NCBI GenBank assembly: GCA_025558095.1
Contig: JAIVFI010000045.1
Location: 62,001-126,000, forward strand
Direction of reading: 5' to 3'
Source: Hyaloraphidium curvatum SAG 235-1
Lineage: Eukaryota > Fungi > Monoblepharomycota
DNA length: 64,000 bases
How positions within the stretch are numbered: position 1 is the stretch's first letter; each line of letters starts with the position of its first letter. The position numbers and the translations under genes were made by a program. The notes under the pieces were generated by a model. That model had not been told where the DNA came from, ran no database searches, and worked only from the letters and a program-made list of their open reading frames with translations. Shown one piece after another: positions 1 to 64,000 of this stretch.

Positions 1-665
1 TGCATCATGGCGGCGCTAGGCCTGCCCACGCGGCGCGTGTAGTTCGGTGTGGCGCGGTCCAGCTGCGCAGCCCGGACCTTGTTCTTGTTGAGGGAAAGTG
101 CCGGCGTGCGGCCGGTGCCTTTCGGCTGCCCCCGCTCCTCTGCGAGTTCGGCCAGCGACATGTGCGGGTCCACGAAATCCTGCGGCACCGCGGGCGCCGG
201 CTCGGGCTCCCCGACTCGCTGGGCCAGGATGCGGAAGCCCTCGTTGTAGAACGCCGCGATGTGCGCCGGCATTTTGGAGCGCCGCCCGGCAAAGACGGCG
301 AGCAGCGCCTTCCGCGCCTGCGGGTCCGACCGGAATTGCGCGATCGGCTCGTCGATGTCGGCGAAGGCCGCGTCGATTGCGTGCCCGGCGGCCGCCAGCG
401 CCGCCTCCCGCTCCGCCCCGTCCGGCCCGGCGACGCCTCCGAAGCCGGCATGCTGCCCCAAATCGCCGCCGTCGTCGGGCAAATCCAGGTTTCCGAGAGC
501 CGCGGCCGCGAGCGCGTCGGCGTACCACGCCGCGAACGACACCGGCCGCCGCGTGGCCTTGCCCCGGTACGGGTCCGCGTCCGCCGTCGCCTTTGTCTTC
601 GTCGGCTTCGGCGGGCGCCGGCGGCCGCCCCGCCGGCCCGCCCGGGTGTCCGAGTCGGACGACAT
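1..665 (-). CDS. Hypothetical protein, truncated at the left window edge
   Basis: Open minus-strand frame from ATG at 665 (MSSDSDTRAGRRGG...FAAWYADALAAAALGNL...) with no stop before base 1. It is absent from the ORF track because it has no stop. Composition is protein-like. Confidence 0.55.
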   Translation of the reverse strand, partial: MSSDSDTRAGRRGGRRRPPKPTKTKATADADPYRGKATRRPVSFAAWYADALAAAALGNLDLPDDGGDLGQHAGFGGVAGPDGAEREAALAAAGHAIDAAFADIDEPIAQFRSDPQARKALLAVFAGRRSKMPAHIAAFYNEGFRILAQRVGEPEPAPAVPQDFVDPHMSLAELAEERGQPKGTGRTPALSLNKNKVRAAQLDRATPNYTRRVGRPSAAMM

Positions 666-837
666 CGGCCCAGCTGCGCAGTGCACTGGGAGCGTCGGTT
701 TGTTTACGGGACCTGCGCCCCATCACTGTCCTCACGACCATACTTCGACCCAACGATCTAGCATTCGCAAATACTCCCGGCGACATAGAATACTCCCCTG
801 GTCAATTCCCGGCCCCAGAACCCTGCCTTTCCCACTC

Positions 838-2958
838 TCACGTCGCCCGTGTGTACTGGACCTTCAGGAACAGGTTCTTGGCCTCCTGCTCCAGGCTGAG
901 CTCGATAATGTCCTTGGAGAGCATCTGGTAGTAGAGCGCCGCGTGGTTCTGGCCGTTGGGATTGGCAGCGTACAGGTGCAGGTTGTTGGCGGGGTCGATG
1001 ACGACCTGGAAGCGGGGAGGCAATCAGGCGAGGCGCTAGCTCCTGAAACGGGTGACCCACGTCGAAATATAGCTGCCTGTTCTCCCCCAGATCCACGAGT
1101 TCCGCTTCGCCCTTGCCGACTGGCACCGAGATGGGCGGCTTCTTTGGCGCGAAGCACCCACAGATCCCGCCCCCGCCCCCCTGGCGGAACGTGAGGTTCG
1201 ACTGCGTGACCTCCACGGTGACCGACTTGGCAAAGATCATGTCGACCAGGGCCTTGGCGCGCGTCGTCTCCCGCCCCTCCATCTTGAGCTTCTCCTCCGT
1301 CTCGTTGTCGAAGGTCTTGTTCCACTTGCCGTTGAAGTCGCGGAGCTCATGCTGGAAGGCGCGGGAGGGGGGGATGTACGCCTTGGCGAGCTGCTTGAAC
1401 TTTCTCTGTCGGCGGGGCGGGCGGGGCGTCAGATCATGCTGCGGTGCTGCAGGAAGGGGGACACCCACGATGTCGACGAGCTTGGTCTCGTCCGCCGGAA
1501 GCCCCTCGTGGAGCGGGATCTCGGACATCTGCGTCGAGCTGGCCCCGAGCGGCTTGTCCGCCGCGCCCGCCGCCGGCTCCGCGAGGGCGGAAGCGGCCGC
1601 GGCGGCCGCGACCGGAGCTGCCGGCGCAGCGGCGGGCTGAGCGGAAGCCGGGGCGGGCCTGGATGCTGCGGGTGCCGGCGCGGGCGAAGCTGAGGAGCTC
1701 GGCGCCGCGGCGGGCTTGGATGCCGCCGGGGCCGGCGCGGGTGCCGCGGCGGGCTTAGACGCCACCTGGGCGGGCGCCGGCGCCGCCGCAGGGCTCGGCG
1801 CCGGAGCCGGGGTCGGCGCGGGTTTCGTGGCTGCGGCGGGTGCAGGGGCCGGAACAGGGGCTGCAGGGGCGGCGGCGGCGGCCGACGCGGCAACGGGCTG
1901 CGGTGCCGGGGCGGGAGTCGGCTCGGGTGCCTGCGAGGCGGAGGAAGCTTCCGTCCTGGTGGGCTCGGCGGCGGGCGCGGCCCCGGCGGGAGCGTTGGGA
2001 TCGACGTTGGCATCCGGATCGACCGCCTTGGGAGCTGATCGAAAGGCCACGAGTCACCTGCCGCAAAAGTCGCGCGAACCATGTGCCCCCGAACGAACCT
2101 TCGAGAGTGAGCTCGAACTGCTGTCCCGTGTGCTTTGCGATCTCTGTCCCCGCCGAATCGGTCACCGTCACGACCGCGTAGTAGGTTCCCGCGGCGAGAT
2201 CGGTCGCCGGCACCCAGTCGGCCGTCCCCGCGGCGGCATCGGTCGCCTCGACGACCGTCGCGGCGACGGAATCGGTGCCCCACGCGGCGCCGAAGATCTC
2301 CACCTTGGCCACGGCGCCGGCCGGCATGTCCTTCGCAACCCAGGTCACGGGGATCTTGGTGAAGTTGGGGATCGCGGTCTGGGGAAGCTGGGGCGAGGTC
2401 ACGGTGACGGAGGGCGGCGCGCCTGGATGCCGAAACGAGTTTGGCCGACGGCGCGGGGGAGAGGCTACATGTCAGCCCCGCGCGGGCAACCGACTTCGGG
2501 ACGAATCCCACCGAGCGGCTCGATGAAAAAGTTGTTGCTCGCGGCCTTGACCGTCCCCGCGGTCATGTGGAAGTAGTACTTGGCCCCCTTCTTGAACGTG
2601 ACGCCCTCGGTCGGCACCGTGTACCCCAGCGCCTCGTAGGACAGGTCCGCTGCGGGATCCACGTTGGTCACCACGGGATCCGTGCCCCACGCGCTCTCGT
2701 AGATGTCGATCTTGGCCGTGGGCGGGTTCTCGGTGGGCAGGTTGGTGTTTTTCCACCGGAGGACGATGTTGTCGCCCGGTTTGAAGGTGGCATTGGCCGC
2801 CGGCTCCGTGAAGGCGATCGAGAAGGCGGTCGCTGGGATAATTGCGGCGGGGGGACACGGAGCGGCGGGGGCGGGTAGCCGATTTGAGGGCGTGCGGCGG
2901 GGCGGGATCCGAGGGCCAGCGAACCTAGCGAGCTGCTCGAGCCGAACCAGGACGACAT
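838..2958 (-). CDS. Multi-exon hypothetical protein: two beta-rich Ig-like repeats, a long Pro/Ala linker and a C-terminal globular domain
   Basis: Spliced model: MSSWFGSSSSL|..FSIAFTEPAANATFKPGDNIVLRWKN..AKIDIYESAWGTD..|..VTVTSP..KIPVTWVAKD..AKVEIFGAAWGTD..|PA-rich..|FQVVIDPANNLHLY... The two repeats share the motif AK(I/V)(D/E)I..AWGTD. The 3' end is uncertain. Confidence 0.65.
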
Positions 2959-3188
2959 CGTGGCGGTTTTACGCTCGGCAGCGTCGAACGTAGATCGCGA
3001 TGTGGGGCCCGGAAGTTGGGGAGGGTCCGCCCCAAGTCTGTCGGGGTCTGCCGCCCGCACCGACAGGGACCGCCAAAAACCTCGCAGGTGGCCGTGATTG
3101 AGACCTTCAGCTGCTCTGCAACAAGACATTTTCAGCCTTTTTGACAGAGTCTGCCCGCAAAGGGGCGAGATTCACAAGCCCACGGAAG

Positions 3189-4097
3189 CTACATCTTCGC
3201 CTTCTCCTCGCCCCCTGCCCAACGCAGCAACCCCACCTGTTTCGTCCTGCAGAGCAACCTGCCATTCGCGGGATCCCAGAGCTCCACTTCCTCCCCGACC
3301 CTGCCGCCATCCATCCCCCCCGCGACCCACCTGATCGACTCTTTGGCGACCAGCAGCTCCGTCCCGTCATCCATCCGGAGCCCCGCGGCGGAACCGGGCT
3401 CCATGGCCGAGCAAAACTCAACCGTCATGGTCAGGGTGACCCAGGTCGGGTATCCTTTCGCGGGGAGCTTCCCGCCCCTCGCGAGCTGCGCCCGCAGGCC
3501 GATCGGGACGAGCCCGTCGACCCAGTACGCCGCGCCGAGATACCCTCCACACGGGGTCGCCCGCCAGCCGACGTAGCTGGCATACGTCGGATCGTCGGGC
3601 GAGGTGGAGGGGTCGAGCGGGTTGACGGTGTGCGGCCGGTCCATCTCCGAGAGGCCCCGTTGGCGGGCGAAAGCGAGGGCTTCGACGCACATTTCAGGTG
3701 GCGGTAACGTGGGACAATCCGCGTCCGAGGCAATGGCATCGGGTGGCGAGGAGGAGAACAGCGCCTCGGCGGCGAACCCCGGGGAAGCCTGGCCTTGTCC
3801 CGCGACCGAAAGCGACAGGAACGCGAACCTCTTCCCCGCTTTCCTGGTCTCTACCTTCACGGTCCACGGTGAGGCGTCGAGCATAACCGGAGCAAGGTAA
3901 GACGCGTGCACGCTCGCCGGATGGGGAAGGGCTGGCCCGAGGGCGTCTCGGGCGGCCGAGAGGGCGACGGCGAGCAGATACCCGCCGTGGGCCGAGTTCT
4001 GAGCGTTGGAAAACAACGATGAAGGGAGGGCAAGGTACGTATTTGGCTGCGGAGCGCGTTCGAGGCGGATCTCGCTTTCGAGGAGGGAAGTGGCCAT
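3189..4097 (-). CDS. Acyl-CoA thioesterase-like protein (double hot-dog fold), PTS1-like C-terminus AKM
   Basis: HGGYLLAVAL motif, HASYLAP, KAGKRFAFL, VTLTMTVEF and EEVELWD..GRLL..TKQ are typical of the TesB/4HBT-like family. Intronless. Confidence 0.85.
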   Translation of the reverse strand: MATSLLESEIRLERAPQPNTYLALPSSLFSNAQNSAHGGYLLAVALSAARDALGPALPHPASVHASYLAPVMLDASPWTVKVETRKAGKRFAFLSLSVAGQGQASPGFAAEALFSSSPPDAIASDADCPTLPPPEMCVEALAFARQRGLSEMDRPHTVNPLDPSTSPDDPTYASYVGWRATPCGGYLGAAYWVDGLVPIGLRAQLARGGKLPAKGYPTWVTLTMTVEFCSAMEPGSAAGLRMDDGTELLVAKESIRWVAGGMDGGRVGEEVELWDPANGRLLCRTKQVGLLRWAGGEEKAKM

Positions 4098-4329
4098 GGC
4101 GGACCGCGAAAAAGGGCGGATGGCGGCAGGAGCGCGGGACCGAGTACGGTAACGAAGAGACGCAAAGGATACGGAGGTCGTTAACGCGATCCTCAGTCCT
4201 TTCAGGTGCATAGCAACACCGATGTTTGGGGTCGCAATCTCCGGCCTCCATCTGTCCCCCACTCTCCAAACACCGAACCGCGCACCCGCTTCCGCCCCCC
4301 GCCCTCCCCACCCGGCCGGCGCCACCACC

Positions 4330-5032
4330 ATGGCGCCGGCGTCCCGCTTGCCCCCCGCGCAGTCGGAGGCGCCCGATGGTTCGGTCGCCGCGGGATTGGT
4401 GGACAAGTTCCTCGCCGGATTCCCGGGCGAGGAGTCGCTGGGCATGCTGGACGACGCGTTCGATATGCGGATCCTGCCGGGTTCGCTGCGCGTGCCGAGG
4501 ATGGGGAAGGCGGAGTGGGTGCCCCGGCGTCGGAGTGCGGGGGCCATGTGACTGATCGGGTTCGGGCGCAGGTATCTCGTCTTCCTCAGGGACGGGCTGC
4601 TCAAGGGGTTCAAGAGCGTCAAGGTACGATGCTCGTGTTGCTGCAGTTCGCGGGATTCCGGCTGACCGTGCTCGATTCCGACCGCAGATCACGCCGACCG
4701 AGTGGATCGTCGAGAGCCAGTCCCGCTCGGACGGGCCCGACAAGGGCCTGACCCGCGTCGTGATCCAGGCCAGGTCCCACGGAATATCGGCCGTCGACGG
4801 CGCCGAGTTCGGCCAGGAGTGCGTACATCTGCGACGCTCCCTGGCTTGTGCGCCACTCTTCCATCCTGACCGCCCATCCTGCAGGTACTTCTTCCGCTTC
4901 CTGGTCAACGTCAAGACGGGCAAGATCGCCGGCCTCACCGAATACGTGGATTCGCTGTACATGGCCAACTGGACCGGCAAGCAGGCCAAAGCTGCGGCGG
5001 CCAAGGCCAAGGAGGCGGACGCGCGGCTCTAG
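4330..5032 (+). CDS. SnoaL/NTF2-like small protein, PTS1-like C-terminus ARL
   Basis: Four-exon model: ..LDDAFDMRILPGSL..|YLVFLRDG..|..RVVIQARSHG..FGQE|YFFRFLVNVKTGKIAGLTEYVDS... The GKI...EY.DS ending is typical of SnoaL-like proteins. Confidence 0.75.
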
Positions 5033-5355
5033 CGCGCTGCCCTTTGATGCGCGACTTGTCGTGGTTTTGGAATGCGAGTGCCGCGTGTGCGATATTGTGC
5101 CTCGTCCTCTTCACCGCTGGAGTTCGGAATCCACGAACAAGTCCTCGCGCGGAGGCGGCTGCTCCCCGCATTTCTTTACATGATTTTAGACACGCGAGGT
5201 TTCCGACCTCCAGAGGAGGCTGTCTGTGCAGTCCACTAGCTCGACCCAAAGAATCCCGGAACAACGGAGATACGATGGGCGGCCCGCGTACCGCAACGTT
5301 CCAGACCGGCGGCGCAAGTCGGCACGGACCTGTTTGAGGTGTCCCAGGGACCCCT

Positions 5356-7212
5356 ATGGCTGACGAGGAGGACGGCGAGGAAACCTCCGGCGGATGGGCG
5401 GGTCCGCCGGCGGACGCGCTCGCGGTGGCCCTCGCGGCCATCCGGGCCGGCCGGGGATCCGAGGACTTTGACCGAATCGCGCTGCTCGACGCTTCGGCAC
5501 GGCTTACCGCTGCGGGAATTTACGCTCCGGAAGTTTCCGTTCCGCCGCCGCCGTCGCCGCCGCCGGCGCTGGCCGCCGCGGCGCGCCCGCCGCCGCCCGA
5601 GATCCTGCGGCCGGCGCTGGACGCCTTCTTCGCGTACGGCCAAAAGATGCTGCCGATCGTCCACGAAGCGTCGTTCCGCAAGGCTCTCGGAGACGCCGGC
5701 ACGCCGTCGGCATGGGGCGCCGCGCCGCCGCTGGCGCTCATGTACGCGCTGGCGGCCCTGGGGACCCTCTACGCCCACACGGGGGACATCTCGGGACTTT
5801 CCGCCTCGGAGCGCAGGCGAGCCGGGCGTTACTACGGCCGCAGGGCTAAGGAGCTCGTCATGGCTGGCTACCTGGGCAAGCAGGCGCCGTACCGGACCGT
5901 TGGGGAGCTGGAGGCCGCGCAGACCATGATCCTGCTCGTTAACTTCTACCAGCCCGTGGGCCAGGTCTCCCAGATGCAGCCGCTGCTGCAGCGGCTGTCC
6001 GACATTACCCTGGAATTGTGCCTGGATCGGCAGCGCCGCCGGTGGCGAACTTATTCCCCGCCGCAGCCGGCGACTTGGCTGGAGTGGGCCTACCGGGACA
6101 TGCTTTCCCGCCTGTGGGTTATCGTCGGGATCACCGACATTTCCTTCGCCTTCCTGGTGCCACGCGCCCCCTTCTTCGACTACTGGAGCTACCCGGCGCC
6201 CATATCCTCGTGCGAGGTGTGGTTCGACGCCGAGGACCCCGCCGCAGCATTCGCAGCCGCGCCAGCCGTCGAGACCATGGACCTCACGCCCCTGCTGGAC
6301 CCCACCGCCTCGCCGCGCCGCATCCGCGCCTCCCTCTCCCTCCTCGCGTCGGGCCCCTTCCTCCGGACGGCGACCTTCGTCTCGGTCCTCATCCTCAACT
6401 CCGTGCTGCGCCACCTTACCGCCCAGCTGCGCGACCTCGCCCTCGCTGGCGGCTTCGAGCCCCTCTCGCTGCCCCTGCGCGATGCCTCGCGCGATACGGA
6501 GCACGAGCACGCGTACCGCGCCCTCGCGCGGCACATGCTCGCCCTCGTCTCGGGCTTCTTCTCCGCCCTCGGACCGTGGGGCGCCTCCCTCGCCGCGGGC
6601 GACCTCTCCCCCTTCTTCGCGGCCGAACCTTCGCTGTTCCCCATCAAGGGCTACTCGCAGTACTTCCTCCTCGGGTGCGTGCACCTGCAGACCTACCCGA
6701 TCGAGGCCGCCATCCAGGGCGACCCCGCCGCCGCGTCGCCGGACCTCGTGGGATCCGCGGCGTTCCTCGCAGCCGTGGAGGCCGCAGTGCTGCAGGCGCG
6801 CATCGCCGCCGCCATGCTCGCCTCTGATCCCCTGCTGCGGTGGACGCACTCGAGCATCTACACGGCGTTGCTGCGGGGCGGGTACCTCCTCCTCGCCTGC
6901 GCGAGGGCCGCGGGCCCCGTGGCCGCGCCGGCCGCCGGCGTCTCCGCCGTGCTGGCCTTCCTCGCTGCGATGGCACCCCGCTTCGCCCCCCTCGGCCCGG
7001 CGCTGGCCGCCAGGTTCGCCGGCGCGATAGCCGGCGCCGGATTACCCGCGTTTCCGCCGCCCGCGCCGCCGCCGGCGCACGCGGAGGAGGAACCGGGGGT
7101 GGTGCCTGCGCTGCCCGACGCCGTGGTTGGAGGGGGACAGGGCGGCGCGACGGAAGAGGTGGCGAGGAGCGTGATCGGAGTCGGGAGGGCGTTCAAGGGA
7201 TGGACGGCGTGA
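5356..7212 (+). CDS. Fungal-specific transcription factor (Fungal_trans/MHR domain) with no intact Zn2Cys6 cluster; paralog of the TFs at 17749 and 21429
   Basis: 618-aa intronless ORF. FFAY..LPIVHEASF, LALMYALAALG, LEAAQTMILL, RLW and IQGDPAAA motifs are shared with the two downstream TFs. Confidence 0.85.
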   Translation: MADEEDGEETSGGWAGPPADALAVALAAIRAGRGSEDFDRIALLDASARLTAAGIYAPEVSVPPPPSPPPALAAAARPPPPEILRPALDAFFAYGQKMLPIVHEASFRKALGDAGTPSAWGAAPPLALMYALAALGTLYAHTGDISGLSASERRRAGRYYGRRAKELVMAGYLGKQAPYRTVGELEAAQTMILLVNFYQPVGQVSQMQPLLQRLSDITLELCLDRQRRRWRTYSPPQPATWLEWAYRDMLSRLWVIVGITDISFAFLVPRAPFFDYWSYPAPISSCEVWFDAEDPAAAFAAAPAVETMDLTPLLDPTASPRRIRASLSLLASGPFLRTATFVSVLILNSVLRHLTAQLRDLALAGGFEPLSLPLRDASRDTEHEHAYRALARHMLALVSGFFSALGPWGASLAAGDLSPFFAAEPSLFPIKGYSQYFLLGCVHLQTYPIEAAIQGDPAAASPDLVGSAAFLAAVEAAVLQARIAAAMLASDPLLRWTHSSIYTALLRGGYLLLACARAAGPVAAPAAGVSAVLAFLAAMAPRFAPLGPALAARFAGAIAGAGLPAFPPPAPPPAHAEEEPGVVPALPDAVVGGGQGGATEEVARSVIGVGRAFKGWTA

Positions 7213-7541
7213 AATATCGATACCTTACTTGGTTATAGTGTGTTGGAGATGGGACGCCCTCGCTTACGCGGCGTCATCGGATGAGGGGCTCGACTGAACG
7301 TCGGGCTTGACAGTTCAATCCACATACTTCGCGATCTTCGTGATCGGGCGGGAAGAAATATTGATCCTCGGTCGTCAGAGGCTTCTTGGTCATACTTGTT
7401 GCGGCGATGCGACCGTCTTGGCTTGGCCAAAGGTGCAGGACGTTCATTTGGCACGTGTACATCAATCATCCGCACTCTCGAGCCGTCATTGGACCCCGCT
7501 TTGTGCACCGAACACTCGGACTCGGCCGACCTCAACCTCGA

Positions 7542-7576
7542 GGTCTGGTCTGGTCTGGTCTGGTCTGGTCTGGTCT
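7542..7576. repeat. (GGTCT)7 pentanucleotide microsatellite, probably the LINE 3' tail
   Basis: Seven perfect copies, about 115 bp downstream of the LINE ORF stop at 7692. Confidence 0.95.
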
Positions 7577-8830
7577 ATCCGCCGGCGTCGTACTACATGA
7601 GTAACTCGATGCCACTAGGTTATCGCGCCAAAGCGCTGTGTCCGCCGTCAATTCCTTTCCGTCAAATCCACTCCGCCATCGCCTTGGCGATTCAGAGCTC
7701 CGGATCGGGGTTCGTCTCGCGCACCTTCAAGGCCGAAGCCACGAAGGACGCTACCCACTTCCGAATCCGGGGAGACAGGCGTTCATCCTCCAGCATTGTC
7801 GAAGGATCCTGCCACGTCGTCTTGAACAGGGCAGGAGGCGACCAAATGTGCCCAACCGTCGCTAGGCGGTCGATGAGCACCGCCCGCAAAGCATCCACAT
7901 GCGTGCACTCGAAGAGCAGGTGCAGCTCGTCGTCCACGGCACGCTCTTCCGTGCCACCAATCCTCCATCTACAGTTGCAAACCCGCTGGTAGCGCGGCAC
8001 CACGGAGCCGTCCGGGTGGCGTTCGCGCCGGCCTGTCTACGCACGCAGACAATGAGTGCTCGTGAGGAGCCGCAGCATCGCTTGTCGCTGTGCACGGTGC
8101 ACAAGATCCAGCACCTGGTGCCGGCCGAAGATCCACTCCGAGTCCTCCAGCTGCAACCATCACCAAAAGCCAGCTTCCCGTGCTTCAGAAGCGCAGGGCG
8201 CAGCACTTGTGCCACGAACGACGTTTGCACGGTCATCCGCACGTCGTGCTGTTTCCAGCACGTCCTCGCCGCCCAGTGCTCCATCCCGCCGTAGTACGTC
8301 AGCAAGGCGTGGGCGTAGACCGCGAAGTTTCCCGTCTCCCCTCCCTCGAACGCCCGCTCCTTCTCACAGACCACGCGTGCCGGGTCCCCCCGGTCCGCCC
8401 TCATCACGTGTCCGTAAAACCCCAGTGCCGCAATGTGGTCGGTGACCACGATCGGCATCTCCCCGGTCAGACCGAAGACGATCGCCGCCGACACCGTCGA
8501 CGGGAGGCCGAGGTAGCGCCGCAGGCTTGCGACATGGACGCCGTTGACGGAGTTGGGGGAGGCGTCGAAGAACGAGGAGGGATCTATCGGGAGTTGGACC
8601 GTGAGCGCCGCGCCGTATGTGCCAGTCGCCGTTACCGCGCTCCGATAAAGCATCAAGCCGATCTTGGTCGGGAGAACTCGGTGGTCGTTGGAGAGCCCGA
8701 CGAAATCGCGCGATGCCTGCATCAGTCGGCCATGCCGTGCCTGTAGGTCAGTCAGCGTCGTGTCGAGTTCGCGGGTTCGCTTCCCCAGGTGACTGTGTTC
8801 CGTCACCTCGGGTACCTCCTTAGCCAGGAG
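7542..8830 (-). mobile_element. 5'-truncated, decayed non-LTR retrotransposon (LINE) ORF2 remnant with a tandem-repeat 3' tail
   Basis: Minus-strand translation gives the end of an RT and its C-terminal region: EVTEHSHLG, LYRSAVTATGTYGA, LRRYLGLPSTVS..GEMPI, then RLLTSTHCLRA*TGR..PRYQRVC..DDELHLLFEC (CCHC-like). There is a frameshift near 8160 and an in-frame TAG at 8037-8039. A 3' UTR is followed by (CCAGA)n. Confidence 0.85.
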
Positions 8831-8930
8831 CGACGATGAGGGCGCCAACGCGTTCGCTCCAAAACCTCCAAAACACCCGCGCCCGTCTCCCCCACATCCC
8901 CACCCTCCCCCACACTCGCCTCCTACAAGA

Positions 8931-9113
8931 ATGGGTTCCAAGTCCTCCAAATCCGCCGCCCCCCCCACCCCGGCCGCGCCCCCGCCGCCGGCGTGGAAGC
9001 CCGGCGACGACCCGGCGCTGCGGCCGTGGTACATGGACGAGAACGGGAACGACCGGCGGCCGCTGGACGAGAGGGAGGGGTACAGCGCGGGGCAGAAGAA
9101 GGCGTTCCGGTGA
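8931..9113 (+). CDS. Candidate 60-aa N-myristoylated microprotein
   Basis: MGSKSSKS matches MGxxxS. GC3-rich codons, a C-rich upstream leader and a G-rich downstream tract, as for neighbouring genes. Confidence 0.5.
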   Translation: MGSKSSKSAAPPTPAAPPPPAWKPGDDPALRPWYMDENGNDRRPLDEREGYSAGQKKAFR

Positions 9114-9401
9114 TGGGCTGCGGAGGGGGTGTGGAGGGGGGCGGGGGCGGGTGGCGTTGGGGGACAGCGGTCGGGTGACTCGGTGGCGGTGGCGGCTGCC
9201 GGTCGCGGCGCGTGCGGATCCGGGTGCGATTGGACGGGAAGACTTCGGTTCGGACGGACGCGTGGGACCGGTGGGGGGCGCGGTGCTTCCGAGGACCCCG
9301 GAGGCGGCGCGGAGTGCCGAGGGAGTGAACAGTCCTCGAGGACCTCCTCTCTGGCGGATATGGCGGCCGGTTCGGACGTTCGGGGCGGATGGCGATGCAA
9401 T

Positions 9402-9730
9402 CGATGTCATAAGCAATGGATTCGGTGGTGACCTCGAGAGACAGGGTATTCTACACAGCCCGCCGCCCAGAGTTCAGAGCACCAGCGCCCCAGCGCCGCG
9501 ACCGCCATCGCGAGCACCGCCGCCTCCCGTACCTCCCTCCCCCGTGCGCCCGACGGCCTGCCCGTGCCCGTGCTCGCGATCGCCACCTGCGTCGAGGAGG
9601 AGCGCGAGGAAGTCGAGGAGGGCCTCCAAGCGCGGGAAAGGTTCCCCGCCTCGATCTGCTTCCGAGCACGCCTTCTGGGCCTCGGTCTGCGGCGGCCCCG
9701 ACGATGCGCGGGGCCGGTTCGGCGGACGGC
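9402..9730. pseudogene. Inverted mosaic duplicate of the chitin deacetylase 3' end (about 13530-13730) plus an F-box-like gene 3' fragment (about 15185-15260)
   Basis: CTCGAGAGACAGGGTATTCTAC is the reverse complement of about 13672-13693. The minus frame STQVAIASTGTGRPSGARGRE matches PTQAVVVSTSTSRPSGAGGRE. The plus frame ASEHAFWASVCG is identical to the F-box-like gene end. Confidence 0.8.
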
Positions 9731-10966
9731 CGGGTGTTTACCTGCAGGTTCGTTCACCCCTCGGCAAACGGGGATGCGGTGGGAGGCTGGAGAGGGGGTA
9801 CGACCGGGGGATGGGGATGGAGATCGACGGCGCGTCCGAGGCGTCGACGCCGAGCATGAGGACGGACGAGTGGGATGGTGAGGAGGAGTGGGGGGAGGAG
9901 GACCGAGGAGGATGGGGCTGCGGAACGTGAAGATGACGAGGAACCTGCTGGGACTCAAGAAGTCGGGGAAGAAGAGGCGGATGCGGAGGGTTGCGGTGGC
10001 GAGGACGGCGAAGGAAACTAGAGGAGCTTGGAGCATCGGATGGAGCGGAGACGGCGGGGTTGGAAGAAGCTCGAATGGGGCGGACGGGTTTCCCTCCTTG
10101 ATCCAGTACTGGCCTCGCTAGCGAGTGCGACCGCGGCGGGCACGATCCACCTCCGCCGCTTCCCTCCATCCGTCCCGCCCTGCTCCCCGCAGGCTCGGTC
10201 CCGGCCGCGCGTCCCGAGCTCCGCCCGCATCTCTTGCGCACGCCACCGCCGCCCATCCTTCCCCGGGACGCAGCACCGCCCTCGACCCCGCCCGCCCGCG
10301 TCCCCGTCATCCGCCCCCGCCGATGCGGTCCCTATCGGCCCGTGCGGCCGCGGACCGCACCGGCACAGCCCTGCGCTCCTCCCCGGCGGTGTTCCGCGAC
10401 GAAACCCGCCCGGCCAGGGAACTGCGATCCGCGGGATAATCCCGGCAGAAGGGGCGCCGCAGGTGCCGGGAAGCGGCGGCCGGACGCGGTCGGGCGGGGC
10501 CGGGTGGGGTTGGTCATTCGGCGTCTGGGGGGGGAGGCCGGGTGCGGTCTGGACCGCCGATGACGGTCCCTTGGCCGCGGGGGACCGGACGTTGGGGGGA
10601 TGGGGAGGCGGCGGGGGGGCCGCGGACGGGGCGGACTGCGGCGGAGTAAGGCCGACGGATGTTGTTGAGGGTGGATTCCGCGCGAGGAGCTCGGGGAAGA
10701 CGGCGGGCGGGGTCGATGGGATTCTTCGACGTAGGTGCGGGCCGTCATCCGGCCACGTCGTCCGGGGACCGAAAGGGGCGCGGAGGGCGAAAGCTGCCCG
10801 GCGGACCGGCGGTCTAACCTCACCAGGATTATTGCGGCGCGATCCCGGTGCTCCGGTGTCCGGCAGCCGCGATTGGCCGGTGTCGGGGTTGGCCGGCGGG
10901 CGGAGGCCTGGTTTTTTTTCGGACCGAACCGAAAACTGCTGACGTTCCCGCGCGGGCATTTGCGCG

Positions 10967-11752
10967 ATGGGCGCGCCGGCGCACCTGCCGGCATTGTTTG
11001 GCCTGGCGCACATGCCGCGGCCGCCGCCGCCGCCGCGGTGGCCGCTCCCCCGCGGGCCGCCGCGCTCGTCGACCGCCGACTCGGCCGCCACCGCGGTGGC
11101 ATACGCGTGCGCGCACTCGGCCGCGGGAGAGGGCGCGTGCTTCGCTTGCTTGGCGGAGCAGGCGGCACAGGGGGAGGGCGCGCGGGACGCCCCCCCCGCA
11201 AAGGGCGGCCCCGCCCCGACGGACGCCCCGCACTACGCCGACCTCATCCCCGTGATCCCCGTCTCGCTCGCCGCGCAGGCGTCGGCATCCAACTCGTCCT
11301 TCGGCTCGGCGTCGACGAGCAAGACCGTGCGCTTCGTCGAGGAGGTCACGGTGTGCTGGACCTGGTCCAAGGACGAGTACCGCGCGCGCTCGTCGTCGGC
11401 GCCCGACGTGGAGGGCGAGGACTGGTCCGACGACGAGACGGACCTCGGGGTGCCGCACCCGCCGACCTCCCCGCTGGTGGGCGCCGCCCCCGCGCCCGGC
11501 GCGCAGGCGAAACCGCAAGCGGACCCGTGGGCGCCGCCGCCGACCGCGCTGCACGACCCGCCTCCGAGCCCGGAGCCGCCCGACCCGCTGCAGACCCACG
11601 AGAGGGTGCTTTCCTGGGGGTCGGAGCAGTACTCGGACGCAGGCGCGCCGCCGTCCCCCCTGCGGAGCCCCTCGGCAGAGGCGATGGTGGCCAGGCTGTC
11701 GCGGCTGATGAACGCCGCGGACGAGGCGCTGGCGAAAATCGGGGCGGATTGA
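10967..11752 (+). CDS. Putative PP1-docking protein (Bni4/neurabin-like RVxF motif)
   Basis: KTVRFVEEVTVCWTWSKDEYR within a disordered Pro/Ser-rich 261-aa ORF. Confidence 0.65.
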   Translation: MGAPAHLPALFGLAHMPRPPPPPRWPLPRGPPRSSTADSAATAVAYACAHSAAGEGACFACLAEQAAQGEGARDAPPAKGGPAPTDAPHYADLIPVIPVSLAAQASASNSSFGSASTSKTVRFVEEVTVCWTWSKDEYRARSSSAPDVEGEDWSDDETDLGVPHPPTSPLVGAAPAPGAQAKPQADPWAPPPTALHDPPPSPEPPDPLQTHERVLSWGSEQYSDAGAPPSPLRSPSAEAMVARLSRLMNAADEALAKIGAD

Positions 11753-12214
11753 TTGGGGCGATGTTTTGGATAGGACTGCCCGGATGCTTGGAGGAGGTAT
11801 TGGGGACTGGGGCACGGAAGGGGACTGGGATGCGGCGGATACCCTAATTGCCGCACGGATTCGCGGACGTAGAAGGAGTCTTCGCGATGTAGATGCGGGG
11901 ACGGAACGTCTTTGTCGGGACCAGTGCAAGGGGATGAGGGCGTCCGCAGCGCACTTTTCGGTCCCGTGCGGCGCCGGAGGCCCGTCTCGATGCGCGGATC
12001 CCGCGATCCGGTCCCGAAGAGTGCAGGCAGAGTGCTTTGGACGGGTGATTGAGCGGGATGCGCGCGGGGGACCCTGCTGCCGGATATGGTTTATTGGGGC
12101 TGCGCCGACGCTTCCGTTGCTCTCTCTCCGGCAACCCATCGCGCGCTCTTTCACCGCGATCCGCCCTTCCGTCCCCTCCGCGCCCCGGCGGATCGCGCCT
12201 TCCGCGCCGCCAGC

Positions 12215-13648
12215 ATGCCGCGGCCGGCGCATCGCGGCGCGGCCCTGCTCGCCCTCCTCCTCGCCGCCCTCCTCCCCTCCGCGCTCTCCACCGACCCATC
12301 GCTTCACCCTCCCCGCCTGCGCCTCCTCTCGCACCCGCACCGCCGCAGCCTGTTCAACCCCACCGCCCCCGAGGCCGTCCGCGCCCCCTGGACCGGCCCC
12401 GTGCGGGAGCTGCGGTACCGCGGGTACAACCTGCGGGTGCCGCAGACGCCGCCGAGGGATCCCAACACGACGCAGGGCGTCAGCTGCACGTGGCAGGGGT
12501 GCGACGACGATTACTACCTGTACGGGTGCTGGGACTACCCCAAGAAGGCGGTCGTGAGCTTCGACGACGGGCCGAGGTGGGTCGCCCCTTCGCCCGCTTC
12601 CGAGTTGGGGCGGGGCTGATGGGATGGCAGCCGCTGGACGGGGGAGCTGCTGGACGTGCTCAGGGACAACGGGATGAAGGCCGTGTTCTGCTACCTCGGC
12701 ATGCAGGTGGAAAAGTACCCCGAGATCGTCAAGCGGACCGCGGACGAGGGGCACGAGCTGTGCATCCACAGGTGGGCCGCCCTCCTCCCCGCAGGCCCGC
12801 GGACAACGCTGACCCGCGCCGGCGACAGCTGGAACCACGGCCAGATGACGGAAATGTCGGACGAGGCCGTCGTCGACCAGCTCGTGCAGACGCAGGAGGC
12901 CATCCGCAACGCCACGGGCGGCCGCACGGCCTTCTGGTTCCGCCCGCCCTTCGGTTCCCTCGACATCCGCGTGAAATGGATCGCGGAGCAGCTGGGGTTC
13001 AAGTTCCTGTTCTGGTACTCGGACACGGAGGACTGGCGCTGGGCCCTGGGCACCACCGAGGAGCAGGTCGCCGGCGCGCTGCGGACCTACTCGCGCGACC
13101 TCAGGCCGGAGAACCGCACCTCCCCGATCTTCCTCGCCCACGACATGCACCGCGGGTCCAACCTCGTCATGCCGCAGGTCAAGCGCCTCGCGGCCGAGTC
13201 GGGTTATGAGCTGGTGTCGGCGCGGGAATGCACCAAGCTCTCCCCGGCCTTCTGGAACTGGCAGCCGCCCGTGTGGCAGCCCGCCACGGGGACGCACGGG
13301 AACTACTCGCTGTTCGAGGGGCGGTACGACGGCGTGGGCGGCCACCCGAACCAGACGGGGGTGCTGGCGAGCGAGTGGGTGCCCAAGGTGTTCCCGCAGT
13401 TCGCTTCCATGTTCCAGGACTCGCCCGTGACCTCCACGGCGGCGTCGACGGCCAGCAGGACGGGGACGCTGGTGGTGCTGTCGACCGCGGCGCCGGCGGC
13501 GACGACGCGGGTGGAGGCGGTGCCGACGCAGGCGGTGGTGGTGAGCACCAGCACGAGCAGGCCGTCGGGTGCGGGCGGGAGGGAGCGGGGGACGGCGGGG
13601 TTGGTGTTGGCGGCGGCGGGCGCTGCGTTGGGAGCGCTGGTGCTCTGA
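12215..13648 (+). CDS. Secreted, GPI-anchored polysaccharide (chitin) deacetylase, family CE4
   Basis: Signal peptide, SFDDGP, H(S)WNH, FRPPFG, DTEDW, IFLAHD, a Ser/Thr tail and a hydrophobic C-terminus. Two introns. Confidence 0.93.
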
Positions 13649-13739
13649 GCGGAGGGCGGTGGAACGGGCGCGTAGAATACCCTGTCTCTCGAGATCACCT
13701 CTACATCCATTGTTTACTGCAACGCATCGGAGAGCCAAG

Positions 13740-15206
13740 TCATCCAACTCCCCAAACGTCCATGGGAAGCAAGGAAACAAACGCACATCCGTCTGCATCC
13801 GGATCGGCCGCTGCCAAGTGAAGCAGGCTACTGGAACAGGTCCGCATCGATCTGGAGCTTCCCGGGGATGACCCGCAGCCTCTCGCGGATCTCGCCCCGC
13901 ATGGCCTAATCCAGCTGCGCGACCTCGCGGCTCCAGTACTCGTGCAGTGCGCGATCCGCCGGGGCGCGAGGGCCGCCTCAAAGTCCGCCGGCATCTCGAT
14001 GCTTTGTCCGGGAGCGGCGTTCTGTGGGCATTTGCGCACGTGCCTGTGGGCGTCGTGGCCGCAGTACGCCCCGCACCAGAAGCAGATGGCGGCTTTGCAG
14101 CTTGAACACTTCAGAGCCGCGCACCCGCCGTCCGCGATGTGGTATGCCAAACGGCATTTGGGGCACGTGAGTGTAAGGATCTCCTCGGCAATGCACCCCG
14201 CGTGGAAGGAAGCGACCTTTCCCTCGGCAAGGATCCGGCGCTCCCGTTCGAGCTCTGCTTGGTACGCGCGACGCTGCTCAGCGATGATTCGGCTCTCGAC
14301 CTTCAGCTTCATCGCCGCCATGTAGGCCTTGAAGCACTCCTCGGAGACGATACCCGCGAGCTCCTTGAGCGAAAACGGCGGGGCCAAGCACTGCGGTTTG
14401 TAGCAGCGCAGCAGGTGCCCGTCCTCCTCCAGGCGTGCTCTCTCTTCTGGTTCTGCGAGAACCTTGAGATTCCTCTCGGTGCAGTCCCTGCAGGCGAAGT
14501 GGCCCTTGGCACACACAAGCCCGTGCTTGATGCGCGCACGTTCTAAGCATATCTCACAAGTCTCGAGCATCTCCTTCTGGATCCGATCCCACTCGGCCTG
14601 GGGGTCGCGGCTACGAGGGAGCAGGATCCTCGCGGCCTCCAGCTCGCGGCGGGCCTCCGAAGCGGCGAACTCGTTCCGGAAGTGGTGCGAGGCGATCGCG
14701 GCGTCCAGTGCGGCAAGGAACTGCAGCACGCGCTCGGTGTCTTCCTCGTGCATGAGCAGGGCGGAGCGGGCTGCTCGCAGCTGCCAGGTGAGGGGTCTCG
14801 TGGCGCCGTCGGCACCGCGGGTGTCAAGGCCGAGGAAGAACTCGCGCGCGGCGCGCACGGGCTCAGCCAGCGCCACAGAATCCGTTGGCCGCCGACGGTG
14901 CACCAACTTGGCAATCTCGGGCAGGCGCTTCGACCAGAACGAGGTCATGGCGCTGGTGACGCTCGTCGGCGCCCATGGCGGCCGCTGCGAGCCGACAAAA
15001 ATGCACGCTTCCAGCATCGCGCCGTGTACCGGTACGCCGTAAAGAGCCACGCATCCGTCGGCCACCGCCCTTGCCCCCGGGCGCCCGACGCCCGTGACGC
15101 CGCACCAGTCCGAACCCGGGAACTCGTCTGTAGGCCGCCCATCCAGGAGCAGGATGCCCGCGTTGAGGGCAGCGAGCCCGGCGACGAGCCGACCTGCCCC
15201 ACGCAT
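13740..15206 (-). pseudogene. RING + Rcat (RBR-like) E3 ubiquitin ligase, disrupted C-terminus, no clear N-terminus of its own
   Basis: RING1: CEIC..CAKGHFACRDC..CYKPQC. Rcat: LTCPKC..GGCAALKCSSCKAAICFWC..DAHRHVRKC. The apparent C-terminal continuation (LHEYWSREVAQLD*AMRGEI..) is frameshifted and contains a stop. Confidence 0.7.
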
Positions 15207-16298
15207 CGCCGGGGGCGCCGCAAACGGAGGCCCAGAAGGCGTGCTCGGAAGCGGGGAAGGAGGAGGGGATAGAGAGGTCAAGGCGGAGCACCTTCCCCGC
15301 GCTTAGTGCGGCACGGAGTGCCGGCATCGCCTCCGGATCCAGGGTTCCGCGCGTGGCGCATACGACGAGCCTCGGGAGAGGGTGCGGGAGGTCCGCGATG
15401 CGCGCGAGGAACCGGCTCGGCACCCCGCGGATGTGCACGGCTTTCGGCGGGGTCGGAAGGATGCCGATCGCGGGAAGCAGACCGGTGCCATCGTCATCCG
15501 AGGGGAGCGCGAGGAGCTTGTCGAGGGCGAGTTTGTGCAGCGGGATGCCGGCTTCGTCCAGCTGGCCGAACACCACAGGGTCCGCGCGCAGCGTGCGCAG
15601 GACGCGGAGCGCGGGTTTCCAGGCCAGGGGATCCTCGACCCTGCCGATGTCGTCCAGTAGGTGCAGCTCGGCGATCCCAGGCGCCCAGGTGCGGATGTTG
15701 GCCAGGACCAGCTCGGGCTTGTTGATGCAAAGGTGGACCAGAAAGACAGCCTGCCCACGGTGTGGATCCTGATTATCCAGGGGCGCCGCGGCAGGGGACC
15801 GCAGAACTCCAGCGCTTCCGCGGCGGAAGTCTGCAGGTCGAGGTCCAGCTCGACCAGACTCGGGTGGGAACCGGCCAGAGCGTTGGCCAGCGCAGGGAGC
15901 TGTGCCCGGCTCTTGGCCGCGGTCTTGAGGCTCCGCAGCTGCGAGCATTTTGACAGCAACCGCGAGAGCTGAGCGGAAGGGACGCCGGCGTAGCCCCTGA
16001 ACTCCTGCATGCCCGTGTCGATGGAACGGACGTGCCGGAACTTGTCCGTCCGCAGGCCGTCCTTCAGGAACGCCGCCAGCATCTCCTTGCCACCGCGCGG
16101 GTCGCGGGCAAAGCGCAGGTCGAGGTGGCGCAGGAGGACCGGCAGGCCGGCGCGGTAGTGCACCTTGGAAAGGAGGATGAACTTGAGGAGCTGCCGCTTC
16201 CGTCGGAGAAGAAACTCGGCCACCCGGGCAAGCACGGCCGGCGGCAGCGCGGGGGCTGTCACGGCCGTGACGGTCGCGTCCTTCTGAGCCCTCGGCAT
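15185..16298 (-). pseudogene. F-box-like/LRR-like protein with a frameshift near 15720-15780
   Basis: N-terminus LPPAVLARVAEFL..LLSKVHYRAGLPVLLRHLDL resembles the 52702 gene. LxxLxL repeats continue in a second frame to EHAFWASV. Confidence 0.65.
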
Positions 16299-16647
16299 TG
16301 CGGAAAGATGAGCGAGAAGGCCTTCGATTCGGGAAGAAAATGCTGATGATCCGGGACGGTTGTACCCGCACGCGCCGCGCCCGGCATGGCGGGTCGTCCT
16401 CGGCCGACGCAAATCTCGGGCGGCGGAGGACGCGTCTGTTCACCGATTCTCGCACCGTCTGTACAGTGTCTTTCAAGGACGAACGTTTCTGCTCAGAGCA
16501 CACGTGGACTTGATTCAACTTCGTCCTTCCGACCGCTTTGTCACCCAGACCCCGAAGGTCTCCGCATCGCCACAACAAGCCCGATACTCGGGCAGAAGAC
16601 CCAATCTCCTCTATCTTGAAGTCCATTTCGACCGTCACTGCCTGTCG

Positions 16648-17679
16648 ATGGCGGCGCGACGCGTCGTGCGCTTCGGCCTCCCCGGGCTGGACCGCGCGTT
16701 CGCCGACATCCTCTCCTCCGCCGGCGTGCACCTCGACACCATTCCGCTGGACACGCCGGAAGACGTCGCCTTTGAAACCCTCTCGAAAGCGGACGTGTAC
16801 CAGATTTCCTCCGCCAAGGACGAGCTGGGCGCACGGTTCGCCGCCGGCCCGGGCCTCCTCGTGCGGTGCCCGAGCCTGCAGATGGTCTCGACCAACGGCG
16901 CCGGCTTCGACACGGTCGACGTGGCAGCATGCACCGCCGCCGGCGTTCTTGTCGCGAACCAATCGGGCGCCAACGCCGCCGCCGTCGCCGAGCACACGAT
17001 CGGGTTCCTTTTGACGCTGGTCAAGAGGATCGGCGAGAGCGACCGCCGCCTACGTGCTCCCCAGCGTGGGTTTGTGAGGGAGGACCTCATGGGCCGCGAA
17101 GTCGGCGGCCGCACGATTGGCCTGGTCGGCATCGGCCACGTCGGCACCAAGGTCGCCGCGCTGTCCCGCGCCCTGGGCATGCGCGTGCTCGCCACCGACC
17201 CGCTCCTCGCGCCCGAGGAGATCGTCCGCCGCGGTGCGGACCCCGTCGGCTTCGAAGACCTGCTCGCCCGCTCGGACGTGGTTTCGCTGCACTGCCCCCG
17301 CGACGCCTCCACCGCGGGTCTCTTCTCCGCCTCCGCCTTCTCCCGCATGAAACCCGGCTCGCTGTTCCTCACCACCGCCCGCGGCGGCATCCACTCCGAG
17401 GCCGCGCTGTACGACGCCCTCGCGTCGGGGCACCTCGCCGGCGCGGGCGTGGACGTGTGGGACAAGGAACCGCCGCCGGCGGACCACCCGCTGCTGTCGC
17501 TGCCCAACGTGGTCGCCACCTTCCACACCGCGGGGGTCACGTTCGAGGCGAGGAAGGCAATGGCGGAGTGGGCGGCGGAGCAGATCGTTGGGCTGTTCAA
17601 GGGAGAGGTGCCGCCACGCCTTGTGAATCCCGAGGCGTTGCCGGCATGGAAGGAGAGGTTCGGAGGAAGGGCCGTGTGA
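16648..17679 (+). CDS. D-isomer-specific 2-hydroxyacid dehydrogenase (SerA-like), intronless
   Basis: GAGFDTVDV, NAAAVAEH, GLVGIGHVG, SDVVSLHCP, TARGGI, AGVDVWDKEP and HTAG motifs. Confidence 0.95.
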   Translation: MAARRVVRFGLPGLDRAFADILSSAGVHLDTIPLDTPEDVAFETLSKADVYQISSAKDELGARFAAGPGLLVRCPSLQMVSTNGAGFDTVDVAACTAAGVLVANQSGANAAAVAEHTIGFLLTLVKRIGESDRRLRAPQRGFVREDLMGREVGGRTIGLVGIGHVGTKVAALSRALGMRVLATDPLLAPEEIVRRGADPVGFEDLLARSDVVSLHCPRDASTAGLFSASAFSRMKPGSLFLTTARGGIHSEAALYDALASGHLAGAGVDVWDKEPPPADHPLLSLPNVVATFHTAGVTFEARKAMAEWAAEQIVGLFKGEVPPRLVNPEALPAWKERFGGRAV

Positions 17680-17748
17680 CAAATCGATGCTGTTGGGCCA
17701 GATCATGTATTGGCTTTCCATAACCAGAACACTCCGACCCCTCCCCCC

Positions 17749-19975
17749 TCAGCCCGCCGAACTCTGCGGCACCCACGCCGCCAGGTCCCTCTCGCTCGTC
17801 AGCACGATCTTGGCAAACGTCCGTGTCGGATTCTGCGGTTCGACCGCCTCGACGACGAAGGTGCCCATCTGCGAGGGCAGAACCACCCGCTCCCCAGTTT
17901 CGTCCAGAACCGGGGACGACGCCGGGACGACGCCGAGGGCCTCCATGGTGCGCCGGAAATTGTCCGCGACCTTCTTGGCCGGCGCCCCGTAGCATGTCCC
18001 GATCCCGTCCAGGTACCTCGCGATCACCCGCAGGTCGTGCGCGTGCCCGCTCGCCTCGACCGCGGCCGCCAGCTCCCCGGGCGGAAGCCTGGCCTTCATC
18101 ACCCCCACCGCGGCCATGTTCAGAGCGCCGATCAGCGAGAGCGCCGTGATGGAGAGCTGGTGCAGGCCCTTGCGCGAAGGGTCGGCGCGCATCTGCCCTT
18201 CCGCCATGCGGACAAAAAGCACCGACCCCTCCAGCACGGGCAGGAACCCTGGTGACGAGAAGAGCCTTTCGTCTGCAGTTGCGGGGTCCCCCTGGATCCA
18301 GTGCTCCGCCTTGTAGGCGTGCATGTGCGTGAGGACGACCCAGAAGAGGTGCGCCGACGCGTCCGAGGCAAAGTGCGCCCCCGCCGAGGCGAAGAAGGGC
18401 GCGGCGTCGCCTTGGGCCGCGGCGGGGCCGAAGGCGGGGGGAAGGTGCCTGAACATCGCCGCGCAGAGGGACTCAAAGACCTGCACAAGGTCGCAGTACG
18501 TTAGTTCCGCGTGGGTCAGCTCGTGCGGCTCCTTGGCGACAGTCCGGAGCGTCTCGACCCCGGACCGCAGGGCAAAGGAGCGCATCCGGAGCCGCAAATG
18601 TCGCAGGAAGTTGGCGAGCAGGACCGCGGAAAACACGGGGCTCGCCCGCCATAGGAATGCGGGCTCGATGAGCGAGGCAACGAGGCGTTCGCCCGTCGGG
18701 GCGTCCGGGGTCGCCAGGAAGGGCCGGAAATCGACGGTAGCACGGTCGTCGTCCGAACTCTCGGCGCCATGCAGTTCTCGGAAGGCGAAATCCGGATCCT
18801 GGTGCTCGAAGTAGACGTCGTGGCACGGGAGGTCGAAACGCGGGGCGAGCTCGAAGAAATCCGGGTCCCCGTCCCGGTTGCTCACGTAGGCAAAGATAAG
18901 ATGGAAGTTCATCATGGCGATCCACAGACGGCGGCAAATCTCCCCCATGATCCAGTCCGCAACGTTGCGGGGGGGTCCGGAGGGCAGGAGGACGCCGGAG
19001 CGGCCGACGCAGAGCTTCCGCAGCACGCGCAGGCCCAGCTGAAAGATCCCTTCCGCCCGACCGGCAATCCCGAGCGAGACCATGACCTGAACAACCAGAA
19101 AGATAGTCTGGACGGCCTCAATCTCCGTCATCCTGCCACCGCCTCCGCTCCCGAGTCCCTCCACGAAGCCCGCGAGGATCAAATCCCGCGCACGTTCCAC
19201 GCAGAGCCGCGCGATCCATAGGCGTTCGGCATCCGTGAGCGCGAAACCGTCCACGAGCCGCGCGCCCTGGGCCGCCGCGGCGTAGAACAAGGCGAGCGGC
19301 CTGGCGGCGCGGTAAACCGAGCTGTTCCCGGCAGCCACGGCATCCTGGAACGTCTTGCGGTGCACAACCGGGTGCGCCGCGTTGCAATCCTCGAAAAAGG
19401 CGGTGACGCAGGCCGCGATGAGTCCCGAGCGGGGCAGGGTCTCGAACGGCGGAAAGGCCAGCGTGAAAAGTGGTTGGGAATTGGCCTCAGGCATCCACGG
19501 GGTTCTAATGCTGCCGGCAAAAGTGCCAAAAGCGACCCCGGTGACCGAATGTGACGGTGGGGAGGAGCCGAAGCCGGACTCAAGGTGAGCAGGCAGAAAG
19601 ATGCGCTCCAGGGGCGAATCGGGGCTCGACGGCGACGCCCCAGCAGAAAGTCGCTCCACCGCCACGCCTCCCACGTCCTGCCCCCGGCCGAGCTCGGCCT
19701 TTCGCAGCCGCTCCCTCTGACGTCTCGAGAGCTCGAACGTCTGGGGGACACAGGGCCGCCGCAGGCGGGCACACCGCATGCACGGGCCGCCCATAGGGCT
19801 GGAATGACATCGCTTTTTGTCGGAGTGACAGCCAGCACTGGGTCGGACGAGATTGGCCGGGGTAGGCGAGTGAGTGAACGAGGCGGCTTCCGAGGGGAAA
19901 GGCCCACCAGCTCGCCCGGTCCGGGCCCTCGGCCACGGCGCTCCGAGCGGTCCTGTCGGTGCCCTCATGCGCCAT
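17749..19975 (-). CDS. Zn2Cys6 + Fungal_trans transcription factor (copy A)
   Basis: Splicing restores SCAGCHSDKKRCHSSPMGGPCMRCARLRRPC, followed by the HPVVHRKTF middle homology region. Confidence 0.92.
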
Positions 19976-20059
19976 GGGCCGGCGGCCACCCGGCGGCCGA
20001 GTCGGCCGCCGCCAAGTCAAGGACGGTTTGTGGTGGCGTCGTTCAGACCCGTTTTGGAC

Positions 20060-20277
20060 CCGCGGCCGCCGTCCGTCCCCGCGCAACTCCGCAAGGGACG
20101 CTTTACGACATCACTTCGTGGTTGGAAGATACAGTGCCTTAGACGATGGGCGCCTTTCGTACTACTTGGGTGTATACAGCGCCAACCACCTCCCCGGTCG
20201 TGCGTTTCGCATTCCCAAGTTTACCGCACCCCAGACCAGACGCCGACCATACAGCAAGCCCGCGAAAGCTAGATATT
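20060..20277. repeat. Diverged direct repeat, copy 1 (about 200 bp)
   Basis: Shares GCAAGGGACGC, CTTGGGTGTA.ACAGCGCCAACC.CCTCCCCG, GCATTCCCAAGTT and CCCGCGAAAGC.AGATATT with 21207-21410. Confidence 0.85.
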
Positions 20278-20414
20278 GGCTCCGGAGTGTGCTACGAGGT
20301 TTCAGTGTTACGACCCCCTGTGGACGAGTAGATGGGGCAGGAATGCAGGAAGGAACAACTCGGTCGCCCATGAACTCATGAAGATGATTTTCTGCGCGTC
20401 TTAACACGGGTTCA

Positions 20415-20796
20415 TCAAAGCGTGCAAGTGCCGCTGACGCAGGTGCCCTGGCCCGTCATGCAGGTGTTGCCCGGGCAGCAAGCGTCGCCGTCCATCGCGA
20501 CGCACGTGCAGACATCCGCGTTGGAGCATTCCAAGTTCTGCCCCGAGCAGAGGCCTTCGCAGCAAGCCGCCCCGACGGTGGTGCCGCACGCGTAGCGCCG
20601 GTAGAGCTGGTGCGCGGAGCTGTACTTGGTGCAGGAAACCGCAGCTTCACCGGCGATGTGTTCGCCTGCGGCCCAGGGTGGCTTCAGAGTGATGCGGGCG
20701 CCCGGAACGGCAGCGCAACTTTACAGTAGAAGCCTTCGGCGCACTCGGCGCAGCTCGAGCGCTTCACGATGATTTCCTCGGGCGGCGGATGAGACC
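20415..20796 (-). CDS. Small cysteine-rich peptide precursor (5' exon not identified)
   Basis: Exons 20796-20725 and 20665-20415 are joined by a GT-AG intron (20724-20666). They give SHPPPEEIIVKRSSCAECAEGFYCEHIAGEAAVSCTKYSSAHQLYRRYACGTTVGAACCEGLCSGQNLECSNADVCTCVAMDGDACCPGNTCMTGQGTCVSGTCTL*. Confidence 0.7.
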
Positions 20797-21206
20797 CTAT
20801 AAAGCGGGACACAAAGGTCTCTCTCCCGCTTCCCCGTCCAGCCTAATTTGGGTCACATCTGGAGACGTTTCTGTTGGCCTGGATGAATTCGGTAGTTCGT
20901 ATTGCCGTCGAGCCGGCAGTCCAACGGAAAGGAATCGTGCCATCCGGCGAAGGCGAGACTGCAAGTAAAAGATCCCGGCATCCTTCTGCGGGATCGGACT
21001 GCGGCGCAGGCGAGCGTCGTCTGCCGGCTGACGGGGGCCCGGGTCCTAATTGCGCGACACCGATCCACCTGTCCCTTGCGGCAGGTGGATCGGAGAAGGA
21101 TACGACGACTGCGCTTCGATCTATGTCGAGCTACATCATTGCCCTGTCCGATCCGTGGCCGACCGAAAGCACCACCGTCCCCTCCACACCTGATGCATGT
21201 TGGGCC

Positions 21207-21410
21207 CGCGGCCGTCTCTTCCCGCACAACCCTGCAAGGGACGCGCTACGATACAACTTCAACATTGATGGATGAGAGAGTACCTCGGGCCACGGACGCC
21301 ATTCGTACAACTTGGGTGTACACAGCGCCAACCGCCTCCCCGAATCGTGCGTCGCATTCCCAAGTTCCTCGCAGCCGATCATACGGCAAACCCCGCGAAA
21401 GCGAGATATT
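21207..21410. repeat. Diverged direct repeat, copy 2
   Basis: Aligns by eye with 20060-20277 and lies immediately 3' of TF copy B. Confidence 0.85.
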
Positions 21411-21428
21411 CCGTCCCTCTGTACACCC

Positions 21429-23774
21429 TCACCCCGCCGAGACCCTGGGCACCCATGCCGACAGCGTCCTCTCGCTCGTCAGCACGATCTCGGCGAACGT
21501 CCGCGTTGGGTTTTCGGGCTCGATGGCCGTGGCGCCGAACGTGCCCGGCTGCGACGGCATCTCCAGGTCTTCCTCGGCGTCCTCGGGGGCCGGCGAGGCC
21601 GCGGAGGTGACGCCGAGGGCTTCCATCGTGCGGCGGAAGTTGTCGGCCATTTTCTTGGCTGGTTGCGGGGACGGGGGCAGGAGGCGGCGTCAGCCGCAGA
21701 AAACGGGGACGTGCTCGCGGCGTGCACCGACCTGGGGCACCGTACCACGTCCCGATCCCGTCGAGGTATCTCGCAATCACCCTCAGGTCGTGCGCATGCC
21801 CGCTCGCCTCGACCGCAGCCGCCAGCTCCTCGGGCGGCAGCCTGGCCTTCATCACCCCAAGCGCGGCCATCGACAGCGCGCCCATCCGCAGGAGCGCCGT
21901 TATCGAGAGCTGGTGCACGCCCTTCAGCGACGGGTCTGCTGCCATCTGCCCCTCCGCCATCCGGACAAAGAGCACCGCCCCCTCAAGGACCGGGAGAAAG
22001 CCCGGGGAAGAGAAGAGCCTCGCATCGGCGGCGGCGGGGTCGCCCTGGATCCAGTGTTCGCAGCGGTACGCGCGGAGCTGCATCAACACCAGCCAGAAGA
22101 TGTGCGCTGCGGCGTTCGAGTTGAAGTGGGCGCCAGAGGCGGCGAAGAACGGGGCGGCCTCGCCCTGCGCCGCGGCGGGACCGAAGCCGGGGGGGAGGTG
22201 CCGGAAGGCGGCTTCGCAGAGGGTTTCGAAGACCCGCACGAGCTCGCAGTACTTCTGCTCTGCGTCCGTCAGCTCGCGGGGCTCCTTCGCGAGCGTGCGG
22301 AGGGTTTCGACGCCGGAGCGCGACGCGAAGGAGCGCATCCGGAGCCGCAGGTGGCGCAGGAAGTTGGCGAAGGCCACCGCGCAGAACGAAGGGCTGGCGC
22401 GCCATAGGAATGCGGGCTCCATGAGCGAGGCGACGAGACGGTCGCCCGCCTGCACGTCCGGCGTCGCCAGGAACTGGGAAAAGTCGACCACGGCGGGCTC
22501 ATCGCCCGAGCTTCCGGGGCCGTAGAGTTCCGTGAAAGCGAAGCCGGTGTCGTGGTGCTCGAAAAAGACGTCGTGGCACGGCAGCTGCAGCCGCGGCGCG
22601 AGGACGAAAAAGTCCGTATCTTCCTCCCTGTTGCTCACATAGGCGAAGATGACCTCGAAGTTCATCATAGCGAACCAAAGCCGGCGGCACATTTCGCCCC
22701 TGATCCAGTCCACGACGTCGCGCGGAGGTGCGGTGGGTAGGAGCACGCAATCCCGGCCCGGCGGGAAACCTCCTCCGGCTGGGTCTGCCTGGGTGAGGCA
22801 GAGCCTCTGCACGATGCACAACCCCAACTGGAACAGCCCCACGGCACGCTGGGCAAAGCCAAGGTAAATGCCGGCCTGCACAACGACAAAGATGGTCTGG
22901 ACGGCCTCCATCTCCGTCATGTGGCCGCCCGCCGCGCTCCCGAGACCCTGCACGAAGCCAGCGAGGATCAGATCCCTCGCCCGTTCCACGCAGTGCCGCG
23001 CAATCCAAAGCCGTTCGACGTCCGTCAGCCCGAAACCCTCCACGAGGCGCGCGCCCTGGGCCGCCGCGGCGTAGAGCAGCGCGAGCGGCCTGGTGGCGCC
23101 GTAAATGGGGCTGCTCCCCGCAGCAAACGCGTCCTGGAACATCTTGCGGTGCACGACGGGGTGGGCCGCGTTGCAATCGTCGAAGTAGGCAGCGACGCAG
23201 GCCAGGATCAGGTCCGAGGGCAGGTTCGCGGCTGTCGAGCCGGCCGGCGCAAAGAGGGAGTGGGGATGGGGCACGGGCGACCACGGGAACGTATGGTTCC
23301 CGGCAAAGAAGCCGAAACTGTCCATCGGGGCCGAATTCGCCTGAAGCGGCGTGCCGAAGCCGGCCACCGGGCTCGGTGCGAGAGGCGAGAAAAGGGAGGC
23401 CGTCTGGGGTGCCGGATCCGGGCTCCACGGCGCCGACGCGGCCGGCACCCACGATGCCACGGCCCTGTCGTTCACCGGGCCGGCCACGGCCTTCCGCAGC
23501 TTGTCCCGCTGCCTTCGCGAGAGGCCGAACGTCTGGGGCACGCACGGCCGGCCCACTTTCACGCAGCGTGCACACGGCCCCCCGCCCGGCGAGGGCTGGC
23601 ACCGCTTTTTGTCCGAATGGCAGCCGTGACTATTGCGGATTGGGGGAGCTGGGCGGTTAGGGAGCCCTTCGCGGGGGACGAGTGCGACACCCACCAACTC
23701 GGCTTACCGCCGCCGAAGCCCGCCACGTCCGGCGCCGCCGGCGGCGCGCCGGCGTCCGCGCCGCTCGCGGGCAT
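21429..23774 (-). CDS. Zn2Cys6 + Fungal_trans transcription factor (copy B), tandem paralog of copy A
   Basis: Spliced SCHGCHSDKKRCQPSPGGGPCARCVKVGRPC, with the first intron in the same position as copy A. Long near-identical stretches with copy A. An extra intron lies near 21660-21730. Confidence 0.92.
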
Positions 23775-24416
23775 CGCAAAGGAGCGCTGCCGCCCGGTCG
23801 GGTGTCGCGGCAAGTCGGTGTGGTTTGGTTTTCAGGGACGACGGTTTAGCCTTCCTGCAGGCCAGCCAGAAAGCCATTTCATCGTCCCTGGATGTGAGAT
23901 ACCCCGCTGCGAACCCCCTGGGGCACCGCCATGAGCCGAGAACTCAGGATACGCTTCCGATCGAGAAATGTAGTTCAGTCCGGGCGGATCGGCACCGTGG
24001 AACTCGCGCAGTTGGACTTGAAGAGACTTGCCACCGCGCCGGCCGACAGCCAGAAAACGGCGAATCGTCGGGGATGCTCCTGTCGGACCGGGTCCATGGA
24101 AGAATCAGCTTGAACGATACAACTGCTCATACACTGCACTTGCTGCTGAGCGGAGGGCCAGAGGCTCGTTCATCCCTGCGTGCCGCAACTCCAGACGGCC
24201 ATCTAGTACACGCAGGCAAGGAGGAGTCACCTTAAAGAACCACTATAAACGTGAATTCCTCCTAGACACTCGTTTCGCAGCAGCTTATTCATTTTGCTCG
24301 CGATGTTGATTTACTCTCCAAGTGTGAGTGCCGGGGAAGTTGAATGAGGCTGCCAACCTGCGCGACGAGGAACACGACTCTCAAAGCACCCCGTCCCCCG
24401 GGTTGCCGCCTCCGCC

Positions 24417-27400
24417 ATGTCCAGCGACGACGAGTCGTTCGCCACGCCGCCGTCGTCGCCCGAGCCCGACGGCGGCCCGGCGGTGCCCCGCCCGCCGCCG
24501 AGGCGCGACTCGCCCGCGCTCGCGCCGCCCGCGCCCGACGTGCCCGGCCTCGCGGACGTGCTGAGAGGCCTCGACGCGCTGTCGCTGCCGAAGGCCGTGC
24601 CCGGGGAGTCTGCGGGCTCGACGGGGGCACGGGGTGGGAGGCGGGACGCGGGGACCGCAAACACGGAAGGCGGACCGGGGACGGTGCGGACGCTCCAGGG
24701 GCCCGCGGGCAAGACGCTGGAGGACCTGATCTTCCCTCCCACCCCGGACGGGCTGCCCGTTGGACCGGAGGAAACGCAAGGGGGACGGGGAAGCGCGGAG
24801 CCATCGCCCGTCAGGGGCGTGCCGCCGAGGTGCCTCGGGTCCCCTTCGGCCTCGTTCGACGACTTCTCGCGGCTGGAAGAGGACCTGGACGGCTGGGACG
24901 TCGGCTACGGACGCGGAGAATCGCCCAGTCCAGAGCCTGAGCGGCAAGAGGACAGCGAAATCGCAGACACGGTTCCCACTCCCGCCGCCGCCCCGCCCCC
25001 CGAACAAGGGAAGTCCCTGGAGGACCTACTCTTCCCTCCCACCCCCGAAGCGGACCGCGGCAGACCCCGTGCCGGCACCACCCCGTCGCCCGCCTCGCGG
25101 CCCCGCGCGGTCAGCGCCGACGAGCTGCAGACCCCGAGGTCGGCGGTGCGGTCGCCCGGCGGGGCGTACGTGCTAGACACGGACAGCGAGGACGATGTGC
25201 GCCCGTCGGGGAGCACGGCCGGGACGATGGCGACGCGGGAGGAGGTGGACCTCATGGACTCGGACTCGGACGACGGGCAGCGCGCCTTGCCGGCGCCGTC
25301 TCGGGTCGGTCAACCCCCCGTGGACTCGGATTCGGACGACGAACTGCCGGTGCTCGCGCCGCCAAAGCCGAAACCGGACCTGGACAGGTGGCGCAAGAAC
25401 AACGCGACGCCGCCAAAGAACTCGACCGTCCTCATCGACCTGACCAACTCGCCCGGAGACCTACCCGGATTCCTCCCGCCCCCCGGCAAGACCAGCGGGC
25501 CCCCTTCCGACCGGTCGCCCGGCTCAACGCCCCCGAGGCCCGTCTCGGCCCCGGTGGTCTTTGCCAAGCCGAAGCTCGTGCTCCCCGTGAATGACTCGTA
25601 CTCCACCTTCGATGCCTCTTTCCGCGCTCCCAGCAAACCCCTCCCTGCCGAGCAAACCCCCGACTCGCCCCCGCCCCCCGACTCGGCCGGCCCCGACGGC
25701 GTGCACCCCGCCCTCGCCCTGCTGACCAGCGACCCCGACCCCTCCCTCCTCGCCGACGTCGACCAGCCGCGCGACCTCACCGTCAGGCTCATGCCGCACC
25801 AGCTCGTCGGCCTGCGCTTCCTCGTCGGGCAGGAGCGCGCCTCGGCCCGGCGGGGCGGCATCCTCGCCGACGACATGGGCCTGGGCAAGACCGTCCAGAC
25901 CATCGCCCTCATCCTGGCCAACCGCCCCCGCCCGGACCCCGCGCTCGCATTCGGCCAGCCGAAAGACCGCAAGGCGACCCTGGTGGTCGCCACCAAGGCC
26001 CTGGCGCCGCAGTGGGCCCGCGAGGTCAAGTCCAAGACCCGCCCCGGGGCGCTCTCGGTGCTCGTCTACCACGGCCCCGTCCGCCCGCGCGACCCGAGGG
26101 TGCTGGAGCGGTACGACGTGGTGATCACCACCTACAGCACCCTGGAAGCCGAGCGGCGGTCGCACGCCGGGTCAGACGCCGAGGCCGAGCGGGAGCTTGG
26201 CACGCTGTTCCGCGCGCGGTGGCTGAGGGTGGTGCTGGATGAGGCGCATCTGATCAAGAACAGGGCGGCCAAGTCGAGCGTGGCGGCGTGCCATCTGGAT
26301 GCCAGCTACAGGCTGTGCCTGACGGGGACGCCGTGCCAGAACTCGCTCGAGGACGTGCATTCGCTGCTCAAGTTCCTGCGGATCCCTCCGTACGACGACC
26401 ACAAGTTGTTCAAGAGCGAGGTGCTGGAGCCGTACAAGCGTGCCAAGGGCAACCAGGCCGTGCTTGCCCTCGAGAGGCTGCGCGCGGTGCTGGCCACGGT
26501 CATGCTCCGCCGGACCAAGGCGTCTGTCGACGGCGCCGGCAAGCCGCTGCTGGAACTCCCGCCCAAGGATGTGGACCTGGTGCGGTGCGAGCTCGGCGAG
26601 CGGGAGCGGGCATTCTACGACTCGCTCGAGGGGCGGATGCGCGCCGAGTTCGAGGGGATGGCGGCGGCGGAGCAGAGGAAGTACACGACGGTGCTGACGC
26701 TCATCCTGCGGCTGAGGCAGTGCTGCGACCACCCGGCGCTGGTGGGCGCGGTGGAGGAGGAGGAGGCCGAGGTGGACAGGGAGCTGCGGGGGGCCTCGGC
26801 GGGATCGGAGGTGGACGGGCTCTCGGAGCGGCTGGCGTCCTTCTCGGTGTCGTCGTCGGCGGCGGCTGGCAAGGGCCCTGTATCGCGGGAGAAGAAGAAC
26901 GCGGCGGTGCTGGCCCGCCTCTTGCGCAGCTGGACGCCCTCGGCCAAGACGGACGCGGCGATGGACCTGCTCCGGCGCGAGCTGGAGGAGGACGCGGGGA
27001 ACAAGGTCTGCGTGTTTTCGCAGTTCACGAGCTTCCTGGACGTCTTCGAGATCCCGCTGCGCGAAGCCGGGTACCGATTCGTGAGATGTGGGCGGCCATA
27101 CTGGGCAAGGTCGTGGCTGCTGTGCTGACGTTTGTCGCAGATGACGGTACGATGAGCATCGCCCAGCGCGAAGAGGTGCTCGCCTCGTTCCGCAACAACA
27201 AGAATGTGCGGATCATGCGTGGGTGCTTTCTTTTTCATCTGGCGGAGCCCTGCTCACGGCCCTCTGCGCACAGTTATCAGCCTCAAGTGTGGATCGCTCG
27301 GCCTGAACCTCGTCTGCGCCAACAAGGTCATCGTCCTCGATCCCTGGTGGAACGGCACGATCGAGGACCAGGCCGTGGACAGGGTGCACCGCATTGGGTG

Positions 27401-27689
27401 AGTGTTTCTTTTGGCTGAAGCTCGCGATGCCTCATTTGTCGTGTCAGGCAAACGAAGCCCGTAAGGGTCAGCAAGCTCATCGTCGACGGCACAATCGAGG
27501 ATCGGATCGTTCAGGTTGGCTTGCCCTCTGCCTGCCACAGCAGTTCTTTGTTGATCGCGGCCGCAGCTCCAGGAAAAGAAGCGCGAGCTGATCAAGGGCG
27601 TCATCGGCGAAGGAGGCGTGGCGGGCGGGGACAGGCTGACCTGGGAGCAGCTGCGGTTCCTGTTCCAGCCCTCGCGCAGGGCCGAGTGA
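24417..27689 (+). CDS. SNF2-family ATPase (Rad5/Rad16/Ris1/Lodestar-like group) without a RING
   Basis: [74 protein letters not shown]. Introns in the 3' part. Confidence 0.95.
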
Positions 27690-27748
27690 GGCCGGCCATC
27701 CATTTTGTTGCCATGCAGAGTGTTGCTTCTGCCAACCCACCTTCGCAA

Positions 27749-29352
27749 ATGTCCCACGCGCTCTCGCCCGCCGAATGGGCCGCTGTGTTCCCGGCGGACG
27801 CGTCGCCCGGTGGCACGGGTGGCCTCGCGCCGTACGACCCCGCGGCGGAGCTGCGGGCGGCCGAGCCGCTGACGCCGCCGGCGACGCTCGCGCTGCTGCG
27901 GCCAGTGCCGCTGGCGTCTTTTCTGCTGAAAGTGCAGATTGCGGTCGCCGGCCGCGCCGGCGCGCTCATGGGCGCCGTGCTTTCTCTAACGTCGCTGATC
28001 GTCCCGCTGTGGACTCTCCTCCCGATGTGGCTCGCGTGCAACGGCGGCCGTTTCGCGGGGCGAGAGCTCGCCGTGGCCACCGCCTGCGTCGCACTCACCC
28101 ACGTGTGCGGGACGTGGCTGCTCATCGCGACCCCGGGCTTCGTGGACTCTTACCGCGGTCTGCGGGGCAAGGAGACGCTCGGGGACCACGCGTTCGCCGT
28201 CCTGGCCCGCTGGCTCCAGCTGGTTTCCGCTGACTCCCCGACGAGCACTTCTGGGGACGAGGACGGCGCCGGCTACGGCCTGGTGGCGCACCGTCCTGAC
28301 GACCGCGAGTGCACGTGCCCGCGCAAGGGTTGCTCGGGTTCGCTCCCAGCGCAGGCCGCAGTCAGCACACTGATGCTCACGCTCTACATCGTCCTTTATA
28401 TCTCCGCGACATCAGTACTCTCTTCGTATTCCAGCACCGTGTCACTCGCCCGCTGTACGTGGACAACGCTGTGGACCGCAACCCTGGGCGGCGTTTTCTG
28501 TGCGTTCCGATCGATTGACTGTTATCTGGGACTGACGCGATCGAGGTAGACGTTGCCTTTCTGCTACAGTCGGTTTCCTTGGCTGTCAACGCATCGGCAA
28601 CGGCCCCCTCGCTGGGTAGCATGCGCCTGCAGGCCCGGCTGCTCAAGCGAGCCGCACGGATCTGCGTGGACCGCGTCATGGAGCCGTTCCGTGCGGCGGT
28701 GGCGGCTTCTGCAGGCGGCGGACGGGCTGCCGTGCAGGGGCCGGGCACGGCCGTTGGCGGCGTCAAGTCCGTCGACGACACCGAAGAGCGCCTCGCCGCC
28801 GTCGTCGAGCTGTGCGGGCTCCACCGCTCCGCGACTGAGACACTCTCGCAACCCCCGTACCACCTTGCGGCCCCGTACTCTTTCGCGGCCTACGTCGTCT
28901 CGGGGTTGGTCGCGATGCTGGTCGAGATCCTCGCCGCCGGCTGCCTGCCTCTGTCCTCCTACACCAATATCCTCTTCATGATTCTGGGCTCCAACGCCGT
29001 GGACCTCGTGAACCTCGCCGTCTACAACGGCACCCTCACCGGCCTCCTCGACGTGTACGCGCGAGCTGGCGAGGAGGCCCGCACGGTGCTCGCCGTCGGC
29101 GCGGCGATCCCGGGCGCCGCGGGCGCCGCCTTTCGCCACAGCCTGGCGCCGGAGCTCGACGCGGTGGACAAGCTGCTGGCCTCGTTCGCCGAGATCGGAC
29201 GCCACCGGGCGCGGTTCGCTGGGTTCGTTATCACCGGATCGGTCGTCCGGTCCTATTTCACCGCGCTGCTGACGGCGGTGCTGGGTCTGGCGAGCGTGCT
29301 TCACAATTTCGGGGTGCCGTTCACGGCCGAGACGGCGTGTCCGGTGCAGTGA
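27749..29352 (+). CDS. 7-TM membrane protein, candidate gustatory-receptor-like 7TM ion channel (paralog 1)
   Basis: Two exons (intron 28500-28549) and seven hydrophobic segments. C-terminus RHRARFAGFVITGSVVRSYFTALLTAVLGLASVLHNFG..ETACP is homologous to 30798-32302. Confidence 0.7.
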
Positions 29353-29524
29353 CTTTTTCGAGCGCCGTCGGAGGAGACGCCGCAGTGACCTGATCTGTGA
29401 CTGCTTTGGGGAGAAGAAGACTGGTAGGCGTGATCTACTGCGATCCGCCATGCTACGAACATTCGCTTCGATCCAACCATCCGTTACTCTTCCGGTCCCC
29501 CGCAACTTGCCGGCATCCCACCGG

Positions 29525-30292
29525 TCACAGCTTCGAGAAGTCCGCCTGCCGCTTCTCGCGGAACGCCGCCAGCGCCTCCAGGTTGGCCGGCCCGAGGCGG
29601 AGCTTGGCCAGCCCCTCGTTCTCCCTCCTGTTGGCGAGGTGCATGGCTTCCCTGTGTGGCCCCACGAGCAGCTCCTTGGTCTGCAGCAGGGACGCCAGCG
29701 GCAGGCGGGCCAGGTCGCGTGCGTAGGCCAGGACGCGCTCGAGGAAGCCGTCGCCGTCCGGGAGCACGTCCAGCACGAGCTTGTCGGCCTTGCACTGCGC
29801 CGCCGACCACCACTCGGCGCCAAGCAGGAAGCGTGAGGCGGCCTGGGGCCCCATGATTCGCGGGAATGTGTAGGTACTCGCCCCTTCGGCGGTCAGGCCG
29901 AGGGTGGAGAACGGGCACCGGAGCCGGGCGCTCTCGGCCATGAACGCCGCGTCCGCGAGCCCGAGCATGGTCGCGCCCCATCCGACGCCGATGCCATTGA
30001 CGGCGAGAATCAACGGCTTGGGAAAATCGATGCAGACGTCCACAAGGCCCGGGAAGCCGTACTTGTAGGTGCGGCCCGACGGGCCCTTGGCCATGGATCC
30101 CAAATCGGCGCCGGCGGAAAAGGCCCGGCCGGATCCGGTGATCACGACGACCTTTGTCGCCGGGTCGTCGCGCGCCTCGATCATGCGCTCGGCTTGCAGC
30201 TCGAACTGGTCGGGATCAAAGGCGTTGAGGACGTTGGGCCGGTCCAGGGTGAGCAGGCGGACGCCGCCGTCGAGGAGGACGGACTGGATCAT
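29525..30292 (-). CDS. Enoyl-CoA hydratase/isomerase (crotonase family), peroxisomal (SKL), intronless
   Basis: LTLDRPNVLNAF, ITGSGRAFSAGADL, FPKPLILAVNG.GVG.G, PFSTLGL; ends in SKL. Confidence 0.95.
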   Translation of the reverse strand: MIQSVLLDGGVRLLTLDRPNVLNAFDPDQFELQAERMIEARDDPATKVVVITGSGRAFSAGADLGSMAKGPSGRTYKYGFPGLVDVCIDFPKPLILAVNGIGVGWGATMLGLADAAFMAESARLRCPFSTLGLTAEGASTYTFPRIMGPQAASRFLLGAEWWSAAQCKADKLVLDVLPDGDGFLERVLAYARDLARLPLASLLQTKELLVGPHREAMHLANRRENEGLAKLRLGPANLEALAAFREKRQADFSKL

Positions 30293-30797
30293 GTCCGGTT
30301 GTGGCGATTGGGCGCGATCCGAGGGGAAAGACGCGTAGGAGTCGGCGACTCGTCCGTTGGATCGGGCCGGCAGTCGGCGGCGGGTGTTGCGGAGGACGGA
30401 CTTGCCACTCGGCAAGTTCATCCCCCCCCACATCGCTGGCTCACTTTAGTAACATGTCAGCTTTTTCGGCTCCGGGGTCATCAAGGAGCGTTCGAGCCAG
30501 GGATCAGCAATCCGTCGACGCACTTGATGCGCCGTGGGAACGGCAGGGCAGCTGGCAGGCATCCTTCTTTGGGTGACATCAGCGACATCTTCGCTCGAAA
30601 GCAAGCAGGCCGTGATCGCAGATATCACTGCAGCTACGTACGCCTATCCGCGGAGGCCCCGGTCGTTTCCGTATGCACCGCCCGCCAACTCCTCACTCCG
30701 ATCGCGATCAAATACGGACCTTCGACACCGCTGCCAGCTCCTAGTCCCCCGGAGCGCCTCGCTTGCACCCCCTTTTCCGACTTTCTGGCTCCTAATC

Positions 30798-32302
30798 ATG
30801 GAAGACGAAGTCAAGCTCGACGTTGAGCCGCGGCCCTTCTCCCTCGGCGGCGCCGAGTGGCTCGCGGTGCTCCCTGCCGCGCCCGACTGGAGCCCCGACC
30901 TCCCCGCCGCGGCCCCAACGGATCCCGCCGCGGAAGCTCGCAAAGAGGCCCCGTTGGATTTCGACGCGTTTGTCGGCGCCCTGGAGCCCAAAGCGGGCGC
31001 CATGGCCGCGTCGGTGCGGCTGCAGGTGCATCTCGACCCGTGGGGCCGGCGGGCGCTGCTCCGCTCGGTGGCGGTATATCTGGGCATCGTCGGCATCACG
31101 GTCGTGTTTTGTGTCTTCGGTGCCGGCTACTACGGGGCGGCCCAGCTCGCGGCCGGGGCCGTGTCGAACCTCGGGCAGGTCTTTGCCGGCAGCCTTGGAG
31201 TCGCGCTTTTTGCCGCCTACCGGTCCTCTCTACAGGCGGTGGGGGACCGCGGGCGCGGAAAGCAGCTCAAAGCAATTGTCGACTTCTCTCATCACGGCGC
31301 GGCCGGGTTGGCACGTTGGCTGCAGGTGGCGTCGGCGCCAGCGGGTTCCCTGCTCGAACACGAACCTAACGACAGCCTGTGCCCGTGCAGCGCACCATCG
31401 TGCGCCGGCAACCTCCCGGGTTTGGCTGGCGTGGCTCGCTTCGCCGAGTCCTTCTTCAAGTTCACCATCTTTCTGCTCTATACCGCGCTGGCGGTTGCAG
31501 CTGTGGCCATCTTCCCCCCATTCTCCTCGCGAATCTGGGCAACAGTGTGGGCGGCGACCATCCTGGCCTTGTTCTGCACCGCAGCCTTTGCCTTCGGCGT
31601 CCCGGTCTCGTTCGTGCGCTTCTCCACCAACCTCCCGCTCCTCCAGCTGTCGCGGAGGGTCAACGTCGCGCAATGAGGCTGGCCCTCGCGCCGATGGTGC
31701 AGCGGTACCGCGACGCCGTGGACTCGGGAAAGTGGTCCGGCGCCGAGAAGCCGGAACGCGCATCATACATGCTGTTGCACCGCCTCCTGTCCTGTTCGTG
31801 GCGGAACAGCATCAGGACCTTCAGCACCTCCTCCCCCATGTTGCTCCCCGTCTCCACCGCCATCGCCTGCGGCCTCGTCAACATGGCCGCCGGGTCCTGC
31901 CTGCCCGCCCTGTACCCGGCCTACCTCGCCTACATCTTCGTCGCCACGCTCATCTTTGACCTGATTCACGTCGCGGCCAGCAACGCCCAGATCACCGGCA
32001 TCCGCTCGCTGTACCTCGACGCGGCACAGGAGCTCGCCGCGCTCAGGCGTGAGCTCACCTCGTGCGCCTCGTCGCCACCGGACTCCGCCCTCCTTGCCGC
32101 CATCGAGGCCGACTCTGCCGTGCTCGCGGGCTACATCGACACGGACAGGTACAGGGCTAGGTTCCTGGGGTTCGTAGTTACCTTCGGTACCGTGCGCACG
32201 CTGATCGTCACGGCGCTCACCCTTGTGCTCGGGCTGTGGAGCGTGTTCAGGAACCTGGGAATCGTGCTCACGGGGGAGCTCGCGTGCCCGCCGCGGGCGT
32301 GA
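30798..32302 (+). CDS. 7-TM membrane protein, candidate gustatory-receptor-like 7TM ion channel (paralog 2), with a 1-bp frameshift at about 31663
   Basis: Two ORFs join if one C is added (GTC[C]AACGT gives V-Q-R-R-A-M), which restores alignment to paralog 1. C-terminus DRYRARFLGFVVTFGTVRTLIVTALTLVLGLWSVFRNLG..ELACP. Confidence 0.7.
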
Positions 32303-32484
32303 TGGGCGGGGTGACCAACTGCCGTTGGAGTCGAGTTCGAGACAAGATTAGTTCCTGTAGCGCGTCCTCGCGCGGTGTGAGCCGATCAGTGATCGTCAAC
32401 GGTGCGAATCCAACGTCAACACCGACGAAGGCACCCCGCGAATCCCGCCGTCTGCCGCTCCTCCTCCACGCCTCCGCACCCAGC

Positions 32485-33303
32485 ATGCGCGCTTTGGACC
32501 TCGCCGACGTCGCCGCGGTGCGCGAGGCCCGCACCGCCCGCGCCTCGCGCCGCCCTCCCCCGTCGTTCCCCGCCAAGCCCCCGCCGCTACCGACCCCGCC
32601 GCCCGAGACCCCGCCCGCGGACGCTCAGCGAAACCTTCTACTCGCCCTTTTCCCAGAGCTGGCGACCGAAACTGTGGCCGCGGGCGAAAAGGGTGCCGCG
32701 ATCGGCCACGCCGCGCTGCCCACCGGCCTTCGCACCCCGCAGCAACTGGACATCTCCTCCCCAATCTCCCCGATCTCCGCGGACTCCGCCGCGCTCTCTC
32801 TTTCCGCTCGCGACGTCTACGGACCCGCGGCGTCGGACGTCACCCCGGCTTCGAGCCTCCCTTACCAATCGACTCTTTCACACAACGCCATCCCCGCCCC
32901 CACCCACCTCACCCCGTCGAAATCCCCCCACCCGTGCCTCCACCTCGACTGCTCCATCATCCATGCCTGCTTCGGCCTCCCCAACCAGGTTCCCATCGCC
33001 TGCGCGCAGCACCGCACCCCGGCCATGCACAACCTCACGGGCCGCGGCCGCCCCCGGAAATCGCCCCACCCGTCGCGCTCGCCGGAGCGCGTTTTCGAAA
33101 ACGGGAAGGAGAAGGAGGCGCCGCGCGGTCGGTGCGGGGTGTGCGGGCGCAAGGGGGTGTTCGGTTCCTCGGACGGGGGGGAGAGGCGGTGCGCGGCGCA
33201 CAAGACCAAGGGGATGGGAAGAGCAGGGGCGGCGAAGGCGGGAAAGGTGGCTAAGGGTGAAGGGAAGGCGACGAGGCGGTCCGCGAGGGTGATCAGTGCG
33301 TGA
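32485..33303 (+). CDS. Protein with two EsV-1-7-like Cys/His repeats
   Basis: CLHLDCSIIHACFGLPNQVPIACAQHRTPAMHNL and CGVCGRKGVFGSSDGGERRCAAHKTKGM fit C..C..FG..CxxH....M. Basic C-terminal tail. Confidence 0.7.
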   Translation: MRALDLADVAAVREARTARASRRPPPSFPAKPPPLPTPPPETPPADAQRNLLLALFPELATETVAAGEKGAAIGHAALPTGLRTPQQLDISSPISPISADSAALSLSARDVYGPAASDVTPASSLPYQSTLSHNAIPAPTHLTPSKSPHPCLHLDCSIIHACFGLPNQVPIACAQHRTPAMHNLTGRGRPRKSPHPSRSPERVFENGKEKEAPRGRCGVCGRKGVFGSSDGGERRCAAHKTKGMGRAGAAKAGKVAKGEGKATRRSARVISA

Positions 33304-33714
33304 TCTCGGACATGAACGGGATTGGTCAACGCCTTTGGCTTGGTTGAGGCAGAGCGGACGCTATCACTATCGGCTATCTCTGATGACTATTGTAGAACAG
33401 ATCAATTATTTCCATTGCGTCTCCTCTTTGGTCCTCCCGTGCTAGTCAGAATCCGAGTGGCCGCAACGACTTTGGCGCCGTCGGAAGTTCACTTGGCCAG
33501 TTGAGTCCCAAGCGCAAGACTTCGCAATTTTCCGATTCTTCCCTTGGTTCTACTCCATCAGAATAGCAGCAAATTCGTTGTGTGAGTCTAGCTAGTCGAG
33601 ACACTCGCTGCATGCGCGTTTACTTCGCCTGTCATCTCAGTTCGCCACTCTGTCCCGTGACCATCCGCCGGCCGCTGCCGGGGCCTGTCTCGGGCTCACG
33701 AGCATCCACGTACG

Positions 33715-36163
33715 ATGTTTTCCTCTCCGCGAGCCCTTCCGCCGGGTCGCGCGACGCTCCGCGACCTCATCGCGGCGCTCTGCGCTGTGGCGCTCCTCCC
33801 CCTCGCGCACGGCGCTCCCGTCGCCATCACCGTAAACAAGACGTTCCGGCTCCGTTCGTACATCCGCAACAACCAGGGCATGAACCTCTGCGTCGACGTG
33901 CCGACCGTGAGCCCCCTCCCGAGCTCCAAAGGTGGCGGCTGACCTGGTCGCAGACGGTGGACCGTGCCCAGCTCATCGTCCAGGAATGCGCCTCCACCAA
34001 CTCCCAGCTCTTCTACATGTCCGTCAACCAGCAGGTCGTCCATTTCCCCTCGGGGCAGTGCGTCGACGTCGGCACGGGCCTGATCCTCGGCGAGGGCCGC
34101 GACCGGTCGGACCCGGGCAACTCGGTGCAGCTGTACCGGTGCACGGGGCTCGCGAACCAGCAGTGGGTGGTCGACAGCACAGGCAAAATTGCGTCGCTGG
34201 CGCCGCCCGGCGGGTGCATCGACCTCGCGGGGGGCACGGACTACGCGTTCCCGGGGCGGAACATCCAGACGTGGACGTGCAACTCCACGTTCGACGCGCA
34301 GAACGGGAATCAGGTGGGACGAAGCTTTTCTGCCTTCTCAGTGCGTAGAATCTGATCATGCTGGTCCTGGCAGGCTCGGCTTTGGTACATTGATTACTCG
34401 GATGCGTCACCGAGCACGCTGAGCACAGGAGCCATCGTCGGCATCGTAATCGGATCTCTTGCGGCCCTTGCTCTGATTGCCGGCGGCATACTCTGGCTTG
34501 TCATGAGCAAGCGCAGGGGAAAAGCCGCGCCGGATGTTTCTGCCGAACCCATCAGCGAGGAGAAGCCCGCCAAGGCCGCACCGGTGCTGCAGCAGCAAGT
34601 GGAAGCCAACAGCCCCGCCGCTCAAAAGGATCAGAATCCTCGTCAACTGCCCGAGCAGAGCACCGCACAGCCCAGCGCCATCTTTTCCATGTTCGGCGGG
34701 GACCTGAGACGCGGCGACAAGGCCGTGGACGTCTTCGCCCTCGCGCAGGCCACCGACAACCACTCCCCCGCCAGCGGCACCGAGGTGCCTCTGCGGATCG
34801 GCGACGCGGTCTTCGTGGAACGGGCCTTCGCCAACGGGTGGGCCTCGGGGACCAACCGGACCCGAGGGGGGCAGGGCTTCTTCCCGGCCGACTTTGTGCA
34901 GATCGTCCCCGAACGGGTCGGCTCCCTCGTCGAAGCGGCGCAGGCTCCGCCGCCGAACGAGGTGCATGCATCACCTGCCCCATTGCCTGCCGTGCTTTAC
35001 GCAGCGGAGCGGGCCTCGCCGTACGCCGATCCCAGGATCTCCCCGATCGGCCTCCCACCGCCCGCTGACATCCGGGCGTCGCCCGCCTTCGCGCCCCTGT
35101 CAGTATCCCCGACCGCACCCGCCCCGTCGCCGGACACAGCTGGGTTCTCCGTATCCATCCCCAACAACGGCGCCTCCCCGTCGGACGCCACGCCGATCCT
35201 CTCCCCCACCCAACCGCTCCAAGCCACGATGGGGTTCGCCACCGTCCAAGGCATCCCAGTGCAGAGATCAAAGCTCCTCGTGGGATCGGACGATGTCCGC
35301 GTCGACCGCTCGGCGAGGCTCGGCGGGGGCGGGCTCGGGGAGGTGTTCCTCGGCGTGCTGCGGGGGTCTACCAGGGTCGCGGTGAGGCGGCTTCCGGAGC
35401 CGATGGATCGGGAGACGACGGAGGTGTTTGCGAGGGAGGTACAGGGCCAGGAAGGGCTCGTGCAGCGCAACGGTGCGGGCTATTCGGCGATCGCCCGGCG
35501 GGATTGCTGCTGACTGTTGCATCGCCCCCGCTTTAGTCCTCCCGCTCCTCGCCTTCTCCCTCCAACCCCCCATGCTCATCACCGACCACCTGCCCGACGG
35601 CAACCTCCGTAACTTCCTCCTGGAAAGGGGCTGGGACCAGCCCCTGGGCCTCTCCCTCCTGCGCGACGCCGCGGCCGGGACCGCCTACTTGCACGCCGCT
35701 GGCATCGTGCACGGGGCCCTCCGGAGCACCAACGTCCTCGTGGACGGCACGCGGGCGCTGGTGTCCGGGTTCGGCCTGGCGGGCCTGCGGGAGAAGGTCG
35801 GAGGGGGTGCCACGGTCCGATCGGCGGCGCCGGAAGTGCTCGCGGGCGGGGGGGCGAGCAAGGAAGCAGACGCCTATGCGTTTGCGATGATGTGCTACGA
35901 GGTGCTGAGCGATGGCGCTCTGCCGTTCGAGGGCGCGTCGGACGATCTGGTGGGTGCCCAAACGTGCAGACTGCTGAGCCTTGGGGATCCTGATTGCGGA
36001 TGCCTGCCAGATCAAGCACGTCGTTGCCCAGGGCAAGAGGCCGTCGAGGCCGTTCGGCTCTCCGGATGCCTTCTGGGCCCTGGTGGAGAGGTGCTGGGCT
36101 CAGGATCCGAGAGAACGGCCATCTTTCGCGGACATCCGTGACGAGATGGCGCGTTTCTCGTGA
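33715..36163 (+). CDS. Receptor-like pseudokinase: signal peptide, ricin-B lectin, TM, SH3, TKL-type kinase fold
   Basis: Lectin: CVDV..C..NQQW repeats. TM: GAIVGIVIGSLAALALIAGGILWLV. SH3: EVPLRIGD..NGWASG..GFFPADFV. Kinase: GGGGLGEV, VAVR, HGALRSTNVL, SGFG, APE, CW..DP.ERPSF. Four introns. Confidence 0.88.
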
Positions 36164-36340
36164 TAGAAACCTGGTGTGTTGGCATCCAATGGATTAGGAG
36201 CTCCATGATTGATCATGCTGTGAAGTGGTCCGAATGAAGGCGCAGGCAGGCCATGGGAACGCGACACAAGCACCGCCATCGTCGAAGCCATATATTGGCC
36301 GCGCCTGCCATTGGAGACCGGCACCAGGCGCCGGGAACAA

Positions 36341-37060
36341 TCACTTGACCCTCACGACGGTCAGCCCGTCGAACAGCGGCAGCAACACCGACTCCACCCC
36401 TTGATCCGCCGCCACGTAATCGTTGAACTCCTGCATCAGCGCCGCCTCCTTCACCAGCTTCTTGTCCCCCGCGAACGGCGACCCTTCGTGCCCCCCCAAG
36501 ACAAGCCCGCGCCGAAGCACGTTGTCGCACAGGATCAGCCCGCCGGGGCGGACCAGCCCACGCTCGCGAATGGTGCGGTAGTAGGAGAGGTACCCCGGCT
36601 TGTCGGCGTCGATGAACACCGTGTCGAACGGGGAATCGGAGGGGAGAGAGAGCAGCGAGTCTAGCGCTCGGCCGCGGAGGACCTTGGCGCGGTCCGCGAA
36701 GCCGGCTCCGGCAAAGTTGCTTTCCGCGACCCCGGCGAATGCGTCCGAGAGCTCCAGCGTGACCAGCTCCTTTGCTCCGGCCTCGAGGAAGATGAGGGCG
36801 CTGCAGCCCGCGAAGCACCCGATCTCCAGGACCCGGCCCGGGCCCTGAAGCTTCGCGAGCACGTAGAGCAGCTGCGCCTCCAGAATTGGCACCAAGTAGA
36901 TCGCATGCGGAGCAGTCACAGGGTCCTCTGCGACGCGCTCGCGTGCGCGCGAGACCGAGGCGGGGATGGCCGCCGAGTGCTGCTGGGAATAGGCCTGGGA
37001 GGCCTCCGCGAGGGCGGGCGTGGCGGACAGCCACATTTTGGATACGGTTTTGTCGGTCAT
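36341..37060 (-). CDS. SAM-dependent O-methyltransferase (COMT/CCoAOMT-like)
   Basis: VLEIGCFAGCS, FDTVFIDADK..Y, GGLILCDNVL..G, LPLFDGLT. Confidence 0.93.
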   Translation of the reverse strand: MTDKTVSKMWLSATPALAEASQAYSQQHSAAIPASVSRARERVAEDPVTAPHAIYLVPILEAQLLYVLAKLQGPGRVLEIGCFAGCSALIFLEAGAKELVTLELSDAFAGVAESNFAGAGFADRAKVLRGRALDSLLSLPSDSPFDTVFIDADKPGYLSYYRTIRERGLVRPGGLILCDNVLRRGLVLGGHEGSPFAGDKKLVKEAALMQEFNDYVAADQGVESVLLPLFDGLTVVRVK

Positions 37061-37174
37061 TGCGGATTGCTGTCTGTTGATGGCGTGTCTGATTGTGGAA
37101 CGGCCTGTCGCGTTGTTGACCGATCAAGGGAGTTCCGGGACGCGTTCCACCTTCGATCAGGGCCGGCGCCGGAG

Positions 37175-38693
37175 ATGAAGCGCGCCGCGGGATCGATAGC
37201 GCGATGCGCGCGGTGCTCCCTGCGCATCGCTCCCGCGCGCCCTCCGCCCGCGCGCCGCGGCTTCGCGTCGGCCGCGCCCGCGTCGCCCGTGTCCAAATTC
37301 ATGACGGGGCTGGACAAGTCCGATTTCATCGTATCCGACGCGCAGAGGGCGCTTGCGCTGGGGGAGGTCAAGGACCAGCTGCAGGTCAAGGGTGCGTGGG
37401 CGCGGCCGGGAGGAGGGGCGAAGTTGACGCGTCTTTCCGGCACGGAACTTCCAACACCCCCGGCGGAAACAGAGACGAAAAAGATGAACCTCTGCCAGGC
37501 TGTGAACGACGCGCTGACGATCGCGATGGCGGCGGACGACTCGGCGAGTGGGTGGTTGGGCGTGGGCACCTGCCGCCGACTGAGGCTCACGCGTCGGGCC
37601 CCCACACAGTCGTGTTTGGGGAGGACGTGGCGTTCGGCGGCGTGTTTCGGTGCACCGTCGGGTTAGAAGAGAAATTCGGTGGGTGTCGGAGCGGAATGTG
37701 GGGGGCAAGGACTCCCGCTCACTTCCCCATCAGGCCGGGATCGTTGCTTCAACACCCCCCTGACCGAGCAGGGCATCGTCGGCTTCGCCATCGGCGCCGC
37801 TGCCGTCGGCACGACCGCCATCGCCGAGATCCAGTTCGCGGACTACGTCTTCCCCGGCTACGACCAGCTGGTCAACGAGGCGGCCAAGTACCGCTACCGC
37901 AGCGGCAACCAGTTCGACTGCGGCCCGCTGACGGTGCGGATGCCCGGGATGGCCGTCGGTCACGGTGCGCTGTACCATTCCCAGAGCCCCGAGGCGACCT
38001 TCCTCCAGGCCAGTGGGCTTAAGGTCGTCGTCCCGCGGTCGCCGATCCAGACCAAGGGCCTGCTGCTCGGCGCGATCCGTGATCCCAACCCCGTGATCTT
38101 CATCGAGCCCAAGATCCTGTACCGCGCCGCGGTGGAGCAGGTCCCCGTGGACGACTACGTGCTCCCCCTTTCAAAAGCCGAGGTGCTCAAGGAGGGCTCT
38201 GACATCACCCTGGTGGGATACGGGCCCCAGCTGTACGTGCTCGAGAACGCGGCGAGGATGGCGGAGGCGGAGATGCCGGGGCTGCGGTGCGAGATCATCG
38301 ACCTGCGGACCATCGTGCCCTACGACGCCGAGACCATCATCAACGTGGGCTGCCTGGCTGTGCCTCGCCCGGTCTAGGCGACTCATTCCTTCCCCGGCAT
38401 GATAGTCGGTCAACAAGACCGGCCGCCTCCTCGTCTCCCACGAGGCCCCCCTCACCGGCGGCGTCGCCCAGGAGATCGCCGCCACGGTACAAGAAGCCTG
38501 CTTCCTCCGCCTGGAGGCCCCCGTGGTCCGGGTGTGCGGATGGGACACGCCGTTCCCGGTGAGTTGGGCCGGGCCGTGCCGTCGGTGTGAATGGGAATGA
38601 CACGCACGCGGGTGACAGCTGGCGTTCGAGAGGTTCTACCTGCCCAACATCGTCAGGTGCTACGAGGGGATCGTCAAGGCGATGAAGTACTAG
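37175..38693 (+). CDS. BCKDHB: Branched-chain 2-oxoacid dehydrogenase E1 beta subunit, mitochondrial
   Basis: [70 protein letters not shown]; Arg-rich presequence. Confidence 0.96.
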
Positions 38694-38960
38694 CGTGCGC
38701 GTGCCCCCGCTGGTGACCGCGGCGGGCGTGTGGTGATTTGTGCATCCTGCGCTGTACCCATCGGACAACCATCCAGCAGCGGCCGATCCGGGTGGAGATA
38801 AGCGCTCACGACCGCACAGGCAGTAGTTGATCGCCATGCTATTGCTGCCTGGGAGTAGAGGCGAGCGTCGATGCCGTCGTCACTGACATCAGCGGGACTC
38901 TAGTCACCGCCCCCGTGGCCTAACCAAGTCTGCTGCCCCACCGCCCGACGCAAAGCCAAC

Positions 38961-39539
38961 ATGCCTTCCGAATCCGATCCCGCCGACGACGGCCTCGGCG
39001 GCGTCCCCGCGCCGGCGCCGTTACTCACGCCGCGCCTCTCCCTGCGGCGGTGGACGCGCGCCGACGTGCCGGACCTGCTGGACCTCGACGACGACCCCGA
39101 CGTCGTGCGGTTCGTCGGCGGCCCCGAACCCCGCGGGGAGCGCGAGGCAAGGTGGCGCGCGAGGGAACCGAAAGACGTGCCCAAGATGGTCGTCCGCGAG
39201 CGGGAATCGGGCGCGTTCGTCGGCTGGGTCTACGTCGCGCCGTTCCCTTCCCGCCCGGGGCAATGGGAGCTCGGATACCGCCTCAGGAAGGAGCACTGGG
39301 GAAAAGGCTACGCTGCCGAGGCGGCGGCACCCCTGCTGGAATGGGCGTGGACGCGGCCCGAGATCGACGCCGTGTTCGCGGCGTACGACCCCTCCCACGC
39401 CGCGTCGAGGAGGGTGATGCTCAAGCTGGGGATGGAGGACGGCGACGGGGTGGTGGAGTACCCGGAGGAGGACAACGCGGCGTTTCCGTACTGCCTGATT
39501 CGCAGGCCGGATGCCGTTGAGAAGGGGGCGGCATCTTGA
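38961..39539 (+). CDS. GNAT acetyltransferase (RimJ/RimL type), intronless
   Basis: LLTPRLSLRRW, DPDVVRF, ELGYRLRKEHWGKGYAAEAA, SRRVMLKLGM. Confidence 0.92.
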   Translation: MPSESDPADDGLGGVPAPAPLLTPRLSLRRWTRADVPDLLDLDDDPDVVRFVGGPEPRGEREARWRAREPKDVPKMVVRERESGAFVGWVYVAPFPSRPGQWELGYRLRKEHWGKGYAAEAAAPLLEWAWTRPEIDAVFAAYDPSHAASRRVMLKLGMEDGDGVVEYPEEDNAAFPYCLIRRPDAVEKGAAS

Positions 39540-39891
39540 AGACTACCTTGGCGGAGCTCACTCAGCCCGAAGGGGTCCCGGTGACGATCCAGCATTGAGT
39601 CCAACTCGTCGGATGCCAGCACGCCTGTCTATCCATGGGCGCCGTGCCATTTTGTTGCAGATGTCCGCTCGCGAAGTCAGCGGGCTGACAGTCGCGGGTC
39701 AACGGATTCATCCCCGACGCTTCGTGTCTGTTTCTGCGGTTCTTGCGATGGGCAGTAACAGGGACAATGGCTCGATAGAAAGGTTACACGATGACGATGC
39801 TTGTGTCAGGTTTCGTGGCATGTCCAGCCCCCTGCGCTCCTATCCGGGCAGGCAGCCCGCCGAATACCCTCAATCAATCCTGCCGGCAAGC

Positions 39892-40864
39892 TCAGAGGCC
39901 CCAAGCCACCGCCACGGCAACGGCAGCGACCAGCGCCGCCATCTGCGACAGCGGGTGCATCGCCCCGGCACCCGAGGGGACCGACGTCGACCTCGCCGGC
40001 GCCTGCGTGGTCTCCTGCGCCGCAGCCGACGTCGTCACCGGCACCGGCGCCGCCGAGCTCGTCGCCACCACCGCTGCCGTGGTCGTCCCCGCCCTGCTTG
40101 CCGTCCTCGACCTCGTCGCTCCCCCCCTGGCCACGAACTCGACGTTCCTGAACCTGACCCCCGTCGAGCTCTGCCGGGGCACCTCGCCCCCCGCGCGGCC
40201 GGCGGGCCAGTTCTCGTAGCGCGAGGTGTAGTTCATCACCATCGCGAGGAAGGGGGTCGCGTTGAGGGCGTCGGCGAGGTCGGGGGTGGGGACCTCGATG
40301 GTGCGGGGGACCGGCCAGGAGCCGACGGGCCAGTTCTCGCCCCAGCTGGCGGAGGAGGGGGGGATGGGGGCGGGTGCCGGCGGGGTGACGAACAAGGAGC
40401 GGCGGAGGTGGGGCATTTGGAGCCGGTCAGAGCCTGTTGTGCGCTGCAAGCAAGGACAGCCCCACGCTCCCGAAGGGCAGCTCGCGTTGCCCCCGCAAAA
40501 GTCCGTGTAGTCCTTCACGAGCACCAGCACGGTCTCCCCGTTGGTAAAGCTTCCAGAGGCATCCACCGTTGAGAGGTAGATGCTCTCTACTCCCTGGGGG
40601 TCGCGGATGTTGGTGTCGGCGACCGAAGCGACAGAGAGCGGCGCGGTGGTGCCGGCGGCGAGGGTGATGTTTATCGAGTTGATCCAGGGCTGCTGCGGGT
40701 CGGGGAACCTGCACGGTGGCGGCCGGTCAGATGCCTGGCTCTGGTGGCTGCGGGGACGGGGGTTACCAGAGCAGCAGCCGTGCGTGCGCGCCGGCCGGCG
40801 CCAGGAGCAGCGAGGCCAGCAGGCCGGAGGCGGCGAGCAGCGCGCCGCTCCGCAGACGGGGCAT
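39892..40864 (-). CDS. Secreted, probably GPI-anchored hypothetical protein
   Basis: Signal peptide MPRLRSGALLAASGLLASLLLAPAGAHA, one intron, a Cys-containing domain, an S/T-rich stalk and a hydrophobic C-terminus. Confidence 0.75.
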
Positions 40865-41026
40865 CTCGGGGCCAGGTGGGGAGCAGACGGGGGCGCAGCG
40901 GGCTTTGGCGGTTTGATTTGGCTCCGCCGTGTTTGTGTGGGACGCACGCGGGTGACGTTGCGGGTTAAAGGTTTCTCGACCTACCGGAATCCGCTAACGA
41001 GAAGTCGCTGGCCTCCATCCCTCGCG

Positions 41027-41849
41027 ATGTCCCGGCGCACGCTGTTCGTCGCCGGCTTCGGCTCCGGGACGCGGGCGCGCGACCTCGCGCACGAGTTCGA
41101 GCGGTGGGCCGCCCCGCCGCGCCGTCCGGCCCCGCTGACCCGTTCCCCCTCGCCCCGCCGCGACCGGTCGCCGCCAACACCGCCGTTCCCCGCGTCCGTC
41201 GCGCCTCCGTCGAACCGAAAACGCCGGCAGCTACGGCCGCCTCGTCCGCTGCGACATCCCCGCCCCCCGCAGCTCGACCAGCAAACCGTACGCGTTCGTC
41301 GAGTTCGAGGACCCGCGGGACGCCGACGACGCCTACTACGAGCTGCACGGGCGGTCGCTGGACGGATACAAGCTGAGCATCCAGGTACCTTCTTCCCGCC
41401 GTCCGCTGAAGGGGGTTTTCTGACGCCTCGGGGGCAGTGGGCAAAGAGCCCGCCCGCGAGGGGGGAACGCCGGCGCAGGTCCTATTCCCGCTCGCGCTCG
41501 CGCTCCCGCGGCCGCCGCTCGCGATCGAGGGACCGGGACCGGGACCGCCGCGACGTGGGTCCTTCCTTCCCGCCGACGGGTCCGCTGCTGACCTTTTGTG
41601 AAGGGTTCGCGCGACAGGGACCGCCCCGACCCGCGGGACAGGTCGCGCTCCCCCGCGCGCAGGGAGAAATCGCCGCCGCGGGGGCGGTCGCCGACGCCGC
41701 GGGATCCGGCGCCGGCGGAGGAGGAGCGGAGGGAGGAGGGATCGGCGGCGGGCGAGAACGGGGCGGAGGGGAGCGTGCCGAGGGAGGCGTCGGGGAGCCC
41801 GGGGAACGCGGATGGGGAGAACGGGACGCAGGACGGGCGGGATGATTGA
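41027..41849 (+). CDS. SR-family splicing factor (RRM + RS domain, Srp1-like)
   Basis: TLFVAGF..TRARDLAHEFER|YGRLVRCDIP..YAFVEFEDPRDADDAYY..|WAK..RSRSRSR. Three introns. Confidence 0.92.
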
Positions 41850-42139
41850 GGGATTGGTCAAGGATGGCAAGGACTTCAAGGGAGCCGACGAGGAAGGAAT
41901 AGAAGAACCGCAGCGCCGCCGTTGCTCCGGCCGGATCAACGCCCGAACAACGCCCGTAACCGCTGAGCCCGGCCAGACAATGGCATTGGCTCTCGAAACA
42001 CGAGGCGGAGATTTTTCGACTAGGAGATCTCTTGTATCTCGGGCACGGGGGAGGTTGATGGACGCGGCACAGGCGTATGTCGGGCCACTCAGCAGAAGCG
42101 ATGGAGAGAGCTTCAATCGATTGCCAGACACAGCGCTGC

Positions 42140-43431
42140 CTACTGCCCCAGGTTGAGCAGCAGCGTCTGCTTCTGCCCGTCCTGCCCGCCCGGCAGGTAC
42201 GTCACGTTCCTCGCCGCCGACAGGGTCCCCGCGATCTCCTTGGCCGCCTCGATCTTGCGCAGCTCGATGTGCCCCATCCCGGCCTTCTTGTACGCGTCCG
42301 AGATCAGCTGCGCGGCGGCGGCCTCGCCCTCGGCGCGGATGACGACCGCCTGGCGCTCCTGCTCGGCCTTTTCGACGACGAAGCGCGCGCGCTCGGCTTC
42401 CTGCTGCGCGATCTGCTTCTGCTCCACGGCGTTGGTGAATTCGCGGCCGAAGGTGAGGTCGGTCTGCCGGACGTGGGGGATAGGGGTCAGTTGCGGCGGC
42501 GGGAAGCCGGGAGGGAGGGGAGGGAGGAAACCCACAATGGCGACGTCCTCGAGAACGATGTTGAACTCGCTCGCGCGCTTCATCAGGTCCTCGGCAATCC
42601 GCTGGGACACCTGCACGTCGCGGAGAAAAGGGTGCATCAGCTCCTGTTCCGAGAGGCGATCCCCGGTTCCGGCCCGATCCCCGATCCGCGATCCCGTCCC
42701 CCTCCTTCCCAACGACAAGGCTCAGGGCGCCGGACGATGAATCCGGCGCCTCACTCTGTTGTGATCACACTCCCCGGAGGGTTCGAGGTGAGCTGGGTAG
42801 AGTGTCTCCTCTTTGCCTCCCTTCCTTCCGTCCGCCTCCCGCGGTTTCCACCGCCAATCGAGCACCCAGGTTACCCACCTGCTCGCGCTGCGTGATCAGT
42901 TCGCTCGCGTCGAACTGCGCGACGATGGCCTTGAGGACCTCGTTGCCGATGGAGGGCAGCACGCGCTCGTCGTAGTCGAGGCCGAGCTGCTTGTAGATGT
43001 CGGGCAGGTGCACGAGGTCGGGGCGGTGCAGCACGCGGAGGGAGAGGGAGATCATCCTGTGCCGACCACGTCAATCAGTAGTGTTCACCGAAATTGGCGG
43101 AAGGGCCAGATCACGCACTGCATGTCCTTGGAGCCGGTGGTGGTCGCGATGTTGCGCGGCCGGGTGCGCGTGTCCATGATGATGGCGCGCTGCAGCCACG
43201 GCACGAGGAAGTGTGTGCCCTCGGGCGCCACGTCGGGCAGCACGCCCCGCAGCCGGTCGAAGATGACGGCGCGCTGGCCGCCCTCGACGTTGTACATCGA
43301 GTACTGTCGGGAGCGGGGTCAGGGCGGGAAGGGGCATCGCGCGGCCGCCGCACCTGCAGGCCCGTCACGGCCACGCCCAGCGGCAGCGCATAGCGCGCGA
43401 GGCGGTTGAGGATGACCTCCGGATTCGCCAT
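42140..43431 (-). CDS. PHB1: Prohibitin 1
   Basis: [85 protein letters not shown]. Confidence 0.96.
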
Positions 43432-43650
43432 CGGGGAGGACGCAAGCGGGCTCGCGGGAGGCCGTTGGTTGTTGGATCGTCAATCCCTTGTCCGCACGGC
43501 TGCGCTGGCTGCTGATCCCGTACCCCCGAACTCGGCGGTCGGGCGAAGAACGCGGCTAGAACACTAAGCGGCACATCGTTCACTTTCCATCTCCCTAAGG
43601 GCGCGGGTTAGTGCGGCTTGAGCGCCCTCCCGCCGCTCCATCGCGTCGCA

Positions 43651-44937
43651 ATGTCGGACCCGTACCATTCGTGGGCCCCCGCGGGCGCCCCGCCTCCGCC
43701 CCCTCCCGGAGCATACGCCTCGGCACCCGCCGTGCCGCGCCCGCCTCCGCCGCCCAAGCCGGCCGAACTCTCCGCCCACCCGGACGACCAGCTCTTGAAT
43801 GCCCGCGCCGGCCTGCGCAAGACGGGCGGCCCGAACTCGGACAGGGCAAAGAGCCCCGTGCGGGGGACCGCGTCCAGCGTGCTCGCGGGCGAGGCGCTGT
43901 TTGGTGGGCTGCGATGGCGCGATTAATGGGCAGGCGTTCGGGGAGTTCTGACGCGTCTTTCGGACTGCAGGCCTCAACCTCTCCTCGTCCTCGCTGTCGT
44001 TCCTCACGCCTGAAAAGGCGCAGTACTACAAGGACATTTTCGACGAGGCGGGCCCCGTGCTGCCCCGGTTCGCGAGCGAGCGCGGCTTTCTCGAACGTGG
44101 GCACATCGTCGTCTTGCGTCCCCGGCCCGGCCGCTGACCGAGGAGCTCATGTACCTCACAGACGAAAAGGCCCTCGCCGAGTTCAAGAAAACCGGCTGCC
44201 CCGACGACTTTGTCCAGATGATCTGGGCCCTCTGCAACGTCACCCCCTCCCCCGGCTACACGCTGCCCGAGTTCTGCCTGGCCATGTCCCTCTGCGAGCG
44301 CGCCGCCGCGGACCCCGACGGCGAGATCCCCACGCACCTCGACGACCTGGTGATCAAGGAGGTGCAGATCGCGTCGGGGTACACGGCGCCGGAGGACAAG
44401 CGCCCGGCCGCGTCGCCGTCGTCGGCGGCGGGGAGGACGCTTCCGGCGCCCGAGGTGGGCGCGGCGAGGCCGATGCGGCCCGAGGTGCAGACGGGGCGGG
44501 CCAAGGACGCCGAGAACCCGTTCAGGGCGATGATGCGGACGCCCGAGGCGCCCGCGCAGCCGGCCGCGGCGCCGCCGCCGCCGCCGCCGGACGACGGGCC
44601 GATCCCGCGCGCCGAGAGGCAGAAGGCTGCGGACCTGTTTGGCGCGCTCAAGGGGGACGACAACCTCATCGACGGTACGCCTTGCTGCCCCCTCGCTGAA
44701 CTACCCTGCTGACCGCTCCCCGGGACAGGCCTGACGGTCAAGGAACTCTTCACCGAGTACGGCCTCCCCGATTCCGCGCTGGCGCAGGCGTGGGACCTCT
44801 GCTCGCGCACGGTGCCGGGCAAGCTGACGCAGGGCGAGTTCGCGGTGGCGCTGCACCTCGTCGACGGCCTGAAAGCGGGGACGCCGCTGCCGGCGGCGCT
44901 GGATCCGGGGCTGCTGGGGGTGCTGGCGGGGCGGTAG
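43651..44937 (+). CDS. Pro-rich, WH2-like and EH-domain protein (endocytic adaptor-like)
   Basis: LLNARAGLRKT, then two EH-like domains: FVQMIWALCN..YTLPEFCLAMSL and LPDSALAQAWDLC..GKLTQGEFAVALHLV..G.PLP. Confidence 0.75.
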
Positions 44938-45106
44938 GATTGGAGGGGGGTTAGGTTATGTATTCCCGGGCATGGGCATGGGCAATTGAGTTCGAATCGC
45001 GGGTGCTGCTATAGGTTCCTTTTGCGCGACAAGACATGCTGCCATAAGAATGCAAACTGCTTCCGACCGAGACCCCAGCCGCCGCCTCTGCTTTCTTCCG
45101 GATCGC

Positions 45107-47243
45107 TCACTTCCTCGCCCCGTAGTCCGTCCGCCGGATCGGCAGCAGCGGCACACCGTGCTTGGGGTGCGAGGTAATGCTGTAGGCGTTCATTTCCTCG
45201 AAGTCCTTGGTCCACCTGAAGGTGTAGCTGCGGTAGACCATCGCGAGGATGGTCTTGATCTCGAAGAGCGCGAGCCTCTGGCCTGTGCGGGCGTCAGGAA
45301 GGGCGCGACTCGCTGCGAAACCATTCCGCTCACCGATGCAGTCCCTCGGGCCCTTGGAGAAGGGGATGTACGCGTAGGGATCGAGCTTGGCCGTGAACTC
45401 CTCGGTCCATCGCTTCGGAGGCGGTCAGAGGCTGCAAATCACACTTTGCCGAAAACACAACCCACGTCGGGATTGAACTCCTCCGCGTCCTTCCCGTAGA
45501 TCTCCGGGTCGCGGTGCAGCACGTACGTGGGCATGTAGACGATCGAGTTGGACACGTCGTATTTGCCCAGGATCGTCTCGCCGCTGACGCCCCACCGCGC
45601 CGACGCCGCCGGCGGGTTTAGGCGCAATGTCTCTTTCACGAGCTTATCGAGAAAAGTGAGGCGCGACAGGTCCTCGTTGGTGGGGTCGCGGTCCGAGTCG
45701 CCAAAGACAGAGTAGAGCTCGTCGACGAGGCGGCGCTCCAGCTCGGGGCGGCGGGAGAGGTGGTAGGCGCACCAGGCGAGGGCGCTGGAGGAGGTGTCGA
45801 AGCCGGCGAAGAAGAAGGTTTTGCTGTTTGGCAAAGCGTTGGCGAACAAGGAGTTGGTTTGTTGAAGTGTGAGGCGGCGAGTGCAAGTGAGGCAGCGAGC
45901 GGGACGAAATGAGTTGGCAACCTCTTCAGACAACCCAAACCACGGTCAACCCACAGCTGCGACGCCACCTCCTCGATGTCCAGCGTCCCGTCCCCGCTCT
46001 CCGACGCCACGCTGACCGCCACGCTCAGGATGTCCTTGTTCGCGCCGACCTTGGCCCTGAGCTGCTCCTCGTCCTCGTCCCTCACGGTCCCGGTTGCGAT
46101 GCTCGCGTCGTCCTCGGAGTTGCGCTGGGTCTTCTTGCTCCCCGCGGACGCCCGCGCCCTGGCCTGGGCCTCCTCGATCGGCTTGCGGACGAGGTCCATG
46201 AGCACGGCGTCGAACTCCTTGGTCGCCTTCTTGATCTCGGCCTGGTTCCACGGCAGCGCCCGCGTCCACTTGAGCGGCGGACGGACGATGTACCATATCA
46301 GGATATCCATAAGCTTTATGAAACGGTCGTGGAGGGGGTGGTCCGAGGTCTGCACGTCCACGTCGAGGCCGAAGGCGATCTTGCAGATGACGTCGCTGGT
46401 AAGCAGCATGATGTGCTCGTGGATCCTGACCTCGGTGCGGTCGTCGGCGGCGCGGGCGAGCTTGCCGAGGAAGGTGCGGGTCTTGGAGCAGAAGACGGGA
46501 AGCATCTGCTTGAGGAAGAAGGTACTGAAGGCGAACCATGAGAAGGGAACAGGGGAAGAATAGTCGCGAGACATCTACCTGAAGCCCGGGTTGAAGGACT
46601 TGCGCTGGTGCCGCCAGATGGTGCCCTCGGTGGTCAGGATAGACTTGGTGCCGATGAGCGGGACGAGGTCGTCGTAGGTGGGCGACTTGGGGAAGTTGCG
46701 GTCCTGGCAGATCTCCTTGATGGCCGCCGGGTCGGTCACGATGACGGTGGTGGGGCCGCCGAAGGGCGGGATGAGCTCGTAGATGCGGCCGAATGTCTTG
46801 AGCCACTTGGCGAATTGCAGGTCAGGATGAAGAGCAATATCCTGGCACGGCGAGGGGAGAAGGAGAGGAGAAGAAGTAGGTGAGGGAGTAAGAGGAGGGA
46901 GGGAGGGAAAGAGAAGGAGAAAGGGGGGAAGGGGAGAAGGAAGGGGCGGCGTGTCGGGAAACCGGCTACCTTGCTGAAGGACAGGCCTAAGACCCACCTC
47001 GGTCATCATGTGGAGCAGGTTACCGATGAACGGCAGGCTCCTGCCGATCCCCGGAGGCCTTGGAAGCCCACCTGCCGACGACGCGACGGCGAGGCACAGA
47101 CAGGATGGTGCGAGCACACGCTGTCAGCCCCCGTTTGCCCCCTGGACGCAATGCAGAAGACGCTTACTTGGCGTAGACTGGCCATAGACGAGCTTGTAAA
47201 GCAGGTAGAGCGTGGGGAGAAGCAAGATCCACGTCGCCAGCAT
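45107..47243 (-). CDS. Cytochrome P450
   Basis: N-terminal anchor, LPFIGNL, WRHQRK..NPGF, FFFAGFDTSS, ETLR, HRDP, FNPD and heme motif PFSKGPRDCIG. Multiple introns. Confidence 0.95.
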
Positions 47244-48010
47244 GGCGACTGGGAGGGGGTTGTCAGGCCCGTTCCCGCCCGGCGCCGCGCGGCAACCGCT
47301 GTTCGGCATAGAAACTGCTCACCTGTACGTTGCTGGGCTCTAGCGACGTGCGCAGCGTCGACGGGAAGCTCCGGCTGTTCGGCAAGTGTATAGGCTCAAT
47401 TTTCAGAGGGGCGCAAACAACAATTGAGCCTCGCGCGGCGCACAGCGCGCGGCCCGCCGGACCCTGGTCAAGGATTGTCTCCCGTGGATCGGAGAACGTT
47501 TGCTGCCATCTGGTCGGCCGATGTTGTTCGACAGTCGGATTGCTGTTGCGGCGGACGGGTGGGAGGGGATCAGGGTGCCATGGAGTCCGCGATCGGGGTG
47601 TTGGACGCCTCGGGGATTAGCCTCAACCCGCAGGCGCAGGCTCCGTGCCATCCGGTGATCGGGTGCCGGCTCGATCCAGGGTGGGAAGAACCGAGGGAGC
47701 CGGGCAAGAAGATCCGGGCATGCCGCGTCGAAGGACCTCCACACCCGGCTCCGAAAAGTCGCGATCCGCTCAAAGATGAGAAAATTCGCCAAACGGGGTG
47801 CTGCCGATCCGTCTGCCCGGCCGTGATCCCAGCAGTTGGGCCTCTGCCGCGGCCTTCCCCCGCCCCGACCTCAACGAACGTGATCGAACACCTCCATCAC
47901 CATTCCAGGATCCCCTGGACCCGCGACCGCCCAAAAACACGGCACCGAGACGCAGCACTTGCATTCTCCACGAAACTCCGACACCGACCCCTCATCGCCC
48001 CGATCCGCGA

Positions 48011-48423
48011 TCACATCTTCACCGTCCCAACCACAGGGTACTAAAGGAACGTCAGCTCCCGCTCACCTCAAGAAAAAAGTAGCCCACCTTCTTCCTGTAA
48101 TGCGCCTCCCATTTTTCCAGCGTCTGCAGCTCCTCCTCGTCCAGGCCCGTGGTGTCGGGCACGCAGTCCTCGGGCTTGAGGCTCGACTTGCCCAGCGCCT
48201 GCCGATTCCCCTCATCAGCTCCTCCCTCCAACGTGAAAATATAGACGAAACGTACCCGCGACGCGTCCTTCCCCGCGAAGACCGAATAACCCTTCCCCGG
48301 GGTGTACATGTCCCGCCCGCTGCTCACGTCGAACACCGTGCCCCTGACCGCCAGGTAGACCGGCAGCGACGGGTCTGTGCCGTCGTACTTTGCGAGTTCC
48401 GAGGGTGTGAACTCCTTGCTCAT
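48011..48423 (-). CDS. Cytochrome b5-like heme/steroid-binding protein (MAPR/Dap1 family, no TM anchor)
   Basis: FTPSELAKYDG..VYLAVRGTVFDVS..Y.PG.GYSVFAGKDASR|ALGKSSL..W..HY..K|YPVVG. Confidence 0.92.
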
Positions 48424-49007
48424 CGTCGCTGGCGTGGGGCGGGGAGGAGGAAGCGCTGCACGAGGAGGCCGACGAGGACCTTTCGGGGGGTCAGCGGGGC
48501 AAGATGGGGCAGGTAGGGGGGCATACGGAGGCGAGAAAGATGGGAACGAGGTTCAGGCGGGAGAGGGACTCGAGGAGTCGGGCGAGGAAGGATGCGGGAG
48601 CGGAGGGCATGTGCCGGCGGCAAGCCGAGCCGGGCCGATCGCCCGCGCAAGGGCAGGCCCAACTCGGAGGCACCCTATTTCGAGCCCTCTGGCACAGGAT
48701 ACCGAGTCGATCTGAGTTCTCGGAAGTAATCTGATTGCGTCACTTGATGACATCGGAGAATCGGACCGGCACAAAAGCAATCGGCGTGTTCTTCCCGCCC
48801 AACGGTTACATCTCCCAACAAAATTCCATCCAATGGTCCAATCGGCAAATAATCGGTTCCCGGCCGCGAATCCGGTATATGTACATGTCGCGGCCCGTTG
48901 ACCCATGGGGCGTGATATGGTACAGCAAATGACGCCCGTGTGCGAGAGAGGGTTGTCGTCCGGAGGCAGGTTGCGAGGTGCAGAGGCCGTTGCGCCATCC
49001 GAAGACG

Positions 49008-49611
49008 CTATGGCCACGCTTCCTTGCAGATTGGCTCGCCGTTGCGCTGAACCAGGCGTGAGCCGTCGGGGCAGCGGACCACGACGCGCCGTTCGCAGTG
49101 CACGTATGCTTGCTGATTGAAGACGGCGTATGGCCAGGCATCCGTTACGCCTGGAAAAATCAGATCGGCAGCGCAGAAAACGGAATCGGTAGTAGGGGAG
49201 GGGAGGGGTCAGCTGGGGCGAGCAGGGGCAGGCGGGGGACGTACGGGCAGAGAGGCAGTGCAGCCACGCCTTGCGCCACGGTTCGGCGTCCACGCAGCGC
49301 TGGGCATAAAGCTCGACCTGCATGACATCGTCGAGGAACGGGTGGCACACTTGGCCGGCTGGGCACTGGGCGTCCGTTGCGCAGCGGGGGGAGGTAGAGG
49401 GCGGTGCTGTGGAGGGCGAGGGGACCGCGGCGACGGCGGCAGCCGCCAGCAGGGCAATAAGGGAAATAAGGAGAGTCCGTTGCAGCGAGATCGCGGGGCG
49501 GGAGCCTCGGTGGAGTCCGCGGCGAGGGGTGCCTGGAAAACGGCAGTGCGGCGGAGTTCCGCGGCCATCGCCGGCCCGTGCCCCGCCCGGCCCGCCGCCG
49601 GACGGGCTCAT
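49008..49611 (-). CDS. Small secreted Cys-rich protein with a possible chitin-binding-like C-terminal module
   Basis: Hydrophobic stretch LLISLIALLAAAAVAA, then CATDAQCPAGQVC. After the intron (49151-49244): VTDAWPYAVFNQQAYVHCERRVVVRCPDGSRLVQRNGEPICKEAWP*. Confidence 0.6.
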
Positions 49612-49800
49612 CGCGGCCGCAAGCGGAACGCCGTGCGAGATCCGCACGGGGCGACGCCGGGGGAGCGCTGCTGAGGTTGCACGGAGTCGAGGAACCGCAG
49701 CGGTTTCCCGGTGGCTGAGCCGCGATCGAGGTCCGTGCGGCGGAGCCGAGTCAACTCGAAGCCCCGACTCCTCAGAATCAGGCCATCACCGCCAAACGCC

Positions 49801-51095
49801 ATGCAGGACGCGCCCTCCGATCACCCCTCCGAAGTCCCGAAGCGGCCCCCCGCCGACCCGGTGCCCGGCGAGCAGGTGCGGCGGTCCCTGCGCAACGCCC
49901 CCTCGCCGTGCCGCTAATGCCTGACCTGCAGCCTGAACCGAAGAAGCCGCGTTCTGCGGAGCCTGATGAGGTTGGGAAAGCCGAAGGTGAAGGGTGGAAC
50001 GGGGAGGGAGAGGGGATCGCAAAGGGGGAGGGGGAAGAGGGGACACGTGGCGGTCCCCACGAGGCGCCCGTTCACACCAGCAAGGACGACGGAGCCATGC
50101 CTGCCGCCGATGGAAACGATCACGCCCAGTATGTGAAGGAACCGGAAAAGAAGACCGCGGAGGGAACGAGCGGTCAGGCTTCGGCGGAAACCGGGGTCGA
50201 GAAGCCGCCGCCGAGCGGTGCCGCAGCCGATTCCCGCCAGGAAGGCGTTGGAGCCGAAAACGAAAGCAACAAGGCGGTTGCACAGGCCGGAGCGGCTCAG
50301 GGCAAGGAGGAACTTGCGGGAATGGGCCCGGAGAAGCACGACGACGGCCCGAGCATCGAGCAGAGGGCGCACGCCGCGGGACAGAAGCGCGAAGCACCCC
50401 GCGGGTCTTCTCCCGCTCCCGCACAGAGCAAACAGGAAGCTGCACCGATCAAGGAGGATACCGCCAAAACCCGGCCGCCCGCGGATCAGGACCCCGGGAC
50501 GGCTTGCAAGGACGCCGCCGTTGCGCCGGCCCCCGAGAAGCACGTCACGCCGCAGCCCGAGCCCGCTGGAGCGCACGACGATGGCAAAGAAGAAGGAGCG
50601 CGTGTCGAGGATCTGCGCAAGGCTTCGGAACCCCCGCGAGACGAGCGAACCGCGGAGCCGAAGCACCCGGAAGCAGCCCCCGCCCCGTTGGGCCGCGCGC
50701 CTTCGGCCGAGCCCCCGCAGGAACGCGTCCCCGCGAGCGAAGCCAACCCTGCCGAGCACGGAGAGCACGCCGAGCATGCTTCGCACCCGATCGAGCACCG
50801 CGCCGGCGCTCCCGCCGAGGACGCGGCCGCGATCGCCGGTCGCTCCACCCCTCTTCCCCCATCCTCCGACCCTCCCGCGCACCCTTCCGATCAATCCGAG
50901 CACACGGCTGACCCCTCGCTCTCCGAGCGTGTGGAACCCGTCAAGCCCGCCCCAGAGCCCGCCGAGAAGCCGTCGTTCGCGGAGCTGGGCGGCAGCATCG
51001 ACGCCCAGCTGGGACTGCCGTGGCCGAAGACGCCGACGCTGGCGGAGGGGGGACCGTTGAAGGAGGAGGGGGAGGCGCCGATGGATATGGATTGA
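49801..51095 (+). CDS. Disordered, acidic Pro/Ala/Glu-rich hypothetical protein
   Basis: MQDAPSDHP..GEQ, an intron, then a long open low-complexity exon. Confidence 0.6.
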
Positions 51096-51777
51096 AAACA
51101 GGGCGAGACGCCAGTCGAGTGGAGCCACGTGATCCGCAAGCGCGAACTCAAGATGGTGTGTCCGGGTCAATCGATGCCAATCAGTTTCTTTGCTGTCGAG
51201 TGGTTCCAGTTTTATTCCGATGCGTGACGTGTATACCGGTGTGGCCGCTGCGGGCGGGTGTTTTCGAGGCAGGGTTAGTGGGAAAGGAGTTGACTGCGTG
51301 ACGCCCGAGGAAGCTGCACGTATTCCGGCCGTCTTGGACATGAAGAGGCAATTTGGCGGGTTCACCGACATGAAGAACATCGTGGATGCGTTCGTGCGCG
51401 GCTCATAACGGATGAGGAGGAGAGGGGAAGTACGGTGCTCTTTTTCCGGGAGGCGATCGACTATCAAATGGGGCTCAGCACGCACAACTTCGCTTCGAGG
51501 GAGCAGTTTGGGAGCAGCTACGGCAAGGCGGTCGCAAGCTTGAAGGCTGCCTTGAGGAAAGCTGCCAGCACTGCTGGTGCAGTCTAGCTTCATGTGGTTT
51601 TCTACTCACGAGCATCCATTCCTCCACGCTGATCACCCTACACCTACAGTCAATTTCATGAACGGGAGCCTTGGAACTTCAGGTCCCGCTATCCACAGAG
51701 GTACGCCAGAGTCCGCTTTGCATCACGGGATCGCTCTGCATTCCTCTGCGGTGACGGCCAATCCTACGCAGAGTCCC

Positions 51778-52260
51778 TTAAGCCGTCTTGTCCTTTTCGG
51801 CGCCGGTGAGCTGCAGATAGAGCCCAGCGAGAGATGTGGCGACGATGGCGATGTGTCCGATGCCCGCCTTGGCCAGGCTGTCGCGCTGCAGCTCCGCCGA
51901 GCTCGACGCGGCCTGCAGCACCGCCTCATTAGGCAGCACGAACCCCGCGAGCGCGGCCCATCCGGCGACGAACAGCCCCGCGGACGCCTTGTCCGCCGAG
52001 CTGCCGCGCTTGAGCGCGACGCGCGTGCCGTAGGCGCCGGTGACGAACAGCGCGCCGAGGTACGCGAGGTGCAGCGGCGATGCGGCGAGGAACTTGTACG
52101 CCGCGCGGGTCATCACCACCGAGTCGGCGACGGCGGCAGGGGGCGGTGCGGCGCGGGGAAGGAACCGCGCGAGAAAGGCCGGAAGGTCCATCACGACGTG
52201 CGCCTCGACGACCGAGGCGATCGCGGAAAAGTACACGACGTACGGCACGTTGAGGCCCAT
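51778..52260 (-). CDS. Small multi-pass membrane protein with a KxKxx ER-retrieval tail
   Basis: About four hydrophobic segments; ends EKDKTA*. Confidence 0.7.
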   Translation of the reverse strand: MGLNVPYVVYFSAIASVVEAHVVMDLPAFLARFLPRAAPPPAAVADSVVMTRAAYKFLAASPLHLAYLGALFVTGAYGTRVALKRGSSADKASAGLFVAGWAALAGFVLPNEAVLQAASSSAELQRDSLAKAGIGHIAIVATSLAGLYLQLTGAEKDKTA

Positions 52261-52701
52261 CGCGGCTCCGCGAGCGAGACGGAGAGAGGGAGGGAGACGT
52301 TCGTTCTTCGGTCGGTTTTCGCGACGGGCTGGTGGCTCGCCCGAGGTCCGACCTTGAAGTCGACGGGTCCCGCTTTCTCCAGCGCGGTCGATTCTTAGTA
52401 TCTGCGATTCGCAATGATGACAAGCGAGAACTGATGCACTGATCGCATCCACGGTGAATGAAGAGTCCCGCTTCGCCGCTGCTGAGTGACTTGGGCGCGG
52501 CTCGCAAGGCAAACTGGCTCTCAAGCTTCGAACAAAAGCATCCTGCTGGCACGCGGGTAGATGATCTTCACGGATGCAAGTAGATGAGTGATGGATGTGC
52601 ACAGGATCACCACAGAGGCCGTTGAAGACATCGAAATCGGGACGTCGGTCCCCCCCAACTGTAACTAAACTCCGCAACTTCGCCCCTCGTCCCGCCGCGC
52701 C

Positions 52702-53406
52702 ATGCCTCCCGCCGCCCTCCCCGCCGAGCTCCTCCTCGCCATCATGGACCTCCTCGCCTCGCGCCGCCTGTCGCTCACCCTGCTCCGCATGTGCCTCGCC
52801 TGCCGCGGGTTCTACGCCGCGGGGCTGCCGTTGCTCCTGCGGCGCATCGACGTGCGCGCGGGGAACCTCGACGCGGTGGTCGCGCGGTTCGAGGGGAAGA
52901 GGCCGAGGGGGATGGGGTTCGCGAGGGGGGCGAGGACGTCGGAGGTGCTGCTGGTCTCCGAGGTCGCGGTCCGGTTCGCGGGGATGGGGCAGTCCCACCT
53001 CTCGAAGCTCAACGCGACGCTGCTGCCCAAGTTTAGAGCCCTGCGCTCGCTCGAGCTCGACTTCGCCGGGTCGATGTTCGGATGGGAACCGCACTCATTC
53101 CGCAACCTCGACAACATCGTCGTCTTGGCGCCTATGGTTATGCAAGCGAAAACCTTGCTCTACGATAGCAGTTGGTGGCCCGGAAACGGACTCCTTGTCA
53201 TCCACCCCGTGGATCCCGCCTCGTTCGGCAGCCGCAGCAAACTCCCCTCGATCGACATCCCTTGGCGGCCCACCGAAAGGCCACCGGACCGCGCCTGGCG
53301 CGCCGAAACCGGCGGGCTCATCGACTGCGGCGCGAGCGGAGGATGGAGCCTGGAGCAGCAGCGCGGCTACTGGGAGGCGTTCGGGCGCGTTTCGGTGGTC
53401 GCGTGA
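52702..53406 (+). CDS. F-box-like family protein (same family as 15185-16298)
   Basis: LPAELLLAIMDLL..LLRMCLACRGFYAAGLPLLLRRIDV, LRSLEL, and a C-terminal E..YW.. Confidence 0.7.
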   Translation: MPPAALPAELLLAIMDLLASRRLSLTLLRMCLACRGFYAAGLPLLLRRIDVRAGNLDAVVARFEGKRPRGMGFARGARTSEVLLVSEVAVRFAGMGQSHLSKLNATLLPKFRALRSLELDFAGSMFGWEPHSFRNLDNIVVLAPMVMQAKTLLYDSSWWPGNGLLVIHPVDPASFGSRSKLPSIDIPWRPTERPPDRAWRAETGGLIDCGASGGWSLEQQRGYWEAFGRVSVVA

Positions 53407-54195
53407 GCGGGTGCGAGCAGTCGAGAGTGGACGAAAGCCGGTACCAGACAGCAGCAACCACGATCATGACCACCTCGCAAAAGTCATTCTGCATTTGGTT
53501 AGATGCCTCATCCGCATAGGCTTGCTGCCTGCGTTGACCCTGGTTGCGTGGCCCGCTGTAGTGACGCAAAATGAGGCTCGAGGCCCGACCAGATCCCCTC
53601 CGAAACAATCACCCCGCAAATCTGGTCTCACTGTCCGTCCTCTCGAATGGCAAGTGCCGGGCATGCGTCGAAACTAGGCCAGGTCATCGCAGGGTGATCG
53701 GGCATCACGTGCGAGGACGCAGGTCCCCCGGCCATGTCACCCGCGCCGGATTTCCATTCCGGGCCGCCCAGCACTCATCATCCAGCCTGAATCGGTGCGT
53801 GATCTGATGATTCGTGATGAAAAAGGGGATGGATGGGCGGGTGGTTCGCCTAGCCGACCGAGGGCCCGGCGGCGCGGTCGATCCGAGCCGGATGCCCGGT
53901 TCCGCCCCTCGTGCAATGCTTCTGCATTGAATGAAATCTGATCGGACATTTTCATTCAGCCGGGAAGGGGGACGACCCCAGGGGACGATCCTCCCCAGTG
54001 ATTGGTTGCGGCAGGCGGGCTACCAGCACCTCGTCTTCGTTTCCGTTTCCTCTGCCCCGCCTTCCCCCACCATCCGCCGCGGCGCGCGCGTCCCGGACGA
54101 GGTGCGCGCCTTAGCGTTCCCTAAGCCGGGCGCCCGGCGAGCCTGGACGGGGCTAACCCCGGGCGTTTCCTGGTATTGGCTCCCGCGACCCGCAG

Positions 54196-57194
54196 ATGGC
54201 TCCCCCGTCGGATCCCCCCGCGCCGCCCGCCGGCGGCAAGAAGAAGGGCGGTGCGGCCGCGGCCGTCGCCGCGCCGGCCGACGCCGCCGCCGACGCGCGC
54301 ATCGAGGCGCTCAAGGCCGCGCACGCAGACGGCCTCGCGCAGCTCGCCGAGATCTTCCCGGAGTGGACCGCCGACGACCTGGTGCTCGTGCTGGACGAGT
54401 CGCGCGGCGACGTCGACGTGGCGGTGTCGCGCATCAGCGAGGGTGCGTGAATGGGGCGCGAAACTGGTTCGCAGTTCCCCCGGGCTGACCACCCCCAACC
54501 GCAGGCCACGCATCGCAGTGGACTGCCGTGTCGGTCGAGAAGCCCAAGAAGGCCGGTGCGTCGCCGTAATCCGGCCCCCATCGGTCCGTCCCGCTCAGAC
54601 ACACCGCAGCGCCCAAGCCCGCTGAAAAGGCCGCGGAGGAGCCGGCGCCGCCCAAGCCGGCGCCGCTGCCGGAAAAACCCGCAGTCACCGCGCTGCCGCC
54701 AGTGAATGGAATCGCCACGAGGGGCGGATACCGCGGGACGCGCGGAGGTGCGTGGAGTTCCCCCTCGGACCGACCCTGCGCAGACTGACGCGCCGAAAAA
54801 TTCCTTTGCCGGCACAGGCGGCGTTGCCGGGCGCGGAGGACGCGGCGTTGCCCGTGTCGGACGTGGAGGGATGGTCATGGCCAACGGTGCGCCCGCCCTT
54901 GCGCCGCCGCTGCCCACCGAGGCTGACCATGCGCTCCCAGGCCACGCAACCCGCCCGCCGCGCCAGTCCGGCCCGACGGCCGACGGCGCCGACAACGACA
55001 AGACGGACGCCCCCGACGCGGCCTACACCAGCTGGTCCGATTCCCCCGCGGGGACCGAGGAACCCCCGGCGCCCGCATCCGGGGACGGCTGGTCCGGCGC
55101 CGCCGCCGGCGAGCCCGTCGAGCGTGCCGCGGCCAAGAAGCCGGTGCAGAAGCCAATCGGCGCGCGGCCGATCGGATCGACGAGGAAGGACGCGCCCCCG
55201 GCGGGCTCGGCCAAGCCGTTCGTGCCGGCCCCCGCGCCGTCCAAGCCGGTCAGCGCCGGGACGAGCTGGGCAAAGATTGCGGCGCCTGCAGCGCCCAAGT
55301 GGGTTTCCCCGGGCCGTTGCCGCGATCTCATTCTGACAAGTCGCTTCGCCGTACCCACAGGCCCGAGCCCACGGAGCAAAAGCCCCCCGCCCCGTCCCTC
55401 CCGGCCGCCCCCTCCGCCGGCGCCGGCGACCAGCCCCCCTCCAAGCCGTCCGACAAGGCCGTCGGTCCCCCCGGTCTGGCGGGCAAGCCCGGCGCCCGCG
55501 CGCCGCAGCCGCCCGCCGCGGCCGCCGCCGCCGGCGCGCCGGCCAAGCAGCAGCGCCAGGTGAAGCAGGAGGCCGCGGTGGTGATGCCGTCGTCGGTGAG
55601 CAACATCAAGGAGAACCTGGAGGCGCTGGGCGTCAAGTTCGGGAGCCTGGGGGTGCAGTCGCCTACGTGGGTTGCGGACGGGATGCCTCTGCCAGGGATC
55701 GTCGCTCACCGACGTCGAAGCAGCAGCGAGGCGGCCAAGCCCGTGCCCGAGCCGGAGCCGGTCCCGATTCCCGTGGAAGACAAGGCCGTCCAGGAGCGGC
55801 TGGAACCGCAGGAGGAGCCGGCGCCCCGCGAGGAGAAGAAGGTCGAGGAGGAGGCCGTTTCGCCGCAGCGCGTCGACCGGTGGGATCATCCGTGCCTGCC
55901 GTTCTCTGAACTTGGACGCCTTACTCTTTGTGATCTACAGTGCCGAGGCCGCGACGCAGGTTTCCCAGGCCGCAGGCGCGACCAACGGCCCCCTCGGGAG
56001 CCAGGAGTCCTCGCCGACACCGGCCGACAAGCCCGTCGAGCCCTTCGCCCAGCAGCCCGCCGGCCTCGAGATCCCGTCGCTGGGAACGAACGCCAACCAG
56101 GCGCAGCAGCTTTATTCGGCGATCAACGGCCTCGGCGCGGGCGGCCTCTGGCCGAGCTTCAACCCTGCGCTCAACGACTACCTCGCCATGTACGGCTTCA
56201 ACCAGCCCGCAGGCTCCATGAACCAGACGCCGGAGCTCAACGCCCTGGCGGCCATGAACAGCATGCGGGCCATGATGGGGTACCCGTACGACCCCAACAC
56301 CTACGCGCAGACGGCGCCCGCGATGCCCGCCGCGCAGAGCCAGCAGCCGCGCCAGCCAAGCCAGCTCGCCCCCGGCCGCGCCCCCGAGGGCGCTGGAGGG
56401 CAGCGCTTCGGCCCGTCAAGCACGCAGTCGCCCGACGCCGGCTTCCCGGGCCAGCCCGCGGCGACCGCCGCCCCGGCCATGCCCGGCGCCCAGCCCCCGG
56501 CCTCGTATGCCGCGCAGCCCGCCACCGGCTCGGCCGCGGCGCAGCTGGGCGGCATGCCCTTCTACGCGCAGCAGCCCTTCTACGCCTACCCGCCGCAGTA
56601 CGGGTACCCCGGCGCCGGGGCCAGCCAGCCCTCGCTGGGCGCCTACGGCGCCCGCGGGTACGGCATGTATTCCGGCGCGGGCGGGTCGGCCGCCCCCGGG
56701 GGCGGCGCGCCCGCTCCGGGCCCCAAGCCGCAGGCCTCGGCCGGCGCGGGCTACTACGGGTACGGCTTTGGGCCCGAGGGCGGCCAAGGCGGGGCCGGGC
56801 TGCAGCAGTCGCAGCTCGGGGATTACGGCAAGAACCTGTACGGGATGAGCGGGGCCGGGTTCGGCGGGTTCGCCGGGCAGGGGCTCGGAGGGCAGGAAGG
56901 GTTGGGCGGGCAGCCCAAGCAGCTCGGCGGATACGGAAAGGTGGGCTGACGGCGGGGCGCCAAACATTCAACGTTGCTGACCATCTCTGCAGCAGCAGGG
57001 TGGCTACGATTCGCAGATGTCTGGACCCGGAAGCCAGAGCAAGAACCCCTACGGCGGTCCTAACCAGGTGAGCATTCCTCTGCCTGCTTTTGCCCTGATC
57101 CCGGCTGACTTCGAGCCAGGGCCAGAGCTACAACCAAGGCTACTACCAGGGCGGCCGCTCGCAGGGCTATGCCGGCTGGAACCAGCAGAACTGA
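54196..57194 (+). CDS. CUE/UBA-domain Def1/UBAP2-like low-complexity protein
   Basis: LAEIFPEWTADDLVLVLDESRGDVDVAVSRISEG, RGG repeats, SWAKIAA, VVMPSS..LGVKFGSLG, and a Q/G/Y-rich C-terminus. Many introns. Confidence 0.8.
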
Positions 57195-57392
57195 ACGCCC
57201 GCGGGGACGGGCTCTATTTTTCGGGCGAGGAAGCCGGCGATGCAGCGGCCCACGCCCCGTGTACATTCTCAGCGCAGACGGGAGGATACCCCGTTGTCGA
57301 GAGCCAAAAGGACCTGAGTCGATTGAGGCTTCGCGGTGTAATGTTGTACCCCATACACCGTTTGGCTCTTATCTCGCGACGCACCGCCGTCT

Positions 57393-58361
57393 TTACTGGG
57401 CAAGCACCTCGCCCACGTTCTTCCGGATCACACGTATAATCCTGTCGGTGTTTTTCACCGAATCTGATCCGATCGCCGTCCGGAAGATGCTCCTGTAGTG
57501 AGCTGCAGCATCCCCTCCCTCAGCCGGGCGCGGTACCTTCATCCACGGCCAATACAGCGCCAAGGCCAGGCGCCAGTATTGCGGCCACGTGACGAGGTAG
57601 GCTCTTACCGACGCCGACAGTACGGGTAGGCGATCGAAAGTCGCCACGTCCAAAAGAGAGATCACGAGCGCCAACGCGTCCGAATCGAGGGCGGTGAAAA
57701 GAGTTCCGAGCGATTTCGGATCGGGAACGCCGTCCCGTTTCCACGGTTGTGGCCGATCCGGCCCGGTTTGGCCCGCCGGCGTGCTTTCCGGCGCCGGTGC
57801 AGCCAACGACGGCTTCGCCATCGCGAACCGCAGATTGCGCGGCAGCCCGCGGAACGCGTCGTTCCAAAAGTCTTCCGGTCCGCCGTAGTTAAAGTCCAGT
57901 CCCCGAGGCCAGCCGCCGAGGGGCCACCTTTCCCGGCGTCGGAACAGAATGAGCAGCCGTTCGAGGTTGGCATTGGCATGGAGCCCCGACAGCAGATCCC
58001 AGCACGCTCCGTGAATCGGAAATGAGTCCTCGCTTTTGAACGGGCGGAAAGACCTCCATTCGACCGTCCGTCCTTCGTCGTTTACCACGGGAGCCGTGAT
58101 AACGCAGCAGGATTTGACGCGTCCGCAGAAGAAGGTGCCGTGGCCCGTGAGGGCCACCCTGCCGCCTCCAGCTTCCCCGCTAGCCTCCCACGGCCTATAC
58201 AGGACGCGTAGATCCGCGAGCCAGAGGAGCGACGCGTCCGCGGTATCGCCCTCGGAGATCGGAGCCGGGTACCCGCAGACGAGGCCGCAGAGGGAGCAAT
58301 AGACGTGCCCGGAGCACGCCAGGCTCGGATAAGAAAGAAGCTGCGAGTCCAACGACGCCAT
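57393..58361 (-). CDS. Hypothetical fungal protein with an N-terminal CxxC and a C-terminal F-box-like motif
   Basis: YCSLCG, FPIHGACWDLL, FNYGG..FW, LFTALDSDALALVISLLD..L. Intronless. Confidence 0.7.
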   Translation of the reverse strand: MASLDSQLLSYPSLACSGHVYCSLCGLVCGYPAPISEGDTADASLLWLADLRVLYRPWEASGEAGGGRVALTGHGTFFCGRVKSCCVITAPVVNDEGRTVEWRSFRPFKSEDSFPIHGACWDLLSGLHANANLERLLILFRRRERWPLGGWPRGLDFNYGGPEDFWNDAFRGLPRNLRFAMAKPSLAAPAPESTPAGQTGPDRPQPWKRDGVPDPKSLGTLFTALDSDALALVISLLDVATFDRLPVLSASVRAYLVTWPQYWRLALALYWPWMKVPRPAEGGDAAAHYRSIFRTAIGSDSVKNTDRIIRVIRKNVGEVLAQ

Positions 58362-58496
58362 CGTTGGTCGATTCCACGCTGTTCAGAGCTCCCGATTGGT
58401 CGGTCGGCCGTCGCGGGCGGGCGATCGCGCGCCGCGCGCGCGGTCGTCCTTGCCTCCTGCCTTTGTTGACCACACTTAGGAACGCCGGCAGACACC

Positions 58497-60958
58497 ATGG
58501 CGGCCGAGATTCCGCCGCCGAAGATGACGCACGCGCAGGCAAATGCGCTGCTCACGGCTGCCGGTTCTCCCTTTGAGACGGAGGACATCGTCGTCCGCGG
58601 GATCAAGATGAAGATCTTCAAGCACGCTCCGAAGACGCTTGTCGAGATGTACAAGGCCGGCTTGGCTGTCGCGAAGCCGGAATCGGACTACCTTGTGCTC
58701 TACGATGAGAACGGGAGGCCTGCGGACCGTCTCACATGGGTTGGAACTAAGTTAATCCTCGAGCGGGTGACACTTCATACTTATTCTGCTTCCTCGACAG
58801 CGGCAATCGTCGGAAATCATCGCGGCCTTTGGTCACTTCATGCGGAATGAGCTCGGCGTCAAGAAGGTGGGAATTGGCAGCGGAAAGCCTTCGATCGACC
58901 TCATGAGTCCCCACACACTAGGGAGACCGCATCGCCCTCGCGTTGCGGAACTGGCCGGAATGGATCCTCGCTTTCTGGGCTGCTCAGACCCTTGGTGCTA
59001 TTGTGACGCCCCTCAACGGATGGTTCACGGGACCCGAGCTTTCGTACTGTCTCGAGAACTCTGGCACCTCCCTCCTGATCGCCGACGGGGAACGCTACGA
59101 GCGCCTCATCCCCGAGCTGGACGCCCTTCGCAAGGGCAACCTGAGGAACATCGTCGTCACGAGGCCCGTTGGCGGCAAGAAGTACCAGGGAACCGTTGCG
59201 TGGGCGGACGCGGTCGCGGCCGGGCGACGGATCGGAACCAGCCTACCCGAGACAGACATCCACCCAGACGACTCGTGCTCGATCTTTTACACCAGTGGCA
59301 CTACGTAGGTTCTAACGGCCGAGCGGCTACCTGAGGTGGCTGATCGCTTTTCAACTTCGTAGCGGAAAGCCTAAAGGCGCTGAGGGAACGAATCGGAATT
59401 GGTGCCAGCTCCTGCTCGTGTCCAACTTCCAAGGAGCGCGCCAGCTCGTGCGTCAGGGCGAACCGCTCCCCGAACCCGACCCGAACGCCATCCAGAGGGC
59501 CATCCTCATCTCGGTGCCACTCTTCCACGCCACCGGATATGCTTTCATGCAGGCCACAACGTTCCAGGTGAGCAAATTGTTCCCCGCACAGAATATGTAT
59601 CTTCACATCCAGGACCTTGCAGGGCGGGAAAGTAGTACTGATGTACAAGGTACAACCTCGTTCGGGTGGTTGTAGTGGTCATTTTCTCATGATTTGTTCC
59701 GCAGTGGGACCCGGAGACGGGACTGCGTATCCTGCAGGACGAAAAGATCACAGCTGCTGGAGGCGTGCCGAGCATGGTGTGGCAGATGATGGAGCACCCC
59801 AACTCCGACAAGTACGACATTTCGACGGTCGAGGGCTGGTACGTGGGCCGGGCGAGCGCTTGCGCCCATCGATGACATTCCACGTGCTCAGGACCTACGG
59901 TGGAGCGCCTAGCGCGCCGGAGCTTCGGCATGCTGTGGCCAAGAGGTCCCCGAAAGCACTCTCCATGAACGGCTACGGCATGTGAGTGGTGGCGTTGTCT
60001 CAAACTGGTGGATCCCACTGACCACCGGCCCGATTCTTCAAGGACCGAAACGACGGCCGGAGTGATCACCAACGTCCTCTATGACTACGCCAGGAAACCC
60101 GACTCGATCGGCTACCCCGTCGTGACCTGCGAGGTCAAGATTACCGACCCCGAGAACTTCTCCAAAGAGATGCCGAGGGGCCAAATCGGTGAAATCTGCA
60201 TGCGTGGGCCGCAGATCATCAAGAGCTACTGGAACAACCCCGAGGCGACGACCAAGTCGATCGTCGACGGGTATATGCGGTCTGGGGATCTTGGCTACAT
60301 GGACAATGAGGGTTTCGTTTACATTCGGGATCGCGCCAAGGATATGGTACGTCGTTTCAGCACCTTTTTGGAGCTCTAGACTGATGATTGTTGGCTCAAC
60401 AGCTGATCCGATCGGGCGAGAACATCTGTGAGTCTCTGCCGCCCCGGAAGCCGTGCTGCCCGCTGATCTGCTCCCTCTTCCAGACTGCATCGAAGTGGAA
60501 GACGCCCTCTACTCTCACCCGGCCGTCATGGAGGCCGCAGTCATCGGTCTCCCGGACGTGGGTTGTCCGACTTGGTCGATCGGCTCCTTCGCTGACCCCT
60601 CATTCTCCATTAGCGCATCTCGGGCGAGGAAGTCGGCGCCGTCATCCAGGTCAAGCCTGGAATGAAGACGACCCCGGAAGAGCTCATTGCTCACTGCAAG
60701 GGCAAGATCGCCCCATTCAAAGTTGGACTCTTTGTCTCGACGCGTGGTAGATGGCTCATTTCTTCGACAGGTCCCGATATTTGTTCAGATTCGCGAGACA
60801 GAGCTGCCTAAGAACCCGAACGGCAAGGTATTTCGCCGCCGCCGACCATCCCCGCATCCCGCTCATCGCTCGTGCCGCAGCCCATGAAGAGCATACTCAA
60901 GACCGAGGTCATCCCCGTCTACGAGCAGAGCAAGTCCGCGCCCAAGGCCAAGCTCTAG
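58497..60958 (+). CDS. AMP-dependent acyl-CoA synthetase (long-chain fatty acid-CoA ligase-like), PTS1 AKL
   Basis: IFYTSGTT|GKPK, VPLFHATG, NGYGM|TET, GEICMRGPQI, RSGDLG, DRAKDM, LPKNPNGK; ends AKL. About 11 introns. Confidence 0.93.
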
Positions 60959-62330
60959 AACTTGAACACCTGGTAGAGACTAATCAGCATGTAGCTTCCG
61001 ACTTCACCACGATTATCCCACCTCGGCTTCTGTGTACCCCATCTTCTTGAGCAAGCCCGAAAGCTCGCCCTGCGACTTGTCAGGCGCCTTGTCGCCCGAC
61101 ACGTGCTTCATCATGCCCGGCGGCCCGCACACGAGCACCCTGCCGCCCGACCCCGGCGCGGGCAGCTTCCCCGCCAGCATTTCCTCGGTGATGAACCCCT
61201 TGCCCTGCTTCCATCCCTCGGGAGCCTTATCGAGAGTGTAGTATAGGTGGAATCTGTCCTTGTACCTGGCGGCCCAGGCGTCGAGCAGGTCGCGGCAGAT
61301 GATGTCGTCCTCGGTCTGGTTGGCGAACAGCAGGTTGACGTGCGTCTTGTCGTTCGGGTTGCTGAGCACCTCGCGGGCGACCTGGATCATGGGGGTGATG
61401 CCCGAGCCGCCGGCGATCATGGTGATCTGCGGGATCTCGTTGGGTTTGTAGACGAACTTGACGAGGGGTCCCTTGAACTCGAGCTTGTCGCCGGGCTTGA
61501 GCGAGTGGATGTGCGAGGAGAGGACGCCCGTGGGGTACTTCCTGGATCGTGGAGCAAACGGTTAGCTACAAGGAAAGACGAAGTGACCATCAAGACCAAC
61601 TTGACGATGAGATCAAAGTACCCGTGCCCGTCCTCGGAAACCGGCGTGTACGGCCGGATTGCGTAGTCCGGCGTCCCGTCGGGCTTGTCCCCGACCTTGA
61701 CGCGGGTCATCAGGAACGACGCCGTCGTCATGCCCAGCCGCTCCTTGCCGTCCGGCAGCGCGAAGCGGAAGATGCCCGTGTTGGGCGTGATGAACTCGAC
61801 CTCCTTGACCGTGAAGGGCGTCCAGTCCATCTCCTTAGTCAGAGCGGGTGCCGATTCGGCCTTGATGGTCCCGAAGGGCCGGACGAGCAGGTCTGAAAGG
61901 GAGAGACATGTTTCGTAAGCCAGCATGAACCAGTCCCAACAATCCGGGGGCGGGGGACGCTTCGGCCCCAGCAGCTTCGTCAGAAACAGATGACCAGTGA
62001 AGCCAACTATCACTGATCTTTACGAGAAGAAAACAGCTGGCGAAGTGCTGTCTCCGGCCCGTGTGCAGCTGTCAACCGATCGGCTGTCTTCCGACCATTG
62101 ACACCGAATCCAACTCCCATGTGGATGATGAAGGACAACTTACAGGCGCCGAGAGCGGCAACCGAGCCCGCGATGGCCCCCCGGGCGCGGCTGGGAGCTG
62201 TTTGCGCCGACGACGAGAAGGCGCGTGCCGGGGCTGCCATCGGGGTCCGCACGGCCATGCGGGGGCCCAGAGGCACGGAGGAGCGCACGAGGCGCGAGAA
62301 TCCGCGCGTTACTGCGGCGTTGGCGGCCAT
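60955..62330 (-). CDS. MCR1: Mitochondrial NADH-cytochrome b5 reductase
   Basis: Presequence, IRPYTP, MIAGGSGITPM, LLFAN.TEDDI, VCGPPG, SQGELSGLL..GY...|VFKF*. Confidence 0.93.
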
Positions 62331-62423
62331 CGCAGCGGAATCCGAGTGTGTTTGCGGGAGGCAATCGACGCGATGATGGCGGTGCGCACGGCTCCATCAA
62401 TCGCGCTTCGGAGCCCCGCCAAG

Positions 62424-64000
62424 ATGTCCGCGTCGCCGCCGAGCAGCGCGATCGAGATTTCGCGGCCCGCCGGCGGCGATGACGACGCGTTCGGCCTCGG
62501 CAAGTCGGGCCCGAGCGGCGGGCGCCGGCAGCACTTCCTGTCGCGCTCGCCTCTCAAAGGCTCGCAGGGCGCGCCCGCGCAGCCGTCGGCGGACCAGCGC
62601 GCCGTGCGATACCTGCGCTCGCTGCCGGCCGTGCGCGAGCGGTGCGCCGCCGTGTTCGAGGCGTTCCAGAAGAAGGGCGAATCCGAGTACTTCACGCTCG
62701 ACCGCGTAATGGTCGACGACATCGCGGCCAAAGTCGTCGAGATCGGGCACAGGGACTACGGGACGGACGCCGGCATCGACCCCGCAAAGGTGCCGGCCCA
62801 CGCCCGCTGGCGGCACTACGCGGCTGGCGGCCCGGACCGCGCAGAGGCGCTGATCTCCGAGTGGGGTGCGGGTCCGAGATAGCCGGTTGACGCATTCCAT
62901 TCGCTCACCGGACGCGTCCTGCCAGGCTCCGAAGTCAATACGCTGGAAAAGACGCGTCGGTTGGTGGATTTGACGGTCATTTCGGTGCTCGTGGACGCGG
63001 GAGCGGGGCCGGATTGGAAGTACACAGAGGAGGGAGGCAAGACCTACACGCGCAGCGAAGGTCTGGCCGTGGCGAGCGTCGACATGTTCCGGAAGGGGCT
63101 GTTTTCCTCCAGCTCGACCTCGAAGCACCACGTTGATGGTGGGTCTTGGCTTTCTTCCAGAATCACCTCGTATCTGACGTCTCGCCCCGATCAGCCAAAG
63201 CCCTGAAATCGCTCCAGGCCCAGGCCCTCGCCGCCGCCTTCCAGCACTCGGACTCCAACCCCCTCGTCGGCCTCGAAGGCCGCCACGACCTGCTCAAGCG
63301 GCTCGGCGAGGCCCTCGAATCCTCCCCCCAGTTCTTCGACCCCGCCTTCGGCTCACCCAACCCTTCCCCGCGGCCGGGCAACATGGTCGACTACCTCCTC
63401 GGCAAATCCGAGCGCGTGGGCGAGATCTCCGAGTACGGCACGGGCGGGACCGTGCGCATCTCGCTCAAGGACCTGTGGGAGGTGCTCATCTCGGGCCTTG
63501 GACCTGTGTGGCCGAAGACGCGGACGCAGGTGGCCGGCCAGCCGATGGGCGACGTGTGGCCGTGCGCGCTGCTGGGGGATGGCACCGAAGCGCTGGTGCC
63601 GTTCCACAAGCTGACGCAGTGGATGGCCTACTCGCTCGTCGGGGTGCTGGAGCGCGTGGCAAGGTGGGAGGTGGCGGACCAGGAGCTGCTTACGGGGCTG
63701 CCCGAGTACAGTGGGTGTCCACGGTGCTCATGAAGCTGGTCGTTGTTGATTCGCTTCTTTTGCTGTGCAGGGAACGGCGGGATTATCGTCGACTACGGCC
63801 TGCTTATGGTCAAGGATCCCAAACTGATCGAAGAGCCCCTAGACGTCGGCCACCCTCTCATCGTGGAGTGGCGTGCGCTCACCGTCGCCCTGCTGGACAT
63901 GATCGCCGAGCGCGTGCGGCGGTACCTGAGGCTCACGCCCGAGCAGCTGCCGCTGGCAAAGGTGCTCGAGATGGGGACGTGGAAGGCCGGGAGGGAGGAG
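62424..64000 (+). CDS. URC4: URC4/urg3 (DUF1688) uracil-catabolism family protein, truncated at the right edge
   Basis: YLRSLPAVRERC, P.H.RWRH, SVLVDAGAG..WKY, RSEGLAVAS, LVGLEGR..LL, RPGNMVDYL, VPFHKLTQW..YSL, TGLPEYRNGG. Confidence 0.92.

What the first reader, a model, noticed from the sequence alone, without database searches (positions are those of the whole stretch)
27749..32302. Pair of fungal 7-TM genes with insect gustatory/odorant-receptor-like (7TMIC/DUF3537) architecture
Seen: both paralogs lack a signal peptide and have seven hydrophobic segments. The TM1-2, TM3-4 and TM5-6 links are short, while the TM2-3, TM4-5 and TM6-7 loops are long. The best-conserved region is the C-terminus: LAGYIDTDRYRARFLGFVVTFGTVRTLIVTALTLVLGLWSVF versus LASFAEIGRHRARFAGFVITGSVVRSYFTALLTAVLGLASVL. 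Known: this loop pattern, with a 'GF' turn ahead of the last helix, characterises insect Gr/Or channels, plant DUF3537 proteins and Gr-like proteins reported from some chytrids. It differs from GPCR topology. Inference: a diverged, locally duplicated family of ligand-gated chemosensory ion channels in a zoosporic-lineage fungus, probably annotated only as hypothetical proteins.
Basis: partly seen in the sequence, partly recalled or inferred. Interest (0 to 1): 0.9.

Follow-up and report, generated by a model that had tools for sequence, protein, structure and literature searches.

The report
Huge fungal family of insect-chemoreceptor-like proteins
The two genes belong to a family of several hundred genes in the fungus Hyaloraphidium curvatum whose predicted seven-helix fold best matches insect smell and taste receptor channels, a repertoire size not reported outside animals; one of the two copies has a broken reading frame.

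Summary
The window is from Hyaloraphidium curvatum (Monoblepharomycota).

- **Gene A** (27749-29352, one 50-nt intron confirmed by RNA contigs) encodes a 517-aa protein annotated only as hypothetical.
- **Gene B** (30798-32302) has a one-base frame break near 31665, which the RNA contigs also carry. The 44-nt "intron" in its database model has no RNA support. It is most likely a transcribed, recently broken copy.
- **Not a local duplicate pair.** A and B are about 26% identical and fall in different deep clades.
- **Family size.** At least 84 full-length copies were scored in this genome. 468 database cluster representatives match at E<=1e-3, and all 15 that I looked up are H. curvatum.
- **No sequence link to known families.** No Pfam model matches, including 7tm_6, 7tm_7 and DUF3537.
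- **Architecture.** Charge distribution gives N-in/C-out. Cytosolic loops are long, outer loops short, TM7 is split, and TM7b is the best-conserved helix.
- **Features not known from insect receptors.** There is a near-invariant cytosolic H-x3-D-x2-C-x-C-x4-C motif and two invariant outer-face cysteines.

Channel function and tetramer formation remain untested. Other first-stage notes flagged this family elsewhere in the same genome.

The parts
27749..28499 (+). Gene A exon 1: N-terminal cytosolic part, TM1-TM4, including the cytosolic TM2-TM3 loop
   Evidence: ORF and splice enumeration. Identical to P0005 residues 1-250. RNA contig covers 27922-28499.
28289..28333 (+). Gene A codons 181-195: near-invariant H-x3-D-x2-C-x-C-x4-C motif in the cytosolic TM2-TM3 loop
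   Evidence: H181 in 65/65, D185 in 63/65, C188 in 65/66, C190 in 66/66, C195 in 65/65 family members. The cytosolic side follows from the K+R distribution.
28500..28549 (+). Gene A intron, 50 nt, GT..AG. An alternative acceptor at 28569 (70 nt) breaks the frame.
   Evidence: RNA contig joints 28499->28550 (depth 41) and 28499->28570 (depth 27). The 50-nt form gives 517 codons and the 70-nt form stops after 266 codons.
28550..29352 (+). Gene A exon 2: cytosolic extensions of TM4-TM6, TM5, TM6, TM7a, TM7b, outer C-terminal tail and stop
   Evidence: P0005 residues 251-517. RNA contig covers 28570-29423. Helices from the model.
29221..29307 (+). Gene A TM7b (codons 475-503), the best-conserved helix, with a conserved small/polar stripe. 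By analogy with Or/Gr this is the pore-lining helix.
   Evidence: Conservation 0.67. G475 in 66/66, R484 in 61, T489 in 57, T492 in 64, G/A496 in 64, S/T499 in 56. The pore role is inferred only.
30798..31664 (+). Gene B, family frame 0: N-terminal part through TM4. This frame runs into a stop at 31674-31676.
   Evidence: unspliced reading stops after 292 codons. 65% identity to intact paralog L013, dN/dS 0.31.
31659..31702 (+). Frame break of gene B (about 31665), and the 44-nt 'intron' of database model P0001 that bridges it
   Evidence: Paralogs P0002-P0004 read straight through here. RNA contig 31386-32165 is colinear with the genome with no gap or change, and no joint was reported at this place.
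31667..32302 (+). Gene B, family frame 2: cytosolic helices, TM5-TM7 and stop
   Evidence: 75% identity to L013, dN/dS 0.20.
31326..31390 (+). 65-nt GT..AG intron used in a minority of gene B transcripts. It restores a long ORF but removes the His/Cys motif and scrambles TM3-TM4.
   Evidence: Joint 31320->31386 (cut +5), depth 12, against the unspliced contig 31296-31415 at depth 32. 479-codon ORF. The out-of-frame stretch has maximum hydropathy 0.84 against 2.22 in the family frame.

Best explanation
Genes A and B are two members of a very large, old family of seven-helix membrane proteins that has so far been found only in Hyaloraphidium curvatum. The family has several hundred genes, mostly without introns, evolving by birth and death.

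The proteins have the fold and topology of the 7TM ion channel (7TMIC) superfamily, which holds insect odorant and gustatory receptors:
- cytosolic N-terminus;
- short outer loops;
- long cytosolic extensions of TM4, TM5 and TM6 that, with TM7a, form a helical bundle (the 'anchor domain' in insect receptors);
- a split TM7 whose membrane half, TM7b, is the most conserved helix.

The most likely mechanism, by analogy and not shown here, is this. Subunits assemble through the cytosolic bundle into tetramers. TM7b lines a central pore, and the variable outer halves of TM1-TM4 and TM6 bind small molecules that gate it. That would give the fungus a large array of ionotropic sensors for its chemical surroundings.

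Two features are family-specific. One is a near-invariant cytosolic His/Asp/Cys3 motif in the TM2-TM3 loop, possibly a metal site. The other is two invariant outer cysteines, one in the TM5-TM6 turn and one in the C-terminal tail, possibly a disulfide.

Gene A is intact and transcribed. Gene B is transcribed but carries a one-base frame break, so its main product would stop after TM4. It is probably a recently inactivated copy.
For: Shown:
- **Homology of A and B**.
- **Organism and annotation**.
- **Family size.** 147 of 458 own-genome candidates were scored and matched. 84 full-length copies scored E<=1e-94 out of 890 first-look candidates. 468 cluster representatives match among 1.84 billion. 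All 15 proteins looked up are H. curvatum.
- **Purifying selection.** Paralog pairs have dN/dS 0.20-0.45.
- **Confident models.** pLDDT 89.5 and 91.3, pTM 0.89 for both.
- **Topology.** K+R per segment is 6.9, 7.4, about 9.5 and about 8.5 on the inside, against 0.5, 0.6, 0.0 and 0.6 on the outside, over 47 paralogs.
- **Model features.** Split TM7 and long TM4-6 extensions.
- **Conservation.** TM7b is the most conserved helix, and the motif counts are.
- **RNA.** Splicing and expression of both genes, and the frame break present in RNA.

Background knowledge: the AlphaFold2 weights predate the first Or/Gr structure, so the model was not copied from one.
Against: - No sequence-level link to any known 7TMIC family. 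Pfam found nothing for 47 members. 7tm_7, DUF3537 and 7tm_6 gave no match in the whole genome, though that search had no positive control. The PDB profile search found nothing.
- The Gr TM7 motif is met at only 1-2 of 4 positions.
- The tetramer test gave no verdict.
- There is no functional data for any non-animal 7TMIC.
- From background knowledge, H. curvatum has no swimming stage, so classical chemotaxis is not an obvious use.
Confidence: 0.6

Rival explanations
1. The proteins are true 7TMIC-fold relatives but do not work as ligand-gated channels. They could be scaffolds, lipid or ion handling proteins of internal membranes, or recognition and immunity-type receptors that signal through the cytosolic bundle and the His/Cys module.
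For: - The fold evidence fits this reading equally well.
- Many 7TMIC branches, such as PHTF, DUF3537 and the unicellular GRLs, have no shown channel function (PMC9998090).
- The conserved cytosolic His/Cys motif and large cytosolic bundle point to intracellular partners.
- The Gr pore/gate motif is not conserved.
Against: - The strongest conservation is in TM7b and the TM7a-7b hinge, as in the channel-forming relatives.
- A variable outer half combined with a very large repertoire is the pattern of ligand-binding receptor families.
Confidence: 0.25
2. The resemblance to Or/Gr is convergent or generic helical packing. The family is an unrelated new class of seven-helix membrane proteins.
For: - There is no detectable sequence similarity.
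- TM-scores to solved chains are below 0.5.
Against: - Seven of the top seven matches are a single family, for two paralogs that are only 24-25% identical.
- The alignments run in order from TM1 to TM7b and cover 85-95% of the targets.
- The rare N-in topology, the split TM7 and the long TM4-6 extensions all coincide.
- Predicted models from echinoderm and cnidarian clusters match at TM 0.51-0.66.
- A language-model search lists a DUF3537 cluster among its neighbours at a weak 0.92.
Confidence: 0.12
3. The ORFs are not real genes but chance open frames of GC-rich DNA or remnants of a mobile element.
For: - The DNA is about 67% G+C, so long spurious ORFs are common on both strands.
- The copy number is very high.
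Against: - dN/dS is 0.2-0.45 at dS of about 1.
- Copies are about 25% identical yet keep invariant residues.
- The models are confident.
- Transcripts are spliced.
- No Pfam transposon or other domain was found.
Confidence: 0.02

Closest known systems
Insect odorant and gustatory receptor channels (e.g. AaegOR10 8V02, MhOR5 7LIC, Gr43a 8JM9, BmGr9 8VC1, Orco)
   Same: - Seven helices and N-in topology.
- Short outer loops and long TM4-6 cytosolic extensions.
- TM7 split into 7a and 7b, with the highest conservation at the C-terminus.
- A large, fast-diverging repertoire under moderate purifying selection.
   Different: - No sequence similarity, and Pfam 7tm_6 and 7tm_7 do not match.
- The TM7 motif is largely absent.
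- The proteins are about 100 residues longer, with an N-terminal cytosolic domain of about 55-70 aa and a TM2-TM3 loop of about 74 aa that carries a His/Cys3 motif.
- Two invariant outer cysteines.
- The organism is a unicellular fungus, so there are no sensory neurons.
- Tetramer formation and conductance are untested.
Spizellomyces GRL1 (the only fungal Gr-like proteins in Benton et al. 2020, PMC7746228)
   Same: - A chytrid-lineage fungal protein with 7TMIC secondary-structure features.
- Only about one of four TM7-motif positions is kept.
   Different: - It is single-copy in each Spizellomyces species, against several hundred copies here.
- The Spizellomyces proteins were found by BLAST similarity to animal and plant members, whereas this family shows none.
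- I could not compare the two directly, because no tool here supplies that sequence.
PHTF-like 'Class-B' 7TMICs (Himmel et al. 2023 preprint, 10.1101/2023.08.30.555482)
   Same: - 7TMIC fold with an enlarged TM2-TM3 cytosolic loop.
- Reported from Chytridiomycota and Blastocladiomycota.
   Different: - The PHTF loop is far longer.
- PHTF is single or low copy.
- Class assignment was not testable here.
Plant DUF3537 proteins
   Same: - 7TMIC topology without the TM7 motif.
- A DUF3537 cluster appears among the language-model neighbours, at score 0.92, rank 23.
   Different: - The Pfam DUF3537 model does not match any member or anywhere in the genome.
- Plant families have 4-12 genes.

Membership tests
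7TMIC superfamily (criteria of Benton et al. 2020 and Benton & Himmel 2023) | Seven transmembrane helices | tested here: met
   Model helices for P0005 are TM1 54-97, TM2 104-127, TM3 199-225, TM4 241-268, TM5 359-380, TM6 385-410 and TM7b 480-503. P0003 shows the same pattern.
7TMIC superfamily | Cytosolic N-terminus, the opposite of GPCRs | tested here: met
   Positive-inside rule over 47 paralogs. K+R is 6.9-9.5 per inner segment against 0-0.6 per outer segment. This is a prediction only. DeepTMHMM was not available.
7TMIC superfamily | Intracellular loops longer than extracellular loops | tested here: met
   Mean outer loops are 6.5, 15.3 and 4.0 aa. The inner loops are about 74, 73 and 61 aa.
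[not shown]
   [not shown]
7TMIC superfamily | Global TM-score of 0.5 or more to a known member | tested here: inconclusive
   0.25-0.42 to solved Or/Gr chains by Foldseek. 0.55/0.66 and 0.51/0.52 to unnamed echinoderm and cnidarian Atlas clusters, whose family I could not verify.
7TMIC superfamily | Long cytosolic projections of TM4-TM6 (anchor domain), and TM7 split into 7a and 7b | tested here: met
   Helices 272-305, 325-349, 385-435 (one 51-residue helix), 439-469 (7a) and 480-503 (7b), with an invariant Gly hinge. Seen in secondary structure and alignment ranges. I could not inspect the coordinates.
7TMIC superfamily | Homotetramer with a TM7b-lined pore, and ligand-gated cation conductance | tested here: inconclusive
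   The complex job on residues 270-517 x 4 gave no verdict. The alignment was not used and the fold was uncertain. Conductance is not testable with these tools.
Animal Gr/GRL (Pfam 7tm_7) and insect Or (7tm_6) | Match to the family HMM or reciprocal sequence similarity | tested here: not met
   No Pfam hit at E<=1 for 47 members. No genome-wide match. That search had no positive control.
Animal Gr/GRL | TM7 motif (T/S)Y-h5-(Q/K/E)(F/L/M) | tested here: not met
   The family consensus around T492 keeps the first position only, and possibly a hydrophobic last position. The motif is described as diagnostic but not definitive (PMC7746228).
Plant DUF3537 (PF12056) | Match to the family HMM | tested here: not met
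   No hit. There is only a weak language-model neighbour.
GPCRs | Outer N-terminus and a rhodopsin-like, Frizzled-like or similar fold | tested here: not met
   Topology is N-in. No GPCR appears among the listed structural matches. Two GPCR chains appear only as non-significant sequence hits at E 0.35-0.71.

The most novel reading that the evidence does not exclude
Hyaloraphidium curvatum, a unicellular fungus that by background knowledge does not swim, carries what would be the largest 7TMIC repertoire known outside animals, at roughly 400-470 genes. By my own rough estimate that is about 0.7 Mb, or about 2% of a 32-Mb genome. It would have arisen by an expansion independent of the insect one. 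On this reading the proteins work as an array of ionotropic chemoreceptors, with an added cytosolic metal-binding module and an outer disulfide. If true, large ligand-gated 7TM channel repertoires are not an animal invention, and the fungus would be a single-cell system for studying the ancestral function of the superfamily.
Probability: 0.35. Interest if true: 0.9.

Novelty: new variant of a known kind. Interest (0 to 1): 0.78.

Why it matters
The origin and ancestral function of insect-type chemoreceptor channels is an open question. Outside animals and plants, only single or few-copy candidates of unknown function have been described. In fungi these are one gene in each of two Spizellomyces species (PMC7746228).

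A family of several hundred expressed, selectively constrained genes with this fold in one culturable fungus changes that picture. It shows that massive repertoire expansion, the hallmark of chemosensory use, also happened in a unicellular opisthokont. It also supplies hundreds of natural sequence variants for structure-function work.

I found no paper that links Hyaloraphidium to this superfamily. All 15 proteins looked up are annotated as hypothetical.

Tried and rejected
- **Word-indexed protein searches**. They returned only the window's own proteins and three paralogs. They were useful for obtaining P0001 and P0005 but not for judging taxonomic range.
- **PDB sequence-profile search**. 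Only chance-level hits, at E 0.35-0.8.
- **Pfam** on gene pieces and on 47 members, and genome-wide 7tm_7, DUF3537 and 7tm_6. Nothing matched. The genome-wide searches had no positive control.
- **Tetramer prediction** of residues 270-517 x 4. No verdict. ESMFold2 did not use my alignment and the fold was uncertain. This is no evidence either way.
- **Metagenome scan.** A 10-sequence subfamily alignment gave 75 pattern matches but no confirmed relative. Sensitivity was low, since only two peptide patterns were used.
- **Language-model Atlas.** The P0005 search gave weak recognition. The P0003 search restricted to named clusters gave no usable hit.
- **Tail of the profile search.** Only the best 150 of 468 hits are listed, so members outside H. 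curvatum cannot be excluded.
- **Recent tandem duplication** was considered for the A/B pair and rejected.
- **Assembly error** was considered for the gene B frame break and rejected. RNA-derived contigs carry the same letters and the site is not a homopolymer.
- **Spliced models.** I used the spliced proteins from the database records P0005 and P0001. Exon pieces were joined only inside a script, to count codons up to the first stop.
Full report
**What is there**

The region is 65-72% G+C eukaryotic DNA. Database names identify the organism as Hyaloraphidium curvatum, which belongs to Monoblepharomycota, class Hyaloraphidiomycetes. The window is contig 45, bases 62001-126000, of a 31.9-Mb assembly.

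There are two + strand genes with a - strand gene between them. That middle gene is an enoyl-CoA hydratase at 29525-30433 (Pfam ECH_1, E 3.6e-34).

**Gene A**

- Enumerating GT/GC..AG introns left one sensible model: exons 27749-28499 and 28550-29352, with a 50-nt intron.
- This model equals the database protein P0005, 517 aa, annotated as a hypothetical protein.
- Contigs of run X1 show spliced GT..AG joints and adapter-tagged ends, so X1 is RNA. They contain the 28499->28550 joint at depth 41.
- They also contain an alternative 28499->28570 joint at depth 27. That form breaks the frame and stops after 266 codons.

**Gene B**

- The family reading frame runs in frame 0 from 30798 and meets a stop at 31674-31676. 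It then continues in frame 2 to 32302.
- Three close paralogs (P0002-P0004, 54-68% identical) read straight through this point. Gene B therefore lacks one base near 31665.
- The database model P0001 (486 aa) bridges the break with a 44-nt 'intron' at 31659-31702 that drops 15 residues.
- The RNA contig 31386-32165 is colinear with the genome, with no gap or change, and no joint was reported there. The frame break is therefore present in transcripts and the annotated intron is unsupported. Contigs cannot exclude a rare form.
- A minority joint (31320->31386, equivalently intron 31326-31390) has depth 12, against 32 for the unspliced contig. It restores a 479-codon ORF but removes the conserved His/Cys motif and reads the TM3-TM4 region out of frame. 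Maximum hydropathy there is 0.84, against 2.22 in the family frame.
- Against intact paralogs, gene B has dN/dS 0.20-0.34 at dS of about 0.7-1.1, like intact pairs. The break is therefore recent relative to the gene's history.

My reading is that gene B is a transcribed, recently inactivated copy.

**The family**

| Test | Result |
|---|---|
| Gene A C-terminal half against own genome | 147 of 458 candidates scored, all matched |
| 47-sequence profile against own genome | 84 full-length places at E<=1e-94, from 890 first-look candidates |
| Same profile against 1.84 billion cluster representatives | 468 at E<=1e-3, 426 at E<=1e-10, 307 at E<=1e-30 |

All 15 proteins for which names were retrieved are H. 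curvatum hypothetical proteins. The unseen tail of that list could hold other taxa.

Most copies are intron-less ORFs of 480-640 aa spread over nearly all contigs, with local clusters. Mean identity among sampled members is about 25%, and the median terminal branch is 0.74 changes per site. Paralog pairs have dN/dS 0.20-0.45. This is an old, constrained, birth-and-death family, not mobile-element debris.

A and B are about 26% identical. A groups with a copy on contig 40. B groups with copies on contigs 16 and 30 and with P0003. These are different deep clades (quick tree of 47 rows only). Their adjacency is therefore not a recent local duplication.

**Fold and topology**

No member matches any Pfam family. 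The models 7tm_7, DUF3537 and 7tm_6 find nothing anywhere in the genome, although that search had no positive control. A PDB sequence-profile search gives only chance-level hits.

AlphaFold2 with paralog alignments gave confident models:

| Protein | pLDDT | pTM |
|---|---|---|
| P0005 (gene A) | 89.5 | 0.89 |
| P0003 (intact relative of gene B, 58% identical to P0001 over the A2 alignment) | 91.3 | 0.89 |

An exhaustive structural comparison with 48,161 PDB representatives puts insect odorant and gustatory receptor chains in the first seven places for both models. These chains are AaegOR10, MhOR5, AgamOR28, aphid OR5 and Orco, Gr43a and BmGr9.

- 300-350 residues align in order, from before TM1 to the end of TM7b, and cover nearly the whole targets.
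- Foldseek agrees. Its top hits are Or/Gr at probability 0.9-1.0, while transporters score 0.06-0.2.
- The next matches are syntaxin-like and other helical bundles that cover only the cytosolic part, residues about 265-470.

Caveats:
- Foldseek TM-scores to solved chains are only 0.25-0.42.
- Predicted models of unnamed echinoderm and cnidarian clusters match at TM 0.55/0.66 and 0.51/0.52. These taxa have Gr-like genes, but I could not verify the clusters' identity.
- From background knowledge, the AlphaFold2 weights predate the first Or/Gr structure, so the model is not a memory of one.

Topology: across 47 paralogs, Lys+Arg counts are as follows.

| Side | Segment | Mean K+R |
|---|---|---|
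| Inner | N-terminus | 6.9 |
| Inner | TM2-3 loop | 7.4 |
| Inner | TM4-5 region | about 9.5 |
| Inner | TM6-7 region | about 8.5 |
| Outer | TM1-2 loop | 0.5 |
| Outer | TM3-4 loop | 0.6 |
| Outer | TM5-6 loop | 0.0 |
| Outer | C-terminal tail | 0.6 |

This is a clear N-in/C-out prediction. The models show the 7TMIC hallmarks at the secondary-structure level:
- TM4 continuing into helix 272-305;
- helix 325-349 leading into TM5;
- a 51-residue TM6 helix (385-435);
- TM7a (439-469), an invariant Gly hinge, and TM7b (480-503).

TM7b is the most conserved helix (0.67) and TM1-TM5 the least (0.33-0.40).

**Family-specific features** (66 members)

- **Cytosolic motif in the TM2-3 loop, H-x3-D-x2-C-x-C-x4-C.** H is present in 65/65, D in 63/65, and the three C in 65/66, 66/66 and 65/65. 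It may be a metal site (inference).
- **Two outer cysteines.** C382 in the four-residue TM5-6 turn is present in 66/66, and C514 in the outer tail in 65/66. The models place short strands at both sites, so a disulfide is plausible (inference).
- **N410 in TM6** is present in 66/66.
- **A small/polar stripe on TM7b.** T485, T489, T492, G/A496 and S/T499 have 3-4 spacing and so lie on one helical face. The stripe is flanked by R484 and R/K502. This fits either a pore-lining or a tightly packed face (inference).
- **The Gr TM7 motif** is kept at one, perhaps two, of four positions. The published Spizellomyces candidates are the same in this respect (PMC7746228).

**Mechanism**

By analogy with the solved relatives, I think the most likely function is a tetrameric ligand-gated channel. 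It would use the cytosolic bundle for assembly, TM7b for the pore and the variable outer half for ligand binding. The gene number points to sensing of many chemicals.

None of this is shown. The only assembly test gave no verdict. A non-channel role for a true 7TMIC relative is the main rival, and convergence is a smaller one.

**Comparison with what is known**

- In fungi, Benton et al. 2020 list one Gr-like gene in each of two Spizellomyces species.
- Himmel et al. 2023 mention Chytridiomycota and Blastocladiomycota, and describe Class-B (PHTF-like) members with an enlarged TM2-3 loop.
- Searches for Hyaloraphidium together with these terms found nothing relevant.
- The family fits the superfamily by fold and topology but fails every sequence-based membership test I could run.

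I therefore call it a new, strongly diverged and massively expanded variant, not a member of the Gr, Or or DUF3537 families.

Other first-stage notes of this scan flagged the same family at several other places in this genome. They are unchecked and are not counted as evidence.

**Handling notes**

- Read laying was given 4,651 letters.
I used the database records P0005 and P0001 instead.

Noticed in passing
window 29525-30433 (-), 30567-30641: The enoyl-CoA hydratase gene between A and B ends in the tripeptide SKL, a peroxisomal-type signal. RNA contigs show a - strand intron at 30567-30641, upstream of its ATG. Its first exon therefore lies within about 150 nt of gene B's start codon, and the two divergent transcripts share contig 30642-31325.
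   Followed up: partly
window 28500-28569: Gene A uses two acceptors. The 50-nt intron (depth 41) gives the full protein. The 70-nt intron (depth 27) breaks the frame and would give a 266-codon product ending after TM4. This is a sizeable share of an apparently unproductive isoform.
   Followed up: partly
window 32164-32219: There is an RNA joint with CT..AC ends, which is a - strand GT..AG intron, inside the TM7-coding end of gene B. It indicates an antisense transcript that overlaps gene B's 3' end. No obvious - strand ORF was seen.
   Followed up: no
window 27700-27922: The RNA contig of gene A begins at 27922 with adapter letters, and no contig covers 27700-27921. The annotated start codon (27749) and the first 58 codons are therefore not covered in this run. 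That N-terminal stretch is conserved in paralogs. An upstream in-frame ATG at 27713 is also possible.
   Followed up: no
window 24417-27128 (+): A long ORF upstream has a low-complexity Pro/Ser-rich N-terminal half and a helicase-like GxGKT motif. It continues in another frame towards about 27400, and is probably an SNF2-type ATPase with introns. It was read from the translation only.
   Followed up: no
G000 contigs 39 (110-148 kb), 12 (710-732 kb), 5 (783-796 kb), 17 (571-583 kb): Family members often lie in local clusters of 3-6 copies on both strands, besides many dispersed copies. In one search, 8 of the 147 matched places have internal stops and many have open frames of only 130-160 aa, so there are fragments or pseudogenes.
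   Followed up: partly
[not shown]
   Followed up: no
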